Part shown: positions 1 through 64,000 of the stretch, in pieces | Layout of the letters: the number at the start of each line of letters is the position of its first letter | Position numbering within the stretch: position 1 is the stretch's first letter | From: Channa argus | Taxonomy: Eukaryota | NCBI RefSeq assembly: GCF_033026475.1 | Contig: NC_090211.1 | Location: forward strand, 3,977,726-4,041,725 | DNA: 64,000 bases | Direction of reading: 5' to 3' | Translations under genes and position numbers: made by a program | Notes under the pieces: generated by a model | Told to the model about the DNA's origin: nothing | Database searches by the model: none | What the model saw: the letters and a program-made list of their open reading frames with translations, nothing else

Positions 1-3000
1 CTGCCAGGTCACAAACCTTTAAATTTATGAAGCAGAAGTTAGCACTGGTCCTTAAAGTGAAACTTGACATAACTAGTCAAACTAGACAATTCCCTCAGAA
101 ACCTCAAGGTCCCTCTAATGCTGACAACTGTTTTGACAGATACTCAAATTAAGAAGACATTTTTCCTTTTGCTCAAATTATTTTATAAGACTTTTGTGAT
201 TATAGGTAACTGACATCTTCGATAGGTCTTCACCCAGTTGGTGATCAAAGTAGAAGAACAGATGTAACCAGTTTAGAGTCAAGCTGCAGACCATCTGGTC
301 CACTGACCACCATGCTCGTTATGCCAAGGGATAGTTTTTGCATGTCCCCATCACTTTATTACAATCTACTGTAGTTTTATTGCAGCTGTTTCAGTTGTGG
401 GTCGATGTCTCTATTAAGTTGTATTTGAACATCAGGTGCTACAACTGCCCTTCACCCCCTGGTTTTATGCCCTGGTGTTTGTCTCTCAGGCTACATACAC
501 AACCATGTATAGGATGTTGAGGGTCTCAACATTTTTTACCTACTCTAGTAAATATGCAAACAATATTGTCTATCAGAAAAAAAAGTCTACAAAACTTTAC
601 CTATAAATTAATTCATATGTTTGTCTTCACTATGGCCATCCTCCCTTCATCTTATTTAACTGACCATTGACAGTTCGTTTCTTTGAAACTTGGCCATTTT
701 TTGTTGTTTCTGCATGTTTCTGAAATGTGTTCATACTAAATAACCTTAAATAATGGTGTATTGTTGATACCTGTATCTCAACTTTTGGCAGTTAACAGTT
801 AAAAAAATCCCCAATCACGCATAAGTTTCATGATGTCTATGGTCACGTGCTAACTTTACTCTTTCGTTCATATAGACCTTTAGTGCTGAGTAAAGAATTG
901 AATCACTGAAAGATCATTATAGGGTTAGGGGTCTAAACAGCCAACTCCCACAGCAATTAACCTGCTGTTGCTTTCGTTCTTTTTCAGTAAGTGGCAGGAT
1001 TAATGTCAGCTGCATCGAGCTGCATTGGACACTTAGGAGTCAGGGGGGGGGGAAATTAGCAGGAAGAGACGCCCATTAAAGCCATCAGTGTCTGTTGTTT
1101 TTAGCTCTGCTGCTGCAGCAGCAGCAGCGTAATGACTCAATGCTTCGATAATGTTTATTTCATGCCCAGTTAGAGCATCAGTTGTCCGATGTACAGCCCG
1201 TTTATTAAATACCGGATGAGGGCTGGTCGTTGACATCCACCTCCATTTTATTTGCAGGTTTAGATTTTTGGTGTCTACCACATCATTGTAAGATGTTATC
1301 AGAACATATTTCTACTTTCCAGAGAAAAAATTGTCAGTATGCCAAGAATTTAAAGGTAAAATCTGCAGTAACTGAATATACTCAAACTTATTTTACAATA
1401 ACTGGATTTCATATACTATAAATATTTTATTGTGGTGAGGCGCATCAAAGCCTCCTGTGACCCAGAATTAATAAAAAGCACTGGCAGCAGAGTTATTTAG
1501 TTCTGCAGGTTTTGATAGAGACTCCCCCTACTGACCAATCAGAAGTTTTCAGTTATATCTGCTTGATTGGTATGTTTTGGCAGAGCACCATACATAAGGG
1601 AAAGATGGGTGTCATGCAGGGCTAATGTCATTTGCATGTTGTAGCTCTAAATTTAATTAAAAAACATAAAAAGAACAAACAAACTAACAAAACAACGTAA
1701 AATTCTCAAAACTCTTTTTATCAGAACGACAAAATAATCATTAACATGTAAATATGTCACAGAATGTTTGTTAAACTACTGTAGGTTTTCTCATGTTAAT
1801 TATTAAATACAGTCATGCAAAGTTTTTATTCCCCCATTTCGAAATAGCACAGTGTAAAAAGAAGAATTTTTTTCATCAACATATTTAACGCCTAATTAGT
1901 TATTACAAACGTTTAAACTTTAAAAATACTGAATGTACATTATTATTGTACTAGTTGCAGTTTCAACGTAAGGGGATACAAATGTAATTTTGCACATAGA
2001 GCTAATGTTATTTAATTATTAGAAGTAAGACAAACGGTCAAAGATAGTAATGAAAATAACAGTAACAAAATAATGAAAATTAAATCAGTGCAAAAGTTTG
2101 TTTCTAAATACATTTATTTTAAAGTAAGTTTTGCTGATGAAAAAAATTACGTTTTACTCATTTTGCCATTTCAAACTGTTTCTTTGCACATAACTGTATT
2201 TACAATATATATTTCAAATGGTTTCATGCTTTTATTTTTTCTTTTCACTACATTTGGTGTTTTGTTCTGTCTTTGAGAGACCGAAAAGTTTAAGTAAGGC
2301 ATGCTCTTCTTACCAATTAGAGAAGTGACCCTATATGTCACATGCTGCTACGAACGTTTGACACAGTGTCAGTAATTGAGTTTGAATTGTGAAAATTGTA
2401 TCTTTTTGCTTTCATTTTTCCTTTGAGTATAGGCATTAAAAAGAATTTCCACTCAATGAATGTCTATCCCTGTTTTGAAAAATGTTGTTCACTTTATTTC
2501 TGTCTTAGACCCCCAATGAATTAAGTCAGAAGTTCAGCTGTGCTATCATTTATGTAGTAGCATATGTCTAGATAATTTCAAACCTGTAGAGAATTCAATC
2601 GTTACGTTCTGACACAGGGTATTAATTGGATGAATATTTATTAATTATTATCAGAAAGTGTATAAAGCAGGTGACTGTCTCATCGCAGACCTGAGTTTGG
2701 CTACAAAATTCCATGTGTGGTTAAGTTCAGGAAACAAATGCACTTTGGTAAAGTTGAGCAAAAAATTGTGCTTTAGTTAATGGGTTAATACTGTAAACAT
2801 GCTGCGCAATGAAGTGACTGTTTCTCTGTTTATGCTGGAGCAGAGTTTTTGTCTAAAATTAACCATTTAATATAACTCAAAGGGACATTTGAAACAACAC
2901 AATTGATGGAAGCTGAAGCTGATCACATGCGAATCTGCGGTGGATTTACTGTCCTCAAGTACAGACCATTATCCTGCTGACTCTCATACTGACAGTCTGA

Positions 3001-4383
3001 GTGGATGTCTTGTCCCTCACAACTGTCACCTTAGCTGCATCACAACTTTGACTACAGAGCACATTTTGGAGGCAGCCATGTTACTGTAGCTCCAAACAGC
3101 ACTGCAACAAAAAGTACAATCACCAATCAGTTGCTACTTTCAGCCTCTCAAATACAAACATGTCCTGCTTTTTCTGTTTTATACTTTTTTATTTTTTATT
3201 TTTTAAGTTACATGGGACTAATCAAACTGTGATGGATATTTACTAATTATTTTCGTTCTGTCAACGATTATTCAAAAATATAACAGGACGATTATTAAAC
3301 AACTACAACCACATAGACCTTTAGCTGTAGTCATAAACCAGTTAAACTGCAAATCTGCATTCTATACTGAGTAGAATTTTAATAAACACCTGATTATTTC
3401 CTTTGAATCAATTGTCTCTTCGGCCAATAAACACAAAAGTCAGCAAATAAAAAAACATTACTTAGTAATTCTGTAATTTGCTAAATTTGCTGTTTGGGTG
3501 ACATATATTTGTAAACGGGCTATTTATGTCTTTTGGACTGTTACTACAGTTTCTACTACAATAACAATGCATACAATCACAATCAATTGTCAATATAATA
3601 TTGTGCTACCTTTTTCAATTCTTTTCACCACAGAACAAGGACATAATAATGATTCAAACTAACCAGCCTCTCTTAGGCTTTTCTAGAAAAATATCACTGA
3701 ACCTACAACTATTATATGACTGTTCTTGTGAATTATTCCCACTTGTGTAGAAAAATCAAAGTAAAATCATGTGTAAACCATGAGAGCAATTTAGAAAACC
3801 CAATCTTCTATTTTATGCATATTAAAAACCCAATGATGTGTCTTGACAGGATTGCTGTTCCTCACACACAAATGAGGCACACACTAGGGAAACAAATGCA
3901 CCAAATGCCTCAGCATCAAAGGCAGACAAAGAAAAGGGAAACATCCAGATGGAAGTGTGATGCAGCCGGAGCAGAGGGAAGGCGACACACCCACTGTGTT
4001 ATTGTAGAAGCAGCACATGTTTTACACAGCTAACATGTAAAATAAACATTTTCTTACCACAGCAGCCGATCACTGATCTTTTACCTGGCCCTAGACCATG
4101 AGAAGCTGCAGACTGATGTCCATTTTGTCTCTGCAAGAGATACAAGAGGTACAATCCATTGATGTGAGACAAAGAAGGAGTGATAATAAAAAAAAAAATT
4201 CTGGGACACGATTCTGGATCAAACCCTCTGTAAAGTTTGTTTTTTAAATCGTGGATTAGCTCATTAGTATTTTCCTTGATTTGGTTTATAATTTTAATTT
4301 TGTGATCAAGCTGGAGTGTCACTGCAGCAGATCTGTCTCTTCTACTGCAAGAGGTAAAAAGGAAGGGAGGGGTGCTTTAAGAG

Positions 4384-4387
<4 letters not shown>

Positions 4388-4415
<28 letters not shown>

Positions 4416-4484
4416 CATGTATGTGTGAGATTCCGTGTTTGTGTGTGGGTGTGTGCATGTGTGTGCGTGTGTGTCTGTGTATGT
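4388..4484. repeat. Imperfect (GT)n microsatellite, about 45 units with interruptions
   Basis: Direct reading: gtgtgtgt runs interrupted by gcat, atgt and gggt. The overlapping six-frame ORFs are poly-Cys-Val or poly-His-Thr artefacts. Confidence 0.9.
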
Positions 4485-6699
4485 GAGAGCAGGAGGTAGC
4501 ACTTGCTCTGCAGTCGCTGCTTTCTTCTTCCTTTAGTGTGAAGCTGGCAGGAGGAGAAAAGTGTAGTGTCTGCTAAAGCTTTCACAATAAAAGTCTGGTG
4601 TAGTCCTCTGAGACTTTGGTGGAATTCATTGGTGAAAACAAATCTCAATGTTTGTTATATATTTAATACAATAAATGTTAGATAAACCAGAAACTCTAAA
4701 GATCTGTTTAAATGCAATTAGTATTGATTAAATTAAATGTAATGTGGTCTCTATGGCAACAACTGCAAGCTGACAGGCTCTCTGAAATTCATTGAGGACA
4801 TTTCTGGAAGTGAGGTTTTTAGGTGCCTGGAATCTTTTTTGACCAGAATGTTTGCACAGGAGAAGGAGTGGCAACGAAAACTGGCAGGTGACAGAAAGCA
4901 GAGAATACAGTGGGTGAGGGACTTTTACCAAGGGAAAAGCTGGTGTTAGTTGCTTTTAAGCTTTTTGGTTTGGCAATGAAAAAGGGAAGCACAACTGTTT
5001 CAGAATGAGGTCGAGGCAGCTGTGGAGGAGGAGGGGTCCAACAGACCAGTATCAATAAGACAGAGAGGAGCTTGGACAAAGTAAGTACTGTACAAAGTAC
5101 GCACTGTCACTGATGGTTATCAGTAGCGGGATGACCAGGTCCCACAGACAATTGCTGACAGCATCAGTACATAAATATTTGTCGAAATGTGAATCCTATC
5201 TTCTTTGTCAAAGAGGGATCTTCAGAATGGCAATTCATGGCTAAAATAGCTTTGGTTTTCTACTCACATTACTGGGACTACACCTTGGTCCAACAATGTG
5301 TTGTAGTCCGTTTATGCTCCACACTCACTGTGGGAGGAAACTTAAATAAGCACGAGTCAGTTATGAAAAGCTGAAGAGCAGTTGCCACAGAGGAGACAGA
5401 ATAGTTTAGTGTTGGCCTATGGAGGTTATGTTCTGATGATTTGCAGGTCAGTCAGTACACAGATGATGCTGTTCACTAAAGGAGACAGAAGGACGTACCA
5501 GCACAGATGTAGTTAGGAAAGCATCAAGACGGCTTTGCTTGAGAGAGCAGATCTGTGGATTGCTGCTAAGGTACAGGTTGAATTCCGACCAACCCTGTCT
5601 GTGTATGATATTTTAAGCTCCAAGACACCTGATGACCCCAGGAAACAACACAGATGATGTACCCTAGTTTTACCCTCGTTGAGATCTTTCAAAATGAATA
5701 TAAAGATACAACATATGAATGTATTTTGAAGGAAGAAAAAAACAAAACAAAATAATGTGAATCATGTGAAAGCATTACTCTTACTTTGAAAGATAGGTGT
5801 CTAACTTCCTGTATTGTCTTAGTTAACTGTGAATAATTTGTAGCACTTGTTTCTGTCCCCATCCTGCTGTTTCTGCTGACTTAATACAGTTGTAACAATG
5901 CAGCGTACACTCTCCAGCTACACAATCCCACAACTCAGGGACAATAGTTTGGATGTTTGAAGGATTTAACAATGCAGTGTAAAAGGTGTGAGTCAGGGAC
6001 TTTTTCACATTTGTACTTTATGAGATCTGTGTCAATAAAATAATCTCCACCTTGTAATAAATAAACACCAGTAGAATAAATAGTAACTCGGTAAATGTTT
6101 AAACCATTCATATTTAAATGTATTGTGGCAGACAGAAAGTTAGAATCATTGATGTCTTTTTGCTTGTTTATTTTGAAACTGTTAACTAGAAGTGAAATAA
6201 CCATCATTTTGCTAATTTATGTATCTACACACATATGTATATAGATGTGACTTGCACACTTTTTGTTACAAAATATTTTAAATTGCTAAAATTACAATTT
6301 GCCAATGCACCTAAAATTAAAGAAAACATGTTTTGCTTTTTCAGTAAAAAAACAAATCTAATTGAAATCATTCATTTACCACAGTATTGAAACCTTTATT
6401 TATACCTCTGGCAGCGGATAGAGCTTTGTGTCTCTAGAAGCTTGTTATACCTGGATTTAGACAGTTTATCTCATTCTTCCTGAAAGAGCCCCTCAATCTT
6501 CATCAGATCTCTGCACTTTCCAGGGCTTGATATAACATTTTTTTTCTCCCCAGCTACTGTGGCTAGTGGATTTCCAAAGTTACTAGCCAATAGTTATGTT
6601 TGTTGGCCAAAATGTTAACATTTGTAAGACATTTAGATTGGACAGAGAATATTGAATACAAATTTTTTTTCTATTCTCAAAAGCCATCTGAAATAATTG

Positions 6700-7326
6700 C
6701 AATTTGACATTACACACAATTCTTAATGACACTATCTGCACACACTGTTGCTGATTTTGTGAAGGATATAAGAGGATATAAAAAGTGATGTTTCCCGTTT
6801 TGTAGCATCCCCTCTTCTTTTAACAACTGTCTGTAAATGTCTAGGAAGTGAGGAAACCAGTCTTCCCTGAAAGAGATATTGTCTGGATGGGAGCAAATGT
6901 TGTTCTAAAACCTCTTTGTACTTTTCAGCAGTGATGCTGCCTTTCCAGATGTGTAAGCTCCCCACACCATAGGCACTAATTCAACCCCACACCATCAGAG
7001 ATGCAGGCTTTTGAACTGTCCGCTGATAAGAAGCTGGATGGGCCCACTTCTCTTTAGTCCGCAGGACACAGCATCCATGGTTTCTACATTGATTTTTGGA
7101 AGTGTTCCTGAGCCCATGCAGTTATGTCCAGTAGAGAATCGGGCCTGTTTTTAATGCAGTGCTGCCTGAGGGCCTGAAGACCACCCACATCCAGTTTTGA
7201 CCTTCTGGCTTGTCCCTTGCCCACAGAGATTCCTCATTTGATGATGTTATATACTGTAGATGGTGGGATTATATTAAACATATTAAAGTCTTTTTTCTGA
7301 AATTGTTCCACTATTTTTAGATTCAG
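6700..7326 (-). mobile_element. Tc1/mariner (DD34E-type) element, 3' part with C-terminal transposase remnant, truncated or interrupted
   Basis: The minus-strand translation gives ...[50 protein letters not shown].... This matches the catalytic and C-terminal region of fish Tc1-like transposases (the MVWGC...HI..G.I.AE.Y..VLE.H.LPS motif block). There are stops and no intact ORF. Confidence 0.7.
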
Positions 7327-9340
7327 TTTCAATTCAATTCAATTCAATTCAATTCAACTTTATTTATATAGCGCCAATTCACAACAAAGTCATCTCAAGG
7401 TACTTTACAGAATAAAGTCAAGACTATAAAGATGTATGGAGAGAAACCAACAGTCCCCCCTTGAGCAAGCACTAGGCAACAGTGGAGAGGAAAAACTCCC
7501 TTTAATGGAAGAAACCTCCAGCAGAACCAGGCTCAGGGTGGACGGACATCTGCCTCGACCGGTTGGAGTGAGTGGAAAGTGAAGAGAGAAAAGAAAAGAG
7601 CAACAAGAAAACATCTGGCAGGTTGGTAGGGCCAGTAGCTGCAGCCCGGGGACACCAGCAGAAAGGGACAGAGAGAGGGAGACAGAGAAGGAGAAAGACA
7701 ACTACGGGAGAAAACACAGAGTTAATGACATACAGTGGTGACAATTGCGGGGTGAGAGGAGAGGCGAGAGGGTCAAGAGGAGAAAAGGAGCTCAGTGAAT
7801 TAGGGGGGTGGGTCCCCCAGCAGTATAAGCCTATAGCACCATGACTATAACTAACTATAAGCTTTATTGAAGCGGAAGATTTTAAGCCTAGACTTAAAAG
7901 TAGAGAGGTGTCTGCTTCCCGAATCTGAACTGGGAGCTGGTTCCACAGGAGAGGAGCTTGATAGCTAAAGGTTCTACCTCCCGTTCTATATTTGGACATT
8001 CTGGGAACCATAAGTAGGCCTGCATTCTGAGATCGAAGTTGTGTACTGGGATGATATGGTGCTATGAGGTCTTCTATATATGATGGAGCCTGACCATTCA
8101 GAGCTTTATATGTAAGAAGCAGGGTTTTAAATTCTATTCTAGATTTAATGGGAAGCCAATGGAGAGAAGCTAGTGAAGGTGAAATATGATCTCTCTTGCT
8201 AGTTCCAGTCAGCACTCTTGCTGCAGCATTTTGGATTAATTGAAGGCTCTTTAGTGAGTTACTGGGGCATCCTGAAAGTAGGGAATTACAGTAGTCCAAC
8301 CTAGAGGTAACAAATGCATGGACCAGTTTTTCGGCATCACTTTGAGACAGGATGCTCCTAATTTTGGCAATGTTCCGTAGGTGGAAGAAGGCTGTTTTAG
8401 AGATTTGTTTTATATGTGAGGTAAAGCACAAATCCTGGTCAAAAATAACTCCAAGGTTCCTCACCGCAGTACTGGAGGCCAGATTTATGCCATCTAGAGT
8501 AACAATATGGTTGAACATCATATTTCTGAGATTTTTGCGCCCAAATACTATGACTTTATGGCCTTTTAGGCCTTTATGTCTTGTAGGCTTGAAGCTTGAT
8601 TAACTGATTTTTTTCATCTGGTTCCATAGATAAATATAGCTGGGTATCATCAGCATAGCAGGGGAAATGTATGGAGTGATTTCTAATAATGTTGCCTAAA
8701 GGAGACATATATAAAGTAAAAAGTATTGGTCCTAACACTGAGCCTTGTGGAACTCCATAGCTAACCTTTGTGTGCATGGAGGATTATTCGTTAACATGAA
8801 CAAATTGAAATCTATCAGACAGATAAGATTTAAACCAACCTAGTGCAGTTCCTTTAATCCCAATTTCATGTTCCAGTCTCTGTAATAAAATGTTATGATC
8901 AATGGTATCAAATGCAGCACTAAGATCTAACGGAACAAGTATAGAGATGAGTCCATTATCTGAGGCCATGAGAAGATCGTTGGTGAATTTTATCAGTGCT
9001 GTTTCTGTACTATGATGAACTCTAAATCCTGACTGAAAGTCTTCATACAAATTATTCCTATGAAGGGGATCACATAATTGTTTTCTTTTTCAATTATTTT
9101 AGAAATAAAGGGGAGATTAGATATTGGTCTGTAATTGGCTAAAACATCTGGGTCAAGACAGGGTTTTTTAAGTAATGGTTTAATTACAGCTACCTTATAG
9201 GCCTGTGGTACATAGCTTGTTTCTAAAGATAGATTGATGATATCTAATATGAACGTATCTATTAAAGGTAAAGCTTCATTGAGCAGCTTAGTTGGAATAT
9301 GGTATTTTGTTGCAGATTGGTGAACCTCTGCCCATCTTTA
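7327..9340 (-). mobile_element. L2-like non-LTR retrotransposon (LINE) copy A. It is 5'-truncated with an RT plus C-terminal ORF2 remnant and a (GAATT)n 3' tail
   Basis: Minus-strand translations carry RT motifs: [101 protein letters not shown] and YADDTQLY. A long C-terminal ORF follows (ORF 7502..8521). The 3' end at 7330-7357 is (aattc)5 preceded by a ttatatag tail. The same tail occurs at 34.7 kb and 51.55 kb. Confidence 0.8.
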
Positions 9341-9650
9341 CATTTGAGAGGCTCTGTCTCTCTGAAATGCTCCTCTTATACCCAGTCATGTTACTGACCT
9401 GTTGCCAATTAAACTAATTAGTTATCAAATGCTCCTCCGTTTGTTTTTGAGTTGCAGCAATTACTTTTCCAGTCTTTTGTTGCCCCTGTGGTGTTGCTGT
9501 GTTGCTGCCATCAAATTCAAAATGAGCTAATATTTTCCATGAAATGGAAATATCTCAGTTTCAACATTTTTATATTACATTTTTATGTTTTTAATGTTGT
9601 ATTGTGAATAAAATATGGGTTGAAGAGATTCACATTGTCCCAACTTTTTT
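9341..9650 (-). mobile_element. Probable Tc1-like 5' terminal region (TIR, subterminal and promoter part) flanking the LINE insertion
   Basis: Non-coding block with Tc1 subterminal-like sequence. The reverse complement reads ...aattggcaacaggtcagtaacatgactgggtataagaggagcatttcagag.... Together with the 6700-7326 transposase remnant it is consistent with one Tc1 element split by the LINE. The boundary with the LINE is approximate. Confidence 0.35.
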
Positions 9651-9660
9651 AAATTGTATT

Positions 9661-9666
<6 letters not shown>

Positions 9667-9724
<58 letters not shown>
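9667..9724. repeat. Perfect (TG)29 microsatellite
   Basis: Direct reading: an uninterrupted tg dinucleotide run. Confidence 0.95.
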
Positions 9725-9725
<1 letters not shown>

Positions 9726-10029
9726 ATACAGCCGCCAACCTATTCGTTGGAGTTACAGTTAGTGTGTTCCCTCATTGCTGAAATGTACCCATGATGGGTG
9801 TAATGACGGCCATGTAGTTTACCAAAACAATACCATGTCCATAAGCACTATGCTGTATTTTGTACATAAATAATGTTGTGGCAACAAAGCAGCCAAATTA
9901 AATTTTGAGGTTGTGGTTGCTCAGGTTCATCTAATTTCCCACTCAGAGATCTGACTTGAAGGGTTGTTCTATTTGAAATTTCCAACATATGAATTACAAT
10001 CTGAATTACAACTAACTAGTACAATAGAC

Positions 10030-10330
10030 CATAAATGTCAGAGACTTGTCCCGATCCACTCCAGCATTGTCTTGGCTGTATGCTTCAGGTCATTGTCATG
10101 CTAAAAGGTGAACTGTCTTCCCAGTGTCAGATCCCATGTGCTTTGGAGCTTAGGTTCATCCTGTCTGTGTTACTCAGCAATGTCATAGCATGATGCTGCC
10201 ACCACTATGTTTCTGTTAGGAGGTGAGCAGTGCCCCATGTTCACCATACATAGTTCATAGTTCTTCTGCTAGAATTTCCAATCAGTTTATCAATTACAGG
10301 GTTCGTGGTTCACGTTTCCTCATGGCCTCA
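10030..10330 (-). mobile_element. Tc1-like transposase gene fragment (degenerate)
   Basis: The nucleotide pattern ...ccagcattgtcttggctgtatgcttcaggtcattgtcatgctaaaaggtgaac...catgatgctgccaccactatgtttc... is the antisense of the conserved Tc1/SB-type transposase core (MLPPP.HHAA...FQHDNDPKH...). I recognise it at nucleotide level from Sleeping-Beauty-like elements. Confidence 0.55.
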
Positions 10331-10656
10331 TGTCAATGTGCCCACATGACACTGAAATCAGTCTGGGGATAAGAAAATTTTAAGTATTTTAAAGCTGATG
10401 CCAATATAACATTAGCATGTGTATGTATATTATACATATACATATTATACAATAACATATTAAATTCCGTTTTATACATACGTGCATGTGATGCAAACAA
10501 GGTTTTAGTCAAGTTAGATGCTTTTGAAAAGCTTTTATTGTGAAGAAATAAGTCGTTGCCGCACAGCAATGAAATCGTTTCCTTTTTCGTTTGTTGTTAT
10601 CTGGTTCTGTTTCCGGTGGAGATACAGCCGCAGTTTTTCATGGTTCCAAAATCAAA

Positions 10657-10849
10657 ATGACCAAACTCCAGCTGCTCAACGCTTATCTGACGGAGCGACT
10701 CACGGTGGTGGTTAAAGAGATCCTTGACGTGGTGGAGGACACGGTGACCGAGTACAGGGAGGAGACCGCCAGAACCAAGCGAGAGAACGAGAGCCTGCGG
10801 AGGCAGCTGCGGGACATCCTACTGCTGGAGGCCGAGACCGAGTGGCTGA
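10657..10849 (+). CDS. C2H2 zinc-finger protein, exon 1, encoding the teleost-type ZNF N-terminal domain
   Basis: The first ATG in frame (aaaatcaaaATGa, A at -3) gives MTKLQLLNAYLTERLTVVVKEILDVVEDTVTEYREETARTKRENESLRRQLRDILLLEAETEWL. This is the conserved N-terminal domain found at the start of many fish ZNF genes (M.KLQ.L...ERL..A.EEI...VE.T..EY.EE..R...EN..LRR.L). A consensus donor CTGa|gtaagg follows at 10850, leaving phase 1. Confidence 0.6.
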
Positions 10850-11921
10850 GTAAGGGCCGAGCTAGCTGTGTAGCTCCGTTAGTGAACCGCGTTCGAAACT
10901 GCGCTGAACAAATGTGCCCAGTTAAATCGTTCTCATGGATCTAACGCTAAATACCGACAAAAACACGGGTTTAAAAATGTGTACGTGTTGTTAAGCTCTG
11001 CTTTTTACCATCGGCACCTGTTCCAGGATTCGAACATGCTTGTTCTTTGCTTGTTGAAATAAGGAACTTTCCATCAATGAGCTCAGTGAATCAGCTTGAT
11101 GTCGAAAGTGCAGATTCGGCATTTGAAAGAGATGTTGATTTAAAGCTCAGCAAGCAATAACAAGTGTTACCTTTTAAAGTCTGTTGATCCCCCCAAAAAA
11201 TGCTATTGTTTCTTATTGTTACGAGCTGTGTGTTTTACTTAAACAGCTCACATGCTACTGCAAAAAGTGAGTAGTTTCAGTGAAACAAAGTTTCAGAAAG
11301 GTTAAATCCCGAATCCATGAAAAGGGAATTCTGTTCACTTCTATCTATCACATTTATCTACGCCTGGCCACCAATACAAGTACTGCTTACACTGAACGAG
11401 ACACTAACATCTGTAAAATGGGAATCGTTTCTAGTTTGTAGGATCATTTGGTGGCACATTGCGTGATTCAAATGTAAAATGAATGGTAATCTAGGGCTAA
11501 AATAATGAAATGACAGATGTTTAACTGCAACAATTTTGATAAACTATTCATTATTAGTGTGTTTTATTTTGTACACTTGCAAAATTGCTCTTATTTGTTC
11601 TACTAAAGTGTGAGTTTATGTATAATTTTTGTCTTATGTGAAAGAAAACTGACAACTTTAGATTGTTTGTTTGAAAAAAGAGTCATTTGAATATGTCAGT
11701 CTGTGAACTTTTATTTGAGAATAGTTTTGACCTGTTGTGATGATTTCAGAAGATTATAATCCATATTTTGAAAACTGACACTTGAACTGAACTTGGGCTT
11801 TGTAGTGTGTCCACGATTGAGAAGAGCCAAGTCCATCCATTGTTATTTGTTTGGTTCACTCGAGGAAATTGTCGTTAATTTCAAGGTATTTCTACGTTTT
11901 TTTCCTTACGTGTTGTTCCAG

Positions 11922-12979
11922 GGTCCACCAGGTCCAGTCTGGGTTTTTCTGGTCCTGAGCAGCAACCCAATGATCCAGAGCCGAGACCTCGCTCAGAGGA
12001 GCCAGACTCCACCTTGAACCAGCCCAGACAGTTACCGGACAACTCAGCCAAACCAAGGCATGAGCAGGTGGTGCCTGTGCAGTTACTGTCAGTCCAGAGT
12101 GAGACTCCCCCAGGGCCAGTTCACCTGCAGGGTGAAATCAAGCCCACTGAGTCCTGGGAACCCATGCTGAAGCCAGATCCTCAGCAGGAGGCAGCAGAGA
12201 AAGCTTCACCTCTTCCTTCTCACTCCTCCATAAATCCTCCTTCTGTCTCGTGCCCCAAAGTCCATGTCGTTGTTCCTGCAATCAGAGAGGAACCTCGACC
12301 CCCGGCTCTGATCAAAGCTGAACCTGAGGAATACAAAGTGACTGAACTAGAAGGTCACGCAGACTTTCTGACAGCGCCACAACACACTCATGTTGCAGTG
12401 GAGGAGTCGAGCTTCAGAAAGAGAACAGACGCAGATGGAACAGTGGTGGTGCGTGCAGAACGACATGAGGCTCATCAAAACAAGAAATCCCCTCAAGAGA
12501 AGCTGACAGCTACAGCTGATGATGCAATAGTGTCAGGTTATGTCCCTGAGCTTGTTCATCGTTGCCCCCGCTGCGGCGAGGCATTCGGCCAGGCGAGCAG
12601 CCTCCGCCTCCACCTGGAACAGAAAAGAAAGACCTACGCCTGTGAGTGGTGCTGCAAGTCCTTTGCACAGTCGGCCGACCTGCGGCGACACCTGCGCACG
12701 CACACGGGCGAGAGGCCGCACCGCTGCACCTTCTGCTCCAAGAGCTTCAGTCAGAGAGGAAACCTGAGGCGACACCTGCGCATCCACACAGGGGAACGGC
12801 CCTACAGCTGCCCCTACTGCTGCCGCACCTTCAGTGATGGAGACACCATGAAGAAACACAAACGCACACATTCCGGAGAGAAGCCGTATCGGTGCGTTCA
12901 GTGCTCCAAGTCCTTCACCAGTGCCAGCGGCCTGCAGATACATTTAAAGAAGGACATGTGCTTTGTGGCTAACACGTGA
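11922..12979 (+). CDS. C2H2 zinc-finger protein, exon 2 (linker plus 4 to 5 C2H2 fingers), ending TGA 12977-12979
   Basis: The acceptor tttttttccttacgtgttgttccag|gg has a strong polypyrimidine tract. The two leading bases complete a codon with the phase-1 base of exon 1 (aGG = R). The resulting frame is open through ORF 12014..12979. Fingers: [89 protein letters not shown] and [22 protein letters not shown]. The last finger lacks the second His. Total model is 416 aa. Confidence 0.75.
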
Positions 12980-14911
12980 ACGGTCAGTTAAAGAGAGAAT
13001 CTGGCTGCCGCAGAGTCGCCTCCGATTCACATCACTCAGTAGAAATGTTGAATAGAAGTGTGTGACTGGCCATTCAGACAGGGCAGCACTATTGCAAGCC
13101 AGTGGGCTAGAAATGTACACTTGTATATCTGTATATTTGTAGTTTCCTATGTGTATTATCATGCAAACCAACCATTGCATATAATGCCCCTGATGGCCAC
13201 TAGATGGGGGCTACAAGAAAACAAGCTGAAATTATGTCAGTACGTGTATAAGACCATCAAAGAACATGGTCAGCAAGGTTTTGTTAAATGTAACATTACT
13301 TCATGATAATACCTGTTAGAACAAAATCAGAAATATGTTTATTGCCAAGAAGGCAAATTACCATGATAAGGAATTTCACATGGTGAATAAGTGCAAAAAC
13401 GTTTTAAATTTGTTTTTACACATTAGATGAACTTAAAATTATGAAAAGACAACTTTGTGTGTTAACCTTCAGCAAGTACAGTACCTATAACAAATAATTC
13501 TGTCCACACTTTGTGAGACGTAATTATTTGGGGTCTGGAAATTTAAAAAGGATTAGGCATAAGATGCATGACACACTACATTTTCATAGCTCACTGGCTT
13601 GTGATACAGTGATTTAGCTGCATTTTTGTTTTGTTTTTTGGTTTTTGCACAGGATAAAGAAAACAAATTTATTTTTGAAGAATAGTTCTGCTTTTCAGGA
13701 GAAGCAGCACAGATCACCCATTGAACCTCCACAGTATTTGCAATCCATGAGTGATGATGGATCCAGAATAACATTTACAGTCCGGCTTGCTCATCTCTCT
13801 CCTCCTGCTGAGCACCTTTAAAGCACTTGTTTTTTTTCTTACTAAGACACGATTAAGCAACAACACTGTTGCACCAACATCACTCATGTCTTTCTATTTA
13901 TTTATTTATTCATTTATTTTTATGTCTTTCTTACATTTTACATTGACGTAAATGATTGGAGAAACAGAGCAGCTGAGTCATATCTCAGCCTGTTAAAGTC
14001 TGTAACGCAGTGGTATCAGAATGTTTGTTACCATGTCCCCACAAGTTTTTAAACCTAATAAAGGAGACTAAACTTGCCCACACATTGTTGAGGATATGAC
14101 TTAAGACTCCATTTGTTTCCTTTGGCTTTGGAACAAAAGAAAAAATCCAAGTGTCTCTGCTGCAGTTGGAAAGGTTTTTATAATTTAAAGGCATCATCAT
14201 CATCCAAAAAACTGATTCAGAAATGTGAACTTTGAAGAAACCCGGACCCCCACTCAATGTGCACATGCAGGACACAGACTTGTAGAGACAAACCCACGAT
14301 GATGAATTGAAGTCTTGACATGTAGTTTGGACAGTGTTGATTTCTGGCTCTTGATATTACAGAAGTTAATGCTGTTTTTACCATCATCATTAATAAATTC
14401 AGTTTCTGTTCAGCTCATCACAGGTTCAGGTGGATTATTAATGCAGATGCTTTAAATGACTTTATCACAGACGCTCTATGACAGGAGATCTCGTCAGGAC
14501 ATTTTTTTTGTATTGTCTCAGAAGCACCAGACCATCCTAAAATATCCCACAGAGTTGCCACCTTCAGACAATTTGTACATTTTAGGATGATGTGTTATTA
14601 ACAGGTCAGTGTTTGTACATACAGTATAGTACTTACATACCTGTAGAGCTGCAAAATCATTTCTTTGTGATTTATGGATTTATTTCATCCAAATTTATGA
14701 CAATAGTTTTCCCAGAAGCCCCAAAACTAAAAAAGATATACATAAGTATAAAACAATACAAATCTTCATATTTGAGAAGCTTTAAACAGCAGATGTTTGG
14801 ATTTGACATATGACCACATGACTTTCACATGTTCAGAACTTTAAAATTATGTGCTTGCATATAGATTTATGAGACAAGACTGAACACAGCACCTTTTATA
14901 TGAAATCACCT

Positions 14912-16532
14912 AAGTTCTAGGTAAGCAAAAGTATTTCTTTTAAAGTAAATAAAACTTAATATTTGGCTGCAAATCCCTTGTTTTCATTCACTAAATCAAG
15001 CCTGTGAGTCACTTGTTGGTTTCTTTCTTTTGGGGCTTTCTCCCTTTAATCTCTCAGGGGAAATTCATGTTCAAATTCATGTTAAAGTCTAGTGAATGAC
15101 TCAGTCGGTCTAAAACAATTGACTTGTTTCCCTCGGATGAAGTCCTAGTTTTATTGTCTTGCTGCACGATGAAGCTTCTCCACCTTAGTTTTGCATTTCT
15201 CTGTATCTTTTGAGACAATATTTCAGTACATCTGAATTCATTCTGCTGCTACAAACACGAGTCATATTATAAATAAAGATTATGTCCAGAAGCAGCCATG
15301 CAGCAAATATGACACCTACCTACACTGAGCTTCACAGATGAGTATGCATCCTCACCAGATCTTTTCCTCCTCCACACTTTGGTTGATCTTGGTTTTATCA
15401 GGTCAAAAAACTTTGTTCCAGAACTTTTGTGGCTAATCTCTGTACTTTTGTGCAACTTCCAATTTAACTTTTTGATACTTATCACTGATCAGGTGTTTGC
15501 ATTTTGATGTGTGGGCTCTGTATTTCTGCTCATGATATTATCTTCAAATGGCGGATTGTGAAACCTTCATCCCCGCTCCGTGGAGGATGTTCAAGCAAAG
15601 CTTCTGTCATCAGCTGCTGTTGTTTTCCATTTCTGTGTATGTAGCTCAGAACACCAATGGTTTCTTCCTTTTTTTTTTAAATTGTTGTCCTGGCTGTGCT
15701 CAGTGTGTTTTGTAACATCTTAGTTTTTCCTTCTTCTTTTAGATTCAAAATAGCTTATGTTCCTCCAATTCACAAGTACCGCATCTTTGTGTTTTATCCG
15801 ATTGTTTATCCTAAAACCCAAGGCCAAATAAAGAGTGTGCTTTTAGAACTATTAATTATTAGACAGTCAGTGTCAGTGGACACAGCTATGCAACAAGGAC
15901 AACCTCAGTCACATGTTCCAGTGCTTTTGGTCTCTTAAAATACAAAAGGTAATCAACCTGGATGTAAATACAGTTATTTAAAACTGAAATAGTTGGTAAA
16001 TGTCACTGTACAGCAAACACAGATGAAGTGGCCTGACTATTTAATTTCCCTTTGAAGGCACTGTATTTGTTGTAGCTAACAAATAGTCTTGACTGGTTTA
16101 GAAAATGCAAAAACAACTGAATGTAGTCCTCTCAAGAGGTGAGGTAATGTTGGCTTAGTGTTTTGACAGCTGGAATTACAATACCTTTCCCTTTAACACA
16201 ATCATTGTCAGAAACTGTTGTAGAAGTGTAGGAACATTTCTGTGAGCATCACAAACAACCTGAAGTGAGTCCTTGTGTTATCAGAATTTAATCTTTGATG
16301 GTCTAATAAAGATGTGAAATTCTGGAAAAAAAGGAAGCCTGAAAACTTCTTTTCAGGATAAGGGATTCATTAAACCTGGTCTCTCCTGAGTCAGGATTTG
16401 GATAATGTACATGCAGTACACTATGTGCAAACAGAATTATAAGTATTTCAGTGACAGCAGAGTGGTGGTGTGAAAGTATGAAATGTACTTACACCAAAAG
16501 ATACATCATAATCCAAATAAGTGTATTCAGCG
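14912..16532. repeat. Duplicated segment, copy 1 (about 1.62 kb), containing a Tc1-like transposase remnant
   Basis: Near-identical to 18896-20344. For example, the block aagttctaggtaagcaaaagtatttcttttaaagtaaataaaacttaatatttggctgcaaatcccttg...gtgtattcagc occurs in both. Copy 1 has about 225 extra bp at 15790-16010 and lacks a 36-bp insertion present in copy 2. Confidence 0.85.
15267..15485 (-). pseudogene. Tc1-like transposase remnant inside duplicated segment (copy 1)
   Basis: The ORF ...STKVWRRKRSGEDAYSSVKLSVGRCHICCMAASG... aligns with the Tc1 block [35 protein letters not shown]. It is heavily degraded. Confidence 0.5.
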
Positions 16533-17067
16533 TTTGACTAAAACTGAAACTAGCACAAGATAACCTTTGATTACACGAGAACTGTTAAGTTAAATGACTA
16601 AATAAGGCAAAGAGCATATATGTGCGTTCTGGCTGCTGCATGTGTACAGATTTTACAGTAAGCAGGCTACTATAGTGCAAGGATTTCCTGTGTGACCTCA
16701 TTTCTTGAACACATGCAATTTGTGAAAAAGAGAGGTGAAGATCAGTTGAATATATAAAAAGCTGCAAACTGTTAGAGCAGGTTTAAATGCGTATCTCCTT
16801 TCTTAAATGGGCTGCAGCAATAATGAAGAGATGTTTTTGGTCACATCTCTCAGATCAGACAGTGCTAATTGTAAAAAACAAAAACAAAAAACTCAATAGT
16901 GAGTTGACAGAAATGTTGAGGTGCTGCTGAATCTTTGGTTTTCCCCAAACTAGACATACCATGGTGAAGTCACGCAGACTGACATTTCCTGCCCCGCTGA
17001 CAGGTGTGTCCGTGTGTGTGTGTGTGCGTGTTATCTGACACTGAGCAGAGACAGAGAAAGTGTGAAC

Positions 17068-17163
17068 ATGCTCAAGCTGTTGTCTTGTGGCTCTGCTCTG
17101 CTACCAAATGTGAACTTTGAAAACAAGAGAGAGAAAACTCAGGCTGCTGTTGCGATTATTGAC
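17068..17163 (+). other. Candidate orphan first coding exon (MLKLLSCGSALLPNVNFENKREKTQAAVAIID) ending in a consensus donor. It is of unknown affiliation and highly tentative
   Basis: An ATG opens 32 codons with a hydrophobic N-terminus, immediately followed by GAC|gtaagt (a perfect U1 donor consensus). I recognise no homology, and it sits in the unique spacer between the two duplicated segments. Confidence 0.15.
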
Positions 17164-18895
17164 GTAAGTAAAGGACGGTTAGGAGCCGAGCTGACGTTCT
17201 ACACATTTGTATGATCCCAATAAAACGGTGGGAGGAAAAAGTGCTGCAATACTATTAATAGAACAATACATTATTTATTTAGCTTTTTAAAAAATCTGTA
17301 CTTTAATTTAGAAATGTGTCGGCTCTCACCACTAGGAATATTTTCAGGCTGATTTGTAGAGTCTAGTGGGAAACTGTGCGAAACAGGAATAAGTGGTTCT
17401 CTGAACTGAAGCTGCACAAACCAAAGATTGTGTGGTTCATCTTTTCATTATCTTTACTTTGTATTAATGTGTTTTGGTTTGTTTTTTTTGCAAAAAAATA
17501 AAAATAAAAATAACAGCAATAGAATCCATTGATTTTACAAGTTAAATTCCGTCAAACTAAAAATACAAAAGAAAGGTGAAAATAACTTAAACTAATGCCA
17601 AAGACTGTAACATAAGGGTTGCTGTGCAAAATACCCTGGAATCCAGAGACTGTTGAGTCTGGATACTTTCAGTTATGACCCGTATATGATGTGGTCCGGG
17701 TTAAATATCATATCTGGAGAATAACTTGGACATAACTCTCTGGATTGGGACGACTTTGATATTAAGAAAATCTGGAGTTAAAATATTCCTTTTACTTGGC
17801 TCGTGGTATTTTGAATCCCACACACGGCATTTGTGTTGTCAAAATATTTCAAAACGTCTGACCTCATCTCTGTCAGTATCTGTGTGGTGTGACACGATCC
17901 ATTTCTGAGGAAGGATACTTGATATCAATAGCAATCACATGTCCGTGATTAAAGGATAACTTTTAGGCTGATGACTCATATTGTGAAACTATCAGATGTT
18001 CAGATTCAGACCACTTTGAACTACATGAACATTCACTAAAGACAATAAACAATATTTACTCTTTAACAGATTATTAAATACCCCTAACAGATGCTTCAAC
18101 ACTGCAGATCTTTTATTTTATCTTCTGCATCAGTACTTTTTCTAACAAACTGTTTCTTTGCTTCATGTATATTGTCCTGAAGTGATGATATGATGATCTG
18201 AGGCCAAAATCCGACAAAGTGGGATTAGTTACACTTACATTTGTTATTGTATATGATGATCAACTATTTGGACTGAGGGTTGAATAAAAGACACTGATGA
18301 GACAAAGGATCTAATTTACAATTTTCTAACATTTGATGGATAAACAGTTCAAAAAAAATAAAGTTGTAATGAATTGTTGCTGCCATTTCTGTCTAAAGAT
18401 GGAAACAATTAAGGCATTAAGCACTAATTCATTTATTACGAATTAGTGCAACGAATTCTATATTGCAATGACATGAACACAAAGTTTTATCCTGTGTAAG
18501 TGAATAGTGTGACAGTTTTATGAGCAGAACTAAAATAAAAGTTAATCAAAGGATATCTGATCATGATGACATCCGGTTCTAGGAAGTGGATGTTATCAGA
18601 AGTGACTGATGAGATGTCAAACGGAGTGGAGTGGGTCAAGTAAGTTCACTCAGTAATCTGACAAAATAACTAATGTGTAGGAACATGAACTTTGACATCT
18701 GGAATCAGATTTTTATTTAGTTTAAGATTTTTATTTCAAATTTTATTACAGTGAATTCAGAAAGTTTTTGGAACCTATTGTCTTTTGGTCAATTTTGTTA
18801 TGTTGCTGATAGTACAGTTGTTTGCATTATTTTTTCATTATTTCATTTTTCAACACTCAGTACCCCATAATGTAAAAGTAAAACCATCATTTTAT

Positions 18896-20344
18896 AAGTT
18901 CTAGGTAAGCAAAAGTATTTCTTTTAAAGTAAATAAAACTTAATATTTGGCTGCAAATCCCTTGTTTTCATTCACTAAATCAAGCCTGTGAGTCACTTGT
19001 TGGTTTCTTTCTTTTGGGGCTTTCTCCCTTTAATCTCTCAGGGGAAATTCATGTTCAAATTCATGTTAAAGTCTAGTGAATGACTCAGTCGGTCTAAAAC
19101 AATTGACTTGTTTCCCTCGGATGAAGTCCTAGTTTTATTGTCTTGCTGCACGATGAAGCTTCTCCACCTTAGTTTTGCATTTCTCTGTATCTTTTGAGAC
19201 AATATTTCAGTACATCTGAATTCATTCTGCTGCTACAAACACGAGTCATATTATAAATAAAGATTATGTCCAGAAGCAGCCATGCAGCAAATATGACACC
19301 TACCTACACTGAGCTTCACAGATGAATATGCATCCTCACCAGATCTTTTCCTCCTCCACACTTTGGTTGATCTTGGTTTTATCAGGTCATAAAACTTTGT
19401 TCCAGAACTTTTGTGGCCAATCTCTGTACTTTTGTGCAAAAATTGACTCTTTGATACTTATTGCTGATCAGGTGTTTGCATTTTGATGTGTGGGCTCTGT
19501 ATTTCTGCTCATGATATTATCTTCAAATGGCGGATTGTGAAACCTTCATCCCCGCTCCGTGGAGGATGTTCAAGCAAAGCTTCTGTCATCAGCTGCTGTT
19601 GTTTTCCATTTCTGTGTATGTAGCTCAGAACACCAATGGTTTCTTCCTTTTTTTTTTTGAATTGTTGTCCTGGCTGTGCTCAGTGTGTTTTGTAACATCT
19701 TAGTTTTTCCTTCTTCTTTTAGATTCAAAATAGCTTATGTTCCTCCAATTCACAAGTACCGCATCTTTGTGTTTTATCCGATTGTCTATCCTACAGCAAA
19801 CACAGATGAAGTGGCCTGACTATTTGAATTCCCTTTGAAGGCACTGTATTTGTTGTAGCTAACAAATAGTCTTGACTGGTTTAGAAAATGCATGACCTGC
19901 TGCAGTTGCACTGAAAATGTGCAAAAAACAACTGAATGTAGTCCTCTCAAGAGGTGAGGTAACGTTGGCTTAGTGTTTTGACAGCTGGAATTACAATACC
20001 TTTCCCTTTAACACAATCATCATCAGAAACTGTTGTAGAAGTGTAGGAACATTTCTGTGAGCATCACAAACAACCTGAAGTGAATCCTTGTGTTATCAGA
20101 ATTTAATCTTGATGGTCTAATAAAGATGTGAAATACTGAAAAAAAGGAAGCCTGAAAACTTCTTTTCAGGATAAGGGATTCATTAAACCTGGTCTCTCCT
20201 GAGTCAGGATTTGGATAATGTACATGCAGTACACTATGTTCAAACAGAATTATAAGTATTTCAGTGACAGCAGAGTGGTGGTGTGAAAGTATGAAATGTA
20301 CTTACACCAAAAGATACATCATATTCCAAATAAGTGTATTCAGC
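18896..20344. repeat. Duplicated segment, copy 2 (about 1.45 kb), bracketed by a ~48-bp direct repeat
   Basis: See copy 1. The motif cactcagtaccccataatgtaaaagtRaaaccatMattttataaRtt lies immediately left (18848-18895) and right (20345-20392) of copy 2. A Tc1 TIR-like stretch (aattcagaaagtttttggaacc...cttttggtcaattttgttatgttgc) sits at 18760-18830. Confidence 0.85.
19251..19439 (-). pseudogene. Tc1-like transposase remnant inside duplicated segment (copy 2)
   Basis: The ORF MHKSTEIGHKSSGTKFYDLIKPRSTKVWRRKRSGEDAYSSVKLSVGRCHICCMAASGHNLYL is the same degraded Tc1 block as at 15267-15485. Confidence 0.5.
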
Positions 20345-20540
20345 ACTCAGTACCCCATAATGTAAAAGTGAAACCATAATTTTATAAATTTCTGCAACTA
20401 TTTCTGCAGGTACTTTTAGTACTACTTCACTGCAATTATATTTTCTGATTGTAACCACATGTCTATGTAAAAGTAGCCTAAAGCTGTTGATGTTTAGGTC
20501 AGGTTGGATGCTGTGGATTAGGATCTCATAAGACTTTAAA

Positions 20541-20592
20541 CATTTAATAATAATAATAATTATAATAATAATTAATAATTATAATAATAATT
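20541..20592. repeat. (TAA)n/(TAATTA)n compound simple repeat
   Basis: Direct reading: taataataataattataataataattaataattataataataatt. Confidence 0.8.
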
Positions 20593-22263
20593 TTCAGTTG
20601 AGATGTTAAACAACATCTGATAAACAAAAATCACAACCTGTTGTTGTGAAGGTGCAGTTGTACTTTTGTTGCCAGTCACTAGGGGGCAGTATTCAACTAC
20701 ACTAAGGAGACCTGCAACATGAACACAACCCAAACTCTTGCCTCTTCGTTGCATTCCAAATTTATTGTTGCATTTTACATAAAACACCTGTTAGAAATGT
20801 AAGAACACCTGTAAAGCACAAAGATCCGTGTAAACAGCAGTTCAACAATACTGTATAGAAAGCCACATTCATACAGTCATTCGTGCAAAAGAGATGAACA
20901 ATAACACTGTAAACAGAGGCTTTTTTAACAGGAGCTGTACCTGAATATTTCATCATGTGTCACTTTAACATTTTAAGTTAGAAAACAGGCAGGGGGAGTA
21001 TAGAGATATAAAGAAGTATATCAACATATTGCATCATGCAACAACAAGGAAGAACAACTTTTATTGATATAACATCATCATCGTCATCATTCTCATCTTC
21101 ATCAGTCATGGCAGAAATAGGAGTTGATGTTTTCACAGTCTCTTTGAGGAGTGCAGTAGAAATGTTATCTATGTGTTATGGTGAATGACATGATCACAGA
21201 AATTCCCATAATATTAGGATTTCACCAATAAAACTGTTTAAAACAAAGAATGGAAGCTGTTGAAGGGTTATGGTATTTTACATAGGTTGATAGATATCTT
21301 TTCTCTAATCGTAGCCTAGCAACCGTAACCCATCACAGCAGGTGTATCGGTGTTTATTGTTGATGTAGACACAGTGTGAATTCGGCTGTAAGGAAGAGTT
21401 ACGCTCCATCTATTGTGTGTAAACTATTAGTTGGATTGATCCTCCCACCCACCACCTGACTACGAAACCCTGCTGCATCCAAATTTCCATAAAAAGATAA
21501 CTTTGGTCATTTTCTAAATTGAATGTATTTTCAACAATCACCTTCTTCACGAGATTTTTCGTCAGTCCTGTAGACATGCAAGAGCAATTAAAAGCACAAC
21601 GGCCTGACACATCGCTCCACTGAGTGACATGTTTCTTCATATTGACAGCTTCCTGCCAATGGTGGCAGTCTGCCTTGTTAGTCTGCAACAAGGTTCTGCT
21701 GAATTCGGTTAAACATTTTGTTATTCAGGAAAGTGAGGACAATACACTGTAAACATAACTAATAAAGTCTCAAAGCAAGAATTAGGCAAAAAAGACTCTC
21801 CAGGGCAGACGGGACATGGAAATTAGCTCATGAGACACCTTGGTGCAAATATCATTTGTAGCTACCGTAACTGATCAAATCCAGCTGGGCAGTACTTTGC
21901 CTGATTAATCATATTTTTTTTACTTCCTTGATACCGAAACACATTCTATCCCCTGTGTTGGTCATGGATCCTGCTGCACGTTTAGGCTTTAAAATGAGTC
22001 AGATACAGACGAGTGACAGACTAAACTGTGATCGGCTAAAAATCAGAAGTTACTTTTGTCTATTTCTGTGGGAAATCGATGACTCACTGCTTCAGTGGTT
22101 AATCTGCCACTGTTATTGTGAACTGTGTATGTGAATAAAGAAAAGAAAGTTGGAGCAAAAGTATGGATGCAGCTGTTACTCAAAGTTCAGTTACCAAGCT
22201 TACAGCATATTCTTGTCGATATGAAGTAGCTGATTTAAATCAGTGAACACGAAACTACTACTG

Positions 22264-22285
22264 ACACACACACACACACACGCAC
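22264..22285. repeat. (AC)n microsatellite, short
   Basis: Direct reading: acacacacacacacacacgcac. Confidence 0.8.
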
Positions 22286-24046
22286 TGATGAAGTTCTCTG
22301 ACTATTAGCACCTTTGAACAAAAGTGACTCACCACTTCTTCAAAAAGGGGAAATGTCTCACTTTTTTCCTACAAAAAACAACAGCAGGAATAAACGGGTG
22401 CAACTTTTTTCAGGCTGCTTTTGTGTAGCTGAAATCCTCCAGCCAATCGGAGCCAGACAGAAATATCTGACGTGTCGCAAAGTCAAGTGTAATGTGTTTG
22501 GAGGATGGACATGAGTGGGGGGAGACCAAAATAGAGTTGAAATAGAGTAAATATTGGACTTACATTCATCAAATCAACACAAACACCACTTTAAAACAGA
22601 TGCTTTGCGTCCATTACAACTTTACAAGGCAACATCAGCGCTGTGGTTTGTTCTGCAGTTCTCGTCTTTAAAATCACAGCATCTAAACAGGTGGTCTGGT
22701 GCTTGGATGGGACCATTTTCCTATGGGGGATGCTTATTGTTTTGTTGTTGTTCTTGTTCATTCAGTGAGTCAATGTGCAACACAAGACGTGACCATGCTT
22801 ATACATCAGTTGGAATAGAAATTGTTTTTTTTTTATGTTTTTTTACATTCTGAATGATTACACTCACACATAAACCTTGTACAACATGCTCTGGTAGAAC
22901 TGCACATCATTATGTTCATGACATTAAAGCCATTTTTGAACTGAACTGGTTAAAATGAAACATCAGTGTCAGCTAATGGGGCTTTTGCTGTGACTCAGCT
23001 CGTTGTCCGGCTGTTGGTCGGTGTCACCGGCAGCACAGATAATGGTGATGTTACTGCAAATACTGAAACTATTTAATTGGTAACCCCCGTTTGTGCTTCC
23101 AATATATTCTCATTACCTTAACATGACAGAGCTACAGTATGTATCAGATTTTCTGAAAGTTACCTACAATGTTTAATACCTTTGTTTCCGAAGCCCTCAC
23201 AATTTCTTGTGAGGCAGAAATAACACGTCTCCTGGTGTTTTTATTTGTGTAGCAAAAGAAAATACTAACATGCCATTTTGTATGTCAAGATAAAATCATA
23301 AAAAGTAACTGCAAGATAAATCAAATGTATAATATCTGCACAGAGACATTATTTGAGTGGCAGCAACTGTGTCCTGCAACAACAATCCTTTTTCAGATTT
23401 TTTTTAAACAAACCATTATCATTTGGAATGCAGATCCATAGCTCTGTAGCCAAGTGTAATATTAATACATGAAGGGAACAAACTGGGGTTAGGATACATG
23501 CATCCAAGTTCTCTGCCTCTTAGAGAGAGGAAAAAAATGCCATTCTGGCTGGGAAGTGCACAGATGTGCGGGCACTGTAAAATTTCTATTTGTCTTCTAG
23601 AGAGAGCACAGGACATTTGATTTATGAAACAAACCTGTAGAAACTAAAGCATGCAAATAAAGTTTAGCCGGATGTCTACAGCTGTGGTTTCTGTTTCATT
23701 TGTGTGTGTTCCATCCCCTCATAGGTCAACTGAAGCCATCTACACCTGTTATGTGCTGTTTGTATGTTGTATGCTGAGCTGTATGTTGAGTGCAGCTGAG
23801 ATCTTAACAGTGTTGATGGAGCCGACAAGCTTTTTCTTCTTTATGACTCACTGATCAGTAATGAAGGCACACCACCATGCTGCTCCAGCTTCCCTCGGCT
23901 CTCCAACCTCCATGGTGGCTCTTGATAAAACACATCTTTCCTCTCAATTACTGCTGATTCGTCCCATAAAGAAATCAGAGGATCTCTGTGAAGCATGTGA
24001 TCACTGACAGTGACTGTCTGCATGTGTGGAAAGACGCCGTGCAGAG

Positions 24047-24183
24047 TTAGTCGTGGCTAAGGCTTCGCGGCAGCTCATTGGTCAGGATGTGCCACCGCTC
24101 CACCCTCTGACCCTTGTTCTTCAGGCAGTCCATCCAGTGACGGAGAGCGTCACCTTGGGAGTTACAACTCAGACAGACACCGC
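24047..24183 (-). CDS. doc2a: DOC2-family protein, terminal coding exon ((G)VCLSCNSQGDALRHWMDCLKNKGQRVERWHILTNELPRSLSHD*), stop TAA at 24047-24049
   Basis: Minus strand cttggtgtttag|GCGGTGTCTGTCTGAG...AGCCACGACTAA. The two leading bases complete GGC with the previous phase-1 G. It matches DOC2 GG..LG....GE.L.HW.DCL.N.D...ERWH.LTSELP....SD-stop. Confidence 0.8.
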
Positions 24184-25039
24184 CTAAACACCAAGAAAAT
24201 AAAATGAGAACAAGTTACAGCGCCTGGCTCACTGTGTAAAATAGAATTTGTAAGTGAATGCAATGATTTGCAAATTTTGCAAATACCAATATCTGGTTGA
24301 CAAGATTTCAAATGTTGATACTTAGAAATATGTTATTGGTTAAATGTGATCCAAACAACACGTGAAAAAGTTGGGTCAGGGTCGTATTTACTGTGGTGCC
24401 ACAATACGCTTTGTTCAACAACTTCCAAATGTTTCGTACTCGGGCCGTCAACTGCTTTCATTTTGAAGTGTTTTTTAATTCATTCTTATCTCATTAAGAA
24501 TTTCAGCTGTTCAACGGTGTGATGTCTTCTTTGTTTAATATTTCAGCTCATTATGCTGAAATGTTTTAATGGTTGACAGGTCTGGACTGCAGGCAGGTTA
24601 AATTTACCGCCTGGACTCTTGTATTACTGAGCCACGATGTTGGAGCTCATGCAGGTTTTGCATTGTGCTGCTAAAACTAACAAGAAAATTATGATACCAC
24701 TACTCATAAATAGGGATATTTGACTTTCAGGTGAAATTTTAGGTGAACTTAATTTGACCTTGTCTAAACTACTGAATGCACATGTCCACCTGTTCAATAT
24801 TCAGTACTTATTACATAACATGCTTTTCTCTAACAAGATGATTAACCACAAAAAGTCCCATTGTGAATCGACCACTGTGTTCTGGTTCAGTGACAATTTG
24901 TATTTAAACAGTCCTCTATCATCCTGCTGTTCACATTTTCACACCATGGAACCCAGAGGACACCTAACAATTGAGAGTTGTTAAGTTATTGCGACATTGA
25001 CAATTTTTGGTACAGAAGCTTTACTTTCCTTTTCTGACT

Positions 25040-25790
25040 TTTATTTTGTAACTGCTCAGCTCTACCTTCTGTTCTATTGTATTTCCATCACATTACTACT
25101 CATCATTAGTCTTCATCGTTTTCACCTGTTCCCCTGACTTTATATACTCAGCTCTCTGCTCAGTTCCTTGCCAGATTGTCTTGTGTTGCTGCTCTCTTGA
25201 CAGTCCAGCCTTCTCGTTTGCTTACTTCCCTCTGCCTCACTCCCTGCCTGCTTCCTGGAGCCACTGCCTGAACGGACACTATTGTCCTTCCATTTTTTTT
25301 TTTTTGGATTTCGATCTTCATTTGTTTATTTTTTAATTTATTTTTGGCTTTGGACTTGGATTATGAATATCTAGATTTGGATGTGAATATTTTTGCTTGG
25401 ATTTGAATTTGAAACTAGATTAATTGGTGTTCGAGTTGGATTTTGAATGCTTGGATTTCTAAATTATATGTGCGGATTTGGATTTTAGGCTTTTGAACTG
25501 GAACCTGGATTCTTGAGAGCAAGTTAGGTTATTTGATTTTATGCACTGGACATTTTAGGTTTGGACTTCTTGGTTTTGAACTAACATTACTGCAGCCTGC
25601 GTTGTCACTATTCCTCTTTCATTTAGCACATTGACATCGGCTGGATTTCCTGTATCCCCTGACTGACCTCACTATCCCTCCCTCCATTTGAGCTACACTA
25701 CGGTTTTGTCCCTCGAAGCACTCTCTCTTCAGCCTCCTCACATGCCAATTCACAGCTCCTCTACCTGTCGCAACCACAGATGATGAAATA
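25040..25790. repeat. Unclassified interspersed repeat, copy 1 (carries the minisatellite internally). It is related to 62270-63330
   Basis: Gapped alignment by eye of 25050-25215 with 62295-62455 shares the blocks gacttttattttg, ccatcacatt, gtttcacctgYtc.c.cccctg..tttatata.c and cagttccYt...gccagatYgtctg.t. I estimate about 70% identity. Confidence 0.4.
25330..25580. repeat. Degenerate minisatellite: about 15 tandem units of a ~12-20 bp motif (t)tggaYttKRa(tt)
   Basis: Direct reading: ...ggctttggacttggattatgaatatctagatttggatgtgaatatttttgcttggatttgaatttgaaactagatt...tgcggatttggattttaggcttttgaactggaacctggattc...ttaggtttggacttcttggttttgaac. Confidence 0.55.
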
Positions 25791-26196
25791 ACTAAATTGG
25801 CACTTAGTTATGGAACAATATTGTGTTTCTATTTCACAAGGATATTATGATCATAGGCAGAAACAGTAAAATTATCAAAAATCAAGGAGAAAAGGGAATC
25901 GGATCAGTAACACAGATGGTAAGGGTGATAAATATGCAGAAACAATCACAATAAACATACATAGGATTTCACTGAACAGCTTTGCCCACACTAATGAGCA
26001 GCTAGTGTTAGATTCATTAATATTTACAACTTCAGCATTTTCTCACAAATGACTCCGATGATGATCCTGTCAAAAATGTTCTGTTTATTTTGAGACTATT
26101 TACTCATCATTTTACAAAAAGGTCACATGGGTGAGGATGAGTTTCTTTGCTTTATTGTGTTTCCTCTGCAACAGGAGTTTACCAGATTCCATATCA

Positions 26197-26316
<120 letters not shown>

Positions 26317-28737
26317 TCACACACATACAGTGGTGCGCAAAAATGGTTAATTTGTGATAAAGCAGCAACAGTGAAAGCTGAATACAGGAACCATTTAGTT
26401 TGATTTGGAGCCTTTGCGACATTGTATTGGCCCCGTTTTAATTGAATGATAATTAGCAAGAGTTTTGATGAGATTCTATATTTTTCTTCACTTGGGTTGG
26501 CTGATCTTCAAGAACTGTGGAAAAAAGGGTGTCAAGGCAAAGAAAAGGGTTTATTTTAAAATATCTGCAATATCTGGGTGTCTGAGGAATACAGCTTTAA
26601 AACAAAGATCCCTCTAGGTAACAGCAAAGCCATCCTGATACAGGGCTCAAAATACTCATGGACACCAAAGCTGTTGGGATAAGGAGTGATGTATTCCACA
26701 TTGGTTGGAGACCTTGTGACCTAAGAAGATCACGACCTTCAAACTGTGCAGAAAAACATATCATAGTTTACACAAATGGCGAGTCACAATCATATTTAAT
26801 ACCGGACATATCAATGAAACGCTCGAGATTTTTGTCACTACAGCTTTACTTCATACTCTCCCAGGACTTCCAGTGAGGTGACGCGTGCCATGTGACACGT
26901 GACAGAGTGCTATTTATTTACTAACCCTAACATCTTTATTTGGTGCCTGTGGTGACCTGCCCTCCTGGGCTTGCTGTGATGGTTCTGTTGTGCTTTATCC
27001 AGCAGGATCCTGGGTGGCAATGGCAGAAATGGCTGCACCTGGGACATGGAAGTGGCCAAAGCTATAAAGGCCCTACTTGCCCAGCTCTCTTTCTCTCTCA
27101 CTGAGCAGCCTTCCCTTCTTCATCTTTAGTTCTGTAGCTTGTTTTTCTGTGTTCTCTACCACACTCTCACATATATGCTTGCACTTATGCCAATCATAGT
27201 CACACCTTTATTGATTTTGTTTAAGTAAAATAAATATAATTTGAACAATTTTCTGTGTGTGGACAGAACCCTAACCCTTGTTGCAAACCTGAGCCAAGTT
27301 TGAACCAAACCTTGTTTTGTACCTATCCCCAACCAAACCGTTGTGGGTGCCCAGTTTAAATGCTGTATTTTAGAGTGTTAAAAGCATCGAATAAATGTGA
27401 AACTGGGCACCGATTTGGCTCCATTGCAAGCAACGGCCATTTTGTTAGTGTGAAGCCAAAATTGGTGCAATTTCAACAGAAGCCTGCCTCTGTATGTGGT
27501 GGTGCTATTTCAACAAACAGTTCATTGGGACATAAACAAGGGTAGAGACAAACGGCCCCTGTGGGTGTTAACATTGGAGGACTTGTAGAATCGCCCAAAC
27601 CATTAGATATTTGATTTTGAGCATGTTTGATTGCTAAACATGAAAAACTGTGTTATGCTGCCATTGTAAGACACATAAGGCACCATTTAAGGGTTATATT
27701 TAGACAGATGTCCAATGCCATGGAGACGCTCTGTCAACAAACGCTTCAATGGATGGTATAAGGGGGTAGGGACAAATGTCATGTTTTGTCATTTAAAGTC
27801 AACAACTTATATGATTTCCTTGCTGCTGATAAATGGAGAACTTCATTCATTTAAGACCTACAGCCTGTGATTACTTCCCCTCAAAAACATCACTGTGGGT
27901 GGTCCTGGTTGCATAAAAATGTAATTTTGTGGAGACAGGGTTGGAAACAGATCACATCTTGTAGAGCTATGATGGATTTCTCAGGGCAAAACCTGAATTA
28001 AAAATATTCCATTGACTGTGACAGATGAACTTCGCGTTACTGTTGCCAAAGGATGTTATTGTGGACTTCTGTACCACAAAGAAAATAAAGTTTGTAATGA
28101 AAGCTGTTTGAGGAAATTACAGAAAATATGTGTATCCTGCATAACTGTGAGGTGTTTTTAAAGTTTTATGTCCTTAATGAAACCAGTGGAGTCAGTACTC
28201 CGGTGTCTGAGGCACTATTTTCAAAGCCTTGGTTCTTAGACTTTTCTTTACTATGGTCTGGAAACACATGCAAATGGTTCTGAAAGATTTAGTGAGGTAG
28301 AAATAATTCTTCAGTTCTATTTTACTTTTAATCAGGCCCATTTTATGTGAACAATGAAACATATTTTTTGCCTTGTCTTTGAAGTCCTGATCTAGTTACG
28401 GTGGGAGCCTTTTCCATCCCCAGCAAGCACTTTTTTAGAGCGGAAATCATTTGTTTAGTGCGGGACAATTGCAGTGTCTGTGTCCGACCACTCTTTAAAC
28501 ATATTTAAACACTGGTTTCCGCTGAGAGGACGACAGGTGTTTAAAAGAAAGCAAGTGAAGCAGTGCAGAATGGGCTTAGAGGAGTTTATAGTGTTGGTGA
28601 GTTGCAGGAAGAGATGAGGATCGATTTCAATAAAAAAGTAAGTGTAAAAGCATAGAGAGAGTGAGACTGAGCTCATTAACGCCGCCCCACTGAGAGCGTA
28701 AAGCATGGGTCATGAGAGGACCAGCTGTGGGTCTTAC

Positions 28738-28819
28738 CTCATTGAATTCAGGGTTGAGGGTCTTTTTCATCACTGCTGTTTTGTGCTTGGATTTCTTCTC
28801 TATGTCGGGCTTCAGGTAA
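28738..28819 (-). CDS. doc2a: DOC2-family protein, C2B exon ((I)[27 protein letters not shown])
   Basis: Minus strand cctccgttcag|TTACCTGAAGCCCGACATAGAGAAG...GAATTCAATGAG|gtaagaccc. It is 82 bp. The first base completes ATt (Ile) from the previous exon and it exits in phase 0. It matches DOC2 YL.[23 protein letters not shown] almost residue for residue (ORF 28627..28908). Confidence 0.85.
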
Positions 28820-30916
28820 CTGAACGGAGGTGGAGAACAGACAGAGAAGAAGGACATGAGTTTATTCTGCCTTTTATTTAAACATGAAATGACTGCTGAG
28901 TGGAGCAAGTTAGTTCTTGTAGAGTGAGAGATTTTAATTCAGCAAATCAAGTACTTCGAGACACCAACAGTTTACAAGTCAGCTGCAGCAGTATTCACAT
29001 CCACCTCCTTGCAGAGGTTAAAGAGGAAACACAAGTGTTCAGAAAAACAGGTTTCTTGACTAATGGTGGCGTGTGTGGTGAGGATCAATATATTTGAGCA
29101 TCACTGCTTCTGGAGCACCACATGCTAAAATGAGTCTGCTGGTAATAACTCCAGATATGTGGGATGTTGTATAATGTTTTGAGGTAAAGGACACAGGCAG
29201 AAAACAGCTGTTTAGATAATTGCTTGACAATTTAAGCCATTTATCAGGACATAAAAACATAGTGGGCCTACCAGGTGTGGCCCCATCCAGTCACCAAGCA
29301 CCACCTTGGAGCTGGTCCAGAGCCCAGATAAAATTGGAGGCTTTGCAGCAGGAAGCGCATCCAGCGTAAAAACTCACGCCAACACATTCCTCTGTTGATC
29401 TTTTTGATCAAGACTATTGTCAATTTTTAGGTCTATTTCCTGTCGGACATAAAAATTAAACGTGTCTGTTGGGTTTGTTGAATGAAGCAAACAAGACATT
29501 TAAAGGTGTTAGTTTTAGCTCCGCTGCTTTGTGATGAGTATAGTTTTCATTAAACTTAATGACATTTGATAAAAAGACAATTTAGCTTAATGATAAACTT
29601 ATATTTTACATCAGATTACAGTTCTCACTTCAAAACACTTTTTGAACACGTAAGTCTATATTCATGTTTTGTCCTCCCACTCATATTGCTCTGTATTTTT
29701 TATCTATTCATTTCTATGTAAATTTTATTTTATTAGATATTTGGGAGTCACAGGGACTTGCTGATTGCTTCCTTTTAATAATTGCTCCATATGACCTCAT
29801 GTATTACTGTGGGCTTAAATTGTAAGCTTTCAATAATATGAAATCTAACATCTCAAATATCTTGAAGTGATGCAGTGGGGTTAAGCAGAGGAGTGGTGGA
29901 AAGCTAGAAGCAAACATTTGCTTGCTGCAGGATTATTTCTATTCCACAATCTGTTGAATCCGTGTACATCCTCATTAATGAAGCTGTAATTAATAATTTA
30001 CTGCAATGAGTCAGTGCAGCACTCAGTGCACACACAAACACACACAGTCAGCTCAGCAGTTCATGCTTGGCGGAGAGTGGTGGCGGCTGTCGCGGAGCCT
30101 CTTCACCAAACAGAGCTGTACTTTAATTGGTTCTGACCAGTTATTTTAACAGACGACATGAGTAAATAACAAAGCCCGGAGTGTGAAACATTCAACTGTT
30201 TCCTCTTCATCATAGTTCCTCCTCCGCATACCGTAGCATGCTAATGCGAAGAGAAGAGACGGCTGGGGCCCTGTGTCATTCTGGGCCCCTGATGCCCTGG
30301 TATCTGTGTGGGCTTGTGTGAATGGGAAGCTGTGCAGGAAATTAAAAAGCCCAGAGCTGCTGGCTCTAATATTGGACCTGTTAATTTTCTAATTTTCTTT
30401 GAATTGACTTCAGTGTGAGTGTGGCTGTTGTTTGTGGATGTCCCACAGCTGAGCCTGCTGACTAAAGCTCAGCCTACGCACCAGTTTTATTCAAACAGAG
30501 ACTAATTATAATACTTTGGACTGCTTCAACCGCCAGTTTGACTGTTATCCCACAATTCAATCAGCTTTTCTCAGCCTTTGATTCTGGTTTAGCAGGTGTC
30601 CGTCTCCCTCCCTGTACATTCAGTGTCTCTGAAGTGGGAGACAGCAGTTGGTTTGACACTGACATGGAATGCTGGTACTTTGCAATTTTATCAAAATTAC
30701 AACACACCACACGACTTTTCTCCAGTTTATCAAACTTTTTCGCTCAATGTTTCAACCCCAGCCTTCATTGGGTGGTATCCTGAGGTTGTTTCTGGGTTCT
30801 TTTATATAATATCATATGCCCAAGTTTGTTCCCAGCAGGTAAAAATACTTTCAGAAATTTTAATCTTAACTCAAATCATGTTTTTATCTAAATAATCCAG
30901 ATTTTATTTTTACACT

Positions 30917-30934
30917 GAAGAAGGCTGCAACTCT
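30917..30934. repeat. Target-site duplication (left copy) of the SINE insertion
   Basis: gaagaaggctgcaactct is identical to 31184-31201. Confidence 0.85.
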
Positions 30935-31183
30935 ACTACACTCCTTTTGGCTTATCCCGTGCGTTCAGGGTCGCCACAGCGGATCATTGTCCGCATGTTG
31001 ATTTGGCACAGTTTTTACGCCGGATGCCCTTCCTGACGCAACCCTCCCCAATTTTCGGACCGGCACTGCATCGCTGGGGAGGGGAACGAGCTGTTAGGGG
31101 TTCAGTGTCTTGCCCAGGGACACTTCGACATATAGCCAGCACCGGGGATCGAACCACTTTACCAACTGAGCTATAGCCGCCCC
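30935..31183 (-). mobile_element. tRNA-derived SINE (about 249 bp), minus orientation, flanked by a perfect 18-bp target-site duplication
   Basis: The reverse complement starts ggggcggctatagctcagttggtaaagtggttcgatccccggtgctggc.... This has a tRNA-like A box (TAGCTCAGTTGG) and B box (GGTTCGATCCCC), followed by a tRNA-unrelated body. Identical gaagaaggctgcaactct copies lie at 30917-30934 and 31184-31201. Confidence 0.85.
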
Positions 31184-31201
31184 GAAGAAGGCTGCAACTC
31201 T
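31184..31201. repeat. Target-site duplication (right copy) of the SINE insertion
   Basis: gaagaaggctgcaactct is identical to 30917-30934. Confidence 0.85.
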
Positions 31202-32689
31202 GAGTTCCTTTATTATCCCAATGACAACAGTGGGTGCTGTCTACGCCTCACATGACACAGTCACACTGTGTTCAGAACAGCACTGGCAGCAGTTCACACA
31301 CTTGTGCCTGACCGCTCATTATCACACATATGTGAAAACCAACCTAGTTTCAACATTTCAATCATCATTAGTAAATTGATGAAAGATAATCTATTAAAAA
31401 AATGATAACGCACCTGTATTAAAACAGATGTTACAAAGTGGGTACTTCACATTTTAGGTTGAAATCTAAGTATCACTAACTAGGCAACAATGGGTGCAGA
31501 TAAATAAAAATAATATTCCATCACCTATTATCAGTATCAGTATTATCAGTATTTTCACAAACATCTGTGGCCGCCCAGATTACAGTGTTGTGAAAGAAAT
31601 CTGAGTTGAATTCTTCTTATGATCTGACTGACATCAACATGTGGATGAGTACAGTTAATAGTCATTTAGAACCAAATGTAAACTTTGTAGATGTAGCTAA
31701 GAAAATCCAAACAAACAATAAATGCACTTAATCTTTGACTGTGTGTCCAATCAGCACGAGACAAAGGTCAGAGAGTTATTACTAATTACTCTGTGATAAT
31801 TTGGTTTCTAAATGTAATTTTTTTTTAAAACAACATTTAACTTAAATTGAAGGACAATATTACTGTTAGGTTTATCATGTATGTAGTTTTACTGCAGGTG
31901 GAAACTTCTGCACTAAAATGGAGCAATGTGTCTTCGTGGAGATAAAGATAATGTCGGAGCAAGACAGATCACAGAGGAACAGGTGGACAACACTGACTGG
32001 ACCTTGTCTGCCTTTTAAAAGGAATATTGACCTGTTTTAAACTGATATATTGGCAGAGTGGAAGCCGTGACACTGCATGCTGAAATTCTGGACACTGCAG
32101 TCATTTTGAAATGGGTAAATCTCTGTGAGCTCTCTCGACCCCTCAGCTGTCAGTTGCCTCGTTGTTCTATTTCGGATGCAGTTTGTATTCTGACTGTGTG
32201 CAACAGAAAACTCTCTGCTTCCTCAAAGCGTGTGTCAAGTACAAAGGGAAACAAAAACAAGGAGAAGCCTTAAATCCCCATGGCTCCTGGTGTTTCCTTC
32301 TGATAGACTTGAGCCTAGAAAAGATACTGCTCACACTGTTTCCTTTTAAATCTTCCTGCTGGCTAACAGATGGTGCTTCTTTAACAACAATTGCATCATT
32401 GATTAGGGAAGTTAATAAGATGGCGAAACTCCAGATTTGAATAGATTCATTATTGCAGAACTCCAGTATTTTGTCTGTCAGCATCCTCAGTGAGCTCTGC
32501 AGGGAGGGGCACAGATTTGTGATGAAGCTCATTTTTGTTTCCCTTGTGCAGTGGTTACAAGTGTAAAATGTACAGCTGATGCTTATTGCAAAAACAGAAC
32601 TAAAATAAAAACCACGCTTCCACAATTGGAGCTTTTCCAGAAAAATAAGATATATGGGCAAGGATTGTCATACTTACAGGTGCCGGTCA

Positions 32690-34060
32690 AATAATTAGAA
32701 TATCTTCACAAAGTTGATGTATTTCACTAAGTGAAACTTGTATAATGTTTACATTCATTCCACACAGACTGATATATTTCAAGTGTTTATTTCTTATAAT
32801 TGTTATGATTACAACTGACAACTAATGAAAACCCCAAATCTGGAAAGTGTGAACATGAAAAGTATGCGCATGTACAACACTCAATACTTAGTTGGGCTCC
32901 TTTTGGCTGAAGTACTGGAGCAATGCGGCGTGGAGTCGATCAGTCTGTGGCACTGCTCAGGTGTTATGAGCCCAGGTTGCTCTGATAGTGGCCTTCAGCT
33001 CTTCTGCATTGTTGGGTCTGGCATATCGCATCTTCCTCTTCACAATGCCCCATAGATTTTCTATGGGGTTCAGGTCAGGCGAGTTTGCTGGTACTGGTAT
33101 ATTTGGCACTGTGTGCAGGTGCCGAGTCCTGTTGTGAAAATGAAATCTGCATCTCCACAAAGTTGGTCAGGAGCAGGAAGCATGAACTGCTCTAAAACGT
33201 CCTGGTACACAACTGCTTTGACCTTGGACCTCAGAAAATGGCACCAAACCATCACTGACTGTGGAAACTTTACACTGGACCTCAAGCAACGTGGATTCTG
33301 TGCCTCTCCTCTCTTCGTCCAGACTCTGGGAGCCTGATTCCCAAAGGAAATGCGAAATTTACTTTCATCAGAGAACATAACTTTGGACCTCTCAGCAGCA
33401 GTCCAGTCCTTTTTGTCTTTAGCCCAGGCGAGACGCTTCTGACACTGTCTGTTGTTCAAGAGTGGTTTGACACAAGGACTGCGACAGCTGAAACCTATGT
33501 CTTGTGCGTAGTGGTTCTTGAAGCACTGACTCCAGCTGCAGTCCACTCTGTGAATCTCCCTTACGTTTCGTTTCACAATTCCCTCCACGGTTGCTATTGC
33601 TTGTACACTTTTTTCTACCACATCTTTTCCTTCCCTTCGCCTCTCTATTAATGTGCTTGGACACAGAGCTCTGTGAACAGCCAGCCTCTTTTGCCACGAC
33701 CTTTTGTGTCTTGCCCTCCTTGTGCATGGTGTGAATGGTCGTCTTTTGGACAACTGTCAAATCAGCAGTCTTCCCCATGATTGTGTAGCCTACAGAACTA
33801 GACTGAGAGACCATTTAAAGGCCTTTGCAGGTGTTTTGAGTTAATTAGCTGATTAGAGTTTGGAAAAATCACAATATTTTATGTCGATCTGCTCTTTTGC
33901 CTTTGTGAGACTTTCCCAAAAATCTCCAGAGAGTTTCTCAGAACCCCTGCACGGACCAACTATGTCAAGAAGAGCCTTACTCCAAAACCAATTAATTAGA
34001 CCCCCTATAGAGCCTAAATCCTGCATGATATGGTCTCTTTAATTCAGTTCCTACCTTTAA
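32690..34060 (-). mobile_element. Tc1-like DNA transposon, near full-length (about 1.4 kb), with the transposase ORF broken into about 3 pieces (pseudogene)
   Basis: Minus ORFs 33419..33814 (MGKTADLTVVQKTTIHTMHKEGKTQKVVAKEAGCSQSSVSKHINR..., the HTH N-terminus), 33070..33753 (...WTAAERSKVMFSDESKFRISFGNQAPRVWTKRGEAQNPRCLRSSVKFPQSVMVW...) and 32957..33160 (...NSPDLNPIENLWGIVKRKMRYARPNNAEELKATIRATW) all match a fish Tc1 family transposase, including the DDE region. Frameshifts and an internal deletion (the GAMSSAGVGPL block is missing) make it non-functional. The ends are approximate. Confidence 0.85.
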
Positions 34061-34499
34061 ACACACACTCAACTATATTTTAGACAAAAATATTGCACCT
34101 TTTCCTCTGCCACCTTCACTTGATGAGTATAAATAAAACCACCAAACAGTGCAAGTGAGTGACAAGCTGAGTCATTCAGAAAATTAATTGGCAACAAGAA
34201 ATGACATTTTTCAAGCAGAGACGTCAAACATTTCATGGTTCAATGTGAATACTCCAACAAAAAAATGTATTGTTCAAGGAATTGAATTGAAGGAAGTAAT
34301 TTGAACAAAAAAACGCGGCGAAGGTGTCACATTGGACTTTGGCCAACAAACACAAATTATTGATCAAGTGATAAAAAAAAAAACATCAGCAGAATTCCCC
34401 AGTGTGAACATCCAGTCACAGGGCCCATGTTTTGTATTATGAGGACCTTTACTTTTGATACTTCAAGTACATTTTCTTAATTCAAATTACACACTTCCC

Positions 34500-34735
34500 C
34501 AACCGGTCAAGGCAGATGGCCGCCCACCCTGAGCCTGGTTCTGCTGGAGGTTTCTCCCGTTAAAGGGAGTTTTTCCTCTCCACTGTTGCCTAGGGCCTGC
34601 TCAAGGGGGATTTGTTGGGTTGCTTCTACATACTTGTGTAGTCTGGACTTTATTCTGTAAAGTGCCCTGAGATGACTTTGTTGTAAACTCGCGCTATATA
34701 AATAAAGTTGAATTGAATTGAATTGAACTTGAATT
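34500..34735 (+). mobile_element. Orphan 3' tail (about 235 bp) of the same L2-like LINE family
   Basis: ...ttaaagggagtttttcctctccactgttgcctagggcctgctcaaggggg...ttctgtaaagtgccctgagatgactttgttgtaaactcgcgctatataaataaagttgaattgaattgaattgaacttgaatt is near-identical to 51390-51553 and to the reverse complement of 7330-7500. Confidence 0.75.
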
Positions 34736-35097
34736 ATGAAATGCTCTTCGAGCGTTTCAGCGTGCACTGAAATTGCATTTCAGTACAGACTTTTTACGTT
34801 TAATGGCGCCATTTTCAGTGTACTGTAGAACTTGTACATCAGTAATGGGCCCAAACACTTCACCACTCATCCACACACACAGTTACCTCCCATAGTGTCC
34901 CACAGTGTCCTCAATAGAAACATAAAAACGTGCAGGAACACTTTGGGGTCTTTTGAGTGTTCTTGGCTCGGTGCAGACTGTACTTGGATGATGACTGACA
35001 TCCATGACAATGCAGTCATACACAAAATAAGGACACAGCTTGTAAAAGTATAACTGCAATAATTTGTAATGTTGATTACAGTGTGACAGAGCTCTTA

Positions 35098-35313
<216 letters not shown>

Positions 35314-38300
35314 TTAAATGAAACACGACAAGTCTGGTAATTGGTTTTGTTGTTGGATTGGCTAGTTGAACAGTTACTTGTATTTTGTTAAATACATTAA
35401 ATGTTCACAGATTCTTCACATGAGCGACATAACATGATTTAAATCCTAAATTAAAAAAATGTAATACTACATCAATTGGAAAGCAAGTTTGGCACAAATT
35501 GTTGTGATCCCCATCTTGGACTTTGTTTTTTTTTTAGGTTTCTTGCCTTTTGTTTGTCTTTTTATAATACTGGACCTATTGTGTCGTATTTTAAACAACA
35601 GTGTTTTCTCAATAGTATTTACAAATGTTCTAAGAAATTAACACTGTGTGGTCATAAAACAGTACAGAATAGGATGTTTGGTTACAAAAGTGAAGTGAAA
35701 ACCAAACTCCTAGTTAAATTGAAACAATAACATTTGTAAGTAAATGATATCCATCAGACATTTGCAACCGATCACCACAAATGTGAACAGGTTGTGTCAC
35801 TGTTCTCTCAGACTGGATAAGTTGGGACAAAGCATGTTTTTATGGAGAGGGAAACATAGGGCTTCGTTAAACTATAAATAAAATAATTTACTTCACATTA
35901 GACAACAGAGAGGCACTTTTGAGCAGCACAGGTTTCCTTTGGGTGAAAATGTCAGCCAGGATTGGATAATGAAGATATTAGGGTTTCTTTTAGCTCTATC
36001 TGGAAACAGGCCAGGCCATTATGGCGTTCAAGTCCAGATATAATCCGATTCTCTACCGATGAGCTGGAAATTCCCACAAAGGAGAGATCATGTGAGCCAA
36101 GAGATAAGAACAGCAACATCGTGTCCTGAACTGATTGTGCTTATTAAAACTCACCTCACTGCAGATCATTGATTTGATCTTCTTGGTCGTGACACAGCAA
36201 AGGGTGAGAACAATGATAGTTCAATGCTCCGTCTTTGTCTTGCCCACCCTCTCTCTTTTTCTCCCCCCTTTTGTAGTGAGGTTACCTTTCTCCAACAGCT
36301 CGCCCCGTCACTTCTCCGCAACCCTTATTACAAACTGTCTGTGCTCTCACTTTTCCACCCGTATCTTTTGCTTTGATCCACTCATCCTCCTTCACACTTT
36401 GACCTTTCTTTTTGTCTTTATAAAGACCAAAACCATTCAGTTTGGATCTGCTTAGACTTAAGTAAAATGTGTATTTTTAAGTGCATCCTACAAGTTCAGT
36501 TGGCATTCAGCTCCAGAGAGCCTGCGTCCCCACCATCCTTCACAATAAAACTGCAGCTAAAAAAAGAAAGAGGTCAGGAAATAAACAGATCGATGGCTTT
36601 TAGTGGGAGTCAGCACAGCTTGGCTGAATTTCTTCCCACCCACCTCCAGTTGGTGGGAGAAGCACTTTGTAGATGAACCCTGCTCGGAATAAGGTTTCAG
36701 CTCAGCAGCATTTACAAAATCAACCTCTCTGGCTGAAACAAAATAAACCAGCAGTCCAACTCTGGATATCTGCTGCAAACCACACTTCAATAAACATGAT
36801 CCCCTTCTGCAGGAAATGTCATCAAGCTGCATGTTCATGTTCCAGGTGAGTGGCTGATGGACAGCTGGAGCACGGTTGCTCCAACAGTATGAGACCTCTG
36901 TCCTCATGTTTTACAGGGACATTTGAAATGAAAGAGTAAAATGCTGAACTGCAGAGTTCATCCAGTTTCTCGGTTTAACTGAGGGCTTAGCTCACAGGAA
37001 GTCTTAAATCTGTCCACTGGTCAGTGTTTTTGCAGGAGACACCATCAGAATGTGTTCACACACCTACAACGAGCACAGTGAACTAAAGCCCAGAAAGTGG
37101 TTTAAGAGCTTTATTAAAATCACCCACATTGTAATAAAAGGACAGTGTCAACTACATTTAAAAGTAATTTGGACACAAAACAAGCATGATGCAGACTGCA
37201 ATCATTAGTCATTCATCTGCCTCTAACTCTCTTTAGTTTTTGATTTGAGAAGGAATTGGTATATAAAGTTCTTTTAGCGTCTTAAAACTGATGTCATCTT
37301 CAGATGTCTTCTTTTGTCCAACTGTCCAAATAAACCAAACAGGAAAAAAAGCGTTCAATTCCAAAAGGTGGAGCAAAACAGCTGATCCTGAGTCACTGAA
37401 GCTAAATAGTTTTGGAATTCTCGCTTGAAAATAATCTCACCATTAAATATCACCATTGTTGCTGATTGGTTCAGACAATTAACTAGTAATTTCAGCTTTT
37501 ATAAGGTTTTAGTTATCCAAATCTTTACTATCTAGGATTTCATCCATGCACTAAGACACATCCACAGATAAACTTGATTTGCTGATTTTGTGTTATGATA
37601 CAAGTTTTTGCTTTGTTTTATTCAGTTTCATTCACTCAAACAATCACCTGGGCTCTGCTCTCAGACTCTCTTTAAACCTACTTTTAAATGCATTTGGAGC
37701 GATCACATTACAAGTAGGATTTTGTTATGCTGCATCCCCTTCTCTAATGTGCGACATGGTTAAATGGGGGATTTGTGGGCTATAAGACCAGTAAGGGAGT
37801 CTCACGGTCAGGTGTGCTTTCCCTAAAACAACCACCATCTTACAAAAATGACATTCAGTGTTTACCTCCTGTACAACGTGGCAAATCAGGACACATTAAC
37901 ATTTACACTTTACAAATTATGCAGTCTAAAGCATCCAAGACCACATTGGCAAGAGGTTTGAGTGATTAGATTACAATCCGTGTTTACACGCGTATTTAGC
38001 GCTGTCCACTTGTGATCTGATTGCCCAACACACCTTTACAGCCATGTGTAAGCACGCTCTTAGCCACCTACCACACACACTCTGGCACATGTCTTGTGCC
38101 TGACATGTCTTAACAGAATCGAGAAAATAAGCTAGTGTCTCATTTTTGATTAATTTGCCTGCAAAAAAAGTCTCCACAATTATTGTTAGGGTAGGGCTAA
38201 GAGTAATACACAAGCACCAGTTTGTTACTTGTCTGTTCTGTTCATCTCATCTGTTTTTGTCCTGCTTACTTGCTCCGAATATAATCCCCAGATTCTGCAA

Positions 38301-41300
38301 AGGATTCACCATCCGATCAGTGGACCTGCTATCGTGGTGCCAGTGAGGATTCACATTTAATTTGTCAGGCCCTTTTTGCGGCTGTCTGTCAGCATTGTGG
38401 CAGCATCTTTTAATTCTTTATAGCCGCTCTAAAAATCCACTCTCTCTCTCTCTTTCTCTGTTTCCCTTTTTCGCCAGTTTTGGTCTCTTTATGTTATTAT
38501 CATTATTTTTGCTTAGAGGTTCATTTTGGTTTTGCCGTCCTCTTGGAGTGATTTTCAATTTGCCTTCTGTCCTTGGTTAGCTTGTTGTTCAGTTCCTTTT
38601 ACCTTAACATGCTCCTCATCTCTGTCCTACATATCAGCCTGCCATTTTATACAAATGTGAGACTGGGACTCGAATAATCTGGTGTGTTATTAAAGTAAGC
38701 AGCACATTATCGACAACAAACAGCACATTAGCAGCTATTTAAGATCAGATGATCATCATCATTTGGGAAGTGATGATGAAAGTACTCATGCTCTTTGAAT
38801 CTTTTGTGATCATACTGTATAATAGCCTTTGCTTCGATCATTTTTCATTATGTGAATTTATTTTCTGCCTTTCTTACATTTTAAATATATCCTTTTCCCC
38901 TTGTATTCTATTTTACAGATTATTTCTGGAAATAATTACACTGAACTTTGAACGATGCCATATACTTAAATCATACTTGTGATGTGTGTGTGAATGGTTG
39001 TCTGGGTATGTCTGTCTATGGCAGCCTGTCTCGGATGCACCGCGCTGTTTGCCCAATGACAGCTGGGATAGGCTCCAGCCTCCCCGTCTCCCTTACAGGA
39101 TTTTTACAATCTGTAATTAGGTTGAATGTAGCAATTCATATACAGTCTAGGCAATATTTGAATGGCACTCACATCTCTGTGTTTTACACTTTTGACCCTT
39201 TTAGCAGTGCAAATGATGAATAATAGATATCTGCAACACAGCAAGCATTAAATGTTAATTAGAAAGCATTGTGATTCATAATAAATAAAGGTGTTTTGGG
39301 TTGAAGCTGCTAATTAGACATATTTTGTGCTACTATCAGTTTGCTTAATTAGAGTTTTTGTCATGGTCGAAATCCCCCTCAAGGGGCACAGTGAGGAAAG
39401 GCATTAACATTCTGCCTCGTTGTATAGCAGTATCGTAAAGATAAAAGCTTTTTGCTGAAAACCAGCATAACATATTACCATCAAAATAACTGCTTTATTC
39501 ATTATATATCAGTAGACAATGAGTGTAAATTGCATACAGTATTATTACGGACAGTCAGCTGTTATCAGATCAGCCAGTGCACAGATACAAAGCAAGCCTC
39601 CTTTTTCTTGTTATACCAAGGTCAATTGACTGAAATCCCTCAAAGAGACTGCACAGACAATAAAACAGCTATTCGTCATCCATCTTTGTTATAACTTCTA
39701 TACGACTGCTAAGCTGATACTGTAGCAGGCAGCTAATGAGCCCATGCCTGGTTTAAATAACAAAATACATGAAGATAAAATAACAAGAAGCTTAGAAGAA
39801 GCTTTGGTGCCTGTGTCACACACACCTCATGAATCCAGACATATTTAAATATGTCTTATTGGACCCCAAAGTGTCATGTCAACAGTAAAGAGTTAAAGCA
39901 TCTGGGACACTGCAGGCAGTGGGCCTACAGATGCTTTGTAGCACGTTGTGGGTGACTGCTGCATGCTTTTTTGGAGAAGTAATCTTCTTGTGAGTAATAA
40001 GAAAACCATGTGAAGATCAATAAATCCCAAACCGAGTTCTGTGTCAAGAATAACAAGTACAAACTACAGTAAGACCAACTGTTATAAGTTTTTTTCTTTT
40101 AGTAGCAAATTCAGTGCGTTTTGTATGTAAATTAATTGTTTTTCTGTACGTGCCCCCGCAGTACTCCCTCTCACCAGCCGAGGCTCTCTCACCACTCCCA
40201 CTCCATCTCTGTCTGTCTCTACTCCCTCCTGGGCTCCCGTTCCTCAGCTGGCTACTGGTTCACTCAGCTGTTCCAGATCATCCATCATCACCCATTCATT
40301 CTCTGTGTATTTAAGGACTTGTCTGAGTGGTTAATGTTGTACTGTCTTTTCCAGCTTGTTTGTCCTGCCTTGTTTGTCCTTTCCTAGACCACCAGCCTTT
40401 GATATCCTTATGAGTTTGTGCCTTTAGCCTTGTATATTTGTTAACCTTGTTACCATTTTATTAGCATTAGTTCTGTGGTACTTAGCTTGTTAGTTCTTTC
40501 CTCTAACTTGAGTGATTTTTAATTCCTCTTATATTTTCCTCCTTAGTGAATGTCAGAGTAGTTTTTCCTCTAGTATTAGAATAGTCCTTTGTTTATTCAC
40601 ATAGTATTTCCTGTAGTGATTTTTAAGTGAGCTTTAGGTTAGGTTAGGTCTTGTTTTGGTATTCTCCTACACTTTGGTAATACATTTGTCTTGGTTTATT
40701 GCACATGTTGCTACCACTTGCATTTGGGACCTGTTCCAAATGTCCCAACTCAAGTTCAACCAGACCTAGGGTATGGGTAACAAGACCCAAGTCAAGAGCA
40801 ACAAATCATTTGAAAAAGCATTAAAAGTCCCAAGTAAAGAACAATGAGTCCCAAATAAAAAGAAAAATGTCCATCAAGCCAGGATTGCGAGTCTGACAAA
40901 TCCCTAGATGTGGATGTTAGACCCAAACGCTCTTCTGTTTATGGTATTGTTAGTAATAATATTTAAATTCCCACGTTAACAGCTGAGGAACATGATATTA
41001 TAAAATAAACCAGATGGGCCAAGAAACATGAGCAGTCAGACAATCACACTAAAATACAGTAACAGGCTGGCTGAGGTTGAAACTGACAATTTCTTAAAAG
41101 TGCCTGAGACAAGTAAAATTGTACTGAAAAGTCGCATTACATCACTCTACTGGCTGAATCTTTACTTCTTCTATAAAATTAAGTGACTGTGAGAATAAAT
41201 GGCTCGATCTCATAAATATTTTATCTACAGAGCATCGCCTGAAACAAGACATGGAGTGTTTTTTATTACCAATTAAAAAATCCCTTTCTGAAATAGTTTA

Positions 41301-44300
41301 GAGTGAAAAATTATGCTGTGGACCACACTGAATATATTTATGTGTAGGCTTCAAAAAATCCACGAGCCAAGAATAACACACGCAGATCCATTAGTCGTCC
41401 CTGTTGGCATGTTGTAGTGTAGTTTGGTAAATGGAAGTGACTAATAACAGAATACCCAATCCCATCATGATGTTTCATGCCATGAACGCGAGGGCGTCCT
41501 GCCATGGGGTGATTTTATAACCTACAGTTCAGAGACTCCCAGAGGTCTGTAAGAGGTCTATGAGTCGTCCAGAAAAATAAGTAGTTTCATCTCATGATGG
41601 TTTAATTCACTGGAAATGATCCCGGTTAGCAAGCGTATAATAAGGACTAATTTAGATAATGGCTTTCACTCCACTCTGCCACTATTATCTGCCCACATGG
41701 AGTGGAAGAAGTCTGAACCAATGACAACAGAAACTCCTTGTGAGGATCACAGGAACTAAAAATGAAGATCTGAAAATAGACACTCTGCATATGCTGCTCT
41801 TTATACAGAGTCTGCTTTGATCCAGTTCAATAAAATGTGGCTCCTATTTTTCAATAAACTGTGGGATAACAGGGCACATCACCCTTTCAATGAATAGTTC
41901 AGCATTTTGGGAAATGCTTATTTTCTTTTTTCGTGCAGATAGGTCATGGAGTGCCAACCAAACTGCCTGCTGAGGAAGTTCAGAGATGCAGTCTACCCCC
42001 ACATCCCCAAGTGCTACCAACACTAAAGCAAAGATCTCGAGAGCCATTAGTCTTTTGTGATTAAACTGTAAAAATATATGATTATTATTTACTTTGTGGC
42101 AAGAAAGCAACACGTAATTTAACTGAGTAGATTTGTTGTGACAAATGTTTGAGGAAAATATATTAAATAAGTTATTCAAAATGTATTCAAACTTCACGCC
42201 AGTGGTTAGTGAAGCAATTACTAAAATGGTTGGGTTTAGTAAAAGTATAGCAAATTATATAATTTATAAATCTGTTTAGCAAAAAAAAAATCCCTTTACA
42301 TGTATAATATTCAAACTAAATAAGTTTGTGTGTGTTTGTTAATTATAATAATGTCAATTTCATAAATATACATCTTTTTATGACCTCATACCTAGGTCAA
42401 GTAATATTTCAAGTGCTGAGTTCATGTTACATGAAAGAAAGCTTCTTTTGTGCTGTTATTTTGTGATTATGGGGTATTTTCTCATTATTTCGAGACAACG
42501 AGGTAATTTTCCACATTATTAACATATTGATGTGTACAGGACATTGGTGCTTTCCAAGGGTGGTGGGGGGCTGAACGTGAACTGGATGAGCATGTTCCAG
42601 GAGATCACAATAATGTCAGAACAAGAAAACAGATACAGCACACTTGAAAAAAGCCGTTCAGGTGGGACCTGCCACCTGCTGTTCTTTCATCATCCCAGTA
42701 ATGAGGGAGAGAGTGTGTGTGTGTACTGTTTCCCTAAGTAGTGTAATATTTAACTACTATAGTAAAACATTAAAATAGCATATCGGAACAACAAACAGCC
42801 TATAGTCATTGCTAAACCAAAGTTAAATTACTTACAGCTTAGATTTGGACTTGATGTTAAAAAAAACGTCATATAAAAATTATTAGAATATCATTATGCT
42901 TCATGCATATTAAGAAAAGTTGGTTCACCTTGGAAAAAAAAATTTCAAGTGTTGGTGCAAAATCATCAACAGGCTAACAAAACAAAGTAAGTGGTTTTAA
43001 AAACAAACTGTTGTAAAGAAAGACAATAGGCAGAGGGGCAGAAGTTGCTACCTGCTATTTGAAATGTAATGAATAAAGCAATAGGTGCTAACATCAGCTA
43101 ATACTAACTGCGACCAAACTCATAAAACTGTCTCAGGCAACTAATGTTATTGAGTCTGTTAAAAACCAACTACTCAGCTGTAAGTATAGTTAAGGTTAAC
43201 TATTAATTCGCTTTTGTTCTCACCATGACTCCTTCGTTCTCGGTAGCTCTGCGTATCGGCTCGGAACTCGTCCCCTCTCCCTCAACTCGAGGGGGTGAAT
43301 CCAGCAGATCAGCATCAAACACTCTCAACACTACTGAGTAGAAGCTGCCAGCAAAAAGGCAACATGGCAGCTTCTGCAGCAGTGATTGCAGTGGTTTCTT
43401 TCTTGCATAGTGACAGGACGAAATGACACGTTGTCTATCTTTGTATAGGCCTTATGATTTTTGTTTGTTTTTTTTTTCAACTTCCTGTCTGCACAGAAAG
43501 CGTCCATGTGTTGCGTTGTGTAAATTAACGTCTGGTGCTTATGATCAACAGGCAAACAGCCACCAGCTGTTTATACAGAGACAAATTACACGAGGTACAG
43601 TACACACAGCCGGTAATCAGCTGCTCAGGAGAGGGACTGTCTTAGATTGTCAATGATAATGATAATTAGAATGCGTAAGAACTTGCTTCCAGACCAACTG
43701 ATTTAAGAGGAGTTCAACATAGCTGGCAGTATCAAATAATGTTAAAAGACAAGACACATAAATAGGGATAACCCCAAAAGTGGTGGTCCACATAAGGTCA
43801 GTGCATACTGTGGTTTGAGGTGAGTCATGGTCAGTCAACGATCTGACTGCTGCATAGTCAGAAAGGTTTCTGGAAGGTTAAAGCCTCTGTTATAGTGTTG
43901 TTGTTTTAATATTATTGCAGTAAGACATTTTACAGTACACATTGTAAATGTATTGGACCATGACTGTGCTGTGATAGACAATAAACAGATGGGCCAGACC
44001 GTCCTCATCTGTCAGATATCTCCTCGTCCATATTCTATTTACTTTTTGATTTAAAAGCAGAATTGCACAAAATAACATCATTAGTAAGACCTCAAAGATA
44101 TGACAAAAATATGTCAAAGAAAAAAGCACTTTTTTGGGTAGTGAGGATATGTCAAGATGTCCTTCTAATACAGACATGTTCACAGTATTATCATTTTAAA
44201 CCAAAATATGTCCTCTCATAGACAGCCATACAATCCACCACCTATGTCCACATGCACAGGTGAGTTTTTATTTACTGTCTATTTCCTTTCTGTCTATTTT

Positions 44301-47300
44301 CTGGAGACCTATTAGAACCACAACCTACCAAACTTTAACCGTACGTAAACCTCACCTTATTCTGACCTTTAATTATTTACATTATGGGGACTTGCTTTTT
44401 CACCACTGAAGGAAATTAAGTCCCTACAATGCCATGTTCATCCACACAGAGCGTTTAGCTGATTCTTTAGCATCAAACCTGAATTTTTTATGAATCAGTT
44501 TACCTGTGACCTTTTTGTTATTCATGTGTTGAAAGTTTAATATAAATGTAACATCAGTGCTTTTTAATTTTTTTCTGTGAGTTTTCAGCTAATCCTTTCC
44601 TAAATCATTATCACAGCCTCAGTGGGACCTGTAGAAATGGAAAAAACCCAGCTGTGGGAAGCGTAAAGGACTTTAAATCTTCCACAGGTTCTTAGGGTGC
44701 TGGACTGAGTTCTAATGTGGTTTGTCAACTCAAAGTCTGCCAGGGAAATACTGTATTTTCACAATTAGCCTTACAAAGAATTTGTGAATGAAATTCATTT
44801 TATGTAAACTGCAGATAGAATAGCAATAATCATCTGAAATCGTTTTAGTTTATATTTTGAATGTAATAGATCCTTATAATCTTCTAGTTTTAGTAATGTT
44901 ACTTAGTTATCAATACACAGTTAATTTTGCATTTTCCATGTGAAATGATGTATGGGCCTCTCACTGGGTCCTGCAGTGGCTGTCAGTTCATGCCATCATC
45001 TAAATGCTGCTAATGCAGAGGTGACACTGGTGTCACATTGTGTTTTTATTTTTACTTTGACATTTAACATAATCTAACTTAGCTAACTAAGTTAACAGAG
45101 CAACCAGAAGTCAACTTGTTAGCTTAGCTAGTTAGCTAATTTGGACAATATGTTTTCTGGAGTAAACTGATGAAAGCTGTGTCCAACTAAGCTAAATGTC
45201 AAGCTATGAATGATAAGTTATGAAATTTCGATGCAATACTTAGCAACTGTTCTGAACGATTTGGCAACTAAAGCAAGGCAAATGACTGATTTCAATTGTT
45301 TCCAACAATATATTTTCCTAATTTTCTTCATACGATTAACGTGTCATTCTCTTATTTATCAGTCTTTTATTTACTACATTAATTGCAGAAAATTCTAATG
45401 TTATCATTACTTTTTTCTTGGGCAAATGTTTTCTATTTCTTGACTGATTCTTTAACTTCTTTCTTTATACATTTGACCTTTTTTATTAAAATATCCCAGG
45501 TTAATTCCTGTAAAAGCAGTAATATCTTATTGTTTCAGCAATACTGACATATTTAAATTCAGGCTGACATGTTTGTGAGGCTTTTTCATGTCTTGTGAAT
45601 CTTTTTTATTCAGTTTTCTCTGAGTTGCAGTCTGGCAGAAGGCAAATTGTATCTTTGGAAACTTTACAATCTCTGCCAGCCTTTCAAATAAAGTTCTGTA
45701 AGTCTGAAGAAACTTCAGCTACATGACATCACTTCATGCTCATGAGCTGAGCTGTGAGCTTAGAAGAGGAGGAGATTTATTTTTCAAATTGTTTGCTTAT
45801 CTTCTCACTATTCAAAAAAGAAAAAGTCCTCTGTATAATTTTCTGTTCCCTGCAGACCGACTAGACTCCTATGTGGGTCTAAACTCCTCTGGGCGAGTCA
45901 TCATCTGTCAGTGCATGTTCACTCATTCTCTGACTGTCTTTCTCCTCCAGCTGTCACTCACTTCACTTTTGATGAGCTAACTGTCATTTATCGGATGTCT
46001 CTCTTGTCCAGATACATGCTCCCTGACCCTGTTAAGTTTTCTTTGACAAAACTTCAGTGTTCAATTGAGTTCCTATCTCATTTGTGTTGTTACAATATTG
46101 CACTTAAAATCGGGAAAACACAAATACAGCTCTAACTGTGCAGGAAGTACAATTTAATTATATTCAATTCCAATATAAAATTTCCAAACCCAGTTTTCTT
46201 TAATCAAATCATGGTTTTTAACAACATCTACACCTTCCTTATCCTCCTGAAAGCATGCAGTCATAACTCACATAATAACAAAATATAAAATTAGTTAGCT
46301 TTTTCATAAAATGAGTTAGCTTTTCTTAGCAGTTTTATGAATACTCCAAAGTCGGAATATTAATTGGTAAGGGTAAGGGTTATAAACTCAATTTTCAGGT
46401 TGGGGCACTGTGTAAAATGTAAATAAAATATAATGCAATGATTCACAAATAATGTTAAATCTGTTTTTGATATGTAAATAATATAAAGACAACATACAAA
46501 TGTTGAAACAGAAATTATATAATTATTTGTATATATATATATTTTTTTATTTGATGCTACAAACACATCTCAAATGTTTGCAAAAGCAACAAAAATTGGT
46601 AATGTTGTGTAATACAAGTGAGGCTGGGGCGAGCTTCATCAAAATCTGTGTGCAGCAACAACAAGAATAACATTCCTCAACATAAAATTCCAATAATTTG
46701 TATGTGGTAACATATCATTATAAAGTTCAGAATTTAGGCAAAGTGCAATGTTGAAAACATATTTTAAATTGTCATTAATGCATCTACAATAATGTAGTAG
46801 CTGCATATAAAAATGCAAATTGAAACTAATTTCAAATGTACTGAAGTGAAGTGGAAATCTGAAGATCTTTTTGGAAATTATAGGTTCTGCATCCTTTATG
46901 CTAAAGACGAGAGAGAAGTTCAAACAGTTCAAACGCAGCATCTGTGATGGGGTGGAAGTGGAAGTATTTGTTAACTTGCACCACTTTAAAGCCTCGATTA
47001 TTGCTGAATGATATATAATGTATACAGATATTAGAGTAACATGTACTGCTATTCAGACAGTGTTTCAGGAAAGAGCCCAATATCAAACCACATTCTACAA
47101 CCACATGGCTCAGTATTAAAAGATTCCAGGTGCTAAAGTGGCCTCGCTGCAACATTTGTTGGAAATTATTTCTTCAACAAATGTACCACTTGGGGGTTTT
47201 CAGTGGTGTATTATTCAGCATTTGGGTCTCCAAAGTACTTGCAGCAGCAGCAGGATGTTGTTTGTATTTATGTGTGAATTCATGGTATTGAATAAACTTG

Positions 47301-49751
47301 CCCAAAAAATGTGTCGACAGGATAAAAACACAAAATATAACCAGGTTTGCGTTTTAACCAAATATGTGGCACATGTGGATTACAGAGGTCACATTTGGTC
47401 TTGGCTGCTATGACATTGCATGGCCTGTCCTGGATTACCATGGCACCTCACTGAATGACTTCACCGTCATGGGGTGCACATGTGTAAAATCACATTACGG
47501 TTCACTGGCCCTGCATGGGAAAAATCTAATTAATGACCTTCCATGGTTACACTAGAGAGCACCACAGAGGTATTCAGCACTGCTGCTTCACAGCAGTCGG
47601 TCTTGACTGTAGGTCTCACTATTCAATAAAATCAACCCTGTAAGTGGATGTTACACCGACTCAAATGGGTCAAATGAAATGTAAAATTTTAATTTGCATC
47701 AGAAGGTACATTTCATTCTGAGAACCTAATGGTTGTCTGCTGCAGCCTGAAGACACAACTTTCAGCTATTTAAATGCAGAAAAACAGTTGATTTCAATAT
47801 ATTCAAAAATGGTGCTTACACTGTCACAAGGCCACTGTATTGTGCACATCCCATTTGCAGGCTTGAAGCAGTTGCACTGTGAGAATTTTGCTGCAGGCTG
47901 CTTTTATTTAGCAAAGATCTAAATTGAAAGGCAGTAAATCTGGGAGAACAGGCTTGGATTGACATCCAATTATTTTACTACATTTTTCAAATACATTTTG
48001 CCAGGGAAAGCTAGAATTTACAGTTAAAGATTAAAGGCGCCCAAGAGCTGCAGGTTTCACTGAACACTGAAGAGATTTTACTTTGACATCCTCAGCTCTT
48101 CAACACGTACATTATGTTTCCTTTGACTTATTCTTATTATTGCACAAAAAGAGATAATTTCAATAATCTAAAAAGCAGCACGCTGAATAAACAGCATCAC
48201 ATTTACTCAATCACATGGGTGAAAAAATGAATGTACACAGCATAAAACAAACAGTTTAGGTAAAATACTCCTAAAATAACTCCTGGTCTCATAAATTAAT
48301 ATTGGGAATAATCCTTGGTAACTCAGCTCAGACTGCGAGGGCCATTTATTCTCTGCTCCAATACACCAAGGAAGTGGCCATGAATCTTCATCAATTCATT
48401 AGCATTTACAGTCAAGATTTATTTGCCATAGCAACAGTCCTCATTTGGAAATTAACTATTCAATTTGAATTCAGCAAAGTCTCAATGTAAATCTCACATG
48501 TAGTAGAAAATGTAACTTAATTACAGAAATATTTTGGGTGTTCGCAACTAATAATAATGTGTAACCATTAACAACATTAAAAAGGAATACAAATGAAAAG
48601 ATCCCACAGGTAACATTTATAATCAAGTGTAATGAGGAATAAAAAGTTTATGTTTTTTCAATTCAAGGGCTTGTTTGCATCACCAGTTGTTGCAGGTTAA
48701 ATGTTGGCAGACATGTGGCTGATCTAGCAAATACTTAGCTAACATCGTATAATTTGGCATGTTTTACAAAAACTTGAGATTCAAAGACTCCCTACACCCT
48801 AGATTTAGCAACATGAGACTGAATCCATCGCTTCTGCTTTGCGCTCCAAAATGTGCTACACAGCCAATCAGGTACTTGTAGTTATCAAATTACAATAAAA
48901 AAGAATGACTAGTTCTGTAAAATCCAGTTTTTCCACCACCAGCAATTATGTTTTACCAAAACATGTTTATTAATTAATTAATATTTTAGTAGCTATAAAA
49001 TGGCATTGTATACTTTTGTAACATTAAAAACATATCTGCAGCATAAAGTTTCATAATTGTTATTCTGAATTAAATGGTTGAATAATAAATGCAGATTAAC
49101 CTATGCTATTTTCTACTCTAACCAGTTCTTTCCATAATCATCTGCAAGTCTGTGCAAGGCATCTTAGGCAGTCGCTTGCTGTTAAATCCTGTTTTTCTCA
49201 ATAGAAAACAATGGATCTGAATCACCCTATTGGAACAATTCGAAGCTACATGAGTCACATGACCCACTATTGTTTCTGACCCCTCAATCTCCTTCTGGTT
49301 GTGTCAGCTGCAGAACATCTAGTCAACAGTGTTTCAATGAAAATGCCAAAAGGACTTTAACAGCTTGTAAAATCACTACAGGGTCTTTCACAAAGTCATA
49401 AATTCCTATAGGCAAATATAAAAACATAAAGATTGGTTTCTGTTTGTGTTTGGTTTGGTTTGGTTTCAGTTTTTCCAAAAATATCTTTTTATTTTTTATG
49501 TTTAGTCTGTAAAAATATTTTATTTCTTTCTATTGATTAGCCACAATATTAATACCAACTTGTAGTGGAGAACATTTTAGGCCAATATTGATGTGATTGG
49601 TTGTGTGATGACTGTGTGGCTCGTGTCACTCTCGAGATAAAAACCTGTTGATTTTGATCAATTTTGGTGTCACCTCATTCAACTCCTAACGTGATAACAA
49701 AGCCACCGATGTGTACTTAGAGACAGATGCATGGATGGATGACTTCTCTTA

Positions 49752-49811
49752 CCTCTCTTAAATAGCAGGATATTCCTCGAAGGGCTTCTCCCATGGCAGT
49801 AGGAGAGGGGA
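49752..49811 (-). CDS. doc2a: DOC2-family protein, inter-C2 linker exon (LPSPTAMGEALRGISCYLRE)
   Basis: Minus strand tgttgtctttatttgatccag|CTCCCCTCTCCTACTGCCATGGGAGAAGCCCTTCGAGGAATATCCTGCTATTTAAGAGAG|gtaagagaag. It is 60 bp in phase 0/0. The ALRGISCY motif is remembered from DOC2A (MSAALRGISCY). Confidence 0.7.
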
Positions 49812-50136
49812 GCTGGATCAAATAAAGACAACAGGAAGAAGGAAACACAGAGAATAAAAGGGGATGTTCAGTCTTAGTTTTGTGTGAGATCAATAAGTGT
49901 GTTTTCAAAATTGAAAGGAGACAGCAGTGGTAATGAAGTTAATCATTTAAATGTGGCGAGACATGATGCTCTTACTATACAGTAGCTTACAGTTTCTACA
50001 GTTAAACATAGAAAAATGCTCGAACCCAATTGCAAGAGCTCCTTAGTTTGTGAGGTCTCAAACCTTTTAGCCTGTATTCACATCCATACAAAGCAGTTGT
50101 GCTCAGGTCTGACGAAGATCAGTCATTAGTTTTGTC

Positions 50137-51553
50137 AGGATTTAGAGTTCATCATAGTACAGAAACAGCACTGGTAAAAGTCACCAACGATCTTCTCATG
50201 GCCTCAGATAATGGACTCATCTCTATACTTGTCTGTTAGATCTTAGTGCTGCATTTGATACCATTGATCATAACATTTAATTACAGAGACTGGAACATGA
50301 AATTGGAATTAAAGGAACTGCACTAGGTTGGTTTAAATCTTATCTGTCTGATAGACTTTAATTTGTTCATGTTAACAAATAATCCTCCATGTGCACAAAG
50401 GGTAGCTATGGAGTTCCACAAGGCTCAGTGTTAGGACCAATACTTTTTACTTTATATATGTCTCCTTTAGGCAACATAATTAGAAATTTCCATTGCAATG
50501 CTAATGATACCCTACTATATTTATCAGTTAATCAAGCTTCAAGCATGATTACAAGACATAAAGGCCTAAAAGGCCATAAAGTCACAGTATTTGGTCCCAA
50601 AAATCTAAGAAATATGATGTCCAACCATATTGTTACTCTAGATGGCATAAATCTGGCCTCCAGTACTATTGCAAGGAACCTTGGAGTTATGTTTGATCAG
50701 AATTTGTCCTTTAACTCACAAATAAAACAAATCTCTAGAACAGCCTTCTTCCACCTACGGAACATTGGCAAAATTAGGAGCATCCTGTCTCAAAGTGATG
50801 CCGAAAAACTGGTCCATGCATTTGTTACCTCTAGGTTGGACTACTGTAATTCCCTACTTTCAGGATGCCCCAGTAGCTCCCTAAAGAGCCTGCAATTAAT
50901 CCAAAATGCTGCAGTGCTGACTGGAACTAGCAAGAGAGATCATATTTCACCTTCACTAGCTTCTCTCCATTGGCTTCCCATTAAACTTAGAATAGAAAGT
51001 AAAACCCTGCTTCTTACATATAAAGCTCTGAACGATCAGACTCCCTCATATATAGAAGATCTCATAGCACCATATCATCCCAGTAGACCACTTCGTTCTC
51101 AGAATGCAGACCTACTTGTGGTTCCCAGAATTTCCAAAGGTAGAATGGGAGGTAGAGCCTTTAGCTATCAAGCTCCTCTCCTGTGGAACCAGCTCCCAGT
51201 TCTGATTTTGGAAGCAGACACCCTCTCTACTTTTAAGTCTAGGCTCAAAACCTTCCTCTTTGATAAAGCTTATACTTAGTTATAGTTATGCTGCTATAGG
51301 CTTAGACTGCTGGGGGACCACCCTCCTCCTCTTGTCCCTCTCTCCTCTCTTCTCACCCCACAATTGTCACTACTGTATGACAGGTTTCTTCTATTAAAGG
51401 GAGTTTTTCCTCTCCACTGTTGCCTAGGGCTTGCTCAAGGGGGGATTGTTGGGTTCTCTCTATACATCTTTATAGTCTTGACTTTATTCTGTAAAGTGCC
51501 TTGAGATGACTTTGTTGTGTTTAGTCACTATATAAATAAAGTTGAATTGAATT
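50137..51553 (+). mobile_element. L2-like LINE copy B, 5'-truncated, with RT and ORF2 C-terminus plus tail
   Basis: Plus ORF 50389..51279 ([26 protein letters not shown]...[41 protein letters not shown]...[13 protein letters not shown]...) is about 90% identical to copy A. Upstream, the frame encodes [47 protein letters not shown]. The tail ends in gttgaattgaatt at 51541-51553. Confidence 0.85.
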
Positions 51554-51864
51554 TTGCTGCTTTAATGCAATACTATCAGGAGCATTACAAGCATGTGAGT
51601 GATGCAGTCACTGAAGTAAAAATACAGGGCAGCACATAGTCAACCTAACACATGTAAAGACAATTTACTGTCTCCAACACCATAAATCTGAGGTTGCAAA
51701 AAATTTAATTATAACTACAATTTTGAATTACTTTATTTTAGAATTTTCATTTCAATTTCATTTCAAGTTACTTTTTACTAAACTACACCTGACAATAAAC
51801 ATATTCATTTTATTCTCTGTGGTGTCGACGAATAACATCCTTTCTGGATATAACAATAATTTTA

Positions 51865-52176
<312 letters not shown>

Positions 52177-52839
52177 TCAGTAAAAAACACCAGGTTTCAA
52201 TTCTGATAAAAATAAAATTATTTTCCAGTTACATTTTTTATTGATCTGGTGAAAAATACTGAAAAGTCGTAGTTAAAGGAAACACTGAATTTTACCTGAT
52301 GAGTCTGTACTGAAATGATGCATAGTCAAAATGATAAAAATTTTGAAAGCTACATTGTGTTTTGACCTGAGTGGTAATCAACCTACTGTGTAATCTATAG
52401 GCTATTGCTTTATAAATGACTATGGCCTTTTTAATGTGTAGGGAGGTGGAGGCTGAAAGTCTCAAGAAATTTGACAGTATTATAATTTGAAGCTGCCTGG
52501 ACAGTATAATTGGATAAAGTTAAATAAACATCTGTAGCTTTTTATCACTGTTAGCTCTAACATGCCGGAGACAGTCAATGTTGAAACTGAAAATATGAAA
52601 GTAACATCTGGACCTGATGAAGAACTGATTCAGACGTTGTCGTTCATTCACGCAAGTTCACATTTAAACGAGAATGCGATGCATTTGCTCGCGAGGTAAC
52701 GTCAGAGGACATAGACTGAAAATAAGATAATAAAGTATAGTAAATTAACAAACAGTGCAAACATATTCGATGAGCTGGTGATGAGGCGCAATATTGAGCC
52801 CCAAAATTTCACCATCAGTATTGCATTATTATTTTATCT

Positions 52840-52990
52840 CGGAATTACAATACGGATCTCCTAATTCTGAGATCGAGAAAAAAATTTGTAATTATAAGAC
52901 AGGTATCTCATAATTATGAGACACGAGATCCTTATCTTGAAATTATAAGATCTTTATCTTCTATTTACAACATACGGATTTCATAATTAT
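52840..52990. repeat. Cluster of about 5 imperfect ~27-bp tandem units built around the palindrome tcataattatga (atctcRtaattatRaga)
   Basis: Direct reading: ...atctcggaattacaatacggatctcctaattctgagatcgag...aggtatctcataattatgagacacgagatccttatcttgaaattataagatctttatcttc...ggatttcataattataatt. Confidence 0.45.
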
Positions 52991-55900
52991 AATTAAATCT
53001 TGCATTATAGCCAATTTATTGGCATTTTGGGGAAAAAGTAAACCAACTCAGTTGTCTAAACTTTCTGAAGTATTAAAACCGTCACTGAATTACTGTGATA
53101 CTGGCACAGAAACTACCTTCAACAGCATTCTGGTTTATCCATATAGCTTTGAGCAAACTGTAGATGGGCAACGATGTTGTTTTTCGGGACTAGTGGCTTC
53201 CTTCTTGAAATTCTGCCATCTCCATTTGAGCTATGACACACTTCTACAAACCTGTGTTGTTCAGATCCAACTTCATAGTTTAGACTCTGATTTGTATTCT
53301 TTAAGTAAGGTATGGTCTTCCAGACTCACACTTTTTCCTCACAAAAATATTTGTGTATTTGTTGTGTGCAAGAAGCAGATAGAACAACATTTGCTTTGCA
53401 ATTTCTACCAGTGACTCAGGCTTTTTCCTTGTGACCTGATATTATACTTTCATCAGCAGCTGCAGGCAGTGAAGGAAATCCCTTTCTTCCTGCTGTGCAC
53501 AACCTCTCAGCAACAACGATAAAGGTCATTGATGTGACGAATGATCAAATGACAGAAGCTGCCAGTTATCAAGCCAAATGTTAGATTCTGTTCAGGATGT
53601 CAGATCAAAGGAACTTGCAGAGCCCCAATAGACTTCTCTACACACACTGTACCACTGTAGTGGCTCTAAGTAGTTAATGATATGACTTAACTGTCCTCAA
53701 TGGGCCTTTTGCTGGATGTGGTCTGTGAAGCCTTTAAATTCAGTATACTAGTTGTTCATTAGGCCACAGGAGTTTGATAAAAGAGCTGTAAGGAACCAGT
53801 AATTTTGTCCAGTAATTTTGTCCTTGTACTTCTGTGAAAGGAGCTCATTGGAATTGTGACATTTCAGGGTTGTGAATGAGTTTATCTTCCTTTGTTTTTA
53901 AAGATGAGGATTTCTTTTTGTAGAAAGAAAGTAAGTAAGAATCTTTCTTTAAAATGAGCGTGAGTATCTTTTGGCATGATTTGGGGATTTTTGGAAATGA
54001 GGGTATTTCTAAGTGGACATTTTTAAAAAGAGAGGAAAGTAAGGACGTAGAAAACTTTATCGAAAGTTAGAACGTGTGAAAAGTGAGGCAATTTAGGGGG
54101 GGTATTATGGAGAAGTGGGGAGATTTATGGAATGCTGTTTTCATAAAGCTTTATAAGCATTTTTATAAAGTTCAATGTCAGAAATGTCAAAAACTTATCT
54201 ACCATTTTTAACTCAAAATAGTCAGAAATAATAAAAAGCTCAGTAGAAGTAAAAACCCATCTTTTGCAGAGATAATCTGCCTGTTTGCAAAATTTTATTG
54301 GGACAAATATATGAAACCACTCTAACTGTAAAAAATAATAATATTTAATCTATTTGTAATGATAATGATTTATTTCAGCTTCAGATTTGCTCAGTTCTCT
54401 GTGTGCTGATAGTTTTTTACATGTGGGGGGTGGGAATGTCACCCTAGGTCACCTCTCTGGCTCCGCCCCTGCCTTTATGGAAAGTAGTACATTCATGGAA
54501 AGAGAGGACAGTTACAGGAACCGTCAACATTTATGGAAAGCAAGGACAGTTATGAGAAGGGAAAACATTTTATAAAGTGAAAAGATTTGTTTAGAATTAC
54601 GTTAGTTAGGTTTCGTGGAAGCTAACACTAGTGTGAGGACTCTCACACTATGTGTATTAGCTGTGCCTGATGTTGAACTTATTTAAAAGTTTAAACACTT
54701 AAATAACAAAACAAACAGAATATGCATCCTTGACACAGCACAGCTGAAAAAATAAATCCTTTACTGCCTTTCAAAAAACCAAACAAACTGAAGAGGAATC
54801 ATCTTAATTCTGTTTGCCGAGCAAGTGTAGAGCCAGAGAGAGTGCAGCACTAGAGACAGACGTGTTGAAATACCGTCAAGAGTTGAAGCAGCATAATAAA
54901 TGTGGAGGTAAACAATGGTTGAGAGACAGGGGACATAAACAGAATGGAGCAACAGTTTGAGGTGAGAGTGCTACTAAATGCTGGGTAGAAGTGTAATGAA
55001 TATGTAAAAATCACAATAAACAATCATAATGCCTGAAGCAAAATATTGGCTGATAGCTTGTGGGTGTATGTTGAAGACGACTTCTAGGATTTGTGTTGGT
55101 ATTCGAACTGCATCACATACAGATATGCTGCCATTTTTTATTTTTTTTTACGTTTGTTTTTAAAGCTAAAGCAGTACATGGACTTGGACGAGGTTGGACC
55201 TGGACTTCCAGACCTACTGACCAGTTATTGCTTTTCACTCCACACATTCATTCTGCCTAACCCAAGCCACTGTATGTCTTTACTCATTTAAAGTCCTTAG
55301 AAAGACATTACAGACCAAACTCTGTACATTAGTTTTCACTTTTCGCTGTACAATGCTCTTTTTCAATTGATTTGACCTGAAAGGGCGGTAATTGGTTTGC
55401 AATCTGAAATCTTCTATCCAGCCATAATGTATGCTCACACCCTTCCAGGAAGCCTTACTGTAACCTTGAGCATATTCTAACCCTAACCCTAAAACCCTCA
55501 AACACCCCTTTAATGGAACAAGGACCACAGAAAATGTCACTTTTAAAGTCTAAAATTGGTCTTCACAAGATTGAAGCGTAATCCCTCCCCCCACTCAGGG
55601 CCCTGGGGATAAACCATAAAATGTATTTATCATTCTGAAGAGGAGTGAAAAAGCCAGTTTTGGCATAAGGGTCTGAGGGAGCAGTGAAGCATGTCACAGG
55701 GTAAAACTGTGTCATACATTTACATCATATTCTATTAGTATTAACTTTGATAAACGAGTATTGAAAGGAGACTTACTTCCTGTGTGTATTAACGTTTGTG
55801 TTCGACCAAGGAAAATGGTATGTTCTTTCATACAAATCCAGTCATTTATACATCAATTATGATCAACCAGGGAGATCTGTGCAATGTTTCTGTGTTTTCT

Positions 55901-57164
55901 GCAAAAAAGAGAACACGATGACCATGTTCCGATGCAACGCAACGTTTAAATGAATGTAGTGCTACATTTATGCATAGAAAGTGAGATGCAAGTAGGGTGA
56001 CAGTCTTATAGTGTGTGGGGCTGTCATGCTACATGAACCATATGTGATTACAATGAGGTAACCTTTGGTTATGCTTATGGAAAGATTTTGATTTTGTTAA
56101 CAAAGCAATCAGAAATGTGAGTGTATTGACAGTTAAGCCAGTCCACATCTTTCCCTAACCTTAATAAAGTGCTGTGAAAGTCTAAACACATCAATAAAAC
56201 TTTTAATAACGCTGTAGATAGCGTTACTAAAAGTTTTAGTACAAAGATGGATATTTGGTCTGGGAATATTTATATCCTCATTATAATCCATTATTGTTCC
56301 CTGTAAAAATGTATTTGCATTTTATTTGTAAAGGTATCTGGCAAACTGCACTACAAAATATGTAGCCAGTCTTTCTGACTTCTCCAAACTATTTAGCTGT
56401 GTAATATAGGGCTGCATGCAAATATTGTTTAAGTCATTAACATGGAGATTTTTTGAACTAATCAAGTCATGATTTTAAAAAATAATAGATGGTTATAAAT
56501 AGTTGTTTCTACTCTCCTAATGATGAAGTTGGCATTGTCATGATCTTGTATTGTCAACTACAAAACCCAAAATACAGTATACAAATATTGTAAAGCATCA
56601 AATCCTTACTTATAAAATCACAACCAGCAAATTCAGGAAAGAGCAAATTTATTTGATTATCAAAATAGTTGGCAGTTAAGTTTTGTCAATTAATTAACTA
56701 ATTGTTAATAAGCTCTAGTGTAGTATACTCAACAATGCACTACTTGTAGAACTCAGGTATGTTTTGAAAATACTTTGGCGTATAATAAGAGAAGTTGTTG
56801 AGAAGTTTCTATAAAATTGTACAATATTTAGCAGCTTGTATTTTTATATCCTCCATTTGGACAAAATACAACGGACCAATGACACACAAATTGCCTCTTG
56901 GCAACATCAGACCTTATATTATTTATAGTAAAATCGAAGATGCATGAATCCAAACACAAAACCCTCTTTGTAAAGAAAAAAACATTTTACGTCTTTTTCA
57001 AGAAACTGACATTGAAATTATTTACATGCGGAGAATCCGTTTAAGGAGCAGCCCTGAGAAGTCAGTATCTGTTTTCAAAACATTTACGCTTCAGGAGAAA
57101 TTGTTACTAATGAAAATTCTTCTCAGAGATTTTGTGTCTTTTAATAAATTAAGCTTGTTGGCCA

Positions 57165-57188
57165 ACACACACACACACACACACACAC
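57165..57188. repeat. (AC)12 microsatellite
   Basis: Direct reading: acacacacacacacacacacacac. Confidence 0.85.
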
Positions 57189-57759
57189 TTTCCTTTTTGG
57201 GTTTTCCTTCGAGGTTTATTCACAATCGCATGCTGACTTTGCTACAGTACATGTTTACTTGAGATTAAATGCTTGCTCCTGAGTTGTGTAATTAAAGGCT
57301 TTCTGGTCTGTTATTTCACACTCCTTTTGATTATGGATACCCCTCATCTGGATGCACCCCCCTCTGTCTTTTCAATGGCTGAAAGCAATAAAGGGTGGAA
57401 AATACACTGATATGTAGCAAGCTTGTTTCAGGCTACAGCAGACCAGATAAAAAGAGCTAATTTTTCCATATGACACTTCTGATTATGTTGTACTTCAGTC
57501 CCACACTGATGTATGTGCTGTGGGTGTATGCATGCTAAACAGGAAGTAGAACATGAAGATTCATGTTCTGGTCTTAAATTCAGTGTAAACTCATTGCCGT
57601 TCATATGAGGTTTGTGCTCTGACACAAAGTAATTAATTAAAGATGAAAACCGAGCTTCATATCTGAATGTCAAGATGTCCCTGTGCTTGATTAATGGCTC
57701 TAAGTGTAATCAGTCTGAAATGAGATCCAATGAAATTAGGCATGAGTTTTTTCCAGTCA

Positions 57760-57909
<150 letters not shown>

Positions 57910-58177
57910 CTAAATACCAAATTTAATTATTCATTTTGTTTCAGCTTATATGGTAAATGATTTTTGATCCATTTCACTTTGCTCCATTTTTTTGTTAGAG
58001 AACACCCACCACCAAAAACATTTAGTTTAAGATAATCCAGGTTTAAGATTTCTATATTTTAACATTAACTCTGCCTATTTGGGTTTATAGACAGAAAATT
58101 AGTTATAAAGATTGTAATTTCATTGTGAGCAGCAGATTAATTTTTCCATTCAATAGTAGTTATTTTGAGATTTGTTA

Positions 58178-58510
<333 letters not shown>

Positions 58511-59849
58511 TCAAATGATCCAGTTATGATTGTGACACCAGGTGATATGATACAGACTGATCAATTGCTAAATTCAGTAATTCTCTGATTCAAGTTTAAA
58601 AGTTCTCTATTGATTTACCATTATTACATTGTGACTCTTGACATTTTCTAGCCACATAGATTTTTAGATCTTCACTGAGATAAACACGATGTGTTTGTTG
58701 TGATTTAGAGGTATCAGATAGCCGGATAGATTTTTCTTTTTCACAAAATCCCCCAAAAATCTAATTATCTCTGCAAAATCTTTTGCCCTCATAAACAGAC
58801 CACAAATCTTCATAACAATATCTTTTGACCCTAAGTCTAAATGCTTACTTTTTGGTATTAGCAAGGAAAAATAACCATTTCTTTTGCATTGAAATCTAAT
58901 CTTCATCTGATAGACAAAAAACTCAAAAAAATGGTTCAGCTCAGCCTCAGCTTCATCCCGTAATATATATAGTAATATTTGAGTACCTCCGTCCTTCAAC
59001 AGGTAACACAGTTACATTATTTCACATTATCTACAAATATAAGAATCTAAGAAAAACATCAGTATCCATCCAACAATTGTGTTTTTCTAGTGATTAATAT
59101 GCATTACAGCCTCACACATGCTGCAGATTCTTGCTCGTTTCCATCTGTCGTCCCTTTTCACACAGCAGCATTCACTGCTGGAACATAAATCTTGCTGCCA
59201 GATAGTCATCATGCAAATCTTCAGTAAAACGACTTCCACTAATTCACATGTTCAGTATGAGCAGCACTTACTGTACTTTCCTTTGTTTGCAGTTAAGGTG
59301 TTAACACTCTAAGCTTATCTTCCTCCCCACAGAAAAGGACCTTCACAACAGGCAGCGCTGAATTAATTCACCTATTTATGTCTGAAACTGTTTGCTTCTC
59401 TAAAGCAGAAACCAGTCAATGCCAGGAGGGAAATTGTTGGCATTCAAGTAGGCACTCAAATAAAAAAAACAGTGGGGGATATAAAGAAGAAGCTCAGTGA
59501 CAGCAGGTGCTCAGATTATCTCCCATTGCTGAGATAATGAAGCAGTTTAAACCTGACTTCTGTTTCTATTGTGTACTTTTCTCTAATGTTGGTTCTCTTT
59601 CTGATACTGTTGTGCATAGAATTCTGGTCTAATATCATGCTTTTTGCCGTGTAAGAGCGGCAGGATGCACAGAGATGTGTGAGTCTGATCAGGTTTGTAT
59701 CACGACAGTCTTAGTGGCAGTTGGGTTACTCATCATCATCATTATTTTCCCCATCTTATCCAAAGGTGGCCTACATATCCTTCTCCCAAGCCATTATCTC
59801 CATCTTACAGCTAGAAGGTTGTTGGTACGCGTCTCCAGCTGACCGTGTC

Positions 59850-60600
59850 CTTTCAGTGTGAAGTTTGCATGTTCTCTCCATGGTTCCCATGCCGACCCTC
59901 GGTTTCCTTTCACAGTCCAAAGACATGCATGCACGTTAAGCTATTTGGTGACACCCCTCATGATCCTGAACTGAATAAGCGGTTACCCAAAGAGAGCAAT
60001 CCAGTGTATACCCACAGAGAAAAAATTGCCTCTCTTTCCCAGGCATCTCATCCACAAACCGAACCCAATGCATTCTAAAGGTCCCATTTGGTGAAGCGAA
60101 CAGAACCCCATCATCTGTAAAAAGCAGAGAAGCTTTCTTGAAGTCCTCAAACTGGACACCCTCCTTTCCCCGGCTGTGCCTGGAGATCTTTTCCATAATA
60201 ATCACAAACAATATCTGTGACAAGGGACAACGATGGAGTTTAACCCCAGCTGAGAAGTTTGAGAGAGGTTTAACTTTGCTGAGGATGCGGAAACTCTAGT
60301 TACACAGACTGGATGGCCTATTCCAATGGCCCCAGCATCCCATAGTCCCGTAGTAGCTTCCACATCTCGAGGGACACAGTCATAAGCCTTCTCGAAATTT
60401 ACCAAACACTTGTGGACTGGCCCCTCCAGTAGTACTTTAAGGGTAAAAAGTTTGTTCCACTGCCAGAGAGGAATGCACATTGTTCTTCCTGAATCCGAGG
60501 TTTGACATTCGCTCTGAGCCTCTCTTTTAGTACAATAATTTTCATCTTTCCAACAAGGGTTTCATTAGCCTTGTTTGTCACGATCAGGTCTTAGTCCCTG
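59850..60600 (-). mobile_element. Degenerate RT fragment of a second non-LTR retrotransposon family (CR1/L2/Rex-like)
   Basis: Minus ORFs carry EEQCAFLSGSGT (compare EEQCGFRPGRGT), NFEKAYDCVPRD (compare FEKAFDRVPR) and LLFTDDGVLFASP (the FADD box). They are in three different frames, so the element is frameshifted and dead. Confidence 0.6.
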
Positions 60601-62269
60601 ATTTCAGCAGTTTTAGACTAGAGAATACTTGGTGCTACTCTAAAAACATTTCTCCTGGCCTGGCTGTCAAATACAAAGAACTGGTGTGCAAGCACTGCCT
60701 CTGAACTACCCCTCAAACAGGGAATAATGATCACTGGGAGAATTCCACCACTGAATACAGATTAAATCTGCTCACATTTCATATTAATCAATGAGAATGC
60801 CATTTTCTTTATTCCCTCTCTACCAAGTATAGAAATACAGAGGCTGCACTGGAAGATATTAAGAAAATCCCTAATACTATTTCAGTGCAATTTCAGATTT
60901 ACCGAGTTACTCAGACCTGTGACACTTAAGTCAGCGACACAGAAATGTACTTTTGATTTGTGCGGTGAACTGAACAAAAACACCGACTTTTATTCCATCT
61001 GAGTGTGGCTGAACTCGGTGCTTAGTACATCAGATGGTTTCTGTGGAATCCATTACATTGCCTTTTTCACTGACGTACAAACCAGAAAAACAAGATAACG
61101 ATGGTCATTTTCTACATCAGTCATATTGTCAAAAATTGCCCATATGGCCATTAAAACAACATTTAATTTACAGTTTAATAGGTTTAATTTAAACCTATTA
61201 AAAACACCACTGGGTAACATAGTCCTTCATTACAAAAAAAAAAGAAAAGTTTAAAGTTTAAAGTTAGCCTTTGAATCTTGGATGGTTAGATAAAAAGTAA
61301 GAGTCTGGTGTGTTTGGTGTGAAGAGGAGGGGGTGAGATTTGGACAACAGTAATCACCTCGTGAGCCTCCTGTTGTGGCAAAGACTGGAACAAGCATACT
61401 TTGTACACCCTCTGTCTCAGTAACAGATTAGGCGTCTGGTGAATTGTCTCTCTGTCCTGTAGATATACAGTGCTGCAGCCTGTTGACTCTTTACAGTCCC
61501 CCAGTTGACCATTTCATTATTATTTTTGACAGCTTAGCTTGAAATATTATAGAAAGAACTGTAAATCTTGTGTCCTTATGTCATCTTTTGCTGTCCTTTT
61601 CTGGAGGAGGTGTGTCTAACAGAAAAAAACCTTAATTAGAAGCCAGTGGGTGCACAATCCTTCTGGAAATAAAACCACTCTATAGAAACTGCTATGCTAC
61701 CCATAAGTTTAATAGGTCAAAAGTAAAAGAGAGAAATCAACTACAATAACCAAGGTGCATGAAAACTTAACAAAGACTAGAACTCTGTTGTAAATGCCAC
61801 AAAGAACAGGCAGAAGCCAAATACTTCATTGACAGCTTAAATCATTATAAGCGAAACGTCAACTTTAAACAGCTTGAAAGCTTCTCATCGTCATGCTATA
61901 AGCAGCACCATGAGCAGTAAGCTGGTTTGAAGGATGGTAGTGCCTGCTATGATTTTGGTGAGATGTAAGGTGATAAGAAACTAATCATGTGCTGGTATTG
62001 CTAAGACTAATTCCCCAGCGAAAAACAAAAACTCAAATCTCTTGAAACACTAACTAAGACACCACGACAATATGAAGCTCAAGGAGATAAACCCCAACAA
62101 AAATACGACTGTAGAGCATGGTAGGCTTTCCATGGCTAAACAACTAAAACTGGATTTTAATCATCAACAGCAGGCTACATAAAGCACATGTGATGAATGA
62201 ATTGTAGCCCATTTCCACAATTGACTACGTTTTTTCAAATCCTAACCCTTTTAAAAAGTAACATTGTCA

Positions 62270-63330
62270 GGATCACCAGCTTCAGTTCCCCCTTCAAGAC
62301 TTTTATTTTGCAGCCACTTCCTGTTCCTGGTCCCATCACATTGTTCTCCGCTTTACTAATCACCAGCAATTAGTTTCACCTGCTCTCACCCCTCTGTTTA
62401 TATACCTCCTCAGTTCCCTCACCAAGCTGCCAGATCGTCTGCTTTCTTGCCGCAGATTTCCAGCGTTCATCTAAATCATCTTTGCTATTTACGGTTCGGA
62501 CCAAGCTACGTTTTTGACCTGACTCTGCTGCTACTTTGTGAGTAACCGCTTCCTATTGACTCTCTGTTGCCAGCCTAATGAATGACCATGATTATGAGCA
62601 CTGTTATCTGCCCGTGAGGGTTCAAGTTTTCACAAGCCCTTGTAACCATGTGATTATAAGATTTACCACGTCATGTCTACGTTTTGATCATGCCATGTTA
62701 CGTTATTACCAAGTTATGTGATTATCTACTACTAAGACGGAACTCAGACTAGTATTCATTATGTGTTCAAGGTACCTCTATCAAGGAGTCCACAAAGTAA
62801 ACATCCACTGTAAGAATCCTATTGTTAAGAACCATGTTTGTGTCACGTAAGATTTATGGAATCAAGAACTATGAGACAGTTGCAATAGGGCACTGAATTA
62901 CTAGAGGGATTTTGGACTTCTCTTTACTATCAGGGATTGGAGATTCACCACGGCTACGTTCCACATGCTCACTACCAGGCTTGCTCGGTGTTATGGATCC
63001 AGACCACTACATCTTCCCCAGCGGTCCCTCCTCCCACCATTCCCCTACCCTATCTTCAAGTTACTCAACCCGCCGCATCTCAAGATTCGTCTACTCTACC
63101 AGGACCATACTTCACTCTTCCCCATAAGAACTTTGCTTCTCCTCTAGACTCTGCTTCCATCTTCCCACTGACTCTAGTAAGTTTTGTTATAGCCCACAAG
63201 TCACTGTCAAGATACTCGTCATCTTGTCCTCTCTCCTACACTGGAGTTCAACACCATCTAGTGAGTTGGAGGACTTGCTACATCTCCATCCTGTTTTGCC
63301 AACTATTATATTTTATATTAAACCTTCTTT
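62270..63330. repeat. Unclassified interspersed repeat, copy 2. It is longer, with Pro/Ser/Thr-rich low-complexity ORFs, and may be an LTR/leader-like region of an unknown retroelement
   Basis: Homology to 25040-25300 as above. The ORFs 62912..63338 are low-complexity and CT-rich, so I do not call them genes. Confidence 0.3.
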
Positions 63331-64000
63331 TAAACTGAGTAGTGGTGTCAAGACCCTTATTGGGTCCAACCCTAAAACTAGCACCTAACAAATATAATGA
63401 GTAATGCACAAGTTATGTTTGATAGATAGTAATAAGTAAAATAACATACCTTTGAACAGAGTAACGAGGAATTCAAAATATGTTTCATTTGTTTAAGTAA
63501 CAAGGGCAACACTGGAACTAACTTACTTACAAAAACTGGTTGCCAAAATGTAAATCAAAGTTTAAAAAGTAGAAAATAGGTTCCAAACTTAACATCGAAA
63601 CCCAGAGCACTTGAGAAATGTGTAGTTTGAGCTGTGATCACCCATGATATATGCCACTTCGAAATCTTTGCTGTGAAAGTGTCAAAATGAACACAAGCGA
63701 CGAGACATCAGAAGCCACACTGGTTCACAGAGATGACATATCAGTGATTTTTGTGGGGATTAGTTATTCCTGGTAGACTGTGTCTGAATGACTGATGGAG
63801 CAGTTGTCCTCTATTTGGGACATGGAATCACCATGATAGATATATCCATAAGGAAAAGGCCAGTGATGGCCAGGCCTTGAGCTTTGATGCCAAGCTGAAC
63901 ACATCACTGAGATTTAATACAGATACAGGATGGATGATAGCCAAGATGAACTTAACCCAGAAAGAGCCTCAGCATGTAGTGGAGGATAGGCAAAGGGCAT

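Follow-up and report, generated by a model that had tools for sequence, protein, structure and literature searches.

A Channa argus-specific duplication of a Tc1-containing segment into a second Tc1-like terminal repeat, with junctions suggestive of template switching

In the Channa argus lineage, a 1.62-kb slice of non-coding DNA comprising most of a degraded Tc1 element (T1) together with the adjoining 461 bp was copied and placed 2.36 kb downstream, in the same orientation. It landed within a terminal repeat belonging to another dead and unrelated Tc1-like element (T2), 40-52 bp of the target being doubled in the process, and this doubling is the "48-mer" that stands on either side of the new copy. 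The best explanation is probably a single microhomology-mediated template-switching event of the FoSTeS/MMBIR kind, involving two switches. The locus lies between genes, on the downstream side of one that is ZNF358-like, and was analysed within a window of 64 kb (the whole stretch of DNA), to which all C. argus coordinates refer; features lie on the plus strand except where stated.

The duplicated segment, S, is present in the 64-kb window as two copies in direct orientation and no others, copy 1 at 14911-16531 (1621 bp) and copy 2 at 18895-20344 (1450 bp). They match at 98.2% (92.3% when gaps are counted), with 19 substitutions over 1417 aligned bp (1.34%), one 5-bp indel, three 1-bp indels and two longer ones. 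The first of the longer indels, 197 bp at 15812-16008, is kept in copy 1 and missing from copy 2, with a 2-bp microhomology (TA) at the deletion ends, while the second, 32 bp at 19892-19923, is kept in copy 2 and missing from copy 1 and lies between GAAAATG direct repeats. The pair of near-identical direct segments described in the initial annotation is real, the indels being smaller than the sizes of about 225 and 36 bp given there, and the degraded Tc1 transposase block that it noted in both copies (KVWRRK...CMAASG) was found on the minus strand of each. The copies are not tandem as it had proposed, since the spacer separating them (16532-18746) is unique and collinear with C. striata, the gap from copy 1 to copy 2 amounting to 2363 bp of such unique, outgroup-collinear sequence. 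In this assembly the copies show no difference over their opening 431 bp, for which P is about 0.002 under uniform divergence. This implies that gene conversion took place afterwards or that rates were heterogeneous, and the dating of the event is complicated accordingly.

The orthologous locus of C. striata carries copy 1 only, contiguous with both flanks, and the alignment is unbroken through both copy-1 ends (C. striata 14873-16385 to C. argus 15877-17375). At the copy-2 position C. striata has 327 bp, compared with 1696 bp in C. argus, with nothing S-like there, and S occurs once in the 22-kb C. striata locus. Since C. striata has copy 1 only and an unoccupied copy-2 site, copy 1 is the ancestral donor, still in situ, and copy 2 is a young insertion that the C. 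argus lineage acquired on its own. The divergence between the copies is small beside the 23-25% found between the species (Jukes-Cantor ratio about 0.05). When polarised by the outgroup, the derived substitutions that followed the duplication number seven in copy 1 and six in copy 2, and the copy-specific deletions are of 197 bp and 5 bp in copy 2 and of 32 bp in copy 1. The 197-bp difference is a deletion in copy 2 because outgroup sequence (112 nt) occupies those columns; the outgroup has sequence in the columns of the 32-bp difference as well.

An assembly error, such as an expanded or mis-joined repeat, had been named by the initial annotation itself as one outcome that would overturn its reading. 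The structure and its indels recur in another C. argus assembly, GCA_004786185.1, with 99.56% identity across 22 kb, and within 6.4 kb the two assemblies differ at 15 small sites. Because the structure is shared by this assembly, and because comparison with the outgroup shows derived substitutions and indels peculiar to each copy, an assembly error is excluded as the source of the duplication; we found nothing in support of an artefact, and its probability is practically negligible.

On its sequence, T1 (14741-16074, minus strand) can be assigned to Tc1 as a degraded, internally deleted element, collinear in its terminal inverted repeat (TIR), ORF and opposite TIR with an intact relative, L004, whose ORF of 345 aa encodes HTH_Tnp_Tc3_2 and DDE_3 domains. 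In blastn comparisons, C. argus positions 16074-15998 matched positions 1-80 of this element (E=2e-5), 15940-15009 matched 206-1293 (E=1e-82) and 15007-14808 matched 1364-1579 (E=4e-19), and the alignment of the T1 TIR to the intact relative spans 14741-14935 (z=13). The 5' terminus (TACAGTG, reverse-complemented) lies at 16060-16074 and the 3' terminus is projected near 14720. T1 has many stop codons, with the transposase stop codon at about 14956-14958, and is a heavily decayed relic, since its own translation remained below threshold in Pfam (E=0.059).

The ends of S do not coincide with those of T1. The left end falls within the T1 3' terminal repeat, so that T1 extends for 170 bp or more beyond S, and the right end lies 461 bp past the T1 5' terminus in non-Tc1 DNA. 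This flank (16075-16531, about 460 bp), duplicated along with T1, has a contiguous ortholog in C. striata and no similarity to L004 or to L005. The earlier label of a Tc1-derived segment is thus apt for about 72% of S and not for its last 461 bp. Furthermore, the left flank of copy 1, which had been read as a decayed 48-mer, belongs to the T1 terminal repeat, since both the E=4e-19 match and the z=13 alignment cross the boundary. Its local alignment score against the repeat (52 bp in the full form described below) was 8, equal to the shuffle mean and reached by 32% of random genomic 51-mers.

T2 is interrupted by copy 2. Its left part (18747-18900) begins with TA followed by CAGTGAATTCAGAAAG, holds the 48-mer and is ancestral, being also present in C. 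striata; its right part (20391-20500) is the same terminal repeat resuming after the insertion, with 20435-20495 collinear with C. striata. With the insertion site emptied, T2 aligns across it for 166 bp, starting from TACAGTG, to a TIR arm of another element, L027 (E=9e-18), and the C. striata ortholog of T2 also aligns to this arm. L027 is a Tc1 deletion derivative with arms 82% complementary over 180 bp and a remnant of the transposase C-terminus (tblastn E=0.003), and it has the 48-mer motif once per arm. The TA-flanked CAGTG terminus and the homology to the L027 arm identify T2 as a Tc1-type terminal repeat, which we take to be linked to salmonid-type Tc1, and place the insertion site about 150 bp inside it. 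The TIR-like stretch noted previously to the left of copy 2 was correctly recognised, and its start is set here at 18747 (TA-CAGTG...), but it belongs to another family than the transposase remnant enclosed in S, T2 having no significant similarity to the family of T1.

The direct repeat that brackets copy 2, reported at first as about 48 bp, extends over 52 bp, with 48 of 52 positions in agreement. Of the two target copies, the one upstream, repeat A (18849-18900), overlaps the start of S by its last 6 bp (TAAGTT, 18895-18900, the microhomology of junction 1), and the one downstream, repeat B (20339-20390), overlaps the end of S by its first 6 bp (TTCAGC, 20339-20344, the microhomology of junction 2), so that the unambiguously duplicated core is 40 bp (18855-18894, equivalent to 20345-20384). 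The 48-mer is T2 target DNA, normally single and doubled by the insertion. Since the motif is target DNA and the donor copy lacks it, the unit of duplication was not a motif together with a segment, as had been suggested.

That S contains Tc1-derived sequence, and that its new copy stands between direct repeats and next to a Tc1-type terminal repeat, might suggest a non-autonomous, MITE-like element, derived from Tc1/mariner or otherwise, which left the site of copy 1 for that of copy 2. However, no terminal inverted repeats mark the ends of S, which lie inside the T1 TIR on the left and 461 bp past T1 on the right, no other copy is present in the 64-kb window, and the adjoining T2 repeat is of another family and forms part of the target, not of the copied unit. 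The target-site duplication of Tc1 is TA, whereas the repeat here is of 52 bp with a 40-bp core; the initial annotation was right that it is much too long for a transposase target-site duplication and that the copy arose by local duplication. Exact-ORF look-ups found nothing. The defined termini that would mark an ordinary transposon are missing, as the ends of S are not element ends, and the reading of S as a mobile element is largely refuted, being extremely improbable. Tc1/mariner transposition of S was rejected on the same grounds. We also considered a LINE-mediated retrocopy, which would be recognised by a tail at the 3' end, either poly(A) or from the element, and by a target duplication of only about 5-20 bp, and rejected it, as S has no A- or T-run at its ends on either strand and the repeat is of 40-52 bp.

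Both novel junctions show short microhomology. At junction 1 the sequences are TAAGTT and TAAATT and at junction 2 TTCAGC and TTCAAC, each a match at 5 of 6 positions. Pairs of positions drawn at random from this window match as well with a probability of about 0.0066 per junction, or about 4e-5 for the two together. At each junction the mismatched base is, in the junction copy, that of the donor, and this explains two of the four differences between repeats A and B (18853 and 18898), which fall in the microhomologies. The other two lie in the 40-bp core and fit the 1.34% divergence (P = 0.124, computed for a 43-bp core). The microhomologies are imperfect as they stand, their length depending on whether the mismatches predate the event. 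Local copies in the same orientation a few kb apart are also what tandem segmental duplication by NAHR produces, and unequal exchange had been proposed at the outset. NAHR in its classical form is nevertheless unsupported, since the copies are not head-to-tail adjacent but separated by the 2363-bp unique spacer, and the breakpoints share no usable homology (at most 5-6 bp, with none extended).

From the anatomy of the junctions alone we infer the mechanism, including its dependence on replication. A nascent strand copying T2 would have halted at about 18897-18900, disengaged and found a new template 3984 bp back, annealing there through the microhomology TAAGTT/TAAATT (14911-14916). It would then have copied 14911-16531, disengaged a second time and re-annealed at the microhomology TTCAGC/TTCAAC (18849-18854). 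Since this return point lies 46 bp behind the original departure, the intervening bases would have been copied twice. Each copy later gathered its own mutations, six to seven substitutions apiece and the deletions; the TA-flanked loss of 197 bp from copy 2 is a candidate for a third switch or for a later deletion. In the FoSTeS/MMBIR model, a microhomology junction leads into sequence that was copied at another site, and a return behind the point of collapse yields a duplication (Hastings et al. 2009, PMC2621351). The C. argus locus has microhomology at both novel junctions without extended breakpoint homology, a donor in cis that lies 3984 bp upstream and is oriented alike, and a small target duplication of 40-52 bp, and the replication-slippage type of mechanism first envisaged fits. 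It is distinctive in being small (1.6 kb), simple, made with two switches, evolutionarily fixed and in intergenic DNA of a fish, is no disease or cancer CNV, and its imperfect 6-mers contrast with the perfect 2-5 bp usually quoted.

The present sequence fits equally well with two successive events, namely a tandem duplication in which 14911-18894/18900 (3984 bp) was repeated and joined at TAAGTT/TAAATT, and a later 2316-bp deletion between TTCAGC and TTCAAC. Such a deletion removes the second spacer copy and the outer T2 and yields the exact present structure, including the second 48-mer, and microhomology-flanked deletions do occur at the locus (197 bp flanked by TA and 32 bp flanked by GAAAATG). 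However, this requires two independent rearrangements whose breakpoints happened to leave a neat insertion, the tandem intermediate is present in neither of the two C. argus assemblies, and if the first step was unequal crossing-over it would have had to proceed between T1 and T2, which are without significant similarity. We regard this history as unlikely. It is the one nearest to the "tandem duplication of a unit" of the initial annotation.

Less likely again is a two-ended break in T2, with staggered ends of 40-50 nt filled in and a copy of S captured between them. The captured copy could have been made from the nearby donor (by SDSA or by synthesis-dependent end joining of the polymerase-theta type) or could have been a free fragment. 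Fill-in with microhomology-primed synthesis also predicts microhomology at both junctions and a target duplication. Against this, an unusually long stagger is demanded and we know of no nuclease that cuts at the T2 break site. Inserts made by synthesis-dependent MMEJ and polymerase theta are typically much shorter than the 1.6 kb seen here, the templated insertions of polymerase theta being of tens of bp. Templated insertions at breaks are documented, for example in PMC2943611 and PMC7165422, and a pathway in which microhomology primes the copying of neighbouring sequence into the junction under repair resembles our case, which differs in having a 40-52-bp target duplication.

As to the initiating lesion, it may not have been random. 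Given the position of the insertion about 150 bp inside a Tc1-type terminal repeat, residual Tc1 transposase activity may have broken or nicked the inner T2 terminal repeat, with repair copying the nearest Tc1-containing region, although we consider this highly improbable. If so, the terminal repeats of old Tc1 elements would act as hotspots for the seeding of small local segmental duplications.

The duplicated region has no conserved ORF or known RNA, and the duplication, without evident function, is an ordinary neutral structural mutation. Its significance is modest. It is a cleanly polarised example, from a teleost, of a microhomology-mediated dispersed duplication, with the donor, the target, the empty site and both junctions resolved, and illustrates how low-copy repeats of recent origin can be put together from arbitrary pieces of old transposons and their flanks. 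The insertion also poses a risk for annotation, since a T2 repeat adjoining a transposase remnant of the T1 family may pass for an odd Tc1 or for a new composite family.

The segment S is present twice in direct orientation, as copy 1 at 14911-16531 (1621 bp) and copy 2 at 18895-20344 (1450 bp). Reading of the region, repeat finding, global alignment and a self-BLAST (14-21 kb against all 64 kb) bear out the two direct copies reported in the initial annotation, and there is no third copy within the 64-kb window. Between the two copies there are 19 substitutions over 1417 aligned positions (1.34%). Copy 2 lacks a 197-bp stretch corresponding to copy-1 positions 15812-16008, the placement of which is ambiguous by a shared TA, as well as a 5-bp stretch held by copy 1, and copy 1 lacks a 32-bp stretch found at 19892-19923 in copy 2; there are three 1-bp indels besides. 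The initial coordinates hold, but the indel sizes given with them (about 225 and 36 bp) were somewhat off. The direct repeat described as bracketing copy 2 is also real, extending over 52 bp (18849-18900 and 20339-20390) with 48 of 52 positions identical. Over their first 431 bp (14911-15341 and 18895-19325) the two copies are identical in this assembly, where six differences would be expected at the overall divergence (Poisson P about 0.002). It is possible that this reflects gene conversion after the duplication, or rate heterogeneity; two SNPs in that stretch (14960 and 14975) are private to copy 1 of the other C. argus assembly.

This second C. argus assembly contains the locus (L001) at GCA_004786185.1, CM015726.1:3936473-3958795, which is 99.56% identical to window positions 678-22977. 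Both copies of S are present there, their indels and the flanking repeat unchanged, and just 15 small sites differ between the two assemblies over 14300-20700. It is therefore essentially excluded that copy 2 is an artefact of one assembly, and we regard the likelihood of this explanation as negligible. A (GT)n microsatellite at about 17003-17030 differs in length by 6 bp between the assemblies.

The orthologous locus of Channa striata (L002, GCA_033026295.1) is collinear with the window over the whole interval and contains a single S-like sequence, located at the copy-1 position. Since one alignment block (C. striata 14873-16385 to C. argus 15877-17375) spans the right end of copy 1 and continues unbroken into the spacer, and the left flank of copy 1 is likewise orthologous, copy 1 is the ancestral one and is in situ. 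At the copy-2 position there is nothing S-like in C. striata, where 327 bp lie between the anchors at 17991 and 18318 as against 1696 bp in C. argus. An old duplication later lost in C. striata can be ruled out, since the C. striata ortholog is 23-25% divergent from either copy whereas the copies are only 1.34% divergent from each other. The Jukes-Cantor ratio (copy-copy versus C. argus-C. striata) is about 0.05, which dates the duplication to about the most recent twentieth of the period since these species diverged. When polarised, seven substitutions are derived in copy 1 and six in copy 2, while three are ambiguous and three have no outgroup base. The outgroup carries sequence at the 197-bp, 5-bp and 32-bp gaps, so that copy 2 has lost the 197-bp and 5-bp stretches and copy 1 the 32-bp stretch, and with the copy-specific derived substitutions this means that each copy has had a separate history since the duplication. 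Changes are clustered at 15456-15485 and 19440-19464, where a 5-bp deletion and five substitutions fall within about 30 bp; derived states occur in copy 1 and copy 2 alike, suggesting a local mutational hotspot. About 480 bp of the C. striata locus (16978-17458) have no counterpart in C. argus at about 18020, and were either gained in C. striata or deleted in C. argus.

Most of S is derived from T1, a Tc1 relic on the minus strand whose transposase is heavily decayed and interrupted by numerous frameshifts and stop codons. Pfam recognised only HTH_Tnp_Tc3_2 in its stitched translation, below threshold (E=0.059). A protein search with this translation gave a single match (P0121, on a truncated copy), and a second search seeded with P0121 reached intact relatives. 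Within the window, alignments of putative TIR pieces (L2 against the reverse complement of the 5' end of T1, L1 against the same, and R2 against the start of S) gave nothing significant, with z between -2 and 2.8, so that the boundaries of the element could not be settled in that way and external intact relatives were needed. The relative L004 has long terminal inverted repeats and a 345-aa ORF (P0123) with HTH_Tnp_Tc3_2 and DDE_3 domains; L005, an intact Collichthys element, is more distantly related, too far removed to fix the ends of T1. The 1680-bp L004 element was reconstructed and the reverse complement of the window aligned against it, giving collinear matches of window 16074-15998 to element positions 1-80 (E=2e-5), 15940-15009 to 206-1293 (E=1e-82) and 15007-14808 to 1364-1579 (E=4e-19). 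The last of these runs unbroken over the left boundary of S (14910/14911), and direct alignment of 14741-14935 with the L004 terminal repeat gave z=13. Together these matches place T1 at about 14720/14741 to 16066-16074. S begins within the 3' terminal repeat of T1, leaving at least 170 bp of the relic outside, and ends 461 bp past its 5' terminus, in sequence that is not Tc1-derived and has a contiguous ortholog in C. striata; about 72% of S is Tc1-derived. Judged by these limits, S is an arbitrary slice of the chromosome rather than a unit defined by a transposon. Its transposition is essentially excluded and we consider it very improbable. A retrocopy is ruled out, there being no tail, and an eccDNA or Helitron-type capture was likewise rejected for want of any supporting feature.

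A second and older Tc1-like terminal repeat, T2, was the target that now holds copy 2. A motif scan of metagenome contigs listed loci that are nearly all chance matches, the only relevant element among them being L027, a Tc1 deletion derivative bounded by 180-bp arms (82% complementary) and retaining a C-terminal transposase remnant (tblastn E=0.003). The motif, the 48-mer flanking copy 2, occurs once per L027 arm. When an emptied site was built by joining window 18745-18900 directly to 20391-20520, its match to one L027 arm started at the terminal TACAGTG, took in the 48-mer and continued over the join (166 bp, E=9e-18), and the C. striata ortholog matches the same arm on either side of the site without S. 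These matches show that the 48-mer is a normal, single-copy part of T2; the second 48-mer arose together with the insertion of copy 2. The left flank of copy 1 had been read as a decayed 48-mer, but it scores no better than the shuffle mean, a level reached by 32% of genomic 51-mers; it is instead T1's own repeat, aligning to the L004 TIR. Sequence left of copy 2 (from TA/CAGTG at 18747) has no significant similarity to the family of T1. For these two reasons we rejected the idea that T1 and T2 are homeologous copies of one family, with junction 1 at homologous positions implying homeologous recombination.

At junction 1 (microhomologies between hyphens) the donor ...ATCACC-TAAGTT-CTAGG and the undisturbed target ...ATTTTA-TAAATT-TCTGC gave the product ...ATTTTA-TAAGTT-CTAGG, and at junction 2 the donor ...GTGTA-TTCAGC-GTTTG and target ...CATTT-TTCAAC-ACTCAG gave ...GTGTA-TTCAGC-ACTCAG. 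Each match is 5/6; random position pairs in the window match this well with a probability of about 0.0066, or about 4e-5 for both junctions. The product has the donor base at each mismatch, which accounts for the differences at 18853 and 18898; the 52-bp repeats differ at two further positions, 18880 and 18888, which fall in the 40-bp unambiguous core and are compatible with the divergence of S (P=0.124, computed for a 43-bp core). In C. striata about 12 bp survive from the 48-mer region of T2 (L002 about 18076-18088) compared with about 51 bp in the family (L027 1133-1184). Most of it appears to have been deleted there, so the outgroup provides no ancestral bases at the two junction mismatches.

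Copy 2 is a duplicative insertion in the same orientation as its donor 3984 bp upstream, with microhomology at both junctions and a 40-52-bp target duplication. Its structure matches the published description of MMBIR/FoSTeS, in which microhomology junctions precede sequence from elsewhere and return behind the collapse point yields a duplication (PMC2621351). Copy 2 probably arose in a single replication-associated event involving two template switches. The nascent strand would have departed T2 near 18897-18900, primed at 14911-16, copied on to 16531 and re-entered at 18849-54, 46 bp behind the point of departure. The same end product would be given by a tandem duplication of 3984 bp and a subsequent 2316-bp deletion, a two-step history that we consider unlikely, and by capture at a long-staggered two-ended break, which seems more doubtful still. 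The unequal exchange proposed initially is not supported in its classical form, since there is no homology between the breakpoints.

S lies in an intergenic region, with a ZNF358-like gene on one side (10.6-13.0 kb; its zinc-finger protein matches P0001, 'Zinc finger protein 358 [Channa argus]', at 100% identity) and, judging from C. striata, a C2-domain gene further downstream. The candidate orphan exon proposed in the spacer at 17068-17163 (MLKLLSCG..., then GTAAGT) lacks conservation in the C. striata alignment (L002 about 16088-16190), which has GTG for the ATG, a 12-bp gap and AGGAGT at the position of the GTAAGT donor; a conserved exon is unlikely here. Scans of 14-21 kb found no Rfam family, no tRNA and, among tandem repeats, nothing notable, the only run being (TAA)n at 20545-20591. 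Exact-match look-ups of the junction-spanning ORF and of the ORF common to both copies found no record. Elsewhere in the window, long ORFs at 7502-8521 (minus strand) and 50389-51279 (plus strand) look like the reverse-transcriptase C-terminal region of a LINE-type element, the surrounding DNA being about 89% identical between the sites, and Tc1/mariner transposase remnants of other families lie on the minus strand at 32969-33814 (with ORFs of 227 and 131 aa remaining), about 10053-10212 and about 6822-7004. Nothing suggests any functional consequence of the duplication. Copy 2 is a genuine local duplication, young and specific to its lineage, and belongs to a known mechanistic class; it is well resolved but ordinary.
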